The translations under genes were made by a program, and so were the position numbers. A DNA stretch of 62,878 nucleotides, counting the filler, from Candidatus Rokuibacteriota bacterium (GTDB taxonomy: Bacteria; JAUVQV01; DATDCY01), in the NCBI GenBank assembly GCA_031406795.1. It is 7 parts of 7 records of this genome, joined end to end, with 100 filler letters (N's around TTAATTAATTAA, not from the genome) between each part and the next. Parts side by side here need not be neighbours in the genome. Positions count along the whole stretch, not along the records: positions 1 to 24,373 come from JANOHV010000147.1; 6 more parts are not named here. The stretch is one strand, 5' to 3'. Every line of letters starts with the position of its first letter. Positions within the stretch are counted from its first letter, which is position 1. Below, piece by piece: positions 1 to 62,878 of this stretch. The notes under the pieces were generated by a model. The model saw only the letters and a list, made by a program, of their open reading frames with translations, did not search any database and was not told the origin of the DNA.

Positions 1-2
1 GA

Positions 3-299
3 CACACCCTCGACAGCCTGGACTGGGTCGCCGAGCGCTCTTCGCGCAACTACCTGACGTCGGCGCAGATTGCCCGGCGCATCCTCTCCTTCGGGTCGGG
101 CGGGACGGGGCTCAACGGCGGCATTGTCCTGATGCACCTGAGCACCAGCCGCGCGGACCCGGCGGTCATCCGGCTGGGTGAACTCGTCGACGCCCTGCGG
201 GAGAGCGGCTACTCCCTGGTCACCGTCACCGAGCTCCAGCACGATCTCGCGCCGCAGGACGACCCGGTCGCGATCACCGCTGCCGCCGGGGAACGCTGA
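3..299 (+). CDS. Polysaccharide/peptidoglycan deacetylase (NodB family), 3' partial at window edge
   Basis: Frame 3 reads HTLDSLDW...GGIVLMH...LRESGYSLVTVTEL, the NodB C-terminal motifs; stop TGA at 297-299. Confidence 0.8.
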   Translation, partial: HTLDSLDWVAERSSRNYLTSAQIARRILSFGSGGTGLNGGIVLMHLSTSRADPAVIRLGELVDALRESGYSLVTVTELQHDLAPQDDPVAITAAAGER

Positions 300-350
300 G
301 CCGCCCGGTCCGCCGGGGGACCAAATCTGCCGCCGCTCCCGCGCCGCGGG

Positions 351-394
351 TTGACCGCACAGCCGTATCTTGTTAGATTAATGATGGTTTAATC
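351..394 (+). promoter_or_regulatory. Sigma70-type promoter overlapped by a palindromic operator candidate
   Basis: TTGACC (351-356), 17-bp spacer, TGn-TAGATT (374-379); inverted repeat GATTAA-N7-TTAATC at 376-394. Confidence 0.5.
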
Positions 395-478
395 GGGGGA
401 GGAGTGTTTTCGCATGACGGTGCGGCGAGGTCGTACGGCGCGATGATCGCCCGGTTTTCACGCAACCGCGAACAGCGG

Positions 479-1513
479 ATGAAGCGGGAGATCTTCCGCG
501 GGGTCTACGAGGACAACCTGAGCCTGCTCGGGCGCACCTCGCCGCGGGCGTACGTCCGCAGACGCCTGCCCCGGGTCGCCAAGTTCGCGCTCTTCGCGGC
601 GACCCTCGTTCTCGGGATCCTGTTCACGGGCTCCACGCTCTCGCCGGTGTTCTTTCCCGTCCAGCAGATCCAGGCCCGGTTCGTCGCGGAGACGCCGCCT
701 CCAGCCGAGCCCCGGCCGCTGGCCCCGACGCCCGCCCCTGCGGCGACGCCGCAGCCGGGGCTCGACCCCGCGCGCTTCAAGGTCGGGCGCGGGCTGCCGT
801 TGAGCCGCGCGTTCGACCTCGGCGTGAAAACGATCCTGCTCGACCCCGGCCACGGCGGTGAGGACACCGGCGCCATCGGGCGCGGCGGCACGCACGAGAA
901 GGAGATCGCCCTCGACATCGCCCGCCGGCTCAAGCGCCGCCTCGAGTCGCGCACCGACGCCGAGGTGCTGCTGACGCGCGACGCCGACATCACGCTCCCC
1001 CTCGGCGAGCGCGTCGCGATCGCACACGCGAAGCACGCCGACCTGTTCGTCTCGATCCACCTCAACTTCGTGCCGAACAAGCCGATCAACATCATCGAGA
1101 CCTTCTACTTCGGGCCGGGGACCGACGCCGCCTCCCTGGAGCTGGCGCGCCGCGAGAACTCCGGCCAGGGGCCGGGGATGAGCGAGTTGAGCCAGATCAT
1201 CGAGCGTATGGAAACCCAGATGCGCCGCGAGGAGTCGCCGCGTCTCGCCGCCGCGATCCAGAACAGCCTCTACCGCAACAGCCACCGCGCGAATGCGGGC
1301 ATACTCGACTACGGCACCAAGCGCGGCCCCTTCGTCGTGCTCAACCAGGCGGACGTCCCGGCGGTGCTCGCCGAAGTCTCGTGCCTGAGCAACCGCGAGG
1401 AGGAGGAGCGGCTCGGCACGCCGGAGCACCGCGAAGACATCGCCGCCTACCTGGAAACCGGCATACTCGACTATCTGCGCAACGGGGAGACCACGCATGA
1501 GTCCAAAAAATGA
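479..1513 (+). CDS. N-acetylmuramoyl-L-alanine amidase (Amidase_3), membrane anchored
   Basis: LDPGHGGEDTGA, EKEIAL, LFVSIHLN and PAVLAEV Zn-amidase motifs; N-terminal TM segment; start uncertain (404-479). Confidence 0.9.
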   Translation: MKREIFRGVYEDNLSLLGRTSPRAYVRRRLPRVAKFALFAATLVLGILFTGSTLSPVFFPVQQIQARFVAETPPPAEPRPLAPTPAPAATPQPGLDPARFKVGRGLPLSRAFDLGVKTILLDPGHGGEDTGAIGRGGTHEKEIALDIARRLKRRLESRTDAEVLLTRDADITLPLGERVAIAHAKHADLFVSIHLNFVPNKPINIIETFYFGPGTDAASLELARRENSGQGPGMSELSQIIERMETQMRREESPRLAAAIQNSLYRNSHRANAGILDYGTKRGPFVVLNQADVPAVLAEVSCLSNREEEERLGTPEHREDIAAYLETGILDYLRNGETTHESKK

Positions 1514-2510
1514 CGTCCTGTTCGTCGGCATCGACCTCGGCACTTCACGCTCGTCCATCTCCGCCGGCAACGGCCAGCGTCAGTGGATCGAGAGCTACGT
1601 CGGCTGGCCGAAGGACTTCATCGCGGCGCAGGTGGTCGGCAAGCCCGTCGTCTTCGGCAGCGACGTGCTGGAGTACCGGCTCTCCGTCGACGTCTCGCGC
1701 CCGCTGCAGAACGGCATCATCAAGGAGGGGATCAACCGCAATGAGGAGGCGGTCAAGGAGATCATCCGCCACCTGATCGAGCTGGCCGGCCCCTCCGCCG
1801 GCCAGAAGATCCACGCCGTCGTCGGCGTCCCCTCCGACTCGCTGAAGATCAACAAGCTGGCGATCCGCAAGGCGGTCGCCGAGTTCGTCGACTCGCTCGT
1901 CGTGGTCACCGAGCCCTTCGCGGTCGCCTACAGCCTCGGTCTGCTCAACAACGCGCTGGTGATCGACATCGGCGCCGGGACGACCGACCTGTGCATCATG
2001 CACGGGACGCTCCCGGGTGAGGACGACCAGCGCACGCTGCTGCAGGCCGGCGACTACATCGACGACCAGCTCTTCTCCTACCTGCAGGAGCGCTACCCGC
2101 GTTCGACCTTCAACAAGAACATGGTGCGCCTCTGGAAGGAGCAGTACAGCTTCGTCGGCGAGCCGCCCGGGCAGATCATGGTCGAGATGCCGGTCGACGG
2201 CAAGCCGATGCTTCACGACATCACGGCGGACATCAAGCGCGCCTGCGAGAGCATCCTGCCGGCCTTCGTCGAGGCCACCACGCAGATGATCGCCCGCTTC
2301 GACCCGGAGTTCCAGGCCAAGATCCGCAGGAACATCGTGCTCGCCGGCGGGGGCAGCCTGATCGCGGGGATCCGCGAGTACTTCCAGGCGGCGCTCAAGG
2401 AGTACGGCCCGAGCACCGTAACCTGCGTCAACGACCCGCTGTTCGCCGGCTCCGACGGCGCGCTCAAGCTCGCGCAGGAGATGCCCGCGCAATACTGGGA
2501 GAAGCTCTGA
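1497..2510 (+). CDS. MamK-type actin-like ATPase
   Basis: GIDLGTS, DIGAGTTD and LAGGGS actin motifs, plus MamK-like segments VGWPKD, GTLPGEDDQ, KEQYSFVG, VTCVNDP and the C-terminus AQEMPAQYW. Confidence 0.85.
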   Translation: MSPKNDVLFVGIDLGTSRSSISAGNGQRQWIESYVGWPKDFIAAQVVGKPVVFGSDVLEYRLSVDVSRPLQNGIIKEGINRNEEAVKEIIRHLIELAGPSAGQKIHAVVGVPSDSLKINKLAIRKAVAEFVDSLVVVTEPFAVAYSLGLLNNALVIDIGAGTTDLCIMHGTLPGEDDQRTLLQAGDYIDDQLFSYLQERYPRSTFNKNMVRLWKEQYSFVGEPPGQIMVEMPVDGKPMLHDITADIKRACESILPAFVEATTQMIARFDPEFQAKIRRNIVLAGGGSLIAGIREYFQAALKEYGPSTVTCVNDPLFAGSDGALKLAQEMPAQYWEKL

Positions 2511-2974
2511 TGCGGAAAGCCGGGGCGCTCGGCACCGCGGTGTTCCTAGCGCTGGCCCTCGGCGCGTACGGCTGCGGTCTGGTGGATTCGCTGTCCCCGT
2601 TCGGGATCGGCACCCGGGACTACGCGGCGGAGGCTTCGGGCGCGAACCTCAACGGCGTCTGGTCGGGAACGTCCGGGGACGGGGGGACGGTCACCTTTCA
2701 GGTCGGCGACTCCGAAGTGAACGAACTGGTGCTTGTGCACGTGACGGGCGATTGCATCATCAATTTCGATGGCTCGGAGGCCGCGGTCCCCATCGTCGAC
2801 GGGGTGTTCACGATCGAGCGGGGCCTGACGAGCCTGGCACAGGGAAGGATCATCATCACGGGCCGCTTCACCTCATCGAGCACCTGCGTCGGCAATTTCA
2901 CCTACGAAGGGCTCCCGGCGAGTTCCTGCCCGACCAGCGGGGTCGGGTCCTTCCTCGCCGGCAAAGTCTTCTAG
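2510..2974 (+). CDS. Hypothetical lipoprotein, beta-rich
   Basis: Signal peptide ending LGAYGC; TGATG overlap with the upstream gene. Confidence 0.7.
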   Translation: MRKAGALGTAVFLALALGAYGCGLVDSLSPFGIGTRDYAAEASGANLNGVWSGTSGDGGTVTFQVGDSEVNELVLVHVTGDCIINFDGSEAAVPIVDGVFTIERGLTSLAQGRIIITGRFTSSSTCVGNFTYEGLPASSCPTSGVGSFLAGKVF

Positions 2975-3002
2975 CCAGCAGCACCACGCAAAGGGAGCCG
3001 TC

Positions 3003-4016
3003 ATGATCATTGTCCTCAAGCCCGGGGCAACCCAGGCCGAGATCGACCACGTCATCGAGAAGATCCAGGCCGCCGGCTGCAAGCCGCACCTCTCCCGCGG
3101 CGTCGAGCGCACGATCATCGGCGCCATCGGCGACGAGACGGCGCTGCGCAACCTGCCGCTCGAGATCCTCCCCGGGGTCGACCAGGTCCTGCAGATCCAG
3201 AAGCCGTACAAGCTGGTCTCGCGCGAGTTCAAGTCCGAGCCGAGCGTGATCGGCGTCGACGGCGTCCTGCTCGGCGGCAAGCGCCTGCACGTGATGGCCG
3301 GCCCGTGCGCCGTCGAGGGGCGCGAGATGCTGATCGGGATCGCCCGGCAGGTGAAGGCGGCCGGCGCCACCGTGCTGCGCGGCGGCGCCTTCAAGCCGCG
3401 GACCTCGCCCTACGCCTTCCAGGGACTGGAGGCCGAGGGCGTGCGCTACCTGGCCGACGCGCGCGAGGAGACCGGGCTGCTCGTGGCCACCGAGCTGATG
3501 GACCCGCGCGATCTCGAGCTGCTCGACCGCCACGTCGACTTCATCCAGATCGGCGCGCGCAACATGCAGAACTTCCGGCTGCTCAAGGAGTGCGGCAGTA
3601 CGAACAAACCGATCATCCTCAAGCGCGGCCTCTCGGCGACGATCAAGGACCTGCTGCTCTCGGCCGAGTACATCGTCGCGAACGGCAACCCGAACGTCAT
3701 CCTCTGCGAACGCGGCATCCGCACCTTCGAGGACTACACGCGCAACACGCTGGACATCGCCGCGGTGCCGGCGATCAAGTCGCTCTCGCACCTGCCGATC
3801 ATCGTCGACCCGAGCCACGCCGGCGGGCGCCGCGACCTGGTGCGCCCGCTCTCGCTCGCGGCCCTCGCGGCCGGCGCCGACGGGCTGATGATCGAGGTAC
3901 ACCACAACCCCGAGGAAGCCTTCTCCGATGGCCCGCAGAGCCTGCGCCCGGAAGGGTTCGCGGCCCTCATGGACGAACTGCGCCGGCTCGCGACCTTCCT
4001 CGGGAGGGAGCTCTAG
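3003..4016 (+). CDS. aroF: DAHP synthase (type I-beta, N-terminal ACT domain)
   Basis: [27 protein letters not shown] and DPSH motifs. Confidence 0.95.
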
Positions 4017-4044
4017 AACGATGTCCTTGTCCCTGGGACTCCGA

Positions 4045-4102
4045 GGTTGTTCAAAAGGGTTCAGATGCAAGGCCCGCCGCAGGTGAGCCCTTTTCAACGA
4101 CC
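4045..4102. repeat. 58-bp internally deleted copy of the ~120-bp intergenic repeat
   Basis: GGTTGTTCAAAAGGGTTCAGATGCAAGGC...GCAGGTGAGCCCTTTTCAACGACC matches both ends of the copies at 6961 and 57191. Confidence 0.7.
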
Positions 4103-4978
4103 GAGGCTCCTCGTCATCATGGGGCTGGGGCTGATGGGCGGGTCCCTCGCCCGCGCCGTCAAGGCGTCCAACCTGCCCTGGCGCGTCCGGGGGGTGGCCC
4201 GCAACCCGCAGACGCGGCGCGCCGCCCTCGCGTCCGGGGCCGTCGACGAAGCCTGCGCCACGGCGGCCGAGGCGGCGCCGGGCGCCGATCTCGTCGTGAT
4301 CGCCCTGCCCGTCCGCGCCGTCCCCGACGCGGCGCGCGAGCTGGCGCCCCACCTGGCCCCGGGAACCGTCGTCACGGACGTCGGCAGCACGAAGGCCGCC
4401 CTCACCCGCGGCGTCGAGGCGGTGCTCCCCCCCGGCGTCCCGTTCGTCGGCGGCCACCCCATCGCGGGCACCGAAGAGTCCGGCTTCACCGCCTCCTTCG
4501 CCGGTCTGTACCGCGGCGCGCGCTGCCTGCTGACTCCGGGCGCCACCTCGACCCCGGAGGCCGTCGCGACCGTCCGCGGTCTCTGGGAAGGGGTGGGCAT
4601 GCGGGTGGACGTCATGGATGCCGCCGCGCACGACCGCATTCTCGCCGTCATCAGCCACCTGCCCCACGTCGTCGCGTACGCGCTGGTCAACGCCGCGGCG
4701 CAGGCCGACGCCGCTCTGCCCGGGCTGCTATCGTACACGGGCGGCGGCTTTCGCGACTTCACGCGGATCGCGGCCTCGCATCCGGCGATGTGGCGCGACA
4801 TCTGCCTCGACAACCGCGAAGAGGTGCTCCGGGCGCTCGACGAGTTCCTCGCCGAGGCCGGCCGCCTGCGCTCGCTGATCGCCGCCGGCGACGATGCGGG
4901 TCTCGAGGAAGCCTTCGCCGCGGCCCGGGTCGTGCGCCGCTCGCTCGCCCCCGCTGCTCCGCCCGCGGAGGCCCGTCC

Positions 4979-4982
<4 letters not shown>
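4083..4982 (+). CDS. tyrA: Prephenate dehydrogenase
   Basis: GLGLMGGS, TDVGSTK, GGHPIAG, SHLPH and FRDFTRIA motifs; start uncertain (4047, 4065 or 4083). Confidence 0.9.
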
Positions 4983-6288
<1,306 letters not shown>

Positions 6289-6292
<4 letters not shown>

Positions 6293-6957
6293 GGCGGCTG
6301 ATCGTCGCGATCGACGGGCCCGCGGCCGCCGGCAAGTCCACCGCCGGCAAGGCCCTCGCGGCGCGGCTGGGCTACCTCTACCTCGACACCGGCGCGCTCT
6401 ACCGCGCGGTCGCCTGGCTCGCCGAGCGCGACGGCCTGCTCGATGCGCCCGGCCCGGCGCTCGGGGCGAAAATCCGGGGCGCCGACATCCGGCTCGAGGG
6501 GGACCCGCAGCGCCCGCGCGTGCTCGTGGAAGGCCGCGACGTGTCCGCCGAGATCCGCACCGAGCGCATCAGCCAGCTCTCGTCGAAGCTCTCCGCGGTC
6601 CCCGAGGTACGCGGGGCGCTGCTGGCCCTGCAGCGGCGGCTCGGCGAGGGCGGCGGCGTCGTGATGGACGGCCGCGACATCGGCACCGTGATCTTTCCCG
6701 ACGCCGACGTGAAGTTCTTCATTTTCGCCTCACCGGTGGCCCGCGCGCGCCGGCGCTACGCCGAACTCTCGGCGAAAGGCGCCGCCGCGGACCCCGAACA
6801 AGTCCTCGTCGAACTGGAGGAGCGCGACCGCCGCGACGCCGGCCGCGAGCACGCGCCGCTGAAGGCCGCCGACGACGCCGTGGCTCTCGACACGACGGAG
6901 CTCGACCCGCAGGCGGTCCTCGCCCGGATGCTCGCGGTGATAGAATCAAGACTGTAA
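6289..6957 (+). CDS. cmk: Cytidylate kinase
   Basis: IAIDGPAAAGKST-type P-loop, DTGALYR and DGRDIGT; ATGA overlap with aroA. Confidence 0.95.
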
Positions 6958-6960
6958 TGA

Positions 6961-7081
6961 AGGCTGATCAAAAAGGTTCGAATGCAAGGCGCGCGACGCT
7001 GCGGATGCTGAGGCGTACTCGTGGTACGCCGCAGGCAGCCGCGAGGAGCGCAACGCAGCAGTCGGGCCTTTTTCAGCGGCC
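6961..7081. repeat. ~120-bp intergenic structured repeat (MITE-like)
   Basis: Imperfect terminal inverted repeats GGCTGATCAAAAAGG / CCTTTTTCAGCGGCC; internal hairpin GGCGTAC-N5-GTACGCC; homologous copies at 57061 and 57191. Confidence 0.8.
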
Positions 7082-7084
7082 GTC

Positions 7085-8128
7085 ATGAAAATCGCCGTCT
7101 TGTACCGGGCGCTCGACCCGCGCTTCAGCGAGAACTTCGCCAGCGAGACCCTCAACCGCGAGGACGAGAGCTATCGCGCCTCGGTCATCGCGGCGCTGCG
7201 CGAAAAGGGGCACGACGCCTTCGGCTTCCAGGTCCGGGAGGACCACCTGCAGGAGCTGCAGCGGCTCGAGTGCGACCTGGCCTTCAACCTGGTCGACGAC
7301 GGGCTGAACAACGACTCGAGTCTCGAGCCGCACCTGCCCGCGATCCTCGACGTCTTCGGCATCCCCTACACCGGGGGCGATTTTCTCTCGCTGGCCATCA
7401 CGCTCGACAAAGCCCGCACCAAGGAGATCCTCGGCTTCCACGGCGTCCCGACGCCGGCGTTCCAGATCTTCGTCGCCGCCGACGACCCGCCGCGCGCCGG
7501 CCTGCGCTGGCCGCTGATCGTCAAGCCGCTGCACGAGGACGCGAGCATCGGCGTCTGCCGCGATTCGGTCGTCGTGGACGAGCCCGCCCTGCGCTGCCGC
7601 GTCGCCGACGTCGTCGAGCGCTACCGCCAGCCGGCGATCGTCGAGGAGTACATCCACGGCCGCGAACTCTCGGTCGGCGTGATCGAGCGCGACGGCGAGC
7701 GCTTCGTGACCCCGATGAACGAGGTGGTCTTCAACCTGCCCCCCGACGCCCCGCGCGTCTACTCCTACACCGGCAAGTGGGACTCGGACTCCGAGGAGTA
7801 CAAGGCGATCATCCCCGATCAGTGCCCGCCCCTCGAACCGCTGCCGGCGGGCGCCGCTGAGGGCATCCGCAGTATCGCGCTCCAGACCTTCGAGATCCTG
7901 CGCCTGCGCGGCTACGCCCGCGTCGACTTCCGCCTGCGCGAGGACGGAACGCTTTTCGTCCTCGAAGTCAATGCCAACCCGTTGATCGGCGAGTACTCGG
8001 TCATGGCGGCGATGGCCGAGCGGATGGGCTGGCCCTTCCCGGAGTTCATCCACGCCATCGCCGTCGAGGCCGAGCGGCAGACACGGAGCAAAAAGCGCCC
8101 GGCAACCCTGCGCACTCAAAGTTGTTGA
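7085..8128 (+). CDS. D-Ala-D-Ala ligase-like ATP-grasp protein
   Basis: IPYTG, DKARTK, PLIVKP, EEYIHGRE, ARVDFR and LEVNANP motifs; atypical N-terminus. Confidence 0.85.
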   Translation: MKIAVLYRALDPRFSENFASETLNREDESYRASVIAALREKGHDAFGFQVREDHLQELQRLECDLAFNLVDDGLNNDSSLEPHLPAILDVFGIPYTGGDFLSLAITLDKARTKEILGFHGVPTPAFQIFVAADDPPRAGLRWPLIVKPLHEDASIGVCRDSVVVDEPALRCRVADVVERYRQPAIVEEYIHGRELSVGVIERDGERFVTPMNEVVFNLPPDAPRVYSYTGKWDSDSEEYKAIIPDQCPPLEPLPAGAAEGIRSIALQTFEILRLRGYARVDFRLREDGTLFVLEVNANPLIGEYSVMAAMAERMGWPFPEFIHAIAVEAERQTRSKKRPATLRTQSC

Positions 8129-8162
8129 TCTTTCCCGAAAAACGCGTATGATTTAACAGCTT

Positions 8163-9113
8163 ATGCCAGAGGTGCAGACCCTGTCCGCCCGGAACGTCGA
8201 AATCGCCCGCCACGCGGGCTTCTGTTTTGGCGTCAAACGGGCGATCCGCATGGTCGAAGGCGCCCTCGCGGCCGGCTCCGGCCCGGTGACGTCGCTTGGC
8301 CCGGTGATCCACAACCCCCAGGTCGTCCGCTCGCTCGAAGATCAGGGCCTGTTGCGGGCGTCGAGCCCCGCGGAGGTCGCCGGCGGCGTCGTCGTGGTGC
8401 GCTCCCACGGCGCGCCCCCGCACGTGCACGCCGAGCTGCAGGAACGCGGGCTCGCGGTGGTGGACGCCACCTGCCCCTTCGTCAAGAAGATGCATCGCCA
8501 GGCGCGCCGGCTCTTCAAGATGGGCTACCGCGTCGTCATCGTCGGGGACCGCAACCACTCGGAGATCACGAGCCTGACCGAGGACCCCGCGTTCGAGTGC
8601 CTCGTCGCCGCCGGCCCCGCCGACCTCGAGGGGGTGAAGATCTCGGGTCGCATCGGGCTTGCGGCGCAGACCACGCAGACGCTGGAGAACTTCCAGGCCG
8701 TCGCCGACTACCTGCTGCCGAAGGCGCTCGAGCTGCGGATCTTCAACACGATCTGCGACTCGACGGCCACGCGCCAGGCCGAGGCGCGCGATCTGGCCCG
8801 GCGCTCCGGGGTCATGGTCGTGATCGGCGGCCGCAACAGCGCCAACACCCGCCGCCTCGCCGAGATCTGCAAGGAGACGGGCACGCGCACGATCTGGGTC
8901 GAGACCGCGGACGAACTCTCCCCGGAGCTGCTCGGCGACGCCGAGCGCATCGGCCTGACCGCGGGCGCCTCGACCCCGCAGTGGATCATCACGGATGTTA
9001 TCCGGCGACTGCAGTCCCTCCCTCCGGGGGGAACAGCCGCCGGGACACACCTCCCGCACCGGGAGGAATCTCACACAACAGGAGGTAGTACCGAGCATGT
9101 CCGACGCAACTGA
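8163..9113 (+). CDS. ispH: 4-hydroxy-3-methylbut-2-enyl diphosphate reductase
   Basis: AGFCFGV, HNPQV, DATCP, AQTT, TICDST and TAGASTP motifs. Confidence 0.95.
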   Translation: MPEVQTLSARNVEIARHAGFCFGVKRAIRMVEGALAAGSGPVTSLGPVIHNPQVVRSLEDQGLLRASSPAEVAGGVVVVRSHGAPPHVHAELQERGLAVVDATCPFVKKMHRQARRLFKMGYRVVIVGDRNHSEITSLTEDPAFECLVAAGPADLEGVKISGRIGLAAQTTQTLENFQAVADYLLPKALELRIFNTICDSTATRQAEARDLARRSGVMVVIGGRNSANTRRLAEICKETGTRTIWVETADELSPELLGDAERIGLTAGASTPQWIITDVIRRLQSLPPGGTAAGTHLPHREESHTTGGSTEHVRRN

Positions 9114-10878
9114 CATCACCACGCAGGAATCCGAGGAAGTCAAGAGGGAGGTGAAGAAGCCCAAGCAGCAGCAGGGCAAGGCGTTCTGCCCGGAGCCCGC
9201 GGAAGGCGAAGATGCCGGCGAGCGCGCGGAGATGAACCGGCTCTACGACGAAACGCTGCGCCACCTCGAAGAGGGTGAAATCGTCCGCGGCCGCGTCATC
9301 AAGATCACCGACCAGGAAGTGGTGGTCGACGTCGGCTTCAAGTCGGAGGGCGCGATCCCGATCGGCGAATTCCGGCGCGACAACATCCCCAAGGTCGGCG
9401 AAGAGATCGAGGTCTTCCTCGAGGAGGCCGAGAACGCCGACGGGCACCTGATCCTCTCCAAGGGAAAGGCCGACAAGGCCAAAATCTGGGAGGAGATCAC
9501 CAAGATCTTCGACGAGGACCGCGAGATCGAGGGCTACGTCACCGACAAGATCAAGGGCGGCCTCGCCGTGGACATCGGCGTGCGCGGCTTCCTCCCCGGC
9601 TCGCTGGTCGACCTGCGCCCGGTGCGCGACCTGGGCCACTTCGTGGGCCAGAAGATCGTGATGAAGATCCTCAAGCTCAACCGCCAGCGCGGCAACGTGG
9701 TGCTCTCGCGCCGCGCCGTGCTCGAGAAGGGCCGCGAGGAGAAGCGCCGCGAGACGCTGAAGAACCTCGTGATCGGGATGCGCATCAAGGGCGTCGTCAA
9801 GAACATCACCGAGTACGGCGCGTTCATCGATCTCGGCGGCGTCGACGGCCTGCTGCACATCACCGACATGTCCTGGGGGCGCATCAGCCACCCCTCGGAG
9901 GTCCTGATGGTCGGCGAGGAGGTCGAAGTCGTCGTCCTCAAGTTCGACCGCGAGACCGAGCGCGTGAGCCTCGGGCTCAAGCAGAAGAGCCAGGACCCCT
10001 GGACCAACCTCGGCACCAAGTACCCGATCGGCACGCGGGTCAAGGGCAAGGTCGTCAGCCTCACCGACTACGGCGCGTTCGTCGAACTCGAGGAGGGCGT
10101 CGAGGGCCTGGTGCACGTCTCGGAGATGTCCTGGACCAAGAAGGTCAAGCACCCCTCGAAGATCCTCTCGGTCGGCGACCAGATCGAGTGCCAGGTGCTC
10201 AACGTCGACGAGAACGTCAAGCGTATCAGCCTCGGCATCAAGCAGATCGAGTCCAACCCGTGGGACTTCCTCGAGAAGAAGTACCCGATCGGCTCGGTGA
10301 TCACCGGCAAGGTGCGCAACCTGACCGAGTTCGGCGCGTTCGTCGGCCTCGACGAGGGCATCGACGGCCTGGTGCACGTTTCGGACATCTCCTGGACCAA
10401 GAAGATCAAGCATCCCTCCGAGGTCCTGAAGAAGGGCGACTCGGTCGACGCGGTGGTGCTGAACATCGACAAGCCGCGCGAGCGGCTCAGCCTCGGCATC
10501 AAGCAGGTCCAGGGCGACCCGTGGCAGGAGTTCGTCTCGAAGTCCGGCCTCGGCAAGATCGTCGCCTGCACGGTGGTCAAGGTCACCGACTTCGGCGTTT
10601 TCGTCGCCATCGCCGGCGGCATCGAGGGGCTGATTCACTCCTCCGAGCTCGGCAGCGACAAGAGTTCCCGCCTCGAGAACTTCGCGATCGGGCAGGAGCT
10701 GCAGGCCAAGGTCATCCGGATCGACCAGGGCGAACGCAAGGTTTCGCTCAGCCTCAAGGCGCTGGAATCCGATCAGGAGCGCTCCGACTTCGACCAGTAC
10801 GCCAGCCGGCAGGGCAGCGGTTCGGTGAGCATCGGCGAGATGCTCGAAGAGAAGCGCCGCAGCCGGGAAGACGAGTAA
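9097..10878 (+). CDS. rpsA: 30S ribosomal protein S1
   Basis: Six S1 repeats (DVGFKSEG, DGLLHITDMSW, EGLVHVSEMSW and others); AGGAGG upstream of ATG 9097. Confidence 0.97.
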   Translation: MSDATDITTQESEEVKREVKKPKQQQGKAFCPEPAEGEDAGERAEMNRLYDETLRHLEEGEIVRGRVIKITDQEVVVDVGFKSEGAIPIGEFRRDNIPKVGEEIEVFLEEAENADGHLILSKGKADKAKIWEEITKIFDEDREIEGYVTDKIKGGLAVDIGVRGFLPGSLVDLRPVRDLGHFVGQKIVMKILKLNRQRGNVVLSRRAVLEKGREEKRRETLKNLVIGMRIKGVVKNITEYGAFIDLGGVDGLLHITDMSWGRISHPSEVLMVGEEVEVVVLKFDRETERVSLGLKQKSQDPWTNLGTKYPIGTRVKGKVVSLTDYGAFVELEEGVEGLVHVSEMSWTKKVKHPSKILSVGDQIECQVLNVDENVKRISLGIKQIESNPWDFLEKKYPIGSVITGKVRNLTEFGAFVGLDEGIDGLVHVSDISWTKKIKHPSEVLKKGDSVDAVVLNIDKPRERLSLGIKQVQGDPWQEFVSKSGLGKIVACTVVKVTDFGVFVAIAGGIEGLIHSSELGSDKSSRLENFAIGQELQAKVIRIDQGERKVSLSLKALESDQERSDFDQYASRQGSGSVSIGEMLEEKRRSREDE

Positions 10879-10888
10879 CAGGCATGAT

Positions 10889-10933
10889 CGGCCGGGGGCG
10901 GCGTTCATCGCGCCACTCCCGGCCGTTTTTTTT
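10889..10933 (+). terminator. Rho-independent terminator after rpsA
   Basis: CGGCCGGG...CCCGGCCG stem followed by T8. Confidence 0.8.
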
Positions 10934-10960
10934 AATGGCCGGACAACGACAGGAACATGC

Positions 10961-11145
10961 GGCTCTCCAAAAGATCTCCATGCAAAGCGCGCCACGTGAG
11001 CACCGGGCGGGGATCAACCCCGCCCCTACGACAAAATCGTCTGCGTGTAGGGGAGGGGTTCATCCCCTCCTTACGACAAAATCGTCTGCGTGTAGGGGAG
11101 GGGTTCATCCCCTCCCGCATCCCAGACGGGCTTTTTTCAACAGCC
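10961..11145. repeat. Degenerate ~120-bp-family element whose core is replaced by three GTAG REPs
   Basis: Ends GGCTCTCCAAAAGA..ATGCAAAGCGCG and CAGACGGGCTTTTTTCAACAGCC; REPs at 11005-11029, 11047-11074 and 11092-11116. Confidence 0.7.
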
Positions 11146-11155
11146 TGACGACATC

Positions 11156-12073
11156 ATGGGCAAGATAAAATATCCGTTTCTCATCCTGGCGGGCCTCTCG
11201 GCCGCCGTTGCTCTGGTCATGGTGCTGACCGGATCAGGCCGCGATCGCGGCCGTCTGCCGGGGGCGTCGTTCTCGACGGACAGGGTCGCCGTCATCGAAC
11301 TCACCGGCATGATGACCAGTTCGCAGGACATCGGCAGCCGCGCGGTGAGCGCGCGCAGGGTGCTCGCGCAACTGCGCAAGTACCGCGACGACGACTCGGT
11401 GAAGGCCATCGTGCTGCGGGTGGACACGCCGGGGGGCACCGTCGTGGCGGCGCAGGAGATCCACGGGGCGCTGCTGCGGCTGCGCGAGGGCACCGGCCGC
11501 AAGGTCGTGGTGTCGATGGGCGACATGGCCGCCTCCGGCGGCTACTACGTCGCGTGCGCCGCCGACCGGGTCTTCGCGAGCCCGGGCACGCTCACCGGCA
11601 GCATCGGCGTGATCATGCAGTTCCCGAACTATCAGGGCCTGTTCGGCAAGATCGGGCTCGGAATGAACACCATCAAGAGCGGCGAGTTCAAGGACGTGGG
11701 CAACGGCGCGCGCGAGATGTCGGATCGCGACCGCCGGCTGCTGCAGAGTCTCGTCGACGACGTGTATTCGCAGTTCGTCGAAGCCGTGGCCGCGGGCCGC
11801 CGGATGACGCCGGAGCGGGTGCGCTCGCTCGCGGACGGGCGGGTGTATTCCGGCCGGCAGGCGAAGGAGCTCGGGCTGGTCGACGAATTCGGCGATCTCG
11901 ACGCGGCGATCGCCGCAGCGGGCAAGCTCGCCGGAATCGCGGGGAAGCCGGAGGTCATCCGCGAGTCGCCGCGCCGCGGGATCTGGGAGCTGCTCGACGC
12001 GCGGATGGCCGGCATCTTCCCGGCGGCACTCGACGCGGACACGCAGGCGCGTCTGCTGTATCTCTGGCAGTAA
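11156..12073 (+). CDS. sppA: Signal peptide peptidase SppA (S49, 36K type)
   Basis: VDTPGG, MAASGGYY, TGSIGV, SGEFKD and GLVDEFG motifs. Confidence 0.93.
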   Translation: MGKIKYPFLILAGLSAAVALVMVLTGSGRDRGRLPGASFSTDRVAVIELTGMMTSSQDIGSRAVSARRVLAQLRKYRDDDSVKAIVLRVDTPGGTVVAAQEIHGALLRLREGTGRKVVVSMGDMAASGGYYVACAADRVFASPGTLTGSIGVIMQFPNYQGLFGKIGLGMNTIKSGEFKDVGNGAREMSDRDRRLLQSLVDDVYSQFVEAVAAGRRMTPERVRSLADGRVYSGRQAKELGLVDEFGDLDAAIAAAGKLAGIAGKPEVIRESPRRGIWELLDARMAGIFPAALDADTQARLLYLWQ

Positions 12074-12127
12074 CCGTTCGGCCACTGAAAAGGGCCCATC
12101 CGTGAGAGTGACACCCACACACAGTAC

Positions 12128-12156
12128 TTGACATCCATTATCATTCTCATTATGTT
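12128..12156 (+). promoter_or_regulatory. Sigma70 promoter of fur with an overlapping Fur box
   Basis: TTGACA-17bp-TATGTT; 12136-12154 matches GATAATGATAATCATTATC at 14/19 on the minus strand. Confidence 0.65.
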
Positions 12157-12162
12157 GGGGTC

Positions 12163-12627
12163 ATGAAAAAGGCAAACGCGCAGCAGAAGGCGTCGAGCGC
12201 GACCGCCCGGTTCACGCAGTATCTCTCCGAGCGGGGGCTGCGACTGACGGGCCAGCGGCGCGTTATCGCCGACCTCTTCTTCCGGTCCGAGGGGCACCAC
12301 AGCGCCGAGGAGATTTCGCGCATGGTCCGGGAGGCGAATCCGGGGATCGGGCCCGCCACGGTGTACCGGACGATCAAATTGCTCCGGGAAGCCGGCTTGG
12401 CAACGGGCATGAACACCGGGGACGGACTGGCGCGCTACGAGTCGCCCTTCCGCCGCTCTCACCACGATCACCTTGTCTGCCGGCGCTGCAACCGGATTGT
12501 CGAGTTCGAGAACGACCAGATCGAGGCGCTGCAGCAGCGGGTGGCCGAGCGGCACGGGTTCGTCGTCACCGACCACCGGCTGGAGCTCTACGGGGTCTGC
12601 GGCGCGTGCCGCGGGGCGGGCGGATAA
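12163..12627 (+). CDS. fur: Ferric uptake regulator family protein
   Basis: ATVYRT, HHDHLVCRRC and C-terminal CxxC; sits directly upstream of feoAB. Confidence 0.9.
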   Translation: MKKANAQQKASSATARFTQYLSERGLRLTGQRRVIADLFFRSEGHHSAEEISRMVREANPGIGPATVYRTIKLLREAGLATGMNTGDGLARYESPFRRSHHDHLVCRRCNRIVEFENDQIEALQQRVAERHGFVVTDHRLELYGVCGACRGAGG

Positions 12628-12646
12628 ATTTTTTTCAGGGCCATCT

Positions 12647-12665
12647 GATATTGATTCTCATTCCC
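12647..12665 (+). promoter_or_regulatory. Fur box upstream of feoA
   Basis: GATATTGATTCTCATTCCC matches the Fur consensus at 14/19. Confidence 0.6.
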
Positions 12666-12683
12666 ACAGAAAGGAAGGCCCCG

Positions 12684-12956
12684 ATGCACACTGCCGCAGG
12701 CCACCCCGGACGCAGCGTCCTCACTTTCCCGCTCGGACTTCTCGGTGCCGGCGAGCAGGCGCAAATCACCTCCATCAGGGCCACCCCTGAGCGTACCTCC
12801 TCCGTCCGGGCGGAGGACATGGGCCTGCGTGTCGGCAAAACCGTGGAGATGCTCACCAACGGCGGGGGCGGCCCGCTGCTCCTCAAAATTGACGAATCGA
12901 GGCTCGCCATCGACCGCAGAGTGGCCATGAGAATACTCGTCAGGAGGCAGCGATGA
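12684..12956 (+). CDS. feoA: FeoA family protein
   Basis: DMGLRVGKTVEM...PLLLKIDESRLAI SH3-like FeoA pattern; AAGGAAGG RBS. Confidence 0.85.
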   Translation: MHTAAGHPGRSVLTFPLGLLGAGEQAQITSIRATPERTSSVRAEDMGLRVGKTVEMLTNGGGGPLLLKIDESRLAIDRRVAMRILVRRQR

Positions 12957-13180
12957 ACTTGGCAATGATGAAACCCGGAGAACGAGGAAGGATAACCGCC
13001 ATCGGGGCGATCGGTCCGCTGCGACGCCGCTTGATGGACATGGGGGTGCTGGTGGGGGAAGACATCGCGGTCGTGAAAGTCGCCCCGCTGGGGGATCCGA
13101 TCGAAGTGACGATCAAGAGTTACCAGCTCTCGCTCCGCAAGAAGGAAGCGGAAGGGATCGCGGTGGAGGTGTTGAAATGA
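12953..13180 (+). CDS. feoA: FeoA family protein
   Basis: RRLMDMG, APLGDPIEV and LSLRKKEA motifs. Confidence 0.92.
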   Translation: MNLAMMKPGERGRITAIGAIGPLRRRLMDMGVLVGEDIAVVKVAPLGDPIEVTIKSYQLSLRKKEAEGIAVEVLK

Positions 13181-15417
13181 GCATTGCAACTGAACCGCTG
13201 TGCATCGGCGAAAAGGCCTTCGGGCGTGCCGCTCATAGCCCGGCCGCGAAACGCACCATCATCGTTGCGGTCGCCGGCAATCCCAATGCCGGTAAATCGA
13301 CCCTGATCAATGCCATCGCCGGCAGCCGGCTGCAGGTCGGCAACTGGCCGGGCGTCACGGTGGAGAAGAAGGAGGCCCGGTTCGAGTTCGAAGGCAGCCG
13401 CATCCGTCTGATCGATCTGCCCGGCGCGTACTCCCTCTCTCCCTACTCCCAGGAGGAGATCATCGCCCGCGACTACCTGGTGCGCGAGAAGCCCGACCTG
13501 GTGATCAACGTGGTCGACGCTACCAACCTGGAGCGCAACCTCTATCTCACCGTGCAACTGCTGGAGCTGGGCCTGCCGGTGGTGATGGCCCTCAACATCT
13601 ACGACGAGGCCGAGGCCAAAGGATATCGGATCGACATCAAGGGGATCGAGCGCATGCTCGGGATCCCCGTAGTCCCCACGGCCGCTACGAAAGGGCGGGG
13701 AACCACCGAACTTCTCGAGGCCGTGGTGCGGACCGCCAGCGCCCCCGCACGCCTCCCGAAGACGCCGAAGTACGACGCGGATATCGCGCAGGCCATCGAC
13801 GGCGTCGTCGCGGTCATCCGCGAGCGCCACCCGGAGCTGGCGAGCACGTACGCGTTGCGCTGGCTCGCCTCCAAGCTGATGGAGGGAGACCAGGAGGTGG
13901 CCCGGGAGGTCAAGATCGACCTCGACGGACTGGAGAATGAGTCGCTACGCCATCTGCGCCGCGCACACGGCGAGGATCTCGAGGCGCTGATGGCCGAGGC
14001 TCGCTACGCGCTCGCGTCGGGACTGACCCGCGAGGTGCTCCGGAAGCCCGAGCTGCGCAAGACCGAGATCACCGAGAAGATCGACCGCATCGTCCTCCAT
14101 CGTCTCTTCGGCATCCCGATCTTCCTGGCCGCCATGTGGCTGGTCTTCAAGCTGACGTTCGATCTCTCCTCGCCCTTCGGCGACTGGCTCGACGGGATGA
14201 TCGCCGGTCCCTTCCGGCGCTGGATCGAAGCGGGCCTCGGGCTGGTCGGCGCCCCGGACTGGACGGTAGCGCTGGCCCTCGACGGGGTCATCGCCGGAGT
14301 GGGCTTCGTGCTCGTCTTCGTCCCGGTCATCTTCGCGATGATGTTCTTCATCACGTTCCTCGAAGGCAGCGGCTACATGGCGCGCGCCGCCTTCGTGATG
14401 GATCGGGTAATGCACGCCATCGGCCTGCACGGCAAGAGCTTCATCCCGATGCTCCTCGGCTTCGGGTGCAACGTTCCCGGCATCTATGCCACCCGCACGC
14501 TCGAGAACCCGCGGGACAAGGCGCTGACCGCGCTGCTGCTGCCGCTGATGTCGTGCGGGGCCCGGCTGCCGGTCTACGTCCTCTTCGCGGGAATCTTCTT
14601 CGCCGACAGCGCGGGGACGGTCATCTGGTCCCTCTACGTGCTGGGGATCCTGCTCGCCGTCCTGATGGGGGTGATCTTCAAGAAGACCCTCTTCCGCGGC
14701 GATGCGCCGCTGTTCATCATGGAGCTGCCCCCCTACCGGCTGCCGACGCTGAGGAGCCTGCTGATCCACACCTGGGAGAAGGGGAAGCACTTCCTGATCA
14801 AGGCCGGCACGTACATCCTGGCCGTCTCGGTGTTCGTCTGGTTCCTGCTGAACCTCCCCTGGGGCGTCGAGAACAAGCGCGACTCCTATCTCGGCAGGAC
14901 GGGCGCCGCCATTGCGCCGATCTTCGCTCCTATCGGCTTCGGCACCTGGGAGGCGTCGGCATCGCTGATCACCGGCATCATCGCCAAGGAGATCGTCGTC
15001 GGGACCATGGGCGAGATCTACGCCCCGTCCGCTGCGCAGGAAGCACCGACCGCGGGCCCGCGACCCACGCTGGGCGAGGATCTGCGGGAGATCGCCGTCT
15101 CCTTCGGCGGCGCCGTCAAGGCAGCCGGCGCCAACGTCGTCTCGACCTTCGGCGTCAGCAGTCTGGCCGCGCAGGACGAGAGCGGCGCTTCCCCCCTCAA
15201 GACGGCCGTCGGCGGCGCCTTCACGCCGCTCACCGCCTACGCCTTCATGGTCTTCGTGCTGCTCTACATGCCATGCGTCGTGGTCGCCATCGCGATGCGG
15301 CAGGAATTCGGCTCCTGGAAGTGGTTCGGCGTGGCATTCGCCTACCAGTCGGCGCTCGCCTGGAGCGTCGCGTTCATAATCTACCAGGGGGGAAGACTCC
15401 TGGGACTCGGCGGTTGA
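13177..15417 (+). CDS. feoB: Ferrous iron transporter FeoB
   Basis: GNPNAGKS, GNWPGVTVE, DLPG, GFGCNVP and MSCGARLPVY motifs. Confidence 0.97.
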   Translation: MSIATEPLCIGEKAFGRAAHSPAAKRTIIVAVAGNPNAGKSTLINAIAGSRLQVGNWPGVTVEKKEARFEFEGSRIRLIDLPGAYSLSPYSQEEIIARDYLVREKPDLVINVVDATNLERNLYLTVQLLELGLPVVMALNIYDEAEAKGYRIDIKGIERMLGIPVVPTAATKGRGTTELLEAVVRTASAPARLPKTPKYDADIAQAIDGVVAVIRERHPELASTYALRWLASKLMEGDQEVAREVKIDLDGLENESLRHLRRAHGEDLEALMAEARYALASGLTREVLRKPELRKTEITEKIDRIVLHRLFGIPIFLAAMWLVFKLTFDLSSPFGDWLDGMIAGPFRRWIEAGLGLVGAPDWTVALALDGVIAGVGFVLVFVPVIFAMMFFITFLEGSGYMARAAFVMDRVMHAIGLHGKSFIPMLLGFGCNVPGIYATRTLENPRDKALTALLLPLMSCGARLPVYVLFAGIFFADSAGTVIWSLYVLGILLAVLMGVIFKKTLFRGDAPLFIMELPPYRLPTLRSLLIHTWEKGKHFLIKAGTYILAVSVFVWFLLNLPWGVENKRDSYLGRTGAAIAPIFAPIGFGTWEASASLITGIIAKEIVVGTMGEIYAPSAAQEAPTAGPRPTLGEDLREIAVSFGGAVKAAGANVVSTFGVSSLAAQDESGASPLKTAVGGAFTPLTAYAFMVFVLLYMPCVVVAIAMRQEFGSWKWFGVAFAYQSALAWSVAFIIYQGGRLLGLGG

Positions 15418-15418
15418 A

Positions 15419-15649
15419 ATGGGAATCGCGGACGTCGTCTGGATGGCCCTGATCCTGGGTGGTGCGGGCTATCTCCTCTACCGCTCGGTCGGGAAGAAGA
15501 AGGGACATTGCCAGGGGTGCGGCAACGCCGGGTGCTCCAAGAGGAGCCTCGTCGCTACGGCGTGGCGGCCTAACAGGACTGCAGGACCAGGTAGCCCTGG
15601 CCTTCGAAGCGGTAGCGCAGCGACTCGGCCTTCCCCACCAGTTTCTTGA
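15419..15649 (+). CDS. FeoB-associated Cys-rich small membrane protein
   Basis: TM helix followed by KKKGHCQGCGNAGC; immediately after feoB. Confidence 0.75.
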   Translation: MGIADVVWMALILGGAGYLLYRSVGKKKGHCQGCGNAGCSKRSLVATAWRPNRTAGPGSPGLRSGSAATRPSPPVS

Positions 15650-16700
15650 GCTCCGGGACGACCTCCGCCTCGTAACCCAGGCCCTCGGTCCAGGCCACGA
15701 CCGACTCCGGCCGCGCGAGCACCGGCTGGTCGGCCACGACGGGGAGCACGATCGGCCCGCCGCGCGCCGCCAGGACCAGTTGCCCCGAGCCCGAGATCTC
15801 GGCCGCGAGGAAGGCCTCCTTGGCCAGCCCGTGGTAGTCGAACGAGACGGCGATCGCGGTGCCGCACAGCACGAGCGAACCCCAGTTGACGAAGAGCCGC
15901 CCGCCCCCGAGCTGCAGCGCGTGCAACCCGCGCCCGAGCCCCGACAGCACCAGTTCCCCGTTGCCCTCGGCGCGCGCCAGGACACCGTGGCGAGCGCCGA
16001 ATTTCGAGGCGGCCTTCTCGGCCTCGCGGGAGGCGGGGGCGAAGACCACGACTCCCTGGTGGCCGATGCAGAACGCCGGGTTGATGAAGACCTTCTCGCG
16101 GACCTTGACGACCAACTCGCCGGGCCCGGGGCGCACGATGTCCGCTCCCGCGCCGGGCCGCGGCAGGCTCGCGCCCGCGAGCCAGGCCGCGACTTCGGGC
16201 TCCGCGGACTGCCGCGGCGGCTGCGGAGCGGCGGCGCGCGGCGGCTGCCCCTTCTCCGGACGCAGCAGACGCCCCCGGATGGCGGCGGCGTGTTCTTCGT
16301 CGCCGGCGCGCGTAAAGCAGTCGAGCGCCTTCTCCAGAGCACCCTGGCGCTCCTGGCAGACCCCGAGATTGCGCAGCGTCTTGACATCCCCGGGCTGGAG
16401 TTCGAGCAGCCGCTCGAAGGCCGCCTGCGCCTGCGCGTAGCGCTGCGCCTTGAAGCAGATCATCCCGAGATTCGTGTGGTGCCCGACGACGTGCTTCTCC
16501 AGTTCGACGAGCTTGCGGTATGCCGCAATCGCGTTCTCGAAATCGCCCTTCTGGTACAGCAGATAGGCGCGGAAGTTCAGCGCCGTGACGTCGCGCGGGT
16601 TGTCGCGCAGCAGCAGCCCGACGATCTCCTCAGCCTCGTCGGGCAGCCCCTGCTGGAACAGGTCCCGGGCTCGCTTGAGCAGTGCCGACGGATCACTCAT
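15570..16700 (-). CDS. TPR repeat plus AIM24-family domain protein
   Basis: N-terminal TPRs; C-terminal EGNGELVL / SGSGQLVL / FEGQGYLVLQS AIM24-like repeats. Confidence 0.75.
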   Translation of the reverse strand: MSDPSALLKRARDLFQQGLPDEAEEIVGLLLRDNPRDVTALNFRAYLLYQKGDFENAIAAYRKLVELEKHVVGHHTNLGMICFKAQRYAQAQAAFERLLELQPGDVKTLRNLGVCQERQGALEKALDCFTRAGDEEHAAAIRGRLLRPEKGQPPRAAAPQPPRQSAEPEVAAWLAGASLPRPGAGADIVRPGPGELVVKVREKVFINPAFCIGHQGVVVFAPASREAEKAASKFGARHGVLARAEGNGELVLSGLGRGLHALQLGGGRLFVNWGSLVLCGTAIAVSFDYHGLAKEAFLAAEISGSGQLVLAARGGPIVLPVVADQPVLARPESVVAWTEGLGYEAEVVPELKKLVGKAESLRYRFEGQGYLVLQSC

Positions 16701-16712
16701 CGGGACGAAGAC

Positions 16713-17267
16713 CTAGATGCCTTCGAGGGCGAACGGCGCGTCGCCGCGATAATCGAGCAGCCGCAGGCTCGTGTCGCTCTTGAGGAAGAGAAATACCGTC
16801 TCCCCATGGCGCGCGTCCACGCTGCCGTCGGGCAACGTCACGCTGCGGGTCCACTCCGCCTTGACGCTGACTCGCCCCTCCTCCTCCGAGACCTGGCGGA
16901 CCGCGACGACGGCCGTGCGGGCTCTCGAATTCGCCAGGAGCCCCTTGAGCGAGCTCTCGAGGGCGCTGTAGCCCCGGTAGAAGCCCCGCGAGACTTTGGC
17001 CAGAAAGCCCTCGGCGTTGCCGGCGGCGAATTCTTCGCCGAGCAGGACGACCTGCTGCCAGGCGAAACGGTCGACGGCACTCAGATCCGCGGGGGGCTGC
17101 GTCGGGATCAAAACCGGCATTTGCGTTTGCACCGCCGCGGGGCGAAGCGTCGTCGAAACGGGCGGCACGCGGCTGGTCGGACCGGCGCAAGCGCTGAACA
17201 GCACGGCTGTCGTCGCCGCCAGCGCGAACAGCCGCGTCGCGCGGACGGACGGGAATCCTGGATTCAT
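16713..17267 (-). CDS. Hypothetical lipoprotein (possible NTF2-like fold)
   Basis: Lipobox-like FSAC; GGAGG RBS; in the operon with rodZ and xerD. Confidence 0.65.
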   Translation of the reverse strand: MNPGFPSVRATRLFALAATTAVLFSACAGPTSRVPPVSTTLRPAAVQTQMPVLIPTQPPADLSAVDRFAWQQVVLLGEEFAAGNAEGFLAKVSRGFYRGYSALESSLKGLLANSRARTAVVAVRQVSEEEGRVSVKAEWTRSVTLPDGSVDARHGETVFLFLKSDTSLRLLDYRGDAPFALEGI

Positions 17268-17337
17268 GGAAGACCTCCCTTACCAAGTTTGAAGGATGAA
17301 GAACATCCCCAAATGCTATTCCCCGCCGCCGCCGCCG

Positions 17338-18162
17338 TCAATCCCCGGCGCGAGCGGGGAGAGGCGCAGGGGCGGTCTTCGGGGCGGTGAACGACAATCC
17401 GAGCTTCGTTTCGCCCTTGTAGCCGATGAAACCGAGTTCGCGCCCGTTGACGCTGATGCGGATCACGCCGGCGTCGCCGAGCGAGAGCGAGAGCCGGTCG
17501 CGCGCCGTGATCTCCAGGTTCTGCCCCGGCCCGAGTTCATAGCGTCGCGGCTCCGCGCCGTCCGGCGTCGCCTCAGCCCAGGTCGTCCCCTCGCACCGCA
17601 GCAGCACCCGCACGCCCGGCGCCGCCGCCGGCTCCGCGTCGGTTTGAACGTCCGCCGGCCCGGGGTCCGTGAGCGCCGCCGTCTGCCGGACCGGGAGCGC
17701 GACCGCCGCCGCCTCGGCGACGGGGATCTCCAGCTCGACCGGCGGCGGCGTGAGCACGGCGCGCGCGACGAGGACCGTGGCGACGACGGCCGCGAGCGCG
17801 AACGGCGCCGCCCATTCGCGCCAGATGAACGTATCCCGGGCGGGGTAACGGAAGATCCTCCCCGGCCGGCCGCTCCCCTCCCCGGCCAGCGCCGATCCAC
17901 AGGCCCGCAGCAACTCCTCCGGATCGAAGCCGAGGAGCGTGGCATACGCGCAGACCAGGCCCCGCGCGTAAGGCTGCGGCGGCAAATCCGCGACGCGCCC
18001 ATCCTCCACGGCGTCCAGGTGTCGCGCGCCGACCCTGATCGCGGCCCCGGCCTCCTCGATCGTCAGCCCCCGGCTCCGGCGACGCTCGCGCAACAACCGC
18101 CCGACAAGCGCCGCGCTTTCGCGATCCGCTGCGGCCGCCGCCGGCACGCCTTTGCGCCCCAT
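17338..18162 (-). CDS. rodZ: RodZ-like protein (HTH, TM, DUF4115)
   Basis: GRLLRERR..GLTIEE and YARGLVCAYATLLG HTH; C-terminal LGDAGVIRISVNG. Confidence 0.8.
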   Translation of the reverse strand: MGRKGVPAAAAADRESAALVGRLLRERRRSRGLTIEEAGAAIRVGARHLDAVEDGRVADLPPQPYARGLVCAYATLLGFDPEELLRACGSALAGEGSGRPGRIFRYPARDTFIWREWAAPFALAAVVATVLVARAVLTPPPVELEIPVAEAAAVALPVRQTAALTDPGPADVQTDAEPAAAPGVRVLLRCEGTTWAEATPDGAEPRRYELGPGQNLEITARDRLSLSLGDAGVIRISVNGRELGFIGYKGETKLGLSFTAPKTAPAPLPARAGD

Positions 18163-18176
18163 GCCCGCCTTTCGTC

Positions 18177-19097
18177 TCAGGCCCGCGGGTGATACTTCGC
18201 GTGCACCTTGCGCAGCCGCTCCTGCGAGAGATGCGTGTAGATCTGGGTCGTCGAAATGTCCGCGTGACCGAGCAGCAGCTGGACGGCCCGCAGGTCGGCG
18301 CCGTTGTCGAGCAGATGCGTGGCGAAGGAGTGCCGCAGGGTGTGCGGCGACACCGAGCGCGCCACCCCGGCGCCGGCCAGGTGAAGCTTCACGATCTGCC
18401 AGGCCCGCTGGCGCGTGAGGTGCCCGCCGCGCGCGCCGGGGAAGAGATGGTCGTTGCCCCCCGCCCGCCGCGAGCGCTCGCGCGCCCGGGCGAGATAGGC
18501 GACGAGCGCCGCGCGGGCCTCCTCGCCGAAGGGGACGAACCGCTCCTTGTCGCCCTTGCCGCGCACGCGGATCAGCCAGGACTCCAGATCCAGCTGATCG
18601 ACGCGCAGCCCGGCGAGTTCCGAGACCCGCAGCCCGCAGTCGTACAGCAGGGCGAGCAGCAGCGCGTCGCGCTGCCCCAGACGCGTGCCGCGGTCGGGGT
18701 GCGCGAGCAGTCGCTCGACCTCCTCGCCGCTCAGGTAGCGGGGAAGCTTCTTCCAGCCCCGCGGCGCCTCCAGAAACTCCGTCGGGTCCTGGCCGATGCG
18801 GCCCTCGAGCAGCAGGAACCGGTAGCCGGCCCGCACGGCGGCCAGCCCGCGGGCGCGGGAGGACGCCGCCAGCCCACGCTGCCCCAGCCAGGCCAGATAC
18901 TCCCGCAGCTGTGGGACATCGACCTTCAGCAGCCCCGCGGCGCCCCGCGCCGCGAGAAAACCCGCGAAACGCCCGATGTCGCGGCCGTACGCCTCGACGG
19001 TGTTGGCAGCCAGACGCCGTTCGACGCGGAGATAATCCAGAAAGTCGGCGACCAGCGGGTCCGGTTCGGACGCCGGGAGTTCAGCGGTGGTCATCAT
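18177..19097 (-). CDS. xerD: Tyrosine recombinase XerD
   Basis: GLRVSEL, GKGDKER, HTLRHSFATHLL, LGHADISTTQIY and HPRA end. Confidence 0.92.
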   Translation of the reverse strand: MMTTAELPASEPDPLVADFLDYLRVERRLAANTVEAYGRDIGRFAGFLAARGAAGLLKVDVPQLREYLAWLGQRGLAASSRARGLAAVRAGYRFLLLEGRIGQDPTEFLEAPRGWKKLPRYLSGEEVERLLAHPDRGTRLGQRDALLLALLYDCGLRVSELAGLRVDQLDLESWLIRVRGKGDKERFVPFGEEARAALVAYLARARERSRRAGGNDHLFPGARGGHLTRQRAWQIVKLHLAGAGVARSVSPHTLRHSFATHLLDNGADLRAVQLLLGHADISTTQIYTHLSQERLRKVHAKYHPRA

Positions 19098-19173
19098 TGT
19101 GCAGCATTCTGGCTGTTACGGAGAAAGATTTCAAATCCGCCCAATGCGGGTTCAAGGCAGGGGCCGGCATGCC

Positions 19174-19409
19174 GGGCGGGGATCAACCCCGCCCCTACGG
19201 CATGATCAACCAACATTCGCGACGGGATCACCTTCGCACGGCATAATCAATCAACATTCGCGACGGGATCACCTTCGCACGGCATGATCAATCAACATTC
19301 GCGACGGGATCACCTTCGCACGGCATGATCAATCAACGTTCGCGATGGAATCACCTTCGCCCTGACGCGTAAACGCAGAACGTTGTAGGGGAGGGGTTCA
19401 CCCCCTCCC
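19174..19409. repeat. Inverted GTAG-REP pair enclosing four tandem 41-bp repeats
   Basis: REPs at 19174-19198 and 19385-19409; unit CGGCATGATCAAYCAACATTCGCGACGGGATCACCTTCGCA starts at 19198, 19239, 19280 and 19321. Confidence 0.9.
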
Positions 19410-19411
19410 GG

Positions 19412-20170
19412 CTAATGAATTAAATCGCCGAGGCGGTCCCAGCGGATCTGCCAGATCTTGTTCCCGAACGACCAGTAGATGATCATCGCCTTGCCGACGA
19501 CGTCGTCGCGCCTCACCGGCCCCCAGAAACGCGAATCGAAGCTGTTGTCGCGGTTGTCGCCCATCATGAACAGGTAATCCTCGCCGACCTTCCAGGTCTC
19601 CAGCGGCTTCCCGTCGGCCCGCAGGCGCCCGTCGGCGACCTTCCCGTCGGCCCCGAGCTGCGTGTCGAAGACCTCGACATCGGCGGTACGCCCGTCCTCC
19701 TTGAGTTCGTTGGCGACCAGCAGCTGGTAGAGCTTGATGTTCGGCCCCTCCAGGCGCACGGTCTCGCCCTTGCGCGGGACGTGGAACGGTTTCATGAAGC
19801 GCTCGAGCCCCGTGAGGCGCGCCGCGCCGTAGCTGGCGTGCTCGTCCGCCGCCGGGGCGCGGTTGATGAGCAGCTTGCCGTCGGCCAGCTCGATGTCGTC
19901 GCCGGGCAACGCGACGACGCGCTTGATGAAGTCGGTCTTGCGGTCCTGCGGGAACTTGAACACGGCGACCTCGCCGCGCTCGGGCTGGCGGAAGCGGTAG
20001 ACCAGCTTGTTCACCAGCAGGTGGTCGCCGATGAGCAGCGTGGGGATCATCGATCCGGAGGGGATCTTGAAGGCCTGCACGACGAACGACCGGATGACCA
20101 GGGCCAGGCCGACGGCGATGACGATCGCCTCGACATACTCGCGGATCAGTGACTTGTTGCGGGCTGCCAT
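19412..20170 (-). CDS. lepB: Signal peptidase I
   Basis: IPSGSMIPTL, FIKRVV and MMGDNRDNSFDSRFWG motifs. Confidence 0.95.
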   Translation of the reverse strand: MAARNKSLIREYVEAIVIAVGLALVIRSFVVQAFKIPSGSMIPTLLIGDHLLVNKLVYRFRQPERGEVAVFKFPQDRKTDFIKRVVALPGDDIELADGKLLINRAPAADEHASYGAARLTGLERFMKPFHVPRKGETVRLEGPNIKLYQLLVANELKEDGRTADVEVFDTQLGADGKVADGRLRADGKPLETWKVGEDYLFMMGDNRDNSFDSRFWGPVRRDDVVGKAMIIYWSFGNKIWQIRWDRLGDLIH

Positions 20171-20172
20171 GA

Positions 20173-20451
20173 CTAGACGGCCCGAAGCTTGCGGATCTCC
20201 TCGTCGTACGCCTTGCTCCACATGACGTCCCACTCCCGGCTGCCTTCGACGATCTTGCGCGAGTAGGTGCCGAGCGAGGCCTGGATCTTCTCTTCGATCC
20301 CGTCGAACTCGCGCAGGCAGCCGACGAGCGTCTTTTTCATGCGCAGGCGGATTTCGTTCTCCTCCTCCATGAAATCGACCTCGTCCATCTCGTTGAGCGC
20401 CTTGAACAGCAGGTGCGAGAGGTGGTTGATGCGATCGTCCGAAAGCTTCAT
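20173..20451 (-). CDS. DUF507 family protein
   Basis: MKLSDDRINHLSH...EGSREWDV, typical of the paired DUF507 genes. Confidence 0.75.
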   Translation of the reverse strand: MKLSDDRINHLSHLLFKALNEMDEVDFMEEENEIRLRMKKTLVGCLREFDGIEEKIQASLGTYSRKIVEGSREWDVMWSKAYDEEIRKLRAV

Positions 20452-20461
20452 CGGCGCCCCC

Positions 20462-20743
20462 CTAGAGGACCAGGTTGCGCTCGCGCGCGAGTTTCGTTTT
20501 GACCATCTGGAACATCCGCCGGTAGTCGACCGAGTCGCGCTGGATCTCCTTGAGATGATTGCGCAGGATGTCGTCCACTTCCCGGTTGAGCTGGTCCTCG
20601 ACCGAGAGGTTCTCGGTCAGGGCGTGGCGCAACTTGCCCGCCACCAATTCGTCATCGCCGATGATGTCGATGACCTCGTCCTCCTTGAGCGCATGGAGGA
20701 TCTTCCAGGAGATGTAATCGATCTCTTCCTGCCTCAGCCGCAC
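20462..20743 (-). CDS. DUF507 family protein
   Basis: EDQLNREV...YRRMFQMVKTKLARER. Confidence 0.8.
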   Translation of the reverse strand: MRLRQEEIDYISWKILHALKEDEVIDIIGDDELVAGKLRHALTENLSVEDQLNREVDDILRNHLKEIQRDSVDYRRMFQMVKTKLARERNLVL

Positions 20744-20882
20744 GCCACGCTCCTTAGCCTAAGTCAATGAACCGTCACTATACCGCATCGGTTCGCTTTC
20801 TTCAAGGAGAACTCTCGCCGGGCCGCGGGGAGCGGCGGTGCGGGGGTGCGAAAGACGCCATTTTCGTGCTACACTCGCGCGC

Positions 20883-21839
20883 ATGTTCAAACACGTCATC
20901 GTCTCGGGCTCGCTCGCTTTCGACCGCATCATGGATTTCCCGGGGAAGTTTTCCGACCACATCCTCCCGGACAAGATCCACATCCTCAATGTCTGTTTCG
21001 CGATCAACGGCCTGCGCGAGAACTTCGGCGGCACCGCCGGCAACATCGCCTACGCCCTGTCGCTGCTCGGCGAGCGCCCCCGCGTGGTGGCCACCGCCGG
21101 GCGCGATTTCGACCCCTACCGCACCTGGATGATTGCGCACCACCTGCCGCTCGAGCACGTCACCGAACTGGCCGACGAGCTGACTGCCGGCGCCTACATC
21201 ACCACCGACCAGTCCGACAACCAGATCACCGCGTTCAACCCGGGCGCCATGAAGCACCGCGCGCAGTTCGACCCCGAGACCGTCGCCTCCCGCGAGACCC
21301 TCGCGATCGTGGCGCCCGGCAACCTCGAGGACATGGAGCACCTGGCCCGCACCTGGCGCGAGCGCGGAGTGCCGTATATCTTCGACCCCGGGCAGTCGCT
21401 GCCGGCCTGGAGCGGCGAGCAACTGCTGGAAATGCTGCGCGGCGCGCTGATCCTCATCAGCAACGACTACGAGCTGGAGCTGACGCAGCAGAAGACCGGG
21501 CACACCGCCGAGGAGTTGCTGAATCTGGCCGGCGCGGTGATCACGACGCGCGGCGAGTCCGGTTCGATTCTTCTGCATCGCGAGGAGGGGCTGCAGCGCT
21601 CGGAGATCGCGGCGGTCAAACCCGAGAAGGTTGCCGACCCGACCGGCGCCGGGGATGCCTATCGCGCGGGCCTGATCAAGGGGCTGACGCAGTCGCGCGG
21701 CGCGCTGCTGCACGCCTGCCGGATGGGTTCGACCGCGGCGGCGTACGCGGTGGAGGTCTACGGGACCCAGACCTACCACTTCACGCCCGAGAGCTTCAAC
21801 AAACGCTTCGCCGACGCCTTCGGCTATCCCGCCTTTTGA
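20883..21839 (+). CDS. PfkB-family nucleoside/carbohydrate kinase (adenosine kinase-like)
   Basis: GSLAFD, GGTAGNIAY, FDPGQ, NDYE and DPTGAGDAY motifs. Confidence 0.9.
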   Translation: MFKHVIVSGSLAFDRIMDFPGKFSDHILPDKIHILNVCFAINGLRENFGGTAGNIAYALSLLGERPRVVATAGRDFDPYRTWMIAHHLPLEHVTELADELTAGAYITTDQSDNQITAFNPGAMKHRAQFDPETVASRETLAIVAPGNLEDMEHLARTWRERGVPYIFDPGQSLPAWSGEQLLEMLRGALILISNDYELELTQQKTGHTAEELLNLAGAVITTRGESGSILLHREEGLQRSEIAAVKPEKVADPTGAGDAYRAGLIKGLTQSRGALLHACRMGSTAAAYAVEVYGTQTYHFTPESFNKRFADAFGYPAF

Positions 21840-21871
21840 TCCCGTTCGTCCAGGTCATTCAGGAGGGCTTC

Positions 21872-22046
21872 GTAATCCTTCAGTGAAGTGCGGAAACTCT
21901 TTCCGTTCGTGGTGAGCCGTGAGCTTGACGAACGGTCGAACCATGAACGGAAATTTGCCCTATCCACAAGCGCCCTTCGACCGTTCGACAAGCTCACGGC
22001 TCAGGGCGAACGGTACTGATCTTGCCACCCCTCACTGAAGGAATAC
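21872..22046. mobile_element. 175-bp MITE with 15-bp terminal inverted repeats and 8-bp target duplication
   Basis: GTAATCCTTCAGTGA ... TCACTGAAGGAATAC (14/15), flanked by AGGGCTTC at 21864-21871 and 22047-22054; internal ~38-bp inverted repeat. Confidence 0.8.
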
Positions 22047-22117
22047 AGGGCTTCTTATCGGCGTCCTGGTCTTTCCGGAGGGTCTCTGTCCCGGTTGGAT
22101 TATAAGACTCCCTACTT

Positions 22118-22188
22118 GGGCGGGGATGAACCCCGCCCCTACATCGGAGGCGTCCCGAACCTCGTACGGAAGGGGTTAATCCCCTCCC
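22118..22188. repeat. Inverted GTAG-REP pair (REPIN-like)
   Basis: GGGCGGGGATGAACCCCGCCCCTAC and degenerate GTACGGAAGGGGTTAATCCCCTCCC. Confidence 0.75.
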
Positions 22189-22255
22189 CCCTTCGACCGT
22201 GCCTCCCGGATAGATTTCAATCGGTACCCGCCCGTTGTTGACTTACAATGGAAAG

Positions 22256-23380
22256 ATGGCGAGCGAGAAGAAGCCCGGGGTCCTGCACATCGACACCGAG
22301 CGCACCTGGCGCGGCGGGCAACAGCAGGCAGCCTGGCTGCTCGAGGGGATGCTCGCCCGGGGCTGGCCGGCCGCCCTGGCCTGCCCTCCCGGATCGATGC
22401 TCGCGGAGCGCGGCCGCGCGCGCTCCTGGCCCGTGCACGCCGTGCCGATGCGCGGCGAACTCGACGCCGCCGCGGGCCGCCAGCTCGCGCGCATCGCCCG
22501 CGCCGCCGACCTGCCGATCCTTCACGCCCACTCCAGCCACGCGCTGGCCCTCGGCCTCTGGGCCCGGCTCTTCGACCGGCGCCTCCGCCTCGTCGCGTCC
22601 CGCCGGGTCGACTTCCCGATCCGCGCGCATTTCCTGAGCCGCCTCAAGTACTCCACCGCGCTTCTCGACCGGATCATCTGCGTCTCGGCCGCGGTGCGCG
22701 CGCAGCTTCTCGCCGACGGCGTCCCTGCGGCCAGGCTCGTCGTCATCCCGAGCGGCGTCGACACGCGGCGGTTCGCGGGCGTACGTCCCCCGCCGCACCT
22801 GCGCCGCTCGCTCGGCATCCCGAGCGGGCACCTGGTGATCGGCACCGTCGCGGCGCTCGCCGACCACAAGGACTACCCGACCCTGCTGCGCGCCGCCCGC
22901 CTCGTGCTCGACAAGGAACCCGACGTCTCGTTCGTCGCGGTCGGCGACGGCCCGCTGCACCAGGAGATCACGGCCCTCGCCCACGAACTCGGCCTCGGCA
23001 AGCGCTTTCTCTTCCTGGGCTTTCGCGAGGACGTCGGCGCGCTGCTCAAGGTCTTCGATGTCTTCGTGCTGGCCTCCAAGACCGAGGGACTGGGGACCTC
23101 GCTCCTCGACGCGCAGGCGCTCGGGCTGCCGATCGTCGCGTGCCGCGCCGGCGGCATCCCCGAAATCGTCACCGATCGCGTGACCGGCCTGCTCGTCCCG
23201 CCCGGCGAACCGCCCGCGCTGGCGGCCGCGCTGCTGGAGCTGGCCCACGACGCGGACCTGAGCGACAAACTCGGCGCCGCGGCGAAAAAAGCCGTCCAGC
23301 AGCACGACGTCAGCCGCACGGTAGAGGCGCACCTGGAACTCTACCGCTCGCTCATCGGCGATCAAGCCGGGCGGGAATGA
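22256..23380 (+). CDS. Glycosyltransferase family 4
   Basis: WRGGQQQ, HAH, K-D and EGLGTSLLDA motifs. Confidence 0.9.
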   Translation: MASEKKPGVLHIDTERTWRGGQQQAAWLLEGMLARGWPAALACPPGSMLAERGRARSWPVHAVPMRGELDAAAGRQLARIARAADLPILHAHSSHALALGLWARLFDRRLRLVASRRVDFPIRAHFLSRLKYSTALLDRIICVSAAVRAQLLADGVPAARLVVIPSGVDTRRFAGVRPPPHLRRSLGIPSGHLVIGTVAALADHKDYPTLLRAARLVLDKEPDVSFVAVGDGPLHQEITALAHELGLGKRFLFLGFREDVGALLKVFDVFVLASKTEGLGTSLLDAQALGLPIVACRAGGIPEIVTDRVTGLLVPPGEPPALAAALLELAHDADLSDKLGAAAKKAVQQHDVSRTVEAHLELYRSLIGDQAGRE

Positions 23381-23489
23381 ATCCCGCCCCTACACCGATC
23401 CTGGATCGCCCAACGGACCGGGCGGGAATGAATCCCGCCCCTACACCGATCGTAATCCCCGTCCGTAGGGGAGGGGTTCATCCCCTCCC
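23369..23489. repeat. GTAG-REP cluster (two direct copies and one inverted)
   Basis: GGGCGGGAATGAATCCCGCCCCTACACCGATC at 23369 and 23420; GTAGGGGAGGGGTTCATCCCCTCCC at 23465. Confidence 0.85.
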
Positions 23490-23518
23490 TCGACGACCCG
23501 GTCCCAATCCGCACACGG

Positions 23519-24050
23519 TCAGACCTTGTAGTAGCCCTTGTACCAGTCGACGAACTTCGCGATGCCCTCTTCGACGGTCGTTGCCGGCTTGAAGCCCACG
23601 TCGCGCACCAGATCCTCCACGTCCGCGAACGTCTCGGCCACGTCCCCCGCCTGCATCGGCAGCATCAGCTTCTCGGCCTTCTTGCCGAGACACTTTTCGA
23701 GCACCTCGATGTAGCGCATCAGCTCCACCGGCTCGTTGTTGCCGATGTTGTAGATCCGCCACGGCGCGTAGCTCGTCGCGCTGTCCGGCTTCATGCCGCT
23801 CCAGGCCGGATCCGGCGCGGCGACCCGGTCGATGACCCGCACCACCCCCTCGACGATGTCGTCGATGTAGGTGAAGTCGCGCCGCATCTTCCCGTTGTTG
23901 AAGACCTCGATCGGCCGCCCCTCGAGAATCGCTTTCGTGAAGAGAAACAGCGCCATGTCCGGGCGCCCCCACGGGCCGTACACCGTGAAAAAGCGCAGCC
24001 CCGTACAGGCCGTCCCGAACAGCGAGGCGTACGCGTGCGCCATCAGCTCG
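23519..24050 (-). pseudogene. UDP-glucuronate 4-epimerase-like SDR, C-terminal half only
   Basis: [31 protein letters not shown] and MQAGDV motifs; homology stops abruptly at about 24050. Confidence 0.85.
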
Positions 24051-24139
24051 CTGCCCTACGATTACGTCGCCGCCGGCCTCGCCGAGGACTGGTGGACACT
24101 GATCAAGGCCGAGTGGGTGGACTCGGGGGAGTTCGGGCT

Positions 24140-24373
24140 GTGAAGAAGATTCTCGTGACCGGGGCCGCCGGCTTCATCGGCTCCAGCCTCTCGCTGCGGC
24201 TGCCCGAGCGGGGCGACGCCGTCGACGGGCTCGACAACATGAACGACTACTACGACGTCGCCCTGAAGCAGGCGCGGCTGGATCGCCTGAAGGGGCACGC
24301 CGGGTTCACGCTGGCGCGCCTGGCTCTGGAGGACCGCGAGGCGATGGCGCGGCTCTTCGCGGAGCAGGGCTTC
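24140..24373 (+). pseudogene. UDP-glucuronate 4-epimerase-like SDR, N-terminal fragment running into the gap
   Basis: KILVTGAAGFIG...DNMNDYYDVALKQARL; opposite strand to the C-terminal half. Confidence 0.8.
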
Positions 24374-24473
24374 NNNNNNNNNNNNNNNNNNNNNNNNNNN
24401 NNNNNNNNNNNNNNNNNTTAATTAATTAANNNNNNNNNNNNNNNNNNNNNNNNNNNNNNNNNNNNNNNNNNNN
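24374..24473. other. Artificial contig linker
   Basis: N run containing the six-frame stop TTAATTAATTAA. Confidence 0.98.
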
Positions 24474-26172
24474 AACCGATGATCTCGCCTTGCGCATCGG
24501 TTACCTCCTGATCGGCACGGACAATACCGTGCGCAAGCAGGTCGAAGAGGAACAGAAGAAGCTGGACCAGCGCTTACGCGACCAGCAGTTCTACACGCGT
24601 TCGCTCATCGAATCCAACATTGACGCAATCATGACGACCGATCCGTCCGGCATCATCACCGATGTCAACAAGCAGATGGAGGTGCTCACCGGGTGCACGC
24701 GCGATGAGCTGATCGGAGCGCCATTCGAAAACTACTTCACCGATCCGGACCTGGCTGAAAAGAGCATCCGGCTGGTGTTGCGGGAGAAGAAGGTCACCGA
24801 CTACGAACTCACCGCGCGCGCCCGGGACGGCAAGGAGACGGTGGTCTCCTTCAACGCGACGACCTTCTACGACCGCGACCGGAAGCTGCAGGGCGTGTTC
24901 GCCGCCGCGCGCGACGTGACGGAGCGCAAACGTCTGGATCAAGTGCTGCAGGAGAAGAACATCGAGTTGGAGAGCGCCCGGTCGGTGGCGGAAAAGGCCA
25001 ACCGCTCGAAGTCCGAATTCCTTTCCAGCATGAGCCACGAGTTGCGCTCCCCGCTCAATGCGATCCTCGGCTTCGCCCAATTGATGGAGTCCGGCTCGCC
25101 GCCGCCAACGGCCGCGCAGAAGCCCAGTATCGATCAGATTCTCAAGGCGGGATGGTACCTGCTGGAGTTGATCAACGAAATCCTCGATCTCGCGCTGATC
25201 GAGTCAGGCCGGCTGTCGCTGTCGCTGGAACCTTTGTCCCTGTCCGACGTCATGCGCGAATGCCAGGCCATGATCGAACCACAGGCGCAGAAAAGCGGCA
25301 TCCGCATGAGTTTTCCCCGCTTCGAAAACCCGTTCTTCGTTCAAGCCGATCGAACCCGGATCAAGCAGGTTCTGCTCAACCTGCTGTCCAACGCGATCAA
25401 GTACAACCGCGCGCAGGGAGCGATCGAAGTGACGTGCCGCGCGAGCACCGAGAAACGCATCCGGATCAGCGTGCAGGATACCGGCGAAGGATTGTCCGCT
25501 GAAAAACTCGCGCAGCTTTTTCAGCCATTCAACCGCCTCGGACAAGACGCCGGCGCGGAGCAGGGCACCGGCATCGGCCTGGTGGTAAGCAAGCGGCTGA
25601 TCGAATTGATGGGAGGGGAAATCGGCGTGGAGAGCACGGTTGGGGCGGGCAGTCTGTTCTGGGTGGAACTGAACCTGGCCGATGCACGCCAACCGGCCGG
25701 CGGCGCAGCCGCAGCGCCGCCGCCGCTTCGAGCGCATCTTCGGCAGGAGGGAAGGCAGCGCGCGGTGCTCTACGTGGAAGACAACCCGGCAAACCTTCAG
25801 CTGGTGGAACAACTCATCGCCCGGCGCCCCGATCTGAGTTTGCTGACCGCGGTGGACGGCCCGAGCGGCATCGAGCTTGCGCGCACGCGTCAGCCGGAAG
25901 TGATCCTGATGGACATCAATCTGCCCGGCCTGAGCGGCATCCAGGCACTGAAAATCCTGCGTGATGATCCGGCGACTGCGCACATCCCGGCGATTGCCAT
26001 CAGTGCCAACGCCATGCCGCACGACATGAAAAAAGGCCTGCAGGCGGGATTTCTCCGCTATCTCACCAAGCCGATCAAAGTCGACGAGTTCATGGCAGCG
26101 CTGGACACAGCGCTGGACACGGCGCCGGACACGGCGCTGTCAGACGGCCCGATGAGCCCGGGAGCCCGGTGA
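24474..26172 (+). CDS. Hybrid sensor histidine kinase (PAS-HisKA-HATPase-REC), 5' partial
   Basis: SMSHELRSPLNAILG, NLLSNAIKYN, DTGEG, GTGIGL, VEDN and MDINLP motifs. Confidence 0.92.
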
Positions 26173-27194
26173 TGGTCAGCACCGCCGATATTCTCAATGC
26201 CCGCATACTCATCGTCGACGACCTGGAAGCCAACGTTCAACTGCTCGAGCAGATGTTGAGGGAGGCCGGCTATACGCGCATCACGACGACGCGGGATCCG
26301 TTCACCGTCAGCGACCTGCATCGCGCTCAGCACTACGACCTGATTCTGCTCGACCTGCGGATGCCCGGCATGGACGGCTTCCAGGTGATGGCCGGCCTGA
26401 AGGAGGTCGAAACTGAGGGCTACCTGCCGGTGCTGGCCGTCACCGCCGAGCCGGCGCACAAGTTGCGCGCCCTGCAGAGCGGCGCGAAAGATTTCGTCAG
26501 CAAGCCCTTCGATCTGGCCGAGGTGCTGATGCGGGTTCGCAATCTGCTGGAAGTCCGCCTGTTGCACGAGGCCGCCCGCAAGTACGGCAAGATGCTGGAA
26601 TCCCTGGCGCTGAACGACCCGCTGACGGGGCTGGCGAACAGACGACTTCTGGACGACAGAATGTCGATGGCCCTGGTCCACGCGCGCCGGAACAAGAGCG
26701 CCATGGCGGTGGTGTATCTGGATCTGGACGGCTTCAAGCAGATCAACGATACACTTGGGCACGGCGTCGGCGACCTTCTGCTGAAGATGGTCGCCGGCCG
26801 TCTGGTGGCGACGGTGCGCGAGGAGGATACGGTGGCGCGCCTGGGCGGTGACGAATTCGTGCTGGCGCTGTGGCACGTCAGCGGCACCGACTATGCGGCC
26901 GCGGTGGCGTCGAGAGCGATCGCGGCAGTGTCGCAACCCTATGAAATCGAGGGCAGGATTGTCGGCATCACCATCAGCGCCGGTGTCAGTATCTATCCCG
27001 TCCACGGCGAGGACGCGGACGCGTTGCTCAAGAGCGCGGACCTGGCCTTGTACGAGGCCAAGCACGCGGGCAGGAACGCCTATCGAGTCTCGAAGCGCAC
27101 CGACCTGCCGGCGCCGGCGCGCAGTCAGCCTGACTCGCCCGCATCCGGCACCCCATTGCCGGATGCCTCAGAGCGCATGAAGGATGATTATTGA
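26169..27194 (+). CDS. Response regulator diguanylate cyclase (REC-GGDEF)
   Basis: IVDD, LDLRMP, DPLTGLANRR, intact RLGGDEF and an RxxD I-site (REED). Confidence 0.93.
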   Translation: MMVSTADILNARILIVDDLEANVQLLEQMLREAGYTRITTTRDPFTVSDLHRAQHYDLILLDLRMPGMDGFQVMAGLKEVETEGYLPVLAVTAEPAHKLRALQSGAKDFVSKPFDLAEVLMRVRNLLEVRLLHEAARKYGKMLESLALNDPLTGLANRRLLDDRMSMALVHARRNKSAMAVVYLDLDGFKQINDTLGHGVGDLLLKMVAGRLVATVREEDTVARLGGDEFVLALWHVSGTDYAAAVASRAIAAVSQPYEIEGRIVGITISAGVSIYPVHGEDADALLKSADLALYEAKHAGRNAYRVSKRTDLPAPARSQPDSPASGTPLPDASERMKDDY

Positions 27195-27319
27195 CGGTTC
27201 ATTCAGCCGCTTGATTCCAAGGCGCTCGGACGGCGGCCGCTGCGCGCAGAAACGCCGCAACCCCGGAAGAGGCCAAGGGCGCGGCTCGCCGAGGGCCCCC
27301 ACCTGCTAGAATGCCCGCG

Positions 27320-28462
27320 ATGAAAGTGGTGATCGATGCCTATCAGATGGCCCCCAACGTCACGGGCACCGACCGACAGGCCCGAAATGTGCTCCGGGAG
27401 CTGCAGCTGCTGGATTCGGTCAACGAGTATGTCGTGATCGTGAACGAGCGGTTCGGCTTCGTGGCCGAAGTCGTGACGGCGCCGAACTTCAGACTTCTGC
27501 CGCTGCGGATCAGGCGACGCGCATCCTGGCACGCCCTCGGACTGCCGCGGGTCATCCGGAAGGAACGCGCCGACGTGTTCTTCTCCTTCCACAACCTGAT
27601 GAGCCCGCTGCTCAAGACCTCGAAGGTCATCGTCTCGGCGCTCGATCTGATACCGTTTCTGTACCAGCGGACGTACTACCGGGGCTTCGTCAACCGTTGG
27701 GTGCGGCGGCCGCTCGTCCTCGGGATCATGAGGGCCGCAACGCTTCTCGGCGACGCCTTTCTGGCAAACTCCCGGTTCACGAAACGATCGGTCGCGGAAC
27801 GCTTCGGCATCCGTCCCGAAATAATCCGCGTGGGCGAACTCCAGGCGGAGTCCGTCTTCTTCGAAATGCCCGGCGCCGCGCGAATCGCCGAGGTCAGGGA
27901 AAAGTACCGGCTGCCCGCCGGCTTCGTCTTCTGCCTCGGGGGTTCGGAGCCGCGAAAGAACGTCGTGTCGGTCATCCGCGGCCATCACCTCCTCCCGCAG
28001 GAACTCCAGTCCCGATTCCCGGTGGTCGTCGGGGGCGCCGCGTGGCAGGACGCGGAGTTCCCCGTCGTGAACGACCCGCTCGTGAAACAGGTCGGCTTCG
28101 TCGACGATGTCGACCTGCCCGTGGTCTACCGCATCGCCGCCGTTTTCGCCTGCCCCAGTCTGTACGAGGGCTTCGGGCTGCCGGCCCTGGAGGCCATGGC
28201 CTCGGGCACCCCGGTGTTGACCGCCAATTCCACCTCCCTGCCGGAGGCGGTCGGCGACGCGGCCGTCATGGTCGATCCGACCGACGTGAGCCAGATCCGG
28301 GACGGACTCGAGAGAATCCTCACGGATGCCGAATTTCGCGGCACGCTCGTCGAGAAGGGCCGTGCCAACGTCGCCCGGTTCTCCTGGAAGCGAAACGCCG
28401 AGGTCCTGCTCTCCCTCTGCAACGAAGTCCTGAAAGACGCGAAAGCCAAAGAAGCGGACTGA
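27320..28462 (+). CDS. Glycosyltransferase family 4
   Basis: EPRKN, YEGFGLPALEAMA and FSW motifs. Confidence 0.9.
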   Translation: MKVVIDAYQMAPNVTGTDRQARNVLRELQLLDSVNEYVVIVNERFGFVAEVVTAPNFRLLPLRIRRRASWHALGLPRVIRKERADVFFSFHNLMSPLLKTSKVIVSALDLIPFLYQRTYYRGFVNRWVRRPLVLGIMRAATLLGDAFLANSRFTKRSVAERFGIRPEIIRVGELQAESVFFEMPGAARIAEVREKYRLPAGFVFCLGGSEPRKNVVSVIRGHHLLPQELQSRFPVVVGGAAWQDAEFPVVNDPLVKQVGFVDDVDLPVVYRIAAVFACPSLYEGFGLPALEAMASGTPVLTANSTSLPEAVGDAAVMVDPTDVSQIRDGLERILTDAEFRGTLVEKGRANVARFSWKRNAEVLLSLCNEVLKDAKAKEAD

Positions 28463-28539
28463 AACCTCCCGGCAGCGCCGCGCCGGCCGGGCGCCATCGG
28501 CGTCCGGACGCCGACGGCCATGCTATACTCCGCGCAGTC

Positions 28540-29931
28540 ATGATGCACAGGCCGCTGCGGGTGCTCTCCGCCATCGCGTTCGCCTCCGACTTCGCCACCG
28601 TGTCGGTCGCCTACTTTCTCGCCTACTTCCTGCGCTTTCGCTTCGAGATCGTGCCGCTCACCAAGGGCATCGCCCCCCTCGAGGTCTACCTCTCCTTCCT
28701 CCCCGTCGCGCTGGCCCTGTGGTTCGCCGCGAGCTGGGCGAACGGCCTCTACCACCCGCACCGCAAGCACTCCCTCATCGACGAGGCCCTCGCGGTCGCC
28801 AAGTCCGGCTCGCTCGCCACGCTGTTTCTGGTCGCCCTGACCTTCTTCTACCGCGACTACAGCTTCTCGCGCGTGATGCTCCTGCTCTTCTGGGGCACGA
28901 GCATCGTGCTCGCCAGCGCCGGCCGCACCGGGATCATCGTCGCGGTGCGGGTGCGACGCCGGCGCGGCTTCAACGTGAGCCAGGCGATCATCGTGGGTGC
29001 CGGCGAACTCGGCCACACCGTGGCACAGAAGATCGCCGAATTGCCCCAGCTCGGCCTGCGCGTCGCCGGGTTCGTCGACGACACGGCGCCGGCCGCGGCG
29101 GCCAACCGCTATCTCGGCCGGATCGACGACCTCCCCGAGCTGGTGCGCAGCCACCGGGCGACCCAGGTCTTTTTCGCGCTGCCCCGCGAATCGCACGCGG
29201 ACCTCGAGCGCGGCCTGGGCCTGCTCGGCCAGGAGATGGTCGACATCCTGATCGTTCCCGACATCCTCCAGTTCGTCATGCTGCGCGCGGGCCTCGAGAG
29301 CCTGGACGGCATCCCGATGATCAACCTGGCCGACACCCCGCTCTCCGGCTGGTACGCGCCGGCCAAGCGCGCGGGCGACATCGTCTTTTCGCTCCTGGCC
29401 ATGATTCTCCTCTCGCCGGTGCTTTTCGCCATCGCCGTCGCGATCAAGCTCTCCTCCCCCGGTCCGATGCTTTACCGGCAGCAGCGGATGAGCCTGGACG
29501 GCACACTCTTCGACATGTTCAAGTTCCGCTCGATGCGCGTCGACGCCGAAGCCGAGACCGGCGCGGTCTGGGCCCGCCCGGACGACCCGCGGCGCACGGG
29601 CTTCGGCGCCTTCCTGCGCCGCACCAGCCTCGATGAGCTGCCGCAGCTCATCAACATCCTCATCGGGCAGATGAGTTTCGTCGGCCCGCGGCCGGAGCGG
29701 CCGGTCTTCGTCGAGCAGTTCCGCGAGAGGATCCCGCGCTACATGCTGCGCCACAAGGTCAAGTGCGGTCTCACCGGCTGGGCGCAGGTCAACGGCTGGC
29801 GCGGCAACACCTCGATCGAGAAGCGCATCGAGTACGACATCTACTACGTCGAGAACTGGTCGCTGTCGTTCGATCTGAAGATTCTCTGGCTGACGTTGTG
29901 GAACGGCTTCATGAACAAGCACGCGTATTGA
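28540..29931 (+). CDS. Undecaprenyl-phosphate sugar phosphotransferase (WcaJ-like)
   Basis: Four TM segments, IVGAG, KFRSM, SLDELPQ, VGPRPE and GLTGWAQV. Confidence 0.92.
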   Translation: MMHRPLRVLSAIAFASDFATVSVAYFLAYFLRFRFEIVPLTKGIAPLEVYLSFLPVALALWFAASWANGLYHPHRKHSLIDEALAVAKSGSLATLFLVALTFFYRDYSFSRVMLLLFWGTSIVLASAGRTGIIVAVRVRRRRGFNVSQAIIVGAGELGHTVAQKIAELPQLGLRVAGFVDDTAPAAAANRYLGRIDDLPELVRSHRATQVFFALPRESHADLERGLGLLGQEMVDILIVPDILQFVMLRAGLESLDGIPMINLADTPLSGWYAPAKRAGDIVFSLLAMILLSPVLFAIAVAIKLSSPGPMLYRQQRMSLDGTLFDMFKFRSMRVDAEAETGAVWARPDDPRRTGFGAFLRRTSLDELPQLINILIGQMSFVGPRPERPVFVEQFRERIPRYMLRHKVKCGLTGWAQVNGWRGNTSIEKRIEYDIYYVENWSLSFDLKILWLTLWNGFMNKHAY

Positions 29932-29968
29932 ACAATCCAGGCGAGCAACCACAGGGAGGGCACGGCGA

Positions 29969-30169
29969 ATGACCAAACACAGCGGCGGACACAAGCTTCT
30001 CGAGAAGGTGAAGCACGCGATGGACGACCTCGAGATCACCGCCACCGAGTACCGCGAGATCATGGACCAGGCCCACAAGGACGGGCACATCGATCCTCAG
30101 GAGCGCGCGATCCTCGCGCAGTTCAACCAGATGATCAACGACGGCACGATCAAGCGCGTTCCCGGGTAG
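29969..30169 (+). CDS. Small hypothetical protein
   Basis: GGGAGG RBS, host-like codon usage, 66 aa. Confidence 0.7.
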   Translation: MTKHSGGHKLLEKVKHAMDDLEITATEYREIMDQAHKDGHIDPQERAILAQFNQMINDGTIKRVPG

Positions 30170-30173
30170 CCCG

Positions 30174-32717
30174 TCAGGGCCGCCGGGGTTTCGCGCGAGC
30201 CGTGGCCGGTGCGTTCCAGGGGTCGTCCGGCCAGGGGTGTCGCGGGTAGCGCCCGCGCAGTTCGGCGCGCACCTGCCGGTAGGCGCCGTCCCAGAATCCG
30301 CGCAGATCGCGGGTGACCTGCACCGGCCGGCCCGCCGGCGAGAGTAGGTGCAGCAGCACCGGTGCCTTGCCGCCGGCCACGGCGGGCGAGGACCCGAGAC
30401 CGAAGAGTTCCTGCAGCTTGACTGCCAGAACCGGCCCTTCGAGCGAGGCGTAGTCGAGTGCAACCCGGCGCCCGCTGGGCACCACCAGGTGCGTGGGAGC
30501 CAACACATCCAGCCGCGAGTTGAGCCGCGGCGGGATCAGTTCGCGCAGCGCGGCGGTCAGGTCGACCCGCGTCAGGTCCCGTGCTCCGCGCACGCCGCTC
30601 AACCCTGACGACAACCACGTTTCCGGTTTTTCGTAGAGCCGCTCGTCCGCGAGGTCCGGCCACCCGTCGCCCGGAAACAGGCGCGCGAGCAGCCGCACCC
30701 GCCCCTGAAGCTGGCGCACCTCCTCCCCGAACGGCAGCAGCGCCGATCGCTCGGCGCGCACCGCCCGGAGGAGCACCGGGAGGGCCTCGTCGTCGGCCGG
30801 GACAAACGGGCGTTCAGCGAGCGCCACGGCGCCGATTCTCTCGCGGACGACCCCGATGACGCGGCGCTCGCGCGCCACCCAGCCGACCGAACGCTCGGTC
30901 GCCAGATGCCCGGCCAGTTCCTCGCGAACCGTCGCCGCCGCGACTGCGGATGCGCGGTGAATGACCCCTTCGTCGCCCGTTCCGGCGTCGACCTCGACCG
31001 CCACGACGAACTCGTTCCCGCGCACGCAGCTGGACGGAGAGAGCCGCGCGCCCCGGCCATTCGCCAGAAGATAGCGCTCGCCGGCGGCGTCCCTCGCGCG
31101 CGCCAATCGGTCGGGGAAGGCGTCGAGGAGCAGACGCCCGAGCAGATCGCCGCTCGTCGACGGCGCGACCGCCCGCGCCGCCGCGGGAAGCAGGCTCTCG
31201 AGCTGCTGCGCCGTCCGTGCCGCCGCGCGCAATCCCCCCGCGTCGGCACCGGCATCGGCTCTGCCGGTCGCGCGAAATCGCTCCAGCGCTTCAATGCGGT
31301 CCGCGAGGTCGCACGCGCCTGCGACCGCCTCCGCCCGTCGCTCCCCCCGCGCGAGCACATCGCGGCCGGAGAGCAGCGCCGCCAGGTTGCACCCCAGCGA
31401 CGCCGCACCCAACGAGGCCGCGCGGATCACGAGGCGCGCGAGGCGCGGGTGCAGCGGCAGGCGCGCCATGGCCCGGCCGTCGGCGGTCGGACGCTCCGCG
31501 GCATCCAGCGCTCCGAGTTCGCCGAGCAGGGCGCGCGCCGCCGTCAGCCGGGCCGCGGGCGGCTGATCGAGCCAGGGGAGCGCACCCGGTTCCCGCACGC
31601 CCCAGAGCGCCAGTTCGAGCGCCAGCGAAGCGAGATCGGCGACCAGCACCTCGGGGGGCGCGAAAGCCGTCAGCGCCTCGTAGTCCTGTCGCGAGAAGAG
31701 CCGGTAGCAGACGCCGGGAGCCGTCCGACCGGCGCGCCCCGCGCGCTGGTCGGCCTGGGACCGGGCCGCGCGCACGGTGACCAGCCGGCCCATCCCGGAG
31801 GCGGCGTAATGCTCGACCCGGCGCGCGAGTCCGGAATCCACCACCGTGCGCACCCCCTCGATGGTGAGACTCGTCTCGGCGATGGATGTGGCGAGCACGA
31901 CTTTGCGCCGGCTCCCGGGCAGCAGCGCGCGCTCCTGCTCCTCGAACGGCAGATCGGCATAGAGCGGATGCAATTCGACCGCGTCGGCGGCCGTCGCAGC
32001 CAGGCGGCGGAGCAGGTTGGCGCACGCGCGGATCTCCCCGGCGCCCGGAAGAAAAGCGAGCACGTCCCCGGCGGTTTCGGCGAGCGCGCGCCCCACGGCC
32101 CCGGCAACCTGCGCGGCGACGCGCGAGGGGTGCCAATCCCGACCGCCGTCGAGATAGCGGAATTCGACGGCGAAAGTCTTGCCCGGGGCGGCGACGACCG
32201 GTGCGCCGCCGAGGAGCGCCGCGACCGGCCCGGCATCCAGCGTCGCCGACATGACGAGGAGCGCCAGGTCCTCGCGCAGGTTGCGCCGGGCGTCGAGACA
32301 GAGCGCGAGGGCGAGATCGGCGTTGAGGCTGCGCTCGTGGAATTCGTCGAAGATCACGAGCGCAACGCCTTCGAGGCCCGGATCGCTCTGCAGCCGTCGC
32401 GTGAGAATTCCCTCGGTGACCACCTCGATCCGCGTCGCCGCCGAGACGCGCCGCTCGAAGCGGATGGCGTAGCCGATCGTGCGCCCCACTTCCTCGCCGA
32501 GTTCGCGGGCCATCCAGCGCGCGGCCGAAACCGCCGCCAACCGCCGCGGCTCCAGCATCACGATGCGCCCCCCCGGCGGCAGCGAGCCGAGCAGCGCCGG
32601 CGGCACGCGCGTGGTCTTGCCGGCCCCGGGAGGCGCGGTGAGCACGGCGACCCCGCGAGCCGCGAGTGCGGCGCACAGGCGCGGCAGGGCCTCGTCCACC
32701 GGGAATGCTTGCTTCAT
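30174..32717 (-). CDS. hrpB: ATP-dependent helicase HrpB
   Basis: APPGAGKTT, DEFHER, MSAT, TSIAETS, QRAGRAGR and GRYPRHPWPDDP motifs. Confidence 0.95.
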   Translation of the reverse strand: MKQAFPVDEALPRLCAALAARGVAVLTAPPGAGKTTRVPPALLGSLPPGGRIVMLEPRRLAAVSAARWMARELGEEVGRTIGYAIRFERRVSAATRIEVVTEGILTRRLQSDPGLEGVALVIFDEFHERSLNADLALALCLDARRNLREDLALLVMSATLDAGPVAALLGGAPVVAAPGKTFAVEFRYLDGGRDWHPSRVAAQVAGAVGRALAETAGDVLAFLPGAGEIRACANLLRRLAATAADAVELHPLYADLPFEEQERALLPGSRRKVVLATSIAETSLTIEGVRTVVDSGLARRVEHYAASGMGRLVTVRAARSQADQRAGRAGRTAPGVCYRLFSRQDYEALTAFAPPEVLVADLASLALELALWGVREPGALPWLDQPPAARLTAARALLGELGALDAAERPTADGRAMARLPLHPRLARLVIRAASLGAASLGCNLAALLSGRDVLARGERRAEAVAGACDLADRIEALERFRATGRADAGADAGGLRAAARTAQQLESLLPAAARAVAPSTSGDLLGRLLLDAFPDRLARARDAAGERYLLANGRGARLSPSSCVRGNEFVVAVEVDAGTGDEGVIHRASAVAAATVREELAGHLATERSVGWVARERRVIGVVRERIGAVALAERPFVPADDEALPVLLRAVRAERSALLPFGEEVRQLQGRVRLLARLFPGDGWPDLADERLYEKPETWLSSGLSGVRGARDLTRVDLTAALRELIPPRLNSRLDVLAPTHLVVPSGRRVALDYASLEGPVLAVKLQELFGLGSSPAVAGGKAPVLLHLLSPAGRPVQVTRDLRGFWDGAYRQVRAELRGRYPRHPWPDDPWNAPATARAKPRRP

Positions 32718-32827
32718 CAGTGCGTCGCCACGGAGTCGGAACGAATACTAGCCCGGCGGCGGGCGGTCGGCAAGCGACCGGCGGGCTCCTTGACAAACAT
32801 CCGCCCCGCGTCAAGAATCTGGCACCC

Positions 32828-33970
32828 ATGATGCGCAAGAAGCGGCTGTTCGTCGACGCCTCGCCGTTGGTGGACAACCACCTCAGCGGCGTGGGGCACG
32901 CCACCTATCATGTGGTGGAGGAACTCTCCCGGGACGCGGCCTTCACCAGCACGCACCGCATCGTCCTCGTCGTCCCCTACGCCACCCGGGCGCTGCTTTC
33001 ACGCTGGAACTTCAACGCCGCCGTCACCACCCGCCCGATTCTGCTGCCGGGCAGAGTCTGGAATTGGCTCTTGAAGCACGACCGCCTGCCATGGATGGAT
33101 CTCTTCCTCGGCAGCGGCGTCTACCTGTTCCCGAATTTCAGGAATTGGCCGCTGCTCCTCTCGCGCTCGTTCACGTACATTCACGACGTCGCCTTCGCGC
33201 GCTTCCCCGAGACCGTGGAGCCGTGCAACCTGGCCTATCTGAGGAAGAACGTGGCGAACTGGCTCGGGAGAACCACCAGGGTCGTCACCGTTTCTAACAC
33301 CTCGAAGGAAGAGATCGTCCAGCAATTCGGCGTCGACCCGTCGAGAATCGTCGTCGCCCTGAACGGGGTCGACCGGACCCGGTACCGGCGCAGCGAGCAG
33401 CAGCGCATCGAGGCCACGAAGCGGAATCTCGGCATCGCGGGCGACTACCTGCTCTATGTCGGCAACATCGAGCCGCGCAAGAACCTGATCCGCCTGATCG
33501 CCGCCTACCGGCGTCTGCCGAAGACGCTGACGGACAGGTACCAGCTGGTCATGATCGGCAGCGGCGGCTGGCTCAACGGCGACATCATCGACGCCATAGG
33601 TCACGCGCAGTACGACGGCTGCCGCATCGTCAGGCCGCTGCGGTTTGTCCAGGACGCCGAGATCGTCGATCTCTACTCGGGCGCCCGCTGCGCGGTACTG
33701 CCGTCGTTGCACGAAGGGTTCGGCATGCCGGTACTCGAGGCGCTCGCCTGCGGCACCCGGGTCGTCGCCGCTGATCTGGGCTCGATCCGCGAGGCGGGCG
33801 GCGACCTCGTCACCTACTGCGACCCCCTCAGTGTCGAGAGCATCGCCGAGGCGCTGAGACAGACGCTCGAGACGGAGCCGCCCGAGGGATTTCAGTCTCG
33901 AGCGCGGAAGCACGTCGAAGATTTCAGCTGGCGCCGGACGGCGCAGATCCTCGAGCGGCTCCTCTGCTAA
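32828..33970 (+). CDS. Glycosyltransferase family 4
   Basis: GNIEPRKN, EGFGMPVLEA and FSW motifs. Confidence 0.9.
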   Translation: MMRKKRLFVDASPLVDNHLSGVGHATYHVVEELSRDAAFTSTHRIVLVVPYATRALLSRWNFNAAVTTRPILLPGRVWNWLLKHDRLPWMDLFLGSGVYLFPNFRNWPLLLSRSFTYIHDVAFARFPETVEPCNLAYLRKNVANWLGRTTRVVTVSNTSKEEIVQQFGVDPSRIVVALNGVDRTRYRRSEQQRIEATKRNLGIAGDYLLYVGNIEPRKNLIRLIAAYRRLPKTLTDRYQLVMIGSGGWLNGDIIDAIGHAQYDGCRIVRPLRFVQDAEIVDLYSGARCAVLPSLHEGFGMPVLEALACGTRVVAADLGSIREAGGDLVTYCDPLSVESIAEALRQTLETEPPEGFQSRARKHVEDFSWRRTAQILERLLC

Positions 33971-34653
33971 TTGTCAGCGCCGGGCGGGCGGTCCATCAGG
34001 CTCGCGTACCCGCCGTGAGCCACCACCACGTGGTCGAGCACCCGGATGCCGAGGATGCGCCCAGCTTCGACCAGCCGCTCGGTGAGCTGCACGTCCTCCG
34101 GGCTCGGCGTGGGGTCGCCGCTCGGGTGGTTGTGCACCAGGATCACCGCGGCTGCCGAATCGCGCACCGCCGGCTGGAAGACCTCCCGCGGGTGCACGAG
34201 ACTCCCGGTGAGGCAGCCGACGGCGACGGTGATCTCGCGGATGAACTCGTTGCGGGCGTTGAGCAGCACGGCGATGAAGACCTCCCGCGGGAGATTGAAG
34301 AGCCGCGGCGTGAAATGATCGGCGACCTCGCGACTCGAGGAGAGACGGGTGCGCGGCCGGCCGGCGCCCGACATCAGGCGGCGGCCCAGCTCGAGCGCGG
34401 CCTTGAGGCTCGCCGCCTTAGCCGGCCCGAGACCGCGGGCGGCGCACAGTTCGCGCATGCTGGCGCGGTCGAGACCGGCGACGCTCCCGTGGGAGGCCAG
34501 CAGGCCGGCCCCGACCTCGGTAGCCGAGGCCCCCGGCCCCGCGGCGCCGGTACGAAGCAGCAGGGCAATCAACTGGGCATCGGAGAGCGCTTCAGCGCCG
34601 CTGCGCGCAAGCAGCTCCCGGGGACCATCCTCACCGCCGCGAATCAGGGGCAT
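33967..34653 (-). CDS. radC: RadC / JAB domain protein
   Basis: PRE..LSDAQL, VHPREVF, HNHPSGDPTPS and LDH motifs. Confidence 0.93.
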   Translation of the reverse strand: MPLIRGGEDGPRELLARSGAEALSDAQLIALLLRTGAAGPGASATEVGAGLLASHGSVAGLDRASMRELCAARGLGPAKAASLKAALELGRRLMSGAGRPRTRLSSSREVADHFTPRLFNLPREVFIAVLLNARNEFIREITVAVGCLTGSLVHPREVFQPAVRDSAAAVILVHNHPSGDPTPSPEDVQLTERLVEAGRILGIRVLDHVVVAHGGYASLMDRPPGADN

Positions 34654-35825
34654 TGATCCGGCAATTCCGTCGCCGCGGCGACCGGGCGGAAACCAATCTG
34701 GCGGCGCAGGGCACCCCGACCGGAACGCTCTATCGCCTCCCGGGAGCCGACGATCCGCAGTGACGATGTCGTGCCGAGAACCTGGGGCGAACGGGTCAGG
34801 GTGATGAGAGCGCCGGTCAGCGTGAACCGGGCCGTGGCGCTGCCGAGCGCATCGGCGATGATGACTCCTGAGAATACCCCGCCGGTCGGGATGTCGAGCC
34901 GCGCGGGCTGCCGGGCGGGGTCGAGATGGGAGTAGGCCGGGTCGTACTCTACGCCGTACACGCCGTGCTCCAATGCCATCCGGGAGGCCTCGTGCTTCAC
35001 GGGGTCGAAGGCCGGGTTGTGGACGATCAGGATGCCGTTGCCGTCGAGCGGGCCGGAGTAGTCGCCGCGCGCCCAGAGCAGCCCGGCCGGGGGGACGCCC
35101 GGGAACGGCTCGGGAATCTCGTCGAGGTGCGAGAGCGTTGCGCCCGGATTGAGGATCGCCAGCACCTCGGCGGGCGGCGGCGATGGGCCGGAGACGGATT
35201 CGCCGTCGACGACTGCGCCATCCGAGAGCCGCACCGGGCTCCCGCCGGCAAGAGCAGGCAGCGTCGTCCCCTCGACGCGAATGTCCCCCGACAGATCGAG
35301 CGGCCCCGCCGCCATCCACGCCGCGGAAACGAGCGGGGAGCAGGTCACCGGCGCCAGCTCCGCGACGATCGACTGGCGGCTCCCGCCCCCCTGCGCGCTG
35401 ACGAGCAGCTGTACCACCGGGTAGCCGCCCCGGAGCAGCGGCGAGCCGCCATAGCCGAAACTGCGGTTGAAGAGCACGACGGTTGTCACCGGGTCACCGT
35501 CGGCATCGTCAAGGTCCGGGACCAGACAGACCCGTCGTGAGCACGCCCACTCGCCGTCCTGCCAGCGCCGCACGGCGATCCCGGGCGCCGGCCAGGGAGC
35601 ATGGAAGGTCGCCCCCGGGATCGGTCCGCCACCGGAGGCAAACTCCGCTTTCGTGCTCTCCAGCGCGGACTCCGCCGCATAAAAGACGGAGCGCTCCCGC
35701 GCCTGCCGCGTCGCAATCACCAGATCGGCGCCCCCGGCGAGCAGCGACATCGTCGCCAGCAGCGTCATCACGGAGAGCACCCCGACCGCGGCCACCAGGG
35801 CGCTCCCGCGTTGATCCCGCTTCAT
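34644..35825 (-). CDS. PilX-like type IV pilus accessory protein
   Basis: DQRG|SALV prepilin-like N-terminus and FYAAESAL. Confidence 0.7.
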   Translation of the reverse strand: MKRDQRGSALVAAVGVLSVMTLLATMSLLAGGADLVIATRQARERSVFYAAESALESTKAEFASGGGPIPGATFHAPWPAPGIAVRRWQDGEWACSRRVCLVPDLDDADGDPVTTVVLFNRSFGYGGSPLLRGGYPVVQLLVSAQGGGSRQSIVAELAPVTCSPLVSAAWMAAGPLDLSGDIRVEGTTLPALAGGSPVRLSDGAVVDGESVSGPSPPPAEVLAILNPGATLSHLDEIPEPFPGVPPAGLLWARGDYSGPLDGNGILIVHNPAFDPVKHEASRMALEHGVYGVEYDPAYSHLDPARQPARLDIPTGGVFSGVIIADALGSATARFTLTGALITLTRSPQVLGTTSSLRIVGSREAIERSGRGALRRQIGFRPVAAATELPDQCP

Positions 35826-35839
35826 CGTGGCGCCCTGGT

Positions 35840-36406
35840 TCACGTTCGCGAACGCAGACGCACCAGGGTGCGCTCCTGCATGCCCGAGGCGGTGGAGAGC
35901 GTGCACTCGACGAACGCCGCCCGCGCCGCGATCAGCGTCTCGCCGGCATCCTCGTCCAGACCCCTGCACTGCATTCCGGCCACGCCCGAGGCCAGCACCT
36001 GGGTGCTCCCGCTCGCCCAGCCCGCCGCGGGCGCCGCAAGCGGTGCCTGGATCCGGTACTTCAGATCGGACCCGTCGAGCCAGACCGTGATCAGACGCCG
36101 GTTCGCCGGCGAGAACGCGGCGGGGACGTCCTCATCGCGCGACACCACATAGGAGAGCGAGTCCGGGCCAATCAGCCGCACCCCGCCTTCGGGATCGTGA
36201 TACCCCGCCTGCTGAAGATCTCGAGTCAGCCAGGCCAGGGAACCGGCCAGAGCGCGCACCGCCTCCCGGCGCTCCTCCTGCCGCTCCCACAACCGCTTCT
36301 GCAGGTGTGCGAACGGCAGGGTCATCGCCATGACCATGCCGGTCAGCGCCAGCGACAGCAGCAGTTCGACGAGGGAGAAGCCCTCGCTGCCGGGGAGCGC
36401 CTTCAC
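35840..36406 (-). CDS. PilW-like minor pilin
   Basis: G|FSLVE class III signal and RDLQQAGY. Confidence 0.8.
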   Translation of the reverse strand: MKALPGSEGFSLVELLLSLALTGMVMAMTLPFAHLQKRLWERQEERREAVRALAGSLAWLTRDLQQAGYHDPEGGVRLIGPDSLSYVVSRDEDVPAAFSPANRRLITVWLDGSDLKYRIQAPLAAPAAGWASGSTQVLASGVAGMQCRGLDEDAGETLIAARAAFVECTLSTASGMQERTLVRLRSRT

Positions 36407-36909
36407 CGCTGTCTCCGGAGCGAGAGGCGCACCACCTGACGCGGATCGAAAACCCCGCGTTCGCTCGCCCAGAAGCAGTGCACCGTGCAGCGCGGCGGTT
36501 CGGCGGAAGGAGCGTCACGCTCGTAGGCCACGAGGAACCTGCCGTTCGGCCGAACGACCTCCTCCTGCAGCCAGGTTCCTCCTCTGCCGAGCGCCTCGGG
36601 AAGCGTCGCGGTCACCAGGCCCGCGGTGGCCCGCTCCCAACCGAGGGCGCCGATGCGCTCGAGACGCTCCTGTGCCAGCAACGTCCCCGTGGTGATCGCC
36701 CGGCTGCGCAGTTCGAGCCGCGCCGCGAGCAGCGTGGACTGAAGAACGCCGAGCACGCCGAAGGAGAGGACGAGCATCACGACGAGCACTTCGACGAAGG
36801 TGAATCCCCGATCAGCGCCCACGCCCCGCCTCCCGATCGCCGCGATAGAACCGCACCCTGCCGGTAGTGGGCGCCAGCGAGCACCGGTAGACGCCGCCGT
36901 CGGCGCCAC
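36403..36909 (-). CDS. PilV-like minor pilin
   Basis: RG|FTFVEVLV and LAQERLE; start uncertain near the contig end. Confidence 0.75.
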   Translation of the reverse strand: MAPTAASTGARWRPLPAGCGSIAAIGRRGVGADRGFTFVEVLVVMLVLSFGVLGVLQSTLLAARLELRSRAITTGTLLAQERLERIGALGWERATAGLVTATLPEALGRGGTWLQEEVVRPNGRFLVAYERDAPSAEPPRCTVHCFWASERGVFDPRQVVRLSLRRQR

Positions 36910-36927
36910 GCAGCGTGATGCTGCCGA

Positions 36928-37027
36928 NNNNNNNNNNNNNNNNNNNNNNNNNNNNNNNNNNNNNNNNNNNNTTAATTAATTAANNNNNNNNNNNNNNNNN
37001 NNNNNNNNNNNNNNNNNNNNNNNNNNN
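36928..37027. other. Artificial contig linker
   Basis: N run containing TTAATTAATTAA. Confidence 0.98.
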
Positions 37028-37148
37028 CAGGCTCGTTGTTTGAGCCCGAAGGGCGAGTTACGAGACTGCGAGCCCCGGGCACCGTGACGGGTAGGCTGCG
37101 CAGACGCACGACCGAAGGGACGCCCCCGCCGCCTCGCCGACGGGAACG

Positions 37149-38411
37149 CTACTTCGCGGGAGCGTCCGGCGGGGGATCCTGCGTCACCTGGAGGCGGCTC
37201 GGCGACGGCGACGCGTCGGGGGCCGCCGGGCGGCAGGCGGCGAGTGCGGGCCGGGAACCGAGATCGAGGTCGTCCGCATTGATGCTTTCGCCGGGAACCA
37301 TCATCACCAGGCGCTCCACGCAGTTGCGCAGCTCGCGGACGTTTCCCGGCCACGGGTGGCTGGTCAAGGCCGCGAGCGCGGCGGGCGAGAACTTCTTCGG
37401 CGCCAGCGCGGCATGGGCGCAGAAGCCGCTCAGGAAATGCCCGGCGAGCAGCGGGATGTCCCCCGCGCGCTCGCGCAGCGGCGGTACGTGCAGCGCGACG
37501 ACGGCGATCCGGTAGAACAGGTCCTCGCGGAAGAGCCCCGCGGCGATCAGCTCCTCGAGGCGGCGGTTCGTGGCGGCGATCACCCGCACGTCGACGCGCA
37601 CCGGCTTGGTGCCGCCGACGCGCTCGAAGCTCTGGCTCTCGAGCACCTTCAGGATCGTGCCCTGCGCGCGCGGCGTCATGTCGCCGATCTCGTCGAAGAA
37701 GAGGGTGCCGCCGTCGGCCAACTCGAACTTGCCCCGGCGCTGGTCCACCGCGCCGGTGAAGGCGCCGCGTTCGTGCCCGAAGAGTTCGCTCTCGACGAGC
37801 TCCCCGGGCAGCGCGGCGCAGTTGATCTCGATGAACGGCCGCAGCCGCCGCGGGGAGTGCACGTGGATCGAGCGCGCCACCAGTTCCTTGCCCGTGCCGT
37901 GTTCGCCGGTGACCAGGACCCGTCCCGCGCCCGCGGCGGCGAGCGCGACCCGCCGGCGCAGTTCGACGATCAGCGGGTCCTCCCCGACGATCTCGACCGC
38001 GGCCTCGGCCTGGCGCAGCAACTCGCTGTTCTCGCGGATCAGGCGGCGCTCCTCGAGGGCGTGGCGCAGCACGAGCAGGGTCTTCTCGAGCGAGAGAGGC
38101 TTCTCGATGAAGTCGTAGGCGCCGAGTTTGGTCGTGCGCACCGCGGTCTCGATGGTGCCGTGACCCGACATCATAACGACCGGGATCGCCGGCCAGCCCT
38201 TCGTGATCTCCTGGAGAATCGCCACGCCGTCGCGTCCCGGCAGCCAGATGTCGAGGAGCACGAGGTCCACGGGCTGTTCGTGCAGCCGCCGCAGCGCGGA
38301 CTCGCCGTCCTCGACGAGCACCGGGCGATAGCCCTCGTCCTCGAGGATGCCCTTGAGCGCGAGCAGGATGCCGCGTTCGTCGTCGACGACGAGGATGGTT
38401 TCAGCTTGCAT
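37149..38411 (-). CDS. Sigma54-dependent response regulator, NtrX-like (no recognisable C-terminal HTH)
   Basis: REC domain (VVDD, LDIWLP), GEHGTGKE, ESELFGHERGAFTGA and WPGNVREL. Confidence 0.9.
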   Translation of the reverse strand: MQAETILVVDDERGILLALKGILEDEGYRPVLVEDGESALRRLHEQPVDLVLLDIWLPGRDGVAILQEITKGWPAIPVVMMSGHGTIETAVRTTKLGAYDFIEKPLSLEKTLLVLRHALEERRLIRENSELLRQAEAAVEIVGEDPLIVELRRRVALAAAGAGRVLVTGEHGTGKELVARSIHVHSPRRLRPFIEINCAALPGELVESELFGHERGAFTGAVDQRRGKFELADGGTLFFDEIGDMTPRAQGTILKVLESQSFERVGGTKPVRVDVRVIAATNRRLEELIAAGLFREDLFYRIAVVALHVPPLRERAGDIPLLAGHFLSGFCAHAALAPKKFSPAALAALTSHPWPGNVRELRNCVERLVMMVPGESINADDLDLGSRPALAACRPAAPDASPSPSRLQVTQDPPPDAPAK

Positions 38412-40632
38412 GACGCGCCTCCATGGCCCCGACGAGGGGCGGGGTCTCCCGGTGCAGCGGGAATTCCAGAACGAACACGGTGCCGTGGGGCAGGTTGTCC
38501 TCGGCGCGCACGGTTCCCCCGTGGCCCGCGACGATATCGCTCACGATCGCGAGGCCCAGCCCGCCCCCCTCCTTCTTGGTGGAGACGTAGGGCAGGAAGA
38601 GCCGGTCGCGGTCCTCGGCCGGCAGCCCGCGTCCGGTGTCGCTGACGCGGATGCGCGCGGTGCGTCCATCCTCGCCGGGCGCCGTGGCGATCTCGATGCT
38701 CCCGGGCCCCTCGAGGGCGGCGAGGGCGTTCTCGATCAGGTTGATGAACACCCGGCGCAGCTGTTCGGCATCGCCGTCGATCACGAGCGGCTGCGGGTGA
38801 AAGCGCGTGGCGAACGCCACCCCGCGCCGCCCCGTGTCGTAGAGGCCGAGCGCGTTCTCGATGACCGAGCGGACGTCCACGGGCTCGGGCCGCAGCGCGG
38901 GCAGGCGGGCGAACCGGGAGAACTCGTCGACCAGACGTTTCATGGTTTCGACCTGCGAGATGACCGTGGCGGCGGCTTCGAGAAAGACCTCCTCGCGGTC
39001 AGGGGCGCGGTCGAGCAGTTTCTTGCGGGCACGCTCGATCGAGAGCTGGATCGGGGTCAGCGGGTTCTTGATCTCGTGGGCGATGCGCCGCGCCGCTTCG
39101 CGCCAGGCCGCGACGCGCTGGGCCTTGACCAGCTGGGTCAGATCCTCGACGACCACGAGCCGTCCGAGGTCGGTGAAGCGCGGGTCGCGCAGCGGCACGG
39201 CGGTCACGACGAGCGTTCGCAGCTGACCGCCGGCCGCCACCACGAAGCGGCCCTCGCCGGGCCGGCCGTCGCTCTGCAGCGGCGCGTCGATCGCATCGCG
39301 CAGCGGCCGCAGCGCAGGCGCCCGGACAACCTCCGAGAACTCGCGGCCGGGGATGTCCGGGGGGAGACCGAGCAGTTCCTGCGCCGCCCGGTTGCAGGCG
39401 GCGACGATGCCGCGCGGGTCGATCGCGATCACGCCCGTGCCGATGGTCTCGAGGATGGTCGCGATGAGGTTGCGCCGCCGCTCCAGCTCGAGCGTGAAGC
39501 GCTGCAGCTCGCCGTAGGCGCGCTCCAGTTCGACCTTGTTCGACTTCAGGTCGCGGGTCATCCGGTTGAAGGAGTCCACGAGCAGCCCGATCTCGTCCTG
39601 CGCCTGCGCGGCGATCTCGAAATCCAGATCGCCGCCGGCGACGCGCCGGGTGCCCTCGGCCAGCTGCTGGATCGGGGTGGTGATGACGCGCGAGAGGTAG
39701 AAGGCGAACCAGGTCGCGAAGAAGGTGATCAGCAGCGCGATGGTGGCAAGCGTCAGCGTGTAGCTCAGCCGGATCGGGCGGCGGAACAGCCGGACCTGCC
39801 GGTAGTTCTCGGAGGTCGCGGCCGCCGCCGCGAGTCGCGCGCGCAGATCCGCGGGGACGAAGAGGCTCGCGGTGACCACGCCGACCACGGCCTGCGCCGG
39901 CCCCTGGCGGATCGGCCAGTAGGCCTGGACGGTGTCGCCGGCGGAGCCGCCGGATGGCGCGAGCCCGCTGCGGCCGGCCCAGGCGTCGAGCAGGCGCTCG
40001 CGCGGCAGCGGCGGCGCCGCTCCCGGGAGCTCCGGGGAACCGAGCCGCAGGTCGGGGTCGCCTGTTGCGCCATAGTAGGCGACGGCCGCCAGCGAGAGTT
40101 CCCGCAGCCGGTCCCGCAGGTGCCGGGCGCGGATTTCACGCCGGCCGGGACCGACCAGGTCGAGCCGGAGGAGTTCCTCGGCCAGGCGCTGGGCCTGCGC
40201 GAGAGCGGTGCGCTCGGTGCTGCGCGGAGCCTCCGCCGCGAGGTCGGAGGCCAGGCGCAGCGCCTCCTCCACGCGCACGTCGAACCAGCCCTGGACGCTG
40301 GTGGTGATGAGCTTGAGCGAGACCAGGAAGAGCAGCAAGGCGGGCAGACTCGCGAGCCCGACGAACGCCACGGCGAGCCGCGTCCGCAGCCGCGCCCCGA
40401 CCACGCGCCGCTTGCGCTCGAAGAAGAGCTTCGTCAGGTTGCGGAAGATCAGGATCGCCAGCGCCATGAGCAGGATGATGTTGACGTTGACGAGCGCGAA
40501 AATCAGCAGGTTGGTCGCGAGCGGCACCCCCGCGGGTGCGCCCTGCAGCCAGAACTCGATCCCCGTGAGCGCGGCGATCAGGCTGACGATCGCCAGCGCC
40601 CAGAGCAGATTGCGGCGGACCGATGGCTTCAT
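38401..40632 (-). CDS. NtrY-like sensor histidine kinase (TM-HAMP-PAS-HK)
   Basis: [28 protein letters not shown] and GLGLAIV motifs. Confidence 0.9.
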
Positions 40633-41117
40633 CGTTCGGAGCGCGGCGGGGGCACGGCGGGGGCTTTGCCGTCGAGCAGCCCCTTGAGCTCGTCCATGAA
40701 CTCGGAGATGTCCTTGAACTGGCGGTAGACCGAGGCGAACCGCACGTAGGCCACGTCGTCGAGCAGCTGCAGGCGCGCCATGACGCGCTTGCCGATCGCG
40801 TGGCCCGGGATTTCCTTCTCGCCGAGTTCCAGCAGTTCGTTCTCGATCTCCTGGACGACGCTCTCGATGGCGGCGGCGCTCACGGGGCGCTTCTGGCAGG
40901 CCTTCTCGATGCCGGCGAGGATCTTGTGGCGGTCGAAGGGCTCGCGGCGCCCGTCCTTCTTGACGACCGTCGGCAGGACCTCCTCGACCCGTTCGTAGGT
41001 GGTGAAGCGCCGCTGGCACTTGAGGCATTCGCGCCGGCGGCGGATGATCTCGCCGTTCTTGCCGGTGCGCGAGTCGACCACCCGGTCCTCGAGGTGGGCG
41101 CAGAAGGGGCAGCGCAC
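40629..41117 (-). CDS. nrdR: Transcriptional repressor NrdR
   Basis: [26 protein letters not shown]-cone and [10 protein letters not shown]. Confidence 0.95.
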
Positions 41118-41118
41118 G

Positions 41119-41590
41119 CTAGGGCGTCTCCGCGGTTCCGCCGCAACGCAGCGCCACGCCGGCCTCCTCGAGCAGCTCGCGCGAAAGCTCGTCGGGGTAG
41201 CCTTCGGCGTAGACCACGCCACGGATGCCGGAGTTGATGAGCATCTTGGAGCAGATCACGCAGGGCTGTGCGGTGCAGTAGAGGGTGGCGCCGTCCACGC
41301 TCACCCCGTGCAGCGCCGCCTGGATGATCGCGTTCTGTTCGGCGTGCAGCGCCCGGCAGAGTTCGTGGCGCTCGCCGGAGGGTACGCCGAGCCGCTCGCG
41401 CAGGCAGCCGATGTCCAGACAATGGCGCAGGCCGCGCGGGGCGCCGTTGTAGCCCGTGGAGAGGATGCGTTTGTCGCGCACGAGAACCGCGCCGACGCGC
41501 CGACGCAGGCAGGTCGAGCGCGTGGCCACGAGCCGCGAGATCTCCATGAAATACTCGTCCCACGCGGGACGCGGCGCGCGCTCCGCCGGA

Positions 41591-41601
<11 letters not shown>
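41119..41601 (-). CDS. dCMP deaminase (ComEB-like)
   Basis: WDEYFM, RSTC, GYNG, HAEQNA and PCxxC motifs. Confidence 0.92.
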
Positions 41602-42850
<1,249 letters not shown>

Positions 42851-42982
42851 GGTCGTTCGTCTCTCCTTCCGGTGGTTCGGCCAAGTGTGTTCCCTTCGCG
42901 GAACGCGGCGGATTCTAGCACGGAATCGCGTCGTCCGCACCAGTGTTCTTGCGCGCTGGTGACGGCATTCACGAGAATAATC

Positions 42983-43010
42983 TTGACAGTAGAGCCCAAA
43001 TCACTATAAG
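42983..43010 (+). promoter_or_regulatory. Putative sigma70 promoter
   Basis: TTGACA-16bp-TATAAG upstream of the beta-barrel gene. Confidence 0.45.
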
Positions 43011-43086
43011 AGAAAAAGGTTTTTTGAGCGTTGCGGGAGTTGGTCGGATATTCGCGAGGGATGGGTGTGCGAGGACGAATTGCGTA

Positions 43087-44940
43087 ATGCGTAGATTGCT
43101 GCTGGCCGGCCTCGCGGCGGGGCTCTGCACCTGCATCGGCATCGGCCGGGTGATGCCGGCCTCGGCGCTCGAGCTGGCCACCACCATCGACCTCGATTAC
43201 ATCTACTCCCAGGTGAATCTGGGGGGCGACGTCAACGCCGCGACCCAGTTCAACCAGAAGGCGGCGGTCAAGTACGACACTTCGCTGACCACTTCCTACG
43301 ACTTCCTCGGCGCGGTGCGCCTCGAGCTCCAGGATGCCTGGTATACGGATCAGGCGACGACTTCCCGGGTGGCGCCGACACTGGAGCTGGCGGCCAAGGG
43401 GTCGCAGCTCGCCGCCAAGCTCGCCTACGAGGCGGTGATCAGCTCCACCGGTCTTTACCATGAGACGGGGGACGTGACCAACTACTCGACCAGCCTGTCG
43501 TTCAACCTGGAGATGACTCCGGAACTCTGGCCGGAGATGAAGTTCAAGTTCCAGAGGCGGGGCGACTTCCAGGATCTCGAGACGGAGAGCACGACGAACT
43601 CCTACGAGTTCACGGCGCGCAAGGACATCTACGCGCTGCGCCTCGAGTACAACTTCAGCCGGAACGAGATCGACAACTCGTTGCCGACCAGGGACGGCAG
43701 CGCCGAGAACAAGTGGTCCGCCAAGGCGACCTACAAGGAAATTCTCTGGGGGGGGACCGAGTTCGAACTCGGCTACGAACTCAACGAAGCCTATAAGGAT
43801 GACCAGCGCCGGGGCGTGTTCACCGGGGAGACTTCGACCTACACCCAGCAGCTCAAGACCCGCCTGAAGAACACGCTGGTCATCGCCCCCCGCCTGACGC
43901 TCGGTCTGAGCTGGGAGTACCAGTTCGAGCAGGACCTGCTGGCCCTGGAATACGACTACAAGCTCAAGAACAAGTACGTGCTCGATCTGCGCTGGGATGC
44001 CTTCGAATGGCTCAAGATCACCTCCGAGGCCCGGCGGGAGACCGACCTGCTGGCGGACACGGAGGGGGAAGACGACGAGCGCATCGTGACCGACACCCTC
44101 AAAGGCGGTTTCGACTTCACCTCGATCCCCTGGCTGCGCGTCTCCGGCAAGGCTGAACTTAAGAGCGACGGGAAGGTCGCGGCCGGTAGCGGCGGCTCCG
44201 TCGAAAGAGTCGAGGACGAGAAGTACGAGCTGATCGTCAAGAACAAGGTCGGAGAGTTCTGGGATTTCACCTGGAACGGCAGTGTCGCGAACAAGCACGT
44301 GAACGATTTCCACCTCAGTCGCGAGACCAGGGTCAAGGCCGATCTGAAGCTCAAACTGCTCGGTCTGGGGGTGGCGCCCAGTTACGAGGTCAGCCGCAAG
44401 AACGATGGCGCGGTGGATTTCGGCTATTTCGTCAATCAACAACAGATCCGGGAAGCCAAGATCATGTTCGACTACAAGATGCAGCTGCTCGAAATGTTCA
44501 AGGCGACCTTTACCCACGAGTACTCCATCAAGGTCGACGACTCGCTCGACGAGGTCTTGAATTTCGAGCGGATCGTTCAGTTCAACGAGAGTACCCGCCT
44601 CACGGTCATCATCGCCGAGTTCATCCGCGACCTGCGGCTGGAAGGTGAGGTGGATCGCAAGGCGTCGGACACCGAGGACGACCCCGACCCGCAGCTCGTC
44701 GAGGTCTCCTACGCGCTCAAGCTCGACTGGAAGTACGACGAGTTGAGCCTGCATTCGACGGTCAAGTACAACGACAAGGGCAACACGTTCGACGACGTGA
44801 GCTTCAACGCCAAGGCCAGCTGGAAACGCGAGGCACTGGAGATTACCGGGGAGTACCAGTTCGACAAGATTCTCGTGGGCATCACGGAACCGAAGGATGA
44901 AAAACGCAAGCTGAGTCTGAAACTCAACTACAAGTTTTGA
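43087..44940 (+). CDS. Large outer-membrane beta-barrel protein
   Basis: Signal peptide, many amphipathic beta-strand patterns, C-terminal BAM signal LKLNYKF. Confidence 0.75.
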   Translation: MRRLLLAGLAAGLCTCIGIGRVMPASALELATTIDLDYIYSQVNLGGDVNAATQFNQKAAVKYDTSLTTSYDFLGAVRLELQDAWYTDQATTSRVAPTLELAAKGSQLAAKLAYEAVISSTGLYHETGDVTNYSTSLSFNLEMTPELWPEMKFKFQRRGDFQDLETESTTNSYEFTARKDIYALRLEYNFSRNEIDNSLPTRDGSAENKWSAKATYKEILWGGTEFELGYELNEAYKDDQRRGVFTGETSTYTQQLKTRLKNTLVIAPRLTLGLSWEYQFEQDLLALEYDYKLKNKYVLDLRWDAFEWLKITSEARRETDLLADTEGEDDERIVTDTLKGGFDFTSIPWLRVSGKAELKSDGKVAAGSGGSVERVEDEKYELIVKNKVGEFWDFTWNGSVANKHVNDFHLSRETRVKADLKLKLLGLGVAPSYEVSRKNDGAVDFGYFVNQQQIREAKIMFDYKMQLLEMFKATFTHEYSIKVDDSLDEVLNFERIVQFNESTRLTVIIAEFIRDLRLEGEVDRKASDTEDDPDPQLVEVSYALKLDWKYDELSLHSTVKYNDKGNTFDDVSFNAKASWKREALEITGEYQFDKILVGITEPKDEKRKLSLKLNYKF

Positions 44941-44954
44941 GCATCTCGGGCTTC

Positions 44955-44982
44955 TTGACAGGGAGGCGGTGATAACTACAAT
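44955..44982 (+). promoter_or_regulatory. Putative sigma70 promoter
   Basis: TTGACA-16bp-TACAAT upstream of the TPR lipoprotein gene. Confidence 0.45.
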
Positions 44983-45097
44983 GCTCGGGTATTCGGCAGG
45001 GAACCAGGACCAGGAATTCGGAAGGGGCGCCGCACCCGGCTCCCGAGGGGCAGCAGACACGAAACGCCACGCATCGAGAGGGGTAGGGAGGACGCTC

Positions 45098-46639
45098 ATG
45101 GGGAAAAGGATCGTACTTGTCGCGGCGCTGATGGCGGCGCTCTCTGCGCTCGCGGGGTGCGCCGGTAGTTCGCTGATCAACTCCTACCTGCTCGATGACG
45201 CGAGCGTCGGCGGTGACCCGGGGCGTACGCTCAAGCCAGTTACGGGCATCCTGGTCTGGCCGCTCGAAAACATCGCCGCCGGAACGAAGTCGAAGGGCGT
45301 CGAGACGCGTTTTTCCGGCGTTCTCGCCGACACGATCTCGCTGTACGGCAGCTTCGAGCGGGTCGTCGTGCTCGAGGAAGACCAGGCCAAAGACCTGATG
45401 GCGCGCGCCGGGGAGGAGTTGGGCCTCAAGAAGAAGCCCAAGACGCCGGGCGACGGCGCCCTGATCGCGACCAAGCTGGGGCAGCTCACGAACACCGAGG
45501 TCATCCTCACCGGCCGGATCGAGGATTACGACGAGGACAAAGTCGACAAGGCGACCATCACCGTGGTCGCGGTGTCGTTCAACGTCATCGATGCCCGCGA
45601 GAAGGCGTACGCCACGCTGGACAGTTTCGCCCCCGTCAAGCGCATCTGGCGTACGAACGCCAAGCGCAAGAGCAAGGAAGGGCCCTTCAACAGCCGCGAG
45701 GGTCTCGACGATTCGGCCCGCGCCATGCTGCGGGATGTCGTCGAACGGATGTCGGTAAATCTCAGCTACGGCGCGAACGTCTCGGGGAAGGTTCTGAAGC
45801 TCAAGGCCGCCGAGCTGAACGACGCAGCCGAGGAAAGCTTTGACGCAGGTGATTTCGACAAGGCGATCGCCGGCTGGAACGAGGTCCTCAAGATCCAGCC
45901 CAAGAACAAGAAGGCCGTGAAGCGGATCGAGGCGGCGGAGAAGGGCAAGCGCGTGGCGCAGGAGCAGGCCAAGGCCGCCGCGTTGAAGAAGCAGGCTGAC
46001 GAAATCAAGGCCAAGGCCGAGGCCGCTGCCAAGGCCGGCGATCTCGAAGGGGCAATCGTCGAGTGGAAGAAGGTCCTCGAAATCGACAAGGGCAACAAGG
46101 AAGCCACCAAGAACATCGAAAACCTCGAGAAACAGATCGCCGATCGCAAGAAGCAGGAAGCCCAGGAAGCCGAGAAGAAGGCTGCCGCCGACAAGAAGGC
46201 ACGAGAAGAGGCGGAGAAGAAGAAGGCGTCCGAAGCGGTGAAGCCGGCTGAGGCGCCCAAGGCGGTCGAGGCGCCCAAGGCAGTCGAAGCGCCCAAGGCA
46301 GTCGAAGCGCCCAAGGCAGTCGAAGCGCCCAAGGCAGTCGAAGCGCCCAAGGCGGCCGAGGCGCCCAAGGCGGTCGAAGCGCCCAAGGCAGTCGAGGCGC
46401 CCAAGGCAGTCGAAGCGCCCAAGGCGGTCGAAGCGCCCAAGGCGGTCGAAGCGCCCAAGGCGGCGGCTCCGGCTGGCGACCTCGAAGCCGTTCGCAATCA
46501 GGCGATGGCCGCCTTCAACAAGGAGGACTACCCCGCCTCCCGGGATCTCTGGAAGCAGATACTGGTGACGGCGCCTGACGACAAGCAGGCCAAGGAGATG
46601 CTCGAGACGACCGAGATGCTCCTCAACGCGCTGAAGTGA
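45098..46639 (+). CDS. Lipoprotein with a CsgG/LpoB-like alpha/beta domain, TPR units and an EAPKAV repeat linker
   Basis: Lipobox LAGC; ILVWPLEN...LGQLTNTEVILTGRI; three W..VL.I.P/K TPR-like units. Confidence 0.75.
   Translation: MGKRIVLVAALMAALSALAGCAGSSLINSYLLDDASVGGDPGRTLKPVTGILVWPLENIAAGTKSKGVETRFSGVLADTISLYGSFERVVVLEEDQAKDLMARAGEELGLKKKPKTPGDGALIATKLGQLTNTEVILTGRIEDYDEDKVDKATITVVAVSFNVIDAREKAYATLDSFAPVKRIWRTNAKRKSKEGPFNSREGLDDSARAMLRDVVERMSVNLSYGANVSGKVLKLKAAELNDAAEESFDAGDFDKAIAGWNEVLKIQPKNKKAVKRIEAAEKGKRVAQEQAKAAALKKQADEIKAKAEAAAKAGDLEGAIVEWKKVLEIDKGNKEATKNIENLEKQIADRKKQEAQEAEKKAAADKKAREEAEKKKASEAVKPAEAPKAVEAPKAVEAPKAVEAPKAVEAPKAVEAPKAAEAPKAVEAPKAVEAPKAVEAPKAVEAPKAVEAPKAAAPAGDLEAVRNQAMAAFNKEDYPASRDLWKQILVTAPDDKQAKEMLETTEMLLNALK
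46250..46465 (+). repeat. Coding VNTR, 12 x 18 bp (EAPKAV)
   Basis: Consensus GARGCGCCCAAGGCRGTC, 12 units counted directly. Confidence 0.95.
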
Positions 46640-46680
46640 CCCCGGGGGGAGATTCTGGCGCGGGGAGGCATGCTCAACCT

Positions 46681-47452
46681 ATGCGACGTTCATGGCGTTG
46701 GTTCGTTCTGTTCGCAGCCGTAGTCGCTGGTGCGACCGCGGCTGCGGCGCAGAACCGTGATTCGAATGGCAGCACGCCGTCGCTCGAATACAAGCCGCCG
46801 CGGGCGGTCATCCCCGAGCCGAAGGCTCCGCACCCGCTGCCGCCGAAGACCGTCTTCGCGGAATCGTTCGGGAGCTTCGGCATCACGACCGGCTCGTTCG
46901 ACGGCCCGGTCGATGTCGCCCGGGACGCGTTGGGCAATTTCTACGTCCTGGACGCGGGCAACAACCGCATCCAGAAGTTCGACAAGTCCGGGAACTTCCT
47001 CGCCACCTCGGGGACGAGCGGCAGCCGCCCCGGCCAGTTCAACCGCCCGTCGGCGATCGCGTTGGGTCGCCTGGTTCCCACCGATCCCAAGACCGAGGTC
47101 GTCTACGTGGTGGACAGCGGCAACGACCGGATCCAGTACACCACGGTGGAGGACTTCGGCACGACGGCGGGATCGGACCAGCGCTGGAAGGCGTGGGGGA
47201 GGCGGGGCAGCTGGAAGGGTGATTTCAACGAGCCCCGGGACATCACCATCGACCCGCGGGGGTTCGTCTACGTGCTCGACAAGGGCAACGACCGGGTGCA
47301 GAGATTCTTCCCCAACGGCGACGTCGAGCCGGGCTACACCTTCGAGCTTTTCAAAGGCAACCTCATCGATCTGGTGTCGATCGCCTTCTCCGACTCCCGC
47401 CTCGGGTTCATCTACACCCTCGGCGCGGGGTGCGTGGTGCAGCAGTTCCGGC
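46681..47452 (+). CDS. Secreted NHL-repeat beta-propeller protein, 3' partial
   Basis: FDGPVDVA..YVLDAGNNRIQKF, FNRPSAIA and FNEPRDIT repeats. Confidence 0.88.
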
Positions 47453-47552
47453 NNNNNNNNNNNNNNNNNNNNNNNNNNNNNNNNNNNNNNNNNNNNTTAA
47501 TTAATTAANNNNNNNNNNNNNNNNNNNNNNNNNNNNNNNNNNNNNNNNNNNN
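47453..47552. other. Artificial contig linker
   Basis: N run containing TTAATTAATTAA. Confidence 0.98.
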
Positions 47553-47662
47553 CAGAAATCTTGAAGCGTATGATTGCGCCACCTTGCATTAGTCAAAATC
47601 CAACCAGCCAAGAGGCTAAACGCATACTGGTAAGGGGAGTTGTCCACTACTGATATGAGTCT

Positions 47663-48289
47663 TTGCATGCGATCACGCGCAGCGCCGATCGCATGCTGCG
47701 CCTTGTGGGGAACTTTCTCGACGCATCACGCGCCGATAGCGGACGCCTTGAGCTGGCATTGCGTCCCGTGCAGCTGGACACCGTTATCAGGCGCGTACAA
47801 GAGGACGGCAAGGTACTCGCGCAAAGCCGCGGCTTGAGGGTCGCTGCAGATCTGCCTGACGAGTTGCCGCCGGTCCTCGCTGATGAGGAACATCTCGAGC
47901 GCGCCCTGCACAACCTGGTCAGCAACGCGATAAAGTACAATCGCCCCGAAGGTTCGGTCACCCTCAAGGCCGGGGTTCAGGATGGCCGGGTGTGGATTGC
48001 GGTTTCAGACACCGGCGTCGGGATCAGCGAGGTCGACCAGCGACAGCTCTTCGAGAAGTACTTCCGCTCGGGCCGCACAAGGCACATCCGCGGCACGGGC
48101 CTCGGCCTTGTGGTGACCCGGGAGATCGTCCGGGCGCATGGCGGCGAATTGGAGGTTGCGAGCCGGGAGGGGACAGGAACGACTTTCAGCTTCGCACTGC
48201 AATGCGCACCCCCGTCGGACCATCAGCTGAAGACGTCTGTGCGGGAGAAACCGGCGGCCCTGATGGAGGCCGTCAACGCGGGAGGATGA
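47663..48289 (+). pseudogene. Histidine kinase fragment (HATPase; phospho-acceptor His region missing)
   Basis: NLVSNAIKYN, DTGVGI and GTGLGL; begins in the second HisKA helix after unrelated lower-GC DNA. Confidence 0.7.
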
Positions 48290-48292
48290 CGC

Positions 48293-48843
48293 ATGCGGAA
48301 GAAAACTCTGGGTCTTCTGGTTGTTGCTGCCCTCTGCGCCATTGGCGGTTCCGAGAGCATAAGCTGGGGTAGCGAGAAGGCAAGCGAAACAACAGATCTC
48401 TACGAGGTCCTGGAGCGGTTTCATGGGCACGTCTGCGGCGGTTCGCTGATGGGTGCGCGGCTGGGGCTTGCCGCTCGCGCAGCCTTGGAACTGTCCATGA
48501 GCAAGGGGAAGTTCAAGGCTCGGTATTTCAGCCTCGCCTGTCCGGTGGACGGCATTCAGGTCGCCGCGGGGACAACCTACGGCAATCGCGCGATCGAGGT
48601 TGAGGACCGCGACGAGCAGCGGCTGCTCCTCTCCAACGAGAGAGCGGCCGTGAGATCGAAGTTCGGCTGACCACGACACCCGCGGAGAAGGCCGGCGCAT
48701 CGCGCGACTTAACCAAAAAGACGAAGTCTCTCCCTGCCGACTCCCCCGAGCGCGCGCGTCTCGAGCGGGAGGTGGAAGGAATTCTCACTTGGCTGCGCAC
48801 CGCGCCAGAGGTGGAGGTCGTCACCGTCAGGTTTGTGCGCTGA
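48293..48843 (+). pseudogene. FmdE-family protein with signal peptide, frameshifted near 48640
   Basis: FHGHVCGG, CPVDGIQ..GTTYGN; the C-terminus continues in another frame to TGA at 48841-48843. Confidence 0.7.
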
Positions 48844-48927
48844 AGTTCGAGACGTGCAAAGGGATCTCAGAATGCCGGCATCGTGCGACCTGCCCCTCAA
48901 GTCAGCCTATTGAAGATGGCCTCTCTC

Positions 48928-49022
48928 GATCCGGAGGTGCCTCGGGCTGAGCCAGGAGGCCATGACCCTGCGCCTCCGGGTGGATCCGGGGCCCTTGGCG
49001 AGGTGGGAGCGGGGGTAGAGGA
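48928..49022 (+). pseudogene. Degenerate copy of the second HTH of the ORF at 50244-50679
   Basis: Aligns with 50529-50623 (CTGAGCCAGGAGGCCATG..GTGGATCCGGGG..GCGAGGTGGGA); in-frame TAG. Confidence 0.8.
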
Positions 49023-49141
49023 TCTTACCGGAGAAAGTTGAGAAGCAATTACTTATGAATTGTTGACGGGCAGTCGATCAAGTGGCATATATTCTCCAGA
49101 GACATGAACGAGCGATCTTCTCCAAAGCTCAAGGAGCCGAC

Positions 49142-49351
49142 ATGGTGCATCACGCCGTTGAGGAACAAACCCTTCTGAAAAAGATTCGTACGCTGCCGCC
49201 GGAGAAGGTCATCGAGGTGGAGGACTTCGTAGACTTCCTCCTCGGGCGAGTCGATGACCGTCGTCTCGTGCGCGCCGCGGCGAAGCTCTCCGAGGAAGCT
49301 TTCCGGAAAGTCTGGGACAACACAGACGATGCCGCCTACGACACACTTTGA
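49142..49351 (+). CDS. DUF2281-like antitoxin
   Basis: IRTLPPEKVIEVEDFVDFL...WDNTDDAAYD; overlaps the toxin start. Confidence 0.8.
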   Translation: MVHHAVEEQTLLKKIRTLPPEKVIEVEDFVDFLLGRVDDRRLVRAAAKLSEEAFRKVWDNTDDAAYDTL

Positions 49352-49676
49352 GTTCGGCGAAGTCCTCCTCGTTCCGTTTCCCTTCAGCAATCAGACCACC
49401 GGCAAACAGCGCCCCGCCGTCGTCATAAGCTCGGCTCCCTACAACCGCGAGCGTCTGGATCTCGTCATCCTCGCCATCACCAGCCAGATCCGGCCGACGC
49501 TCGGGCTCGGTGAGGCACTCATCGCTGACTGGAAGCAGGCCGGTCTCATCAAAGCGAGTGTTCTGAAACCTGTTCTGACGACTATCGAGAAGGGCTTGGT
49601 CATCAAACAACTCGGTCGGCTAGCAGCGGCTGACCAAGAAATACTCCGAAAATTGCTTGGCATAATTCTCGGCTGA
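49329..49676 (+). CDS. PemK/MazF-family toxin
   Basis: GEVLLVPFPF...KQRPAVVIS...AITS. Confidence 0.9.
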   Translation: MPPTTHFEFGEVLLVPFPFSNQTTGKQRPAVVISSAPYNRERLDLVILAITSQIRPTLGLGEALIADWKQAGLIKASVLKPVLTTIEKGLVIKQLGRLAAADQEILRKLLGIILG

Positions 49677-49765
49677 GAATCAGAAACACCCAGGGCTGAG
49701 GCTGGTTCCAAAGCCGCCCACCCCATGCCCCGGGTCGCCTACGCCGGCTCCCCAGCCGACCTGCA

Positions 49766-50243
49766 TTAACCCATGTGACGCGGCTGCTCCCGGTACTGGA
49801 TCGACTCGGCGATGTGAGTGATGCCGATATTTGGCTCACCCGCCAGATCCACGCTCGTGCGAGCAACTTTCAGCACCCGCGCGTAGCCGCGCGCGGAGAG
49901 CCCGAACGCGCGCATCGCCCCCTCCAGCAGGCGGGCGCCGCCTTCGTCGTGGCGGCAGTGCTCCCGGACCTCGCGCGCACCCATCTGCGCGTTGCAGTAG
50001 ATCGCCGCTCCCCGCAGGCGCTCGCGCTGCACGGCACGCGCACTTTCGACCCGCGCTCTCACGGGTGCCGTCCTCTCCCCCAGCGGCGCTGTTACGAGTT
50101 CGTCATACGCCAACGCCGGCACCTCGACGTGCAGGTCGATGCGGTCGAGCAGCGGCCCGGAAATCCGCGAACGGTACTCGTCCACATCGTGCGGCGTGCA
50201 GCGGCACGCGTGCAGGCGGTCCCCCCGGAAGCCGCACTTGCAC
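49766..50243 (-). pseudogene. comM: comM/YifB Mg-chelatase-like ATPase, 3' fragment beginning at CxCG
   Basis: CKCG...CRC...YRSRISGPLLDRIDL...NAQM...[15 protein letters not shown]; homology ends at the NPCxCG motif. Confidence 0.9.
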
Positions 50244-50679
50244 CGTTGCGTTGCCTTTCTGCTGTTTCACTCTCAAAGCAAAGAAACCTCTTCCCTATCA
50301 ACAACATGCTCGCTTATGGTCGATCGCGTACCACCTCAGGAAAAGGCGGTTTGAGCTGGGACTCCTCCAGCAGGAGGTGGGGCAACGAATCGGCGTGACG
50401 GAGTGTTGCGTTGCCATTTGGGAGGGCGAAAAGGCCACTCCGACATTCCCCTACTGGCCGAAGATCGTCGAATTCCTCGGCTACTGTCCCTTCGACCCGG
50501 ACTGGACTCCCGGGGAACGGCTGACCTGGATTCGGAGGTACTTCGGACTGAGCCAGGAGGCCATGGCACGGCGCCTCGCGGTGGATCCGGGGACCCTGGC
50601 GAGGTGGGAACAGGGGGAGAGGGAGCCAAAGGGGGAGCATCTTCGTAGGATAAGAAGCGTTCACTGGGATACCCGGTGA
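50244..50679 (+). CDS. Double XRE-HTH protein with no clear start codon or RBS
   Basis: HLRKRRFELGLLQQEVG..WE and RRYFGLSQEAMARRLAVDPGTLARWE; the ORF starts at the comM junction. Confidence 0.75.
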
Positions 50680-50826
50680 GGATCATTCATCCCCGTCAGA
50701 TACTTCTCGCAGGCGCGCCCCTCTGTGAATTCCTCGTTCGGCCCGCCCACCGACCCGAGCAGGTCGCCGCAAACGAACCGAGTCAACTCCTACCGGATGG
50801 CAACCTTCGACGGAATCCCCGCCCTA

Positions 50827-51939
50827 TCAATCATTGCCGATATATTTCCGATATTCTTCCGTCAACCCATAGCGCCTGGTCTTTTTCGCAGCCCCAATCG
50901 AGACCAGAAAATCGGTGGCAATCCATTCATTGACAAGATTCCGTGCCATCCGGGCCGAGATTCCAAGCGCCGCGGCCATCTCGCCCGTCGAGAGCGTCTC
51001 AGTCCTGGAGAACAAACCAAGAATGATCCGGGCGCGGCGATCAAGACGCCGCACCATTGCAGGCTCGGCCGCAGGCTGTTTAACGGCACGTCGCACGGCC
51101 TCAGCCCTGACGGCGTCGAACGCCTCGGTGAGTAGCTCGGTGAAATACTCCAGCCACCCGGTCAGGTCGGCAGCGGCCCGGCCTTCGTAGTAGTTGTGGT
51201 GGGGATGGGTTGCCACCGCGCGATAGTACCGCTCCAGCTCGCGGGCGTGATATTCCTCGAGTGAGTAGAGTCCTTCGAGGCCATATCCGCCCCGCTGCAG
51301 AATGAAGGTCGCCAGAAGCCGCGCAGTCCGGCCGTTGCCGTCGTAATAAGGGTGAATGGTCACGAACTGATAGTGCAGGAGTCCTGCGATGAGCGGTGCG
51401 GGAAGCCGTTCCTTCTCCGACCTCTGCACCCATGCCACCATCTCGGCCATCAGGGCGGGAACGTCCCCGGCCTCGGGCGGCAGATACACGATCGCGTTCG
51501 TCGACTGATCGCGAACGGCGTTCTGTCCGTCGCGGTAGGGAGTGGGCTTCGCCCGTTTCCCCTTCATGACGAGAGCGTGGAGTCTTCGGATGATCTCCTC
51601 GGTGAGCGGCGCCCGGCGATCCGTCATTACTTCCACCGCAAGCAGGGCGTTCCAGTAGTTCCTGACTTCACCGACATCGCGCTCGCGGCGAGGAATCGCG
51701 ACTTCGTGCTCGATGACTTCTTCGGCTTGAGCCAGCGTCAGCCGGTTCCCCTCGATGCGTGTCGAGTAATGCGTAGAGCGCAGGCGCGCCTGTCGACGCA
51801 GGTCCACGGCAACGGAGGGCGGCAGCGGCATCAACTGGACGGCAGTGCGGGCTGCCTCGATCGATTGCAGATGGCGGACAATGGCCGGCGTAATGGTATA
51901 AACCGGCTTCCACCTTCCTGTGCTGCCTGAAGAAGTCAC
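50827..51939 (-). CDS. Fic family protein with C-terminal HTH
   Basis: STRIEGN and HPYYDGNGRTAR Fic motif; GTG start after GGGGG. Confidence 0.9.
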   Translation of the reverse strand: MTSSGSTGRWKPVYTITPAIVRHLQSIEAARTAVQLMPLPPSVAVDLRRQARLRSTHYSTRIEGNRLTLAQAEEVIEHEVAIPRRERDVGEVRNYWNALLAVEVMTDRRAPLTEEIIRRLHALVMKGKRAKPTPYRDGQNAVRDQSTNAIVYLPPEAGDVPALMAEMVAWVQRSEKERLPAPLIAGLLHYQFVTIHPYYDGNGRTARLLATFILQRGGYGLEGLYSLEEYHARELERYYRAVATHPHHNYYEGRAAADLTGWLEYFTELLTEAFDAVRAEAVRRAVKQPAAEPAMVRRLDRRARIILGLFSRTETLSTGEMAAALGISARMARNLVNEWIATDFLVSIGAAKKTRRYGLTEEYRKYIGND

Positions 51940-52029
51940 CTGATGCCCCCCACGGTAGGCAGGACCCGTACGTATTACCGATATATTGCCGATAATCCCC
52001 TGAGAAGCCAAGCGGGAAAAAGATAAGCT

Positions 52030-52215
52030 ACCCAACCCCAGGGCCCTGCCCACCAAACGGTCACCCCGTTTCTCGGCCGCAACCAGGGCGCGAATCCTCT
52101 CCAGAGCTTGCTCAGAACATCCCGCGTTCGTCGGAGCCTGCATCGTATGCCGGTACGCATCGCGGACATCCAAATTGGTGATCTCGAAACCATAACCCTC
52201 GGCGAGCCACCGCAA
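52030..52215 (-). pseudogene. C-terminal remnant of a conserved hypothetical protein
   Basis: WLAEGYGFEITNLDV..AY..TM reads as coding and starts abruptly at the comM stop. Confidence 0.45.
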
Positions 52216-52348
52216 TCACACCAGATGACGCGGCTGCTCCCGATACTGAATCGACTCGGCAATGTGGGTGATGCCGATCTTTGGCTCCCCCGCCAGATCC
52301 GCGATCGTCCGCGCGACCTTCAGCACTCTTGCATAGCCGCGAGCTGAA
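52216..52348 (-). CDS. comM: Second comM/YifB 3' end (partial, runs into the gap)
   Basis: [43 protein letters not shown]; diverged paralog of 49766-49900. Confidence 0.85.
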
Positions 52349-52448
52349 NNNNNNNNNNNNNNNNNNNNNNNNNNNNNNNNNNNNNNNNNNNNTTAATTAA
52401 TTAANNNNNNNNNNNNNNNNNNNNNNNNNNNNNNNNNNNNNNNNNNNN
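52349..52448. other. Artificial contig linker
   Basis: N run containing TTAATTAATTAA. Confidence 0.98.
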
Positions 52449-53069
52449 GCCCGTGCCCGAGGCGACCGCGGTTCCGGCGAAAACCAGGTTCGGGCGCTCG
52501 GTCGGCGGCAGATCCCCGCGTTCGGAGGCTTCCTCCGTGCGGGGGGCGGGCATCGACTCGCCCGTGAGCGTCGAGAGGTTGACCCGCAGCTCGCGCGCCT
52601 CGACGAGCCGCGCGTCCGCGCTGATGCTGTCCCCCTCGCCGAGCAGGATCATATCGCCGGGGACGAGCTGCTCGGCCGGGATTTTCGCCTCGCGACCGTC
52701 GCGCACGACGCGGGCCGTGCGCGGCAGCAGCCGGCGCAGGGCCGCCGTGGCGCGCTCGGCGCGGAACTCCTGCCAGAAGGAGAAGACGGCGTTGATGACG
52801 ACCACCGCCCAGATCGCCCACCCGAGCTGCGGCATACCGCCGACGAAGGCCATCGCCCCGCCGGCCCAGAGCAGCAGCGCCATCAGGTGGGTGAAGTTGG
52901 CGAGGAACTTCTTCCAGAGGGGCCGGCCGCGGATGATCCGGATGGCGTTCGGCCCGGACTCGGCGAGGCGCTTCGCCGCCTCCGCGGAGGTGCGGCCCTG
53001 CGGCGTGCTGCCCGCCGCGGCGTAGACCTCCGCGGGGGCGAGACGGTGCAGGGACGCGTCAACGGCCAT
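52449..53069 (-). CDS. Cation-transporting P-type ATPase, N-terminal part
   Basis: GPN, QEFRAE, LVPGD, ADARL and STLTGES motifs. Confidence 0.9.
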
Positions 53070-53222
53070 CGGTTGCCTCCGGGAAGGCGCTCATGCCAGC
53101 ATCGCCTTGTGCCTCCGGGCCACGCCGCTGGCGAGGTCGGCTCGGGGCGACCTCCCGAGCATCCCGGCACCGACCGTAGTCCCGACGGCCCTGTCGTGTC
53201 AACCGCCCGCGGAAGCGGAAGC

Positions 53223-53375
53223 ATGAAGCTCCTCCTTGATTCTTCGGCCTTCGCCAAACGGTTTGTCGAAGAACCGGGGAGCCAGGAAGTCGAGTTCCTC
53301 TGCTCTCAAGCCACCGAATTGTGCCCCAGCGTCATCAACCTGACTCCGGATGTCGCGCACTCCGCGGAGAATTGA
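53223..53375 (+). pseudogene. Truncated VapC/PIN toxin
   Basis: MKLLLDSSAFAKRFVEEPGS PIN N-terminus; stops after 50 aa. Confidence 0.7.
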
Positions 53376-53572
53376 TCATTGCTGAATCGCTGCTCGAGCC
53401 GAGACCATGGTGACACTCTATGGCTGTCGGCCATTCCCTTGAGAATCAGGCCGGGTAATGCGCTGATGAGAAACTATCCCATGGTAGGGTTTTGCCCTAT
53501 CGACAGGTCCATGAATCAGACTCATAGTGCAGGTGGGTGATTGGTTGTCTGCAACTTCAGAGGAGGGGCGCC

Positions 53573-53662
53573 ATGGGCTCAACAGAGTTGATCATCCTGA
53601 TTGTGGTGTTGGTCCTGCTGTTCGGCGGGGGCGGCGGTTATTACTTTCGCCGAAGAAGGTAG
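53573..53662 (+). CDS. 29-aa small membrane protein (DUF3309-like)
   Basis: AGAGGAGG RBS; MGSTELIILIVVLVLLFGGGGGYYFRRRR; too short for the ORF track. Confidence 0.75.
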   Translation: MGSTELIILIVVLVLLFGGGGGYYFRRRR

Positions 53663-53822
53663 AACGTCGGTCCTCTGCCACCGGCATCTCTTCGGGACGA
53701 TGCCTTGAGAATCACTTACCGGGGACGCAGATGCATCTTGGTCAGATCGACGCCGGGCGGACCGCTCGACCGGCCGTGGGCGTTCGGCTCGAGGGAAGAA
53801 TCCTAAGCGCGGGGAGAAACCG

Positions 53823-54227
53823 ATGAGCACAAGAGTTGGCTTGTGGATTGACCATCGTAAGACCATTGTTGTGGCCGTTACTGACAAGGGGGAAGAGACA
53901 AGATTGATTATATCTCAGCTTGAGTCACAGCCGCGCCGTGCCAGTGATTCCCCGCCTCAGGGTCATTACGAGGCTCAGCAAATACATGCGGATGATAGCC
54001 GCCAGAGAGCGCTGACGGGGGAGCTCAACATCTACTACGATGCTGTAATTGCAGCTATTCGCGATGCGGAATCGATTCTGATATTTGGTCCTGGTGAAGC
54101 AAAAGGCGAATTGAAGAAACGTCTTGAAAAGAATGGTCTCGATACACGCATCATTGGTATCGAAACCGTTGACAAGATGACGGATCGTCAGGTTGCAGCC
54201 AAAGTTCGCAAGCATTTTTCAACGTAG
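53823..54227 (+). CDS. eRF1/pelota domain-2-like hypothetical protein
   Basis: GLWIDHRK...ILIFGPGEAKGEL...DKMTDRQVAAKVR. Confidence 0.7.
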   Translation: MSTRVGLWIDHRKTIVVAVTDKGEETRLIISQLESQPRRASDSPPQGHYEAQQIHADDSRQRALTGELNIYYDAVIAAIRDAESILIFGPGEAKGELKKRLEKNGLDTRIIGIETVDKMTDRQVAAKVRKHFST

Positions 54228-54239
54228 AAGGAGGCGGCA

Positions 54240-54479
54240 ATGAAGAAGCAGCAGGCTGTCCACGATGAGATTGCACGGGCGGCGTACGAACTGTATGAGA
54301 AAAGGGACAGGGCCGACGGGCACGAAATTGAGGATTGGCTGGAGGCGGAAAAGCTGACGATGGAAGAACATGAGAGACATGCCGGGGAAATCGAGCGGGG
54401 AGTTGATGTCTTCAACAAGCCGAACGAGGATGGTTTCCGGCAGACGGTAAAGAAAGGCGGGTTCTACAAGAAGAGCTGA
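54240..54479 (+). CDS. DUF2934 domain protein
   Basis: IARAAYELYEKR..GHEIEDWLEAE. Confidence 0.85.
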   Translation: MKKQQAVHDEIARAAYELYEKRDRADGHEIEDWLEAEKLTMEEHERHAGEIERGVDVFNKPNEDGFRQTVKKGGFYKKS

Positions 54480-54507
54480 GAGATGGGAGGCGCGCGCGAG
54501 GCAGATG

Positions 54508-54607
54508 NNNNNNNNNNNNNNNNNNNNNNNNNNNNNNNNNNNNNNNNNNNNTTAATTAATTAANNNNNNNNNNNNNNNNNNNNNNNNNNNNNNNNNNNNN
54601 NNNNNNN
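54508..54607. other. Artificial contig linker
   Basis: N run containing TTAATTAATTAA. Confidence 0.98.
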
Positions 54608-56240
54608 AATCGGTGCCGCTCCCCCCGGGGAAAGTGTTCCACTGCAGAGCGCCATCGGCGTCGAGTTTGGCCACGAATAGTGCATCTCCCGAAGATCCAG
54701 CTCTCGGCCATCGAAGAGGATCGCCCCATGACGAATTGCTGGTACCCGTAACGTACAGACTGCCGCCCGCACCGATCGCGATTTCACCGACATAGTCGGA
54801 CGAAGCGCCCCCCAGGAAGGTGTTCCAAAGCAGTGCGCCGTCGGAGCTGAGGCGGGCCACGAAGACATCCGAAGTCCCTCCCGTGAACGGGTGGAGCGGC
54901 GCGCCCCACGCCGCCGATTCATTGTATAGGCTGTAGCCAATGACATAGACGTTACCGCTCGCATCGGCTGCGAGCGCGCCAGCCAGATCGTAGCCCCCAC
55001 CCCCGAGGAAGGAGTGCCACAGCAGCGCACCGCCGGTGTCGAGTTTGGCAACAAAGACGTCTCCGTTGAACTCCCCTACCGAGGAGAGCGCCCGGAGGGG
55101 GGTTCCCCACGTGGATGCGCTGTAACCGACGACATAAGCATTGCCGCCTGCATCGATCGCGATGTCGTTACCCTGGTCGCGGGAATCTCCCCCGAGAAAG
55201 GTGTTCCAGAGAAACGCGCCGGCGGGGTCGAGCTTGGCCACGAAGGCATTGTACGTTCCTGCAGTTCCTGCCCACGGCTGGATCGGTGCTCCCCACGAGG
55301 AAGTGCTCGATCCGGTCACATAGAGATTACCGCTGGCATCAATCGCGATCTCGGAAGCGGAGTCCTCGCCCGTTCCCCCAAGAAAGGTGTTCCAGAGCAG
55401 GGCTCCGCTGCTGTCGAGCTTGGCCACGAAGGCGTCGGGCACATAATGGCTACATGCCGAACACGGACGAACCGGGTTGCCCCATGAGCCGGAGCTGGTT
55501 CCCGTCACATAGAGGCTGCCGCTCGCATCGAGCGCGATGCCGTAGCAGCTTTCATCGTCCCATCCCCCAAGGAACGTGTTCCACGTCAACGTCGGATCGA
55601 TGGTCAGCGGGCGGGTTTTGTCATAAGGACCAACAGCGAAGCCCACTTCCCGCTCAGAATCGGCGTGAAAAGCCACCGACACCGGCACCCGGCGGCCGTC
55701 CTTATCCTGCCAGGCGACCGGCGCGCTCTCGCGCATCATGCCGGCGGCAAACGAGATCCGCAGGTCGCCGCCCGGTTCAACGGCAACGGGCGCGTTGTAG
55801 AGAAGGCGGATCAGCGATGGATCGGCGCCGGGAGCGACGGTATAAGTGCTGCGTAGTAGTCCGGCCGGCGCATCGTACGCGAGCGTGATCCCGTCCCAGA
55901 TGCCGGGGTAGGTGACGCGCATCAGCGGCGCGGCTTTGCCAGTGGGCGCTGTTGAGTCGCTGACGGCAGAATTGGCCGCGGCCGTGGGTCCCGGAGCTGC
56001 CGCCGCCGACCCAGCCGTGATCGGCTCGACGTTCTTCGCGCCGACGAACTCGATGCGCAGGGCATGGCTGCCGGTGGCGACAACGACGTCTTTCGGTGTG
56101 AAACCCACGACGTGCCCGCCGGAGGTGAACTGCAGCGGCCTGAAGCCGGATTCCATCGGCGGTGTAGCCGACGCGGCAGTCATCGTCGTCAGAAGAGTGC
56201 CGAGCGCCGCAAGCGCCAGCGGTCTTGATATCCGTTTCAT
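54608..56240 (-). CDS. Secreted SBBP-repeat beta-propeller protein, 3' partial
   Basis: Signal peptide, YPGI, LTIDP, and repeated WNTFLGG...IAIDASGNLYVTG...FVAKLD. Confidence 0.88.
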
Positions 56241-56473
56241 GCGCACATCCCCCGACTGCGCTGTTGACAGGCGCCACGGCCTGGAGGACTACGGCGCGGC
56301 GTACTTGATAATCCTACACGGGATGAGGAACGAGAACAATCGCCCGCAGGGCGCACAAACTTTGTCAACAGCTGTCAGAGGATCGAGAGGGGAACATTCC
56401 TTCGCACCGCGTTGTCTCAATAGGTAACACGAATGCAGGGATCATCATCGGCTCAGGACGGGGAGGATGCGGC

Positions 56474-56938
56474 AATGAAGACGGCGCGGAGTCTCAACAA
56501 GTATCTGACATCGGCAACGAGAGCATCGTCATGGGCCTTGGCTCTCGCATTGGCACCTGCGCTCGCACTGGCGCTTGCACTGGCGCTCGCGCTGCTTGCC
56601 CCCCCCGACGCCCGCGCGGCGGATATCAAGATCAGCGCCGGGTTCGACAACGGCGCAGTTTACGTCTCCGACCCCGATGAGCGCTACCTGGAGATCGAGG
56701 TGGTCGCGCCCGACCGCGGCCCCTCGCACCCGCCGTCCCGGCCGCGGCTGAACATCGCGCTCGTGCTCGACAAGTCCGGGTCGATGGCGGAAGCGCGCAA
56801 GATCGACTTCGTCATCGAGGCGGCGCATCGCCTCGTCGACGCGCTGCAGTACGGCGATCGCTTCGCGCTGGTGACCTACGACGACCGCGTCGAGGTGCCC
56901 ATCCCCTCCGAGGCGCTCGAGGACCGTCGCCGCGCGCA
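56474..56938 (+). CDS. Secreted VWA domain protein, 3' partial
   Basis: LNIALVLDKSGSM MIDAS motif. Confidence 0.85.
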
Positions 56939-57038
56939 NNNNNNNNNNNNNNNNNNNNNNNNNNNNNNNNNNNNNNNNNNNNTTAATTAATTAANNNNNN
57001 NNNNNNNNNNNNNNNNNNNNNNNNNNNNNNNNNNNNNN
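56939..57038. other. Artificial contig linker
   Basis: N run containing TTAATTAATTAA. Confidence 0.98.
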
Positions 57039-57050
57039 CCGTCACCGACC

Positions 57051-57311
57051 GGGAACGGCCAGGCGGATCAAAAGGGTCCAGGTGCAAGGCGGACGAGGAA
57101 GCGGCGACTGAGGCGGGCTGGTGCCCGCCGCAGGGAGCCGCGAGGAGGACAACGCAGCAGATGGGCCCTTTTCAGCGCACGGGAACGGCCAGGCTGATCA
57201 AAAGGGTCCAGGTGCAAGGCGGACGAGGAAGCGGCGACTGAGGCGGGCTGGTGCCCGCCGCAGGGAGCCGCGAGGAGGACAACGCAGCAGATGGGCCCTT
57301 TTCAGCGGCCT
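57051..57311. repeat. Tandem duplication (130-bp period) of the ~120-bp structured repeat
   Basis: 57051-57177 is almost identical to 57181-57307. Confidence 0.9.
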
Positions 57312-57314
57312 GGA

Positions 57315-57391
57315 TGGTGGCGGTGGGTGGACTTGAACCACCGACTCCGCGGATATGAGCCGCGTGCTCTGACCAACTGAGCTACACCGCC
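57315..57391 (-). tRNA. tRNA-Met(CAT), elongator type
   Basis: GGCGGTGTAGCTCAG..CGCGG-CTCATAT-CCGCG..GGTTCAAGTCC..CACCGCCACCA; paired G1-C72 and encoded CCA. Confidence 0.93.
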
Positions 57392-57524
57392 GTCAAGGAG
57401 CCCGGTTTATAGGGCATTTGGGGACGCCTGTCAAGAAGCCGCCGCCCCGGGAGGGCAGCCGGCCGGGGCGGTCGCTTGTGTTTTTCCCGCTCGTGCAGTA
57501 GGTTTTCCGCAGGAGGGGTGAAGC

Positions 57525-57962
57525 ATGTCCAGACAGAGAATGAAACGCGTGTTCGCCGCGATGCTGGCCGCCGGTTCTCTCGCGGTGCCGTCGGGGTGCG
57601 ACTGGTTGAGCGGATCGGATGCGGGAGCGCGCCAATCGCCCTTTCTCAGCAACCTGAGCATCCAGCCGGCTTCGGTGCTCTGCGGCCAGGAATTCACCGT
57701 GTCGTTTCGTTTCGACGATCCACAGGGTGACGTCCTTCTGGCGCACGTGAACCTCCAGCGCGCCGGAGACCCGACGGTTCGCGAGGAGTCGCCACTGTGG
57801 CCCGATGGCGTCAGCAGGAGCAGCGGAACCGTATCGTTCCCCCTCACGTTCACCTGCGGCACCAAGGGCGGCGCCTGGGCGGTCACGGTCCGGGTCGAGG
57901 ACGAGCGGTTGAACCCGAGCAACCTGCTGTCCGGGGAGATCAGGCTCAACGCGGCGGGTTAA
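57525..57962 (+). CDS. Hypothetical lipoprotein (Ig-like)
   Basis: AGGAGG RBS; signal peptide ending PSGC. Confidence 0.65.
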   Translation: MSRQRMKRVFAAMLAAGSLAVPSGCDWLSGSDAGARQSPFLSNLSIQPASVLCGQEFTVSFRFDDPQGDVLLAHVNLQRAGDPTVREESPLWPDGVSRSSGTVSFPLTFTCGTKGGAWAVTVRVEDERLNPSNLLSGEIRLNAAG

Positions 57963-58647
57963 GCGGCGGCGCGGCGGCGGCGAAGCGGCCGCCTTCGAGC
58001 GTCAGGGTCCTCCCGCAGGCCCGGGCCAGTTCCGCGTTGTGCGTGACCACCACCAGCGTTAACCCGCGCTCGCGGTTGAGCTGCTGCAGCAGCGCGAAGA
58101 TCGCCTCGCCCGTCGCGCGGTCCAGGTTTCCCGTCGGCACGTCGGCCATCAACAGCAGCGGCGAACGCGCGATGGCCCGGGCGATCGCCACGCGCTGCTG
58201 TTCGCCGCCGGAGAGTTCCCCCGGGCGGTGGTGCCCGCGGTCGGCGAGGCCGACGTCCGCGAGCAGCTCCGCCGCACGCCGCGCCGCGCCGGCGCCGCGT
58301 TCGCCCCCGAGCAGCAGCGGCATCTGGACGTTTTCGAGCGCCGTGAAGTCCGGCATCAGGAAGTGGAACTGGAAGATGAAACCCACGGCGGCATTGCGAT
58401 AGCGGGCCAGGGCCGTGGCGGAGAGCCCGGCGAGCGGCCGGCCTTCGAAGAGCATCTCGCCGGCGCTCGGGCGGTCGAGTCCGCCGAGCAGGTGCAACAG
58501 CGTGCTCTTGCCGGTGCCGGAGGCCCCGACGATCGCCACGGTCTCGCCGGCCGCGACGGCCAGATCCAGGCCGTCGATCACGGTGAGCTGCCGCTCGCCG
58601 CTCATGTAGGTTTTCGTCAGCCCCCGGGCTTCAATCAGGGGCGGCAT
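57946..58647 (-). CDS. lolD: Lipoprotein-releasing ABC ATPase
   Basis: GASGTGKST, GFIFQFH, LSGGEQQR and VVTH; Walker B reads ADVPTGNLD. Confidence 0.88.
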   Translation of the reverse strand: MPPLIEARGLTKTYMSGERQLTVIDGLDLAVAAGETVAIVGASGTGKSTLLHLLGGLDRPSAGEMLFEGRPLAGLSATALARYRNAAVGFIFQFHFLMPDFTALENVQMPLLLGGERGAGAARRAAELLADVGLADRGHHRPGELSGGEQQRVAIARAIARSPLLLMADVPTGNLDRATGEAIFALLQQLNRERGLTLVVVTHNAELARACGRTLTLEGGRFAAAAPPLNPPR

Positions 58648-60010
58648 TACTCATACCTCAAGGCGGGGATGGGGTCGAGGCGCGAGGCCTTCCAGGCGGG
58701 GTAGAGGGTGGCCAGCACGCTGATCGCCATGGCCGCAGCCGCGATCACGCCGACCAGCGCCGGGTCGACCTCCACCGGCAGGGTGTCGATGTAGTAGACG
58801 CTGCTCGGCAGCGGGATGAACTTGTAGCGCTCCAGCGCGAGGCAGGTGCCCCAGCCGAGAACCACCCCGAGCAGGGTGCCGACCGATCCGATCAGGAAGC
58901 CCCCGAAGACGAAGACGCGCCTGACCTGGGCCGGGGTCGCCCCCATCGACTTGAGGATGGCGATGTCCTTGCCCTTCTCGATGACTTTCATGATCAGCGA
59001 GCCGACGATACTGAACGACGCCACCAGCACGATCAGAATCAGGATGATGAACATGGCCAGCTTCTCGAGGCGGATGGCGGCGAACAGGGCGTGGTTCATC
59101 TCGCTCCAGTCGCGCACCCAGAAGGCGCCGCCGAGGCGCTCCTGGATCTGGGCGGCCATCGCGGGCGAGTGGTCGAACTCCTTGATGCGCACCCCGATCC
59201 CGGTCGCCACGTCCCCGGTGTCGAAGAGCTGCTGGGCCTCGGTCAGCGCGAGGTACGCCAGCGAGGAGTCGTACTCGTACATCCCGGACTTGAAAATGCC
59301 GACCACGGTGCAGTGGCGCACCGCCGGCGCGACGCCTCCCGGGGTCGTGCTGCCGAATGCGGAGATGACCCGCACCTCGCCGCCCAGGCCGGCGCCGAGA
59401 TTGCGGGCGAGTTCGGCGCCGAGGATCACCCCGGGCAGCCGGGCGCCCGTCGGGTCCGGGTCCAGCTGTTCGAGCTTGCCGAGCACGAGGTTGCGGGCCA
59501 GGTCGGTCACCGACCCCTCGGCGTGCGGGTCGATGCCGCGAAGCACCACCCCCTGCACCGCGCCCGGGGACCCGAGCATGGCCTGCGAGAGAATGAACGG
59601 GGAGGCGCCGGTGACGCCGGGGATGGCGCGGATCCTCTCGCTCAGCGCCCGGTAGTCGTCGATGGACCCGCCGACCTGCGGCACGACGATGATGTGCGAG
59701 TTGGTGCCGAGAATCTTGCGCTTCAGGTCGCTCTCGAAACCGGTCATCACGCCGATGACGATGATCAGCGCCATGACTCCGAGCGTCACGCCGCTGACCG
59801 AGATGTAGGTCACGGCCGAGATCAGCCGCGGAAAGCGGCGCGAGCGCAGGTAGCGGCCGCCGACGAGGACCTCGAAGGCGCGCCCCGGCGCGACGACGGG
59901 CAGCAGCCGCAGCAGCAGGGCGTACGTCAGGCTGGGCAGGAAGAGCACGAGCAGCAGTGCCGCGCCGATCCAGGGCAGCAGCAGGGGCAGCACCGTCCGC
60001 AGGTTCTCCG

Positions 60011-60014
<4 letters not shown>
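58647..60014 (-). CDS. lolE: Lipoprotein-releasing ABC permease (LolC/E)
   Basis: LGVMALIIVIGVMTGFE, SGMYEYD, IAILKSMGA and TLYPAWKA motifs. Confidence 0.88.
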
Positions 60015-61522
<1,508 letters not shown>

Positions 61523-61534
61523 GCCGCTCCTTTG

Positions 61535-62654
<1,120 letters not shown>

Positions 62655-62878
62655 TACACCGCATCCCCCGTGGGTTCCTGAAGAATTGGCATTTTACCTC
62701 AGGTGGGCCTGCGCGCGAAAGCCCTCGCGGCAGCACGCAACGATTCCGCAACAAGGAGGTCGGGCGACCGCGGCGACCGGCTCAAGTTGTTACTTCGTAT
62801 CGGATTCCGGCTGGCTCACGCAGCGGCGTGCCCTCGGGAGCATTTTCGGGAGGCTTTTTCCAGGTCCAGGCGGACTGC

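Follow-up and report, generated by a model that had tools for sequence, protein, structure and literature searches.

Our analysis identified a two-gene unit, conserved across several phyla, in which the gene of a membrane-anchored N-acetylmuramoyl-L-alanine amidase is directly followed by that of a relative of the magnetosome actin MamK. A MamK relative in this position points to an undescribed internal scaffold directing wall cutting. We consider it rather probable that the pair forms a cytoskeleton-to-wall module, in which a MamK-family filament holds the tail of the bitopic amidase and sets where or when the wall is cut. What we observed directly is the gene order and how well it is conserved, the families and domain layout of the proteins, and the absence from a proxy genome of the magnetosome genes searched for. 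The locus was found in the window, the whole stretch of 62,878 nucleotides analysed here from Candidatus Rokuibacteriota bacterium (assembly GCA_031406795.1), where it occupies positions 3-2974 in the part derived from JANOHV010000147.1 (Table 1).

The gene overlaps reported in an earlier note on this DNA were both read directly at the junctions. The actin ATG, preceded by GGGGAG, comes 17 nt ahead of the stop codon of the amidase gene, and one base belongs both to the stop codon of the actin gene and to the start codon of the lipoprotein gene (CTCTGATGCGG). For the amidase, the ATG inside the GTG-initiated ORF is the probable start because homologs align from residue 13/14 of that ORF. The NodB deacetylase placed upstream by the same note holds by homology. 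The 98-aa fragment gave no Pfam match of its own, and its identity follows from its match to the C-terminus of an ORF at the related locus L001, which is a Polysacc_deac_1 protein (111.7 bits). The deacetylase and amidase genes are separated by a gap of 104 nt. It contains the one promoter-like site of this region, the sole sigma-70-like site in positions 1..4200 (average in shuffled sequences 0.2). Downstream of the module the window carries aro genes, a chromosomal context.

Table 1. Features of the amidase-actin locus, in window positions.
Feature	Position	Strand	Basis
NodB-type polysaccharide deacetylase gene, 3' end (98 aa)	3..299	+	match to end of L001 ORF 3748..4890
promoter-like site TTGACC, 17 nt, TAGATT with TG before	351..379	+	consensus match only
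bitopic N-acetylmuramoyl-L-alanine amidase	404..1513	+	ORF from GTG 404; likely start ATG 443
amidase cytoplasmic helix with conserved motif EQRMKREIFRGVYEDNLSLL	470..529	+	residues 10-29 counted from ATG 443
amidase predicted transmembrane helix	572..631	+	residues 44-63 from ATG 443; AlphaFold2 model and hydrophobic stretch in alignment
periplasmic Amidase_3 catalytic domain with AmiA/B/C-type insertion	833..1465	+	Pfam residues 144-354 of GTG ORF
MamK-family actin-like ATPase, 337 aa	1497..2510	+	NCBIfam, Pfam and PDB matches
lipoprotein-like ORF, 154 aa	2510..2974	+	1-nt overlap with actin stop

Judged by its sequence, the window gene encodes an intact actin of the MamK family and not of the MreB type, in agreement with the earlier note. 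The protein matched the NCBIfam MamK model NF040964 over model positions 1-330 of 335 with 406.6 bits, barely above the cut-off of 400, and relatives from 5 other genomes scored 419-425 bits. Against the MamK structures of M. magneticum AMB-1 (5jyg, 5ljv, 5ljw) it reached 304-307 bits in a gapless alignment over residues 6-337, with an identity of about 42% as counted by hand on the alignment. Scores for BeeR were lower (200 bits in NCBIfam, cut-off 530; 143 bits for PDB 8r2n), as were those for MreB (48-55 bits in PDB; PRK13927, 76.7 bits, cut-off 293; TIGR00904, 62.8 bits, cut-off 365.75) and for the FtsA model TIGR01174 (18.7 bits). An MreB/Mbl paralogue was ruled out by these scores below the cut-offs and by the tree. 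Identity among module actins ranges from 54 to 100% (median 65%), compared with 41-45% to magnetosome MamKs and 25% to MreB. In the two orders searched, the NF040964 scores were bimodal, with 402-441 bits for module-type and 455-549 bits for magnetosome-type actins. The nucleotide-binding motifs are invariant among the module actins (D13, G15, D157, G159-G161, G284, G286), and the protein may polymerise in an ATP-dependent manner.

The product of the upstream gene matched Pfam Amidase_3 (PF01520) with 147.8 bits, 211 of its residues aligning over 172 profile positions. E. coli AmiA (8c2o) and AmiC (4bin) aligned with it in one stretch, through the insertion; the insertion-free amidases 5emi and 1jwq aligned in two stretches or in the first half only. 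AmiA, AmiB-EnvC and AmiC were the best Foldseek matches, and the equivalog scores all fell below the cut-offs (AmiA 124 vs 400, AmiC 106 vs 700, AmiB 79 vs 532 bits). H137, E152, H206 and E311, which we take to be the zinc ligands and the catalytic glutamate, are invariant in the 52 rows of the amidase alignment, as are the insertion residues E238 and N239. In AmiB and AmiC this insertion blocks the active site until an activator acts. In the AlphaFold2 model a helix (residues 2-28) is followed by the membrane helix, a disordered Pro-rich linker of low confidence (66-116) and a catalytic domain with insertion helices at 229-239 and 248-283. Neither the Pfam search nor the model revealed an AMIN domain, and the N-terminus consists of the cytoplasmic helix and one membrane helix. 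According to this model the amidase is bitopic, with a cytoplasmic tail, a membrane helix, a flexible linker and a periplasmic domain of the AmiA/B/C type that has kept the regulatory insertion.

The linkage between actin and amidase noted at this locus is conserved far beyond chance. Of 80 related loci, 78 have an amidase gene immediately ahead of the actin gene in the same orientation, the remaining 2 ending at a contig edge, and in a second set it was found upstream in all 31 loci with an identity of at least 54%. One locus that appeared to hold a module-type actin without amidase (L121) was rejected as an exception, since its amidase is present and split into two ORFs. The carriers belong to at least six phyla and include Rokubacteria, Nitrospirota, Thermodesulfobacteriota, Acidobacteriota/Aminicenantes, and Alpha-, Beta- and Gammaproteobacteria. 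Nearly all are uncultured, and at least two, strain NaphS2 and Thermodesulfobacteriota bacterium B35, are apparently not metagenome bins. We found no description of the pairing of an amidase with a MamK-like actin in the literature, including the accessible main text of PMC10653835, PMC11929497 and PMC7203096.

The conserved unit consists of amidase and actin only. The NodB and lipoprotein genes, which the earlier note had listed beside the actin gene, are local additions in this Rokubacteria lineage. A NodB gene precedes the module at 1 of 80 loci, and in the window the promoter-like site stands between it and the amidase gene; the lipoprotein was ruled out as a module member, being shared with L001 only (42% identity). 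For the lipoprotein-like ORF no Pfam or NCBIfam family was found, and its nearest Atlas clusters were unnamed proteins of 153-160 aa, with weak lipocalin-like leads at 0.83.

The cytoplasmic tail of the amidase carries the family consensus RxKxxILRGVYEENL, which appears in the window as EIFRGVYEDNL. The motif was aligned from the 52 of 85 amidase ORFs with complete N-termini, and N25 is invariant in all 52 rows. A strict pattern matched 58 of the 85 ORFs, the misses being YD and YK variants and ORFs truncated at contig ends. Co-folding of the amidase N-terminus with the actin, as proposed in the earlier note, supported a direct contact. With tail residues 1-47 the scores were 0.77, 0.77 and 0.79, compared with 0.01 for the best of 3 controls. 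The runs had at least 61% of contacts in common and a partner pLDDT of at least 63. Of 80 solved complexes 58 pass the mark applied, as do 2 of 110 mismatched pairs; these counts are approximate here, since we supplied our own alignments. On the tail the interface comprises residues 10, 13-14, 16-26 and 28-29 and coincides with the conserved motif, and on the actin it comprises a cleft formed by strand 134-137, residues 145-151 and 170-172, and the C-terminal helix. The amidase tail is predicted to dock in this actin cleft.

At actin position 124, R or K occurs in 81 of the 84 module actins and L in 22 of 26 magnetosome MamKs; in the co-fold model a basic residue at this position would suit the acidic EE/ED of the tail motif. 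Interface positions 121 and 151 also differ between the module clade and magnetosome MamKs. The cleft residues Y145, L150, G170, L325, P330 and Y333 are common to both. We take this pocket to be the cleft which actin-like filaments use for subunit contacts and which receives ParR on ParM. Since it is largely common to MamKs and coincides with this presumed subunit-contact cleft, the tail might cap or regulate the filament and not ride on it.

At 6 of 7 Nitrospirota and Thermodesulfobacteriota loci tested, the third gene encodes a receiver + SPOR protein, and at the remaining one a receiver + PilZ protein. At the window locus neither SPOR nor PilZ occurs in this position, which is taken by the lipoprotein-like ORF. 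SPOR domains bind denuded glycans produced by amidases, as stated in the accessible text of PMC6895207 and PMC7822825. All 5 module genomes checked (G001, G002, G003, G004, G006) contain MreB, which in G001 is a separate gene about 114 kb from the module, and at least one further Amidase_3 each; 4 of the 5, G001 among them, contain FtsA. The SPOR partners, the AmiA/B/C-type insertion with its invariant E238 and N239, and the predicted binding of the tail to a conserved actin cleft would all fit an accessory loop resembling the divisome. Here the actin would take the role of FtsA and the amidase tail, elsewhere also the receiver-SPOR protein, that of the FtsN peptide, with the state of the filament licensing the amidase allosterically. 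We nevertheless regard such a loop as unlikely. Direct allosteric transmission is difficult to envisage because of the flexible, low-confidence linker of about 55 residues between membrane helix and catalytic domain. Moreover, a separate FtsA is encoded in most of the genomes checked, and the loci examined contain no module-linked activator of the LytM type.

In trees built without Desulfobacterota magnetosome MamK, Mad28 and BeeR sequences, the module actins formed one clade. Its SH-aLRT support was 96 in a quick tree of 78 rows (59 module, 19 other), and its support was 86/96 in a careful tree of 41 rows, composed of 22 of the 59 module rows, hand-picked to span the clades, and all 19 other rows. 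In the free tree this clade was sister to the Nitrospirota magnetosome MamKs (98/100), and with an MreB root, for which the branch length is about 4, it fell inside the magnetosome MamKs. A tree holding all magnetosome MamKs together was not rejected (AU p = 0.157). Either the module or the magnetosome function may have arisen first in the MamK family. Phyla are mixed in the tree, for example with Acidobacteriota and Thermodesulfobacteriota rows inside a Nitrospirota group.

The sister relationship to Nitrospirota MamKs, together with the score above the NCBIfam MamK cut-off, could be taken to mean that the organism is magnetotactic or of magnetotactic descent and that the actin still organises an organelle. 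The genomic context renders this highly improbable. A tblastn search across the window for genes located within about 1.5-2 kb of mamK or mamP in 23 magnetotactic loci gave one weak match of 93 aa (38040-38306), and a search of the rest of the window gave no mreB and no mreC. For the genes covered, and apart from that weak match, this agrees with the absence of mreC and of other mam genes from the contig stated in the earlier note, and the non-magnetosome setting of the actin is supported. In the proxy genome G001, whose actin and amidase are 96% and 84% identical to those of the window, a search for three families gave MamP at 19 bits only and no match to MamI or magnetochrome. In the order of G002 the MamP model matched 25 of 317 genomes. 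Among these were 23 of the 27 genomes whose actin match was magnetosome-type (455-507 bits), whereas MamP was absent from all 69 genomes whose match was module-type (402-441 bits). In two orders, the genomes searched each had at most one of the two actin types, and the flanks examined around magnetosome MamKs contained no amidase. Furthermore, the module is strongly conserved in many non-magnetotactic lineages. MamK relatives of unknown function in non-magnetotactic bacteria are mentioned in the accessible text of PMC11929497.

The distribution of the module is patchy: in the order of G002 it occurs in 69 of 317 genomes, and a second order has it in 4 of 401. Together with the mixing of phyla in the actin tree and the addition of the module to an intact set of MreB, FtsA and a second amidase, as expected of a specialised morphogenetic add-on, this would suit a device for shape or multicellularity. 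In such a device, a curve, a pole or stalk, or septal junctions would be the sites to which the filament brings the amidase; models are the placement of LmdC by a bactofilin and the drilling of septal pores by AmiC2 in Nostoc. However, the SPOR partners point first to amidase action at septa, and we consider a device of this kind quite improbable.

Returning to the cytoskeleton-to-wall module, its actin gene is translationally coupled to that of the amidase, and the actin would probably polymerise at the cytoplasmic face of the membrane. The filament is predicted to capture the amidase helix by its conserved motif in the actin cleft, and may thereby determine the place or time of stem-peptide cutting. 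Septum splitting or another local remodelling step seems the most probable setting. This septal reading rests on relatives, because the window lacks the SPOR partner of other lineages. The module would supplement the ordinary MreB, FtsA and AmiC machinery and not replace it.

To our knowledge, a function is established for only a few bacterial actins, namely MreB, FtsA, ParM-like proteins and MamK. If the proposed mechanism is true, direct holding of a wall hydrolase would be a new way for cytoplasmic polymers to control the wall, and MamK relatives in non-magnetic bacteria would gain a function. The module also bears on the origin of the magnetosome cytoskeleton. A bolder and only tentative view, which we find doubtful, is that amidase-linked actins are a widespread undescribed cytoskeleton holding an amidase by its tail, with magnetosome MamK its offshoot or the reverse, and that the primary job of the MamK family is wall cutting. 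Co-fold and conservation predict the contact at residue level (N25 and the YEEN core of the tail, R124 of the actin). The proposed holding of the amidase is directly testable because of this prediction, the small size of the module and the at least two carriers that are apparently not metagenome bins.

Among known systems, magnetosome MamK of AMB-1 resembles the module actin in belonging to the same family by score, in its gapless alignment, and in having the same nucleotide-binding motifs and common cleft residues. In contrast, the module actins form their own clade at 41-45% identity, with module-specific residues at cleft positions 121, 124 and 151, and in the loci examined they adjoin an amidase and never mam genes. 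BeeR of Verrucomicrobiota (8r2n) is likewise a MamK relative of unknown function in non-magnetotactic bacteria, 25-30% identical to MamK, and the accessible text on BeeR does not mention an amidase (PMC11929497). No amidase lies upstream of the MamK-like genes of two MAGs, one from Planctomycetota and one labelled 'archaeon' (L155, L156; 42% identical).

In the E. coli FtsA-FtsN-AmiA/B/C system, too, a bitopic protein reaches an actin-fold protein at the inner face of the membrane through a short peptide in the cytoplasm, a contact which is predicted in the module. The periplasmic output of this system is amidase action read by SPOR, the domain encoded by the third gene at many module loci, and the module amidase has a catalytic domain of the same regulated type. 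Unlike in the divisome, the module amidase itself bears the cytoplasmic peptide and the membrane anchor, without Tat/Sec signal or AMIN domain, and the actin is of the MamK type and not FtsA. In the ParM-ParR system of plasmid R1, ParM takes up a short helical peptide of ParR in the cleft that separates its two halves. The module differs in being chromosomal and in having a membrane enzyme and no DNA-binding protein as partner, while the amidase helix is predicted in the equivalent place, as judged from motif positions. In Hyphomonas neptunium and Rhodospirillum rubrum, the tail of the bitopic M23 peptidase LmdC binds the bactofilin BacA, a polymer encoded by the adjacent gene, and cleavage is thereby localised. 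Bactofilin and M23 endopeptidase are replaced by actin and Amidase_3 in the module, which occurs in other taxa, but in both systems the gene of a cytoplasmic polymer adjoins that of a bitopic peptidoglycan hydrolase, with the tail contact predicted in the module.

A survey of species-representative genomes yielded 309 stretches with a gene related to the window actin, and the best 80 of these 309 were fetched. With the window proteins as queries, tblastn placed an amidase gene directly 5' of the actin gene, in the same orientation, at 78 of the 80 loci. In the remaining two (L033 and L070), just 92 and 60 nt separate the actin start from the contig end. By their labels, the loci belong to Rokubacteria, Nitrospirota, Thermodesulfobacteriota, Acidobacteriota/Aminicenantes, and Alpha-, Beta- (Azoarcus) and Gammaproteobacteria. 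A further scan, starting from a Desulfobulbus copy, gave 35 loci, and all 31 with an actin at least 54% identical to that of the window contained the amidase. None was present upstream of the MamK-like genes of L155 (a Planctomycetota MAG) and L156 (an 'archaeon' MAG), both 42% identical to the window actin, or at two MreB-like matches with 26% identity. L121 was considered as an exception to the linkage and dismissed, its amidase being there but split over two ORFs (L121:736-1970). As judged from gene order, the conserved unit is the pair of amidase and actin. Two carriers, L134 ('Delta proteobacterium NaphS2') and L139 ('Thermodesulfobacteriota bacterium B35'), have record titles without a MAG label and are possible experimental hosts.

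The closest locus, L001 from a Candidatus Rokubacteria MAG, shares the gene order of the window as well as 96% identity in the actin, 84% in the amidase, and 86% in the DAHP synthase. The window therefore derives from a related Rokubacteria organism. In L001 the actin spans two frames near residue 312 (L001:6935-7012), and the NodB ORF (L001:3748-4890) continues into another frame. L158, a second contig of the alphaproteobacterial MAG of L142, holds a module copy with the actin in four pieces. The frame breaks in L001, L121, and L158 may represent long-read indel errors or decaying copies.

Direct reading of the window confirmed the gene junctions described in the earlier note, whose structural statements were all correct. 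The ATG of the actin, with GGGGAG in front of it, lies 17 nt ahead of the amidase stop, and the actin stop has one base in common with the next ATG. The amidase ORF starts with a GTG just 1-4 nt past GGAGG. Because homologs align from residue 13/14, translation more likely begins at the ATG at 443; amidase residues are numbered from this ATG. In the tyrA/aroA-like region (window 4001-6000) the GC content reaches 75%, compared with 58-73% in the rest of the window, and very long spurious ORFs occur on several frames.

Genes at the start of the window, all on the + strand
Feature	Position	Strand	Basis
5'-open ORF	3..299	+	six-frame ORF listing
Amidase gene	404..1513	+	six-frame ORF listing
Actin-like gene, 337 aa	1497..2510	+	six-frame ORF listing
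154-aa lipoprotein-like ORF	2510..2974	+	six-frame ORF listing
aroF-like DAHP synthase	3003..4016	+	Pfam DAHP_synth_1, 262 bits
tyrA-, aroA-, cmk-like ORFs	4047..4982 and beyond	+	read from translations only

By its profile matches the window actin is assigned to the MamK family. It scored 406.6 bits with the NCBIfam MamK model NF040964 (cut-off 400), 200 bits with BeeR (cut-off 530), and 61-77 bits with the MreB models, far under their cut-offs; Pfam returned the generic MreB_Mbl and Actin families only. The MamK structures of M. magneticum (5jyg, 5ljv, 5ljw) were matched with 304-307 bits, gapless over residues 6-337 and with about 42% identity as counted by hand, compared to 143 bits for the BeeR structure 8r2n and 48-55 bits for MreB structures. 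NCBIfam and structure-match scores thus rule out an MreB identity. Of 8000 sequences scored, 6062 mostly metagenomic ones were relatives at E <= 0.001, some of them annotated as 'MamK family actin-like protein' or 'MreB'. The nucleotide-binding motifs showed no variation in 52 relatives.

Module actins are 65% identical to each other in the median (minimum 54%), 45% identical to Nitrospirota MamK, 41% to alphaproteobacterial MamK, and 25% to MreB, and the two magnetosome groups share 37%. A quick IQ-TREE analysis of 78 rows (LG+C20) united the 59 module rows in a single clade (SH-aLRT 96) as sister to the Nitrospirota MamKs (100). A careful tree of 41 rows supported the module clade with 86/96 and its union with Nitrospirota MamK with 98/100. 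Rooting with MreB placed the alphaproteobacterial MamKs at the base, in which case the module would derive from magnetosome MamK. The branch carrying this root is about 4 changes per site long, and the AU test did not reject a topology that keeps all magnetosome MamKs together (p-AU 0.157). The window row adjoins Nitrospirota copies. The mixing of phyla within the module clade, with Acidobacteriota and Thermodesulfobacteriota rows inside a Nitrospirota group, suggests lateral spread of the module.

A magnetosome remnant is an unlikely reading of the module. Absence of magnetosome genes was tested in G001, the genome of L001, as a proxy: MamP reached 19 bits there, and MamI and the magnetochrome domain gave no match. 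The MamP model is effective, as it matched in 25 of 317 genomes from the order of the Nitrospirota carrier G002. In this order 100 of the 317 genomes had a MamK-family match, with bimodal scores. The upper mode (455-507 bits) comprised 27 genomes, 23 of them with MamP; in five that were inspected mamK lay about 2-3 kb from mamP and a second copy was absent. None of the 69 genomes of the lower mode (402-441 bits) had MamP; adjacency of the amidase was checked in G002, G008, and G130 of this group. A sample of 401 genomes from the order of an alphaproteobacterial carrier contained 37 at 472-549 bits and 4 at 418-433 bits, the latter all amidase-linked. Of the 317 and 401 genomes, mostly incomplete MAGs, none combined the two MamK types (455-549 and 402-441 bits), which may reflect lineage sorting or real exclusion. 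In magnetosome mamK loci the amidase was absent from the flanks fetched. On the evidence of the proxy genome and of these two orders, the module actin is not a magnetosome gene. At window 38040-38306 on the - strand, tblastn gave a weak match (31% over 93 aa, E 9e-8) to an ORF at the edge of the Nitrospirota magnetosome mamK locus L094, probably due to a generic domain.

All five carrier genomes checked (G001, G002, G003, G004, G006) possess a separate MreB and one or more additional Amidase_3 genes with better scores, and four of the five also FtsA. Hence, the module is an addition to the standard machinery, not a replacement.

Amidase alignments comprised 85 ORFs, 52 of them with complete N-termini. 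The cytoplasmic N-terminus carries a conserved motif, RxKxxILRGVYEENL (EIFRGVYEDNL in the window), with invariant N25, followed by a variable basic stretch, a hydrophobic helix, a variable Pro-rich linker, and the well-conserved catalytic domain. An AlphaFold2 model (mean pLDDT 79) placed helices at 2-28 and, in the membrane, at 44-63, with low confidence for 66-116 and a confident catalytic domain. AmiA, AmiB-EnvC, and AmiC were top-ranked by Foldseek. The catalytic domain aligned with E. coli AmiA (8c2o) and AmiC (4bin) in one stretch through an insertion of about 40 residues; amidases without this insertion aligned in two pieces or over the first half only. H137, E152, H206, and E311, which we take to be zinc ligands and catalytic Glu, were invariant in the 52 rows, as were E238 and N239 in the insertion, presumably the auto-inhibitory region of AmiB and AmiC.

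Co-folding of the actin with amidase residues 1-47 gave scores of 0.77, 0.77, and 0.79, compared to 0.01 for the best of three controls, with at least 61% of contacts in agreement between runs and a partner pLDDT of at least 63. The mark used is one that 58 of 80 solved complexes attained, against 2 of 110 mismatched pairs, counts that are rough since own alignments were used. This supports the predicted binding of the amidase tail to the actin. Tail contacts (10, 13-14, 16-26, 28-29) coincide with the conserved motif. From the positions of the actin-fold motifs we infer that the actin contacts (120-121, 124, 134-137, 145, 150-151, 170-172, 325, 328-330, 333, 335) lie along the cleft that separates the protein's two halves, beside the C-terminal helix. 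Most cleft residues are common to magnetosome MamKs, and those at 121, 124, and 151 are specific to the module. At position 124, R or K is present in 81 of 84 module actins and Leu in 22 of 26 magnetosome MamKs, which fits the acidic core of the tail motif. Presumably the same cleft is bound by ParR in ParM and used for filament contacts. By this analogy, the tail may attach at the ends of the filament or influence its assembly rather than coat its sides.

The evidence best supports reading the pair as a cytoskeleton-to-wall module: a filament of the MamK type would hold the cytoplasmic helix of a bitopic AmiA/B/C-type amidase, so that stem-peptide removal would be localised or gated. Rival readings are a trans-membrane licensing loop like that of FtsA-FtsN and a device for shape or multicellularity. 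The third gene varies by lineage: of 7 loci tested from Nitrospirota and Thermodesulfobacteriota, 6 encode receiver and SPOR domains there, receiver and PilZ domains are encoded at one locus (L061:7021-7776, a Nitrospirota chromosome), and other lineages have nothing conserved. The SPOR partners point to sites of amidase action, most simply the septum, and the PilZ variant hints at c-di-GMP input in some lineages.

The earlier note had pointed out a NodB deacetylase gene and a lipoprotein gene next to the pair, and neither belongs to the conserved module. A NodB gene (Polysacc_deac_1 in L001) occurred in one of the best 80 of 309 loci, and the gap between the window NodB gene and the amidase holds the sole promoter-like site in 1..4200. 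Although unconserved, this gene could be a local functional companion; in E. coli, a peptidoglycan deacetylase is reported to act with the amidases in modulating the separation of daughter cells (PMC12440217, 2025). The 154-aa lipoprotein-like ORF, without a family in Pfam or NCBIfam searches, was common to the window and L001 only (42% identity) among these 80 loci.

No description of the amidase-MamK-like pairing was found in a search of the main texts of the literature. The present analysis adds the Rokubacteria variant with its lipoprotein third gene, the split of MamK scores into two modes in two orders where the two types shared none of the genomes searched, a tree together with an AU test, the motif of the tail with its co-fold and controls and the cleft residues specific to the module, and two carriers without a metagenome-bin label. 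BeeR, as described in its paper, is another MamK relative of non-magnetotactic bacteria and a more distant one; the paper does not use the term 'amidase'.
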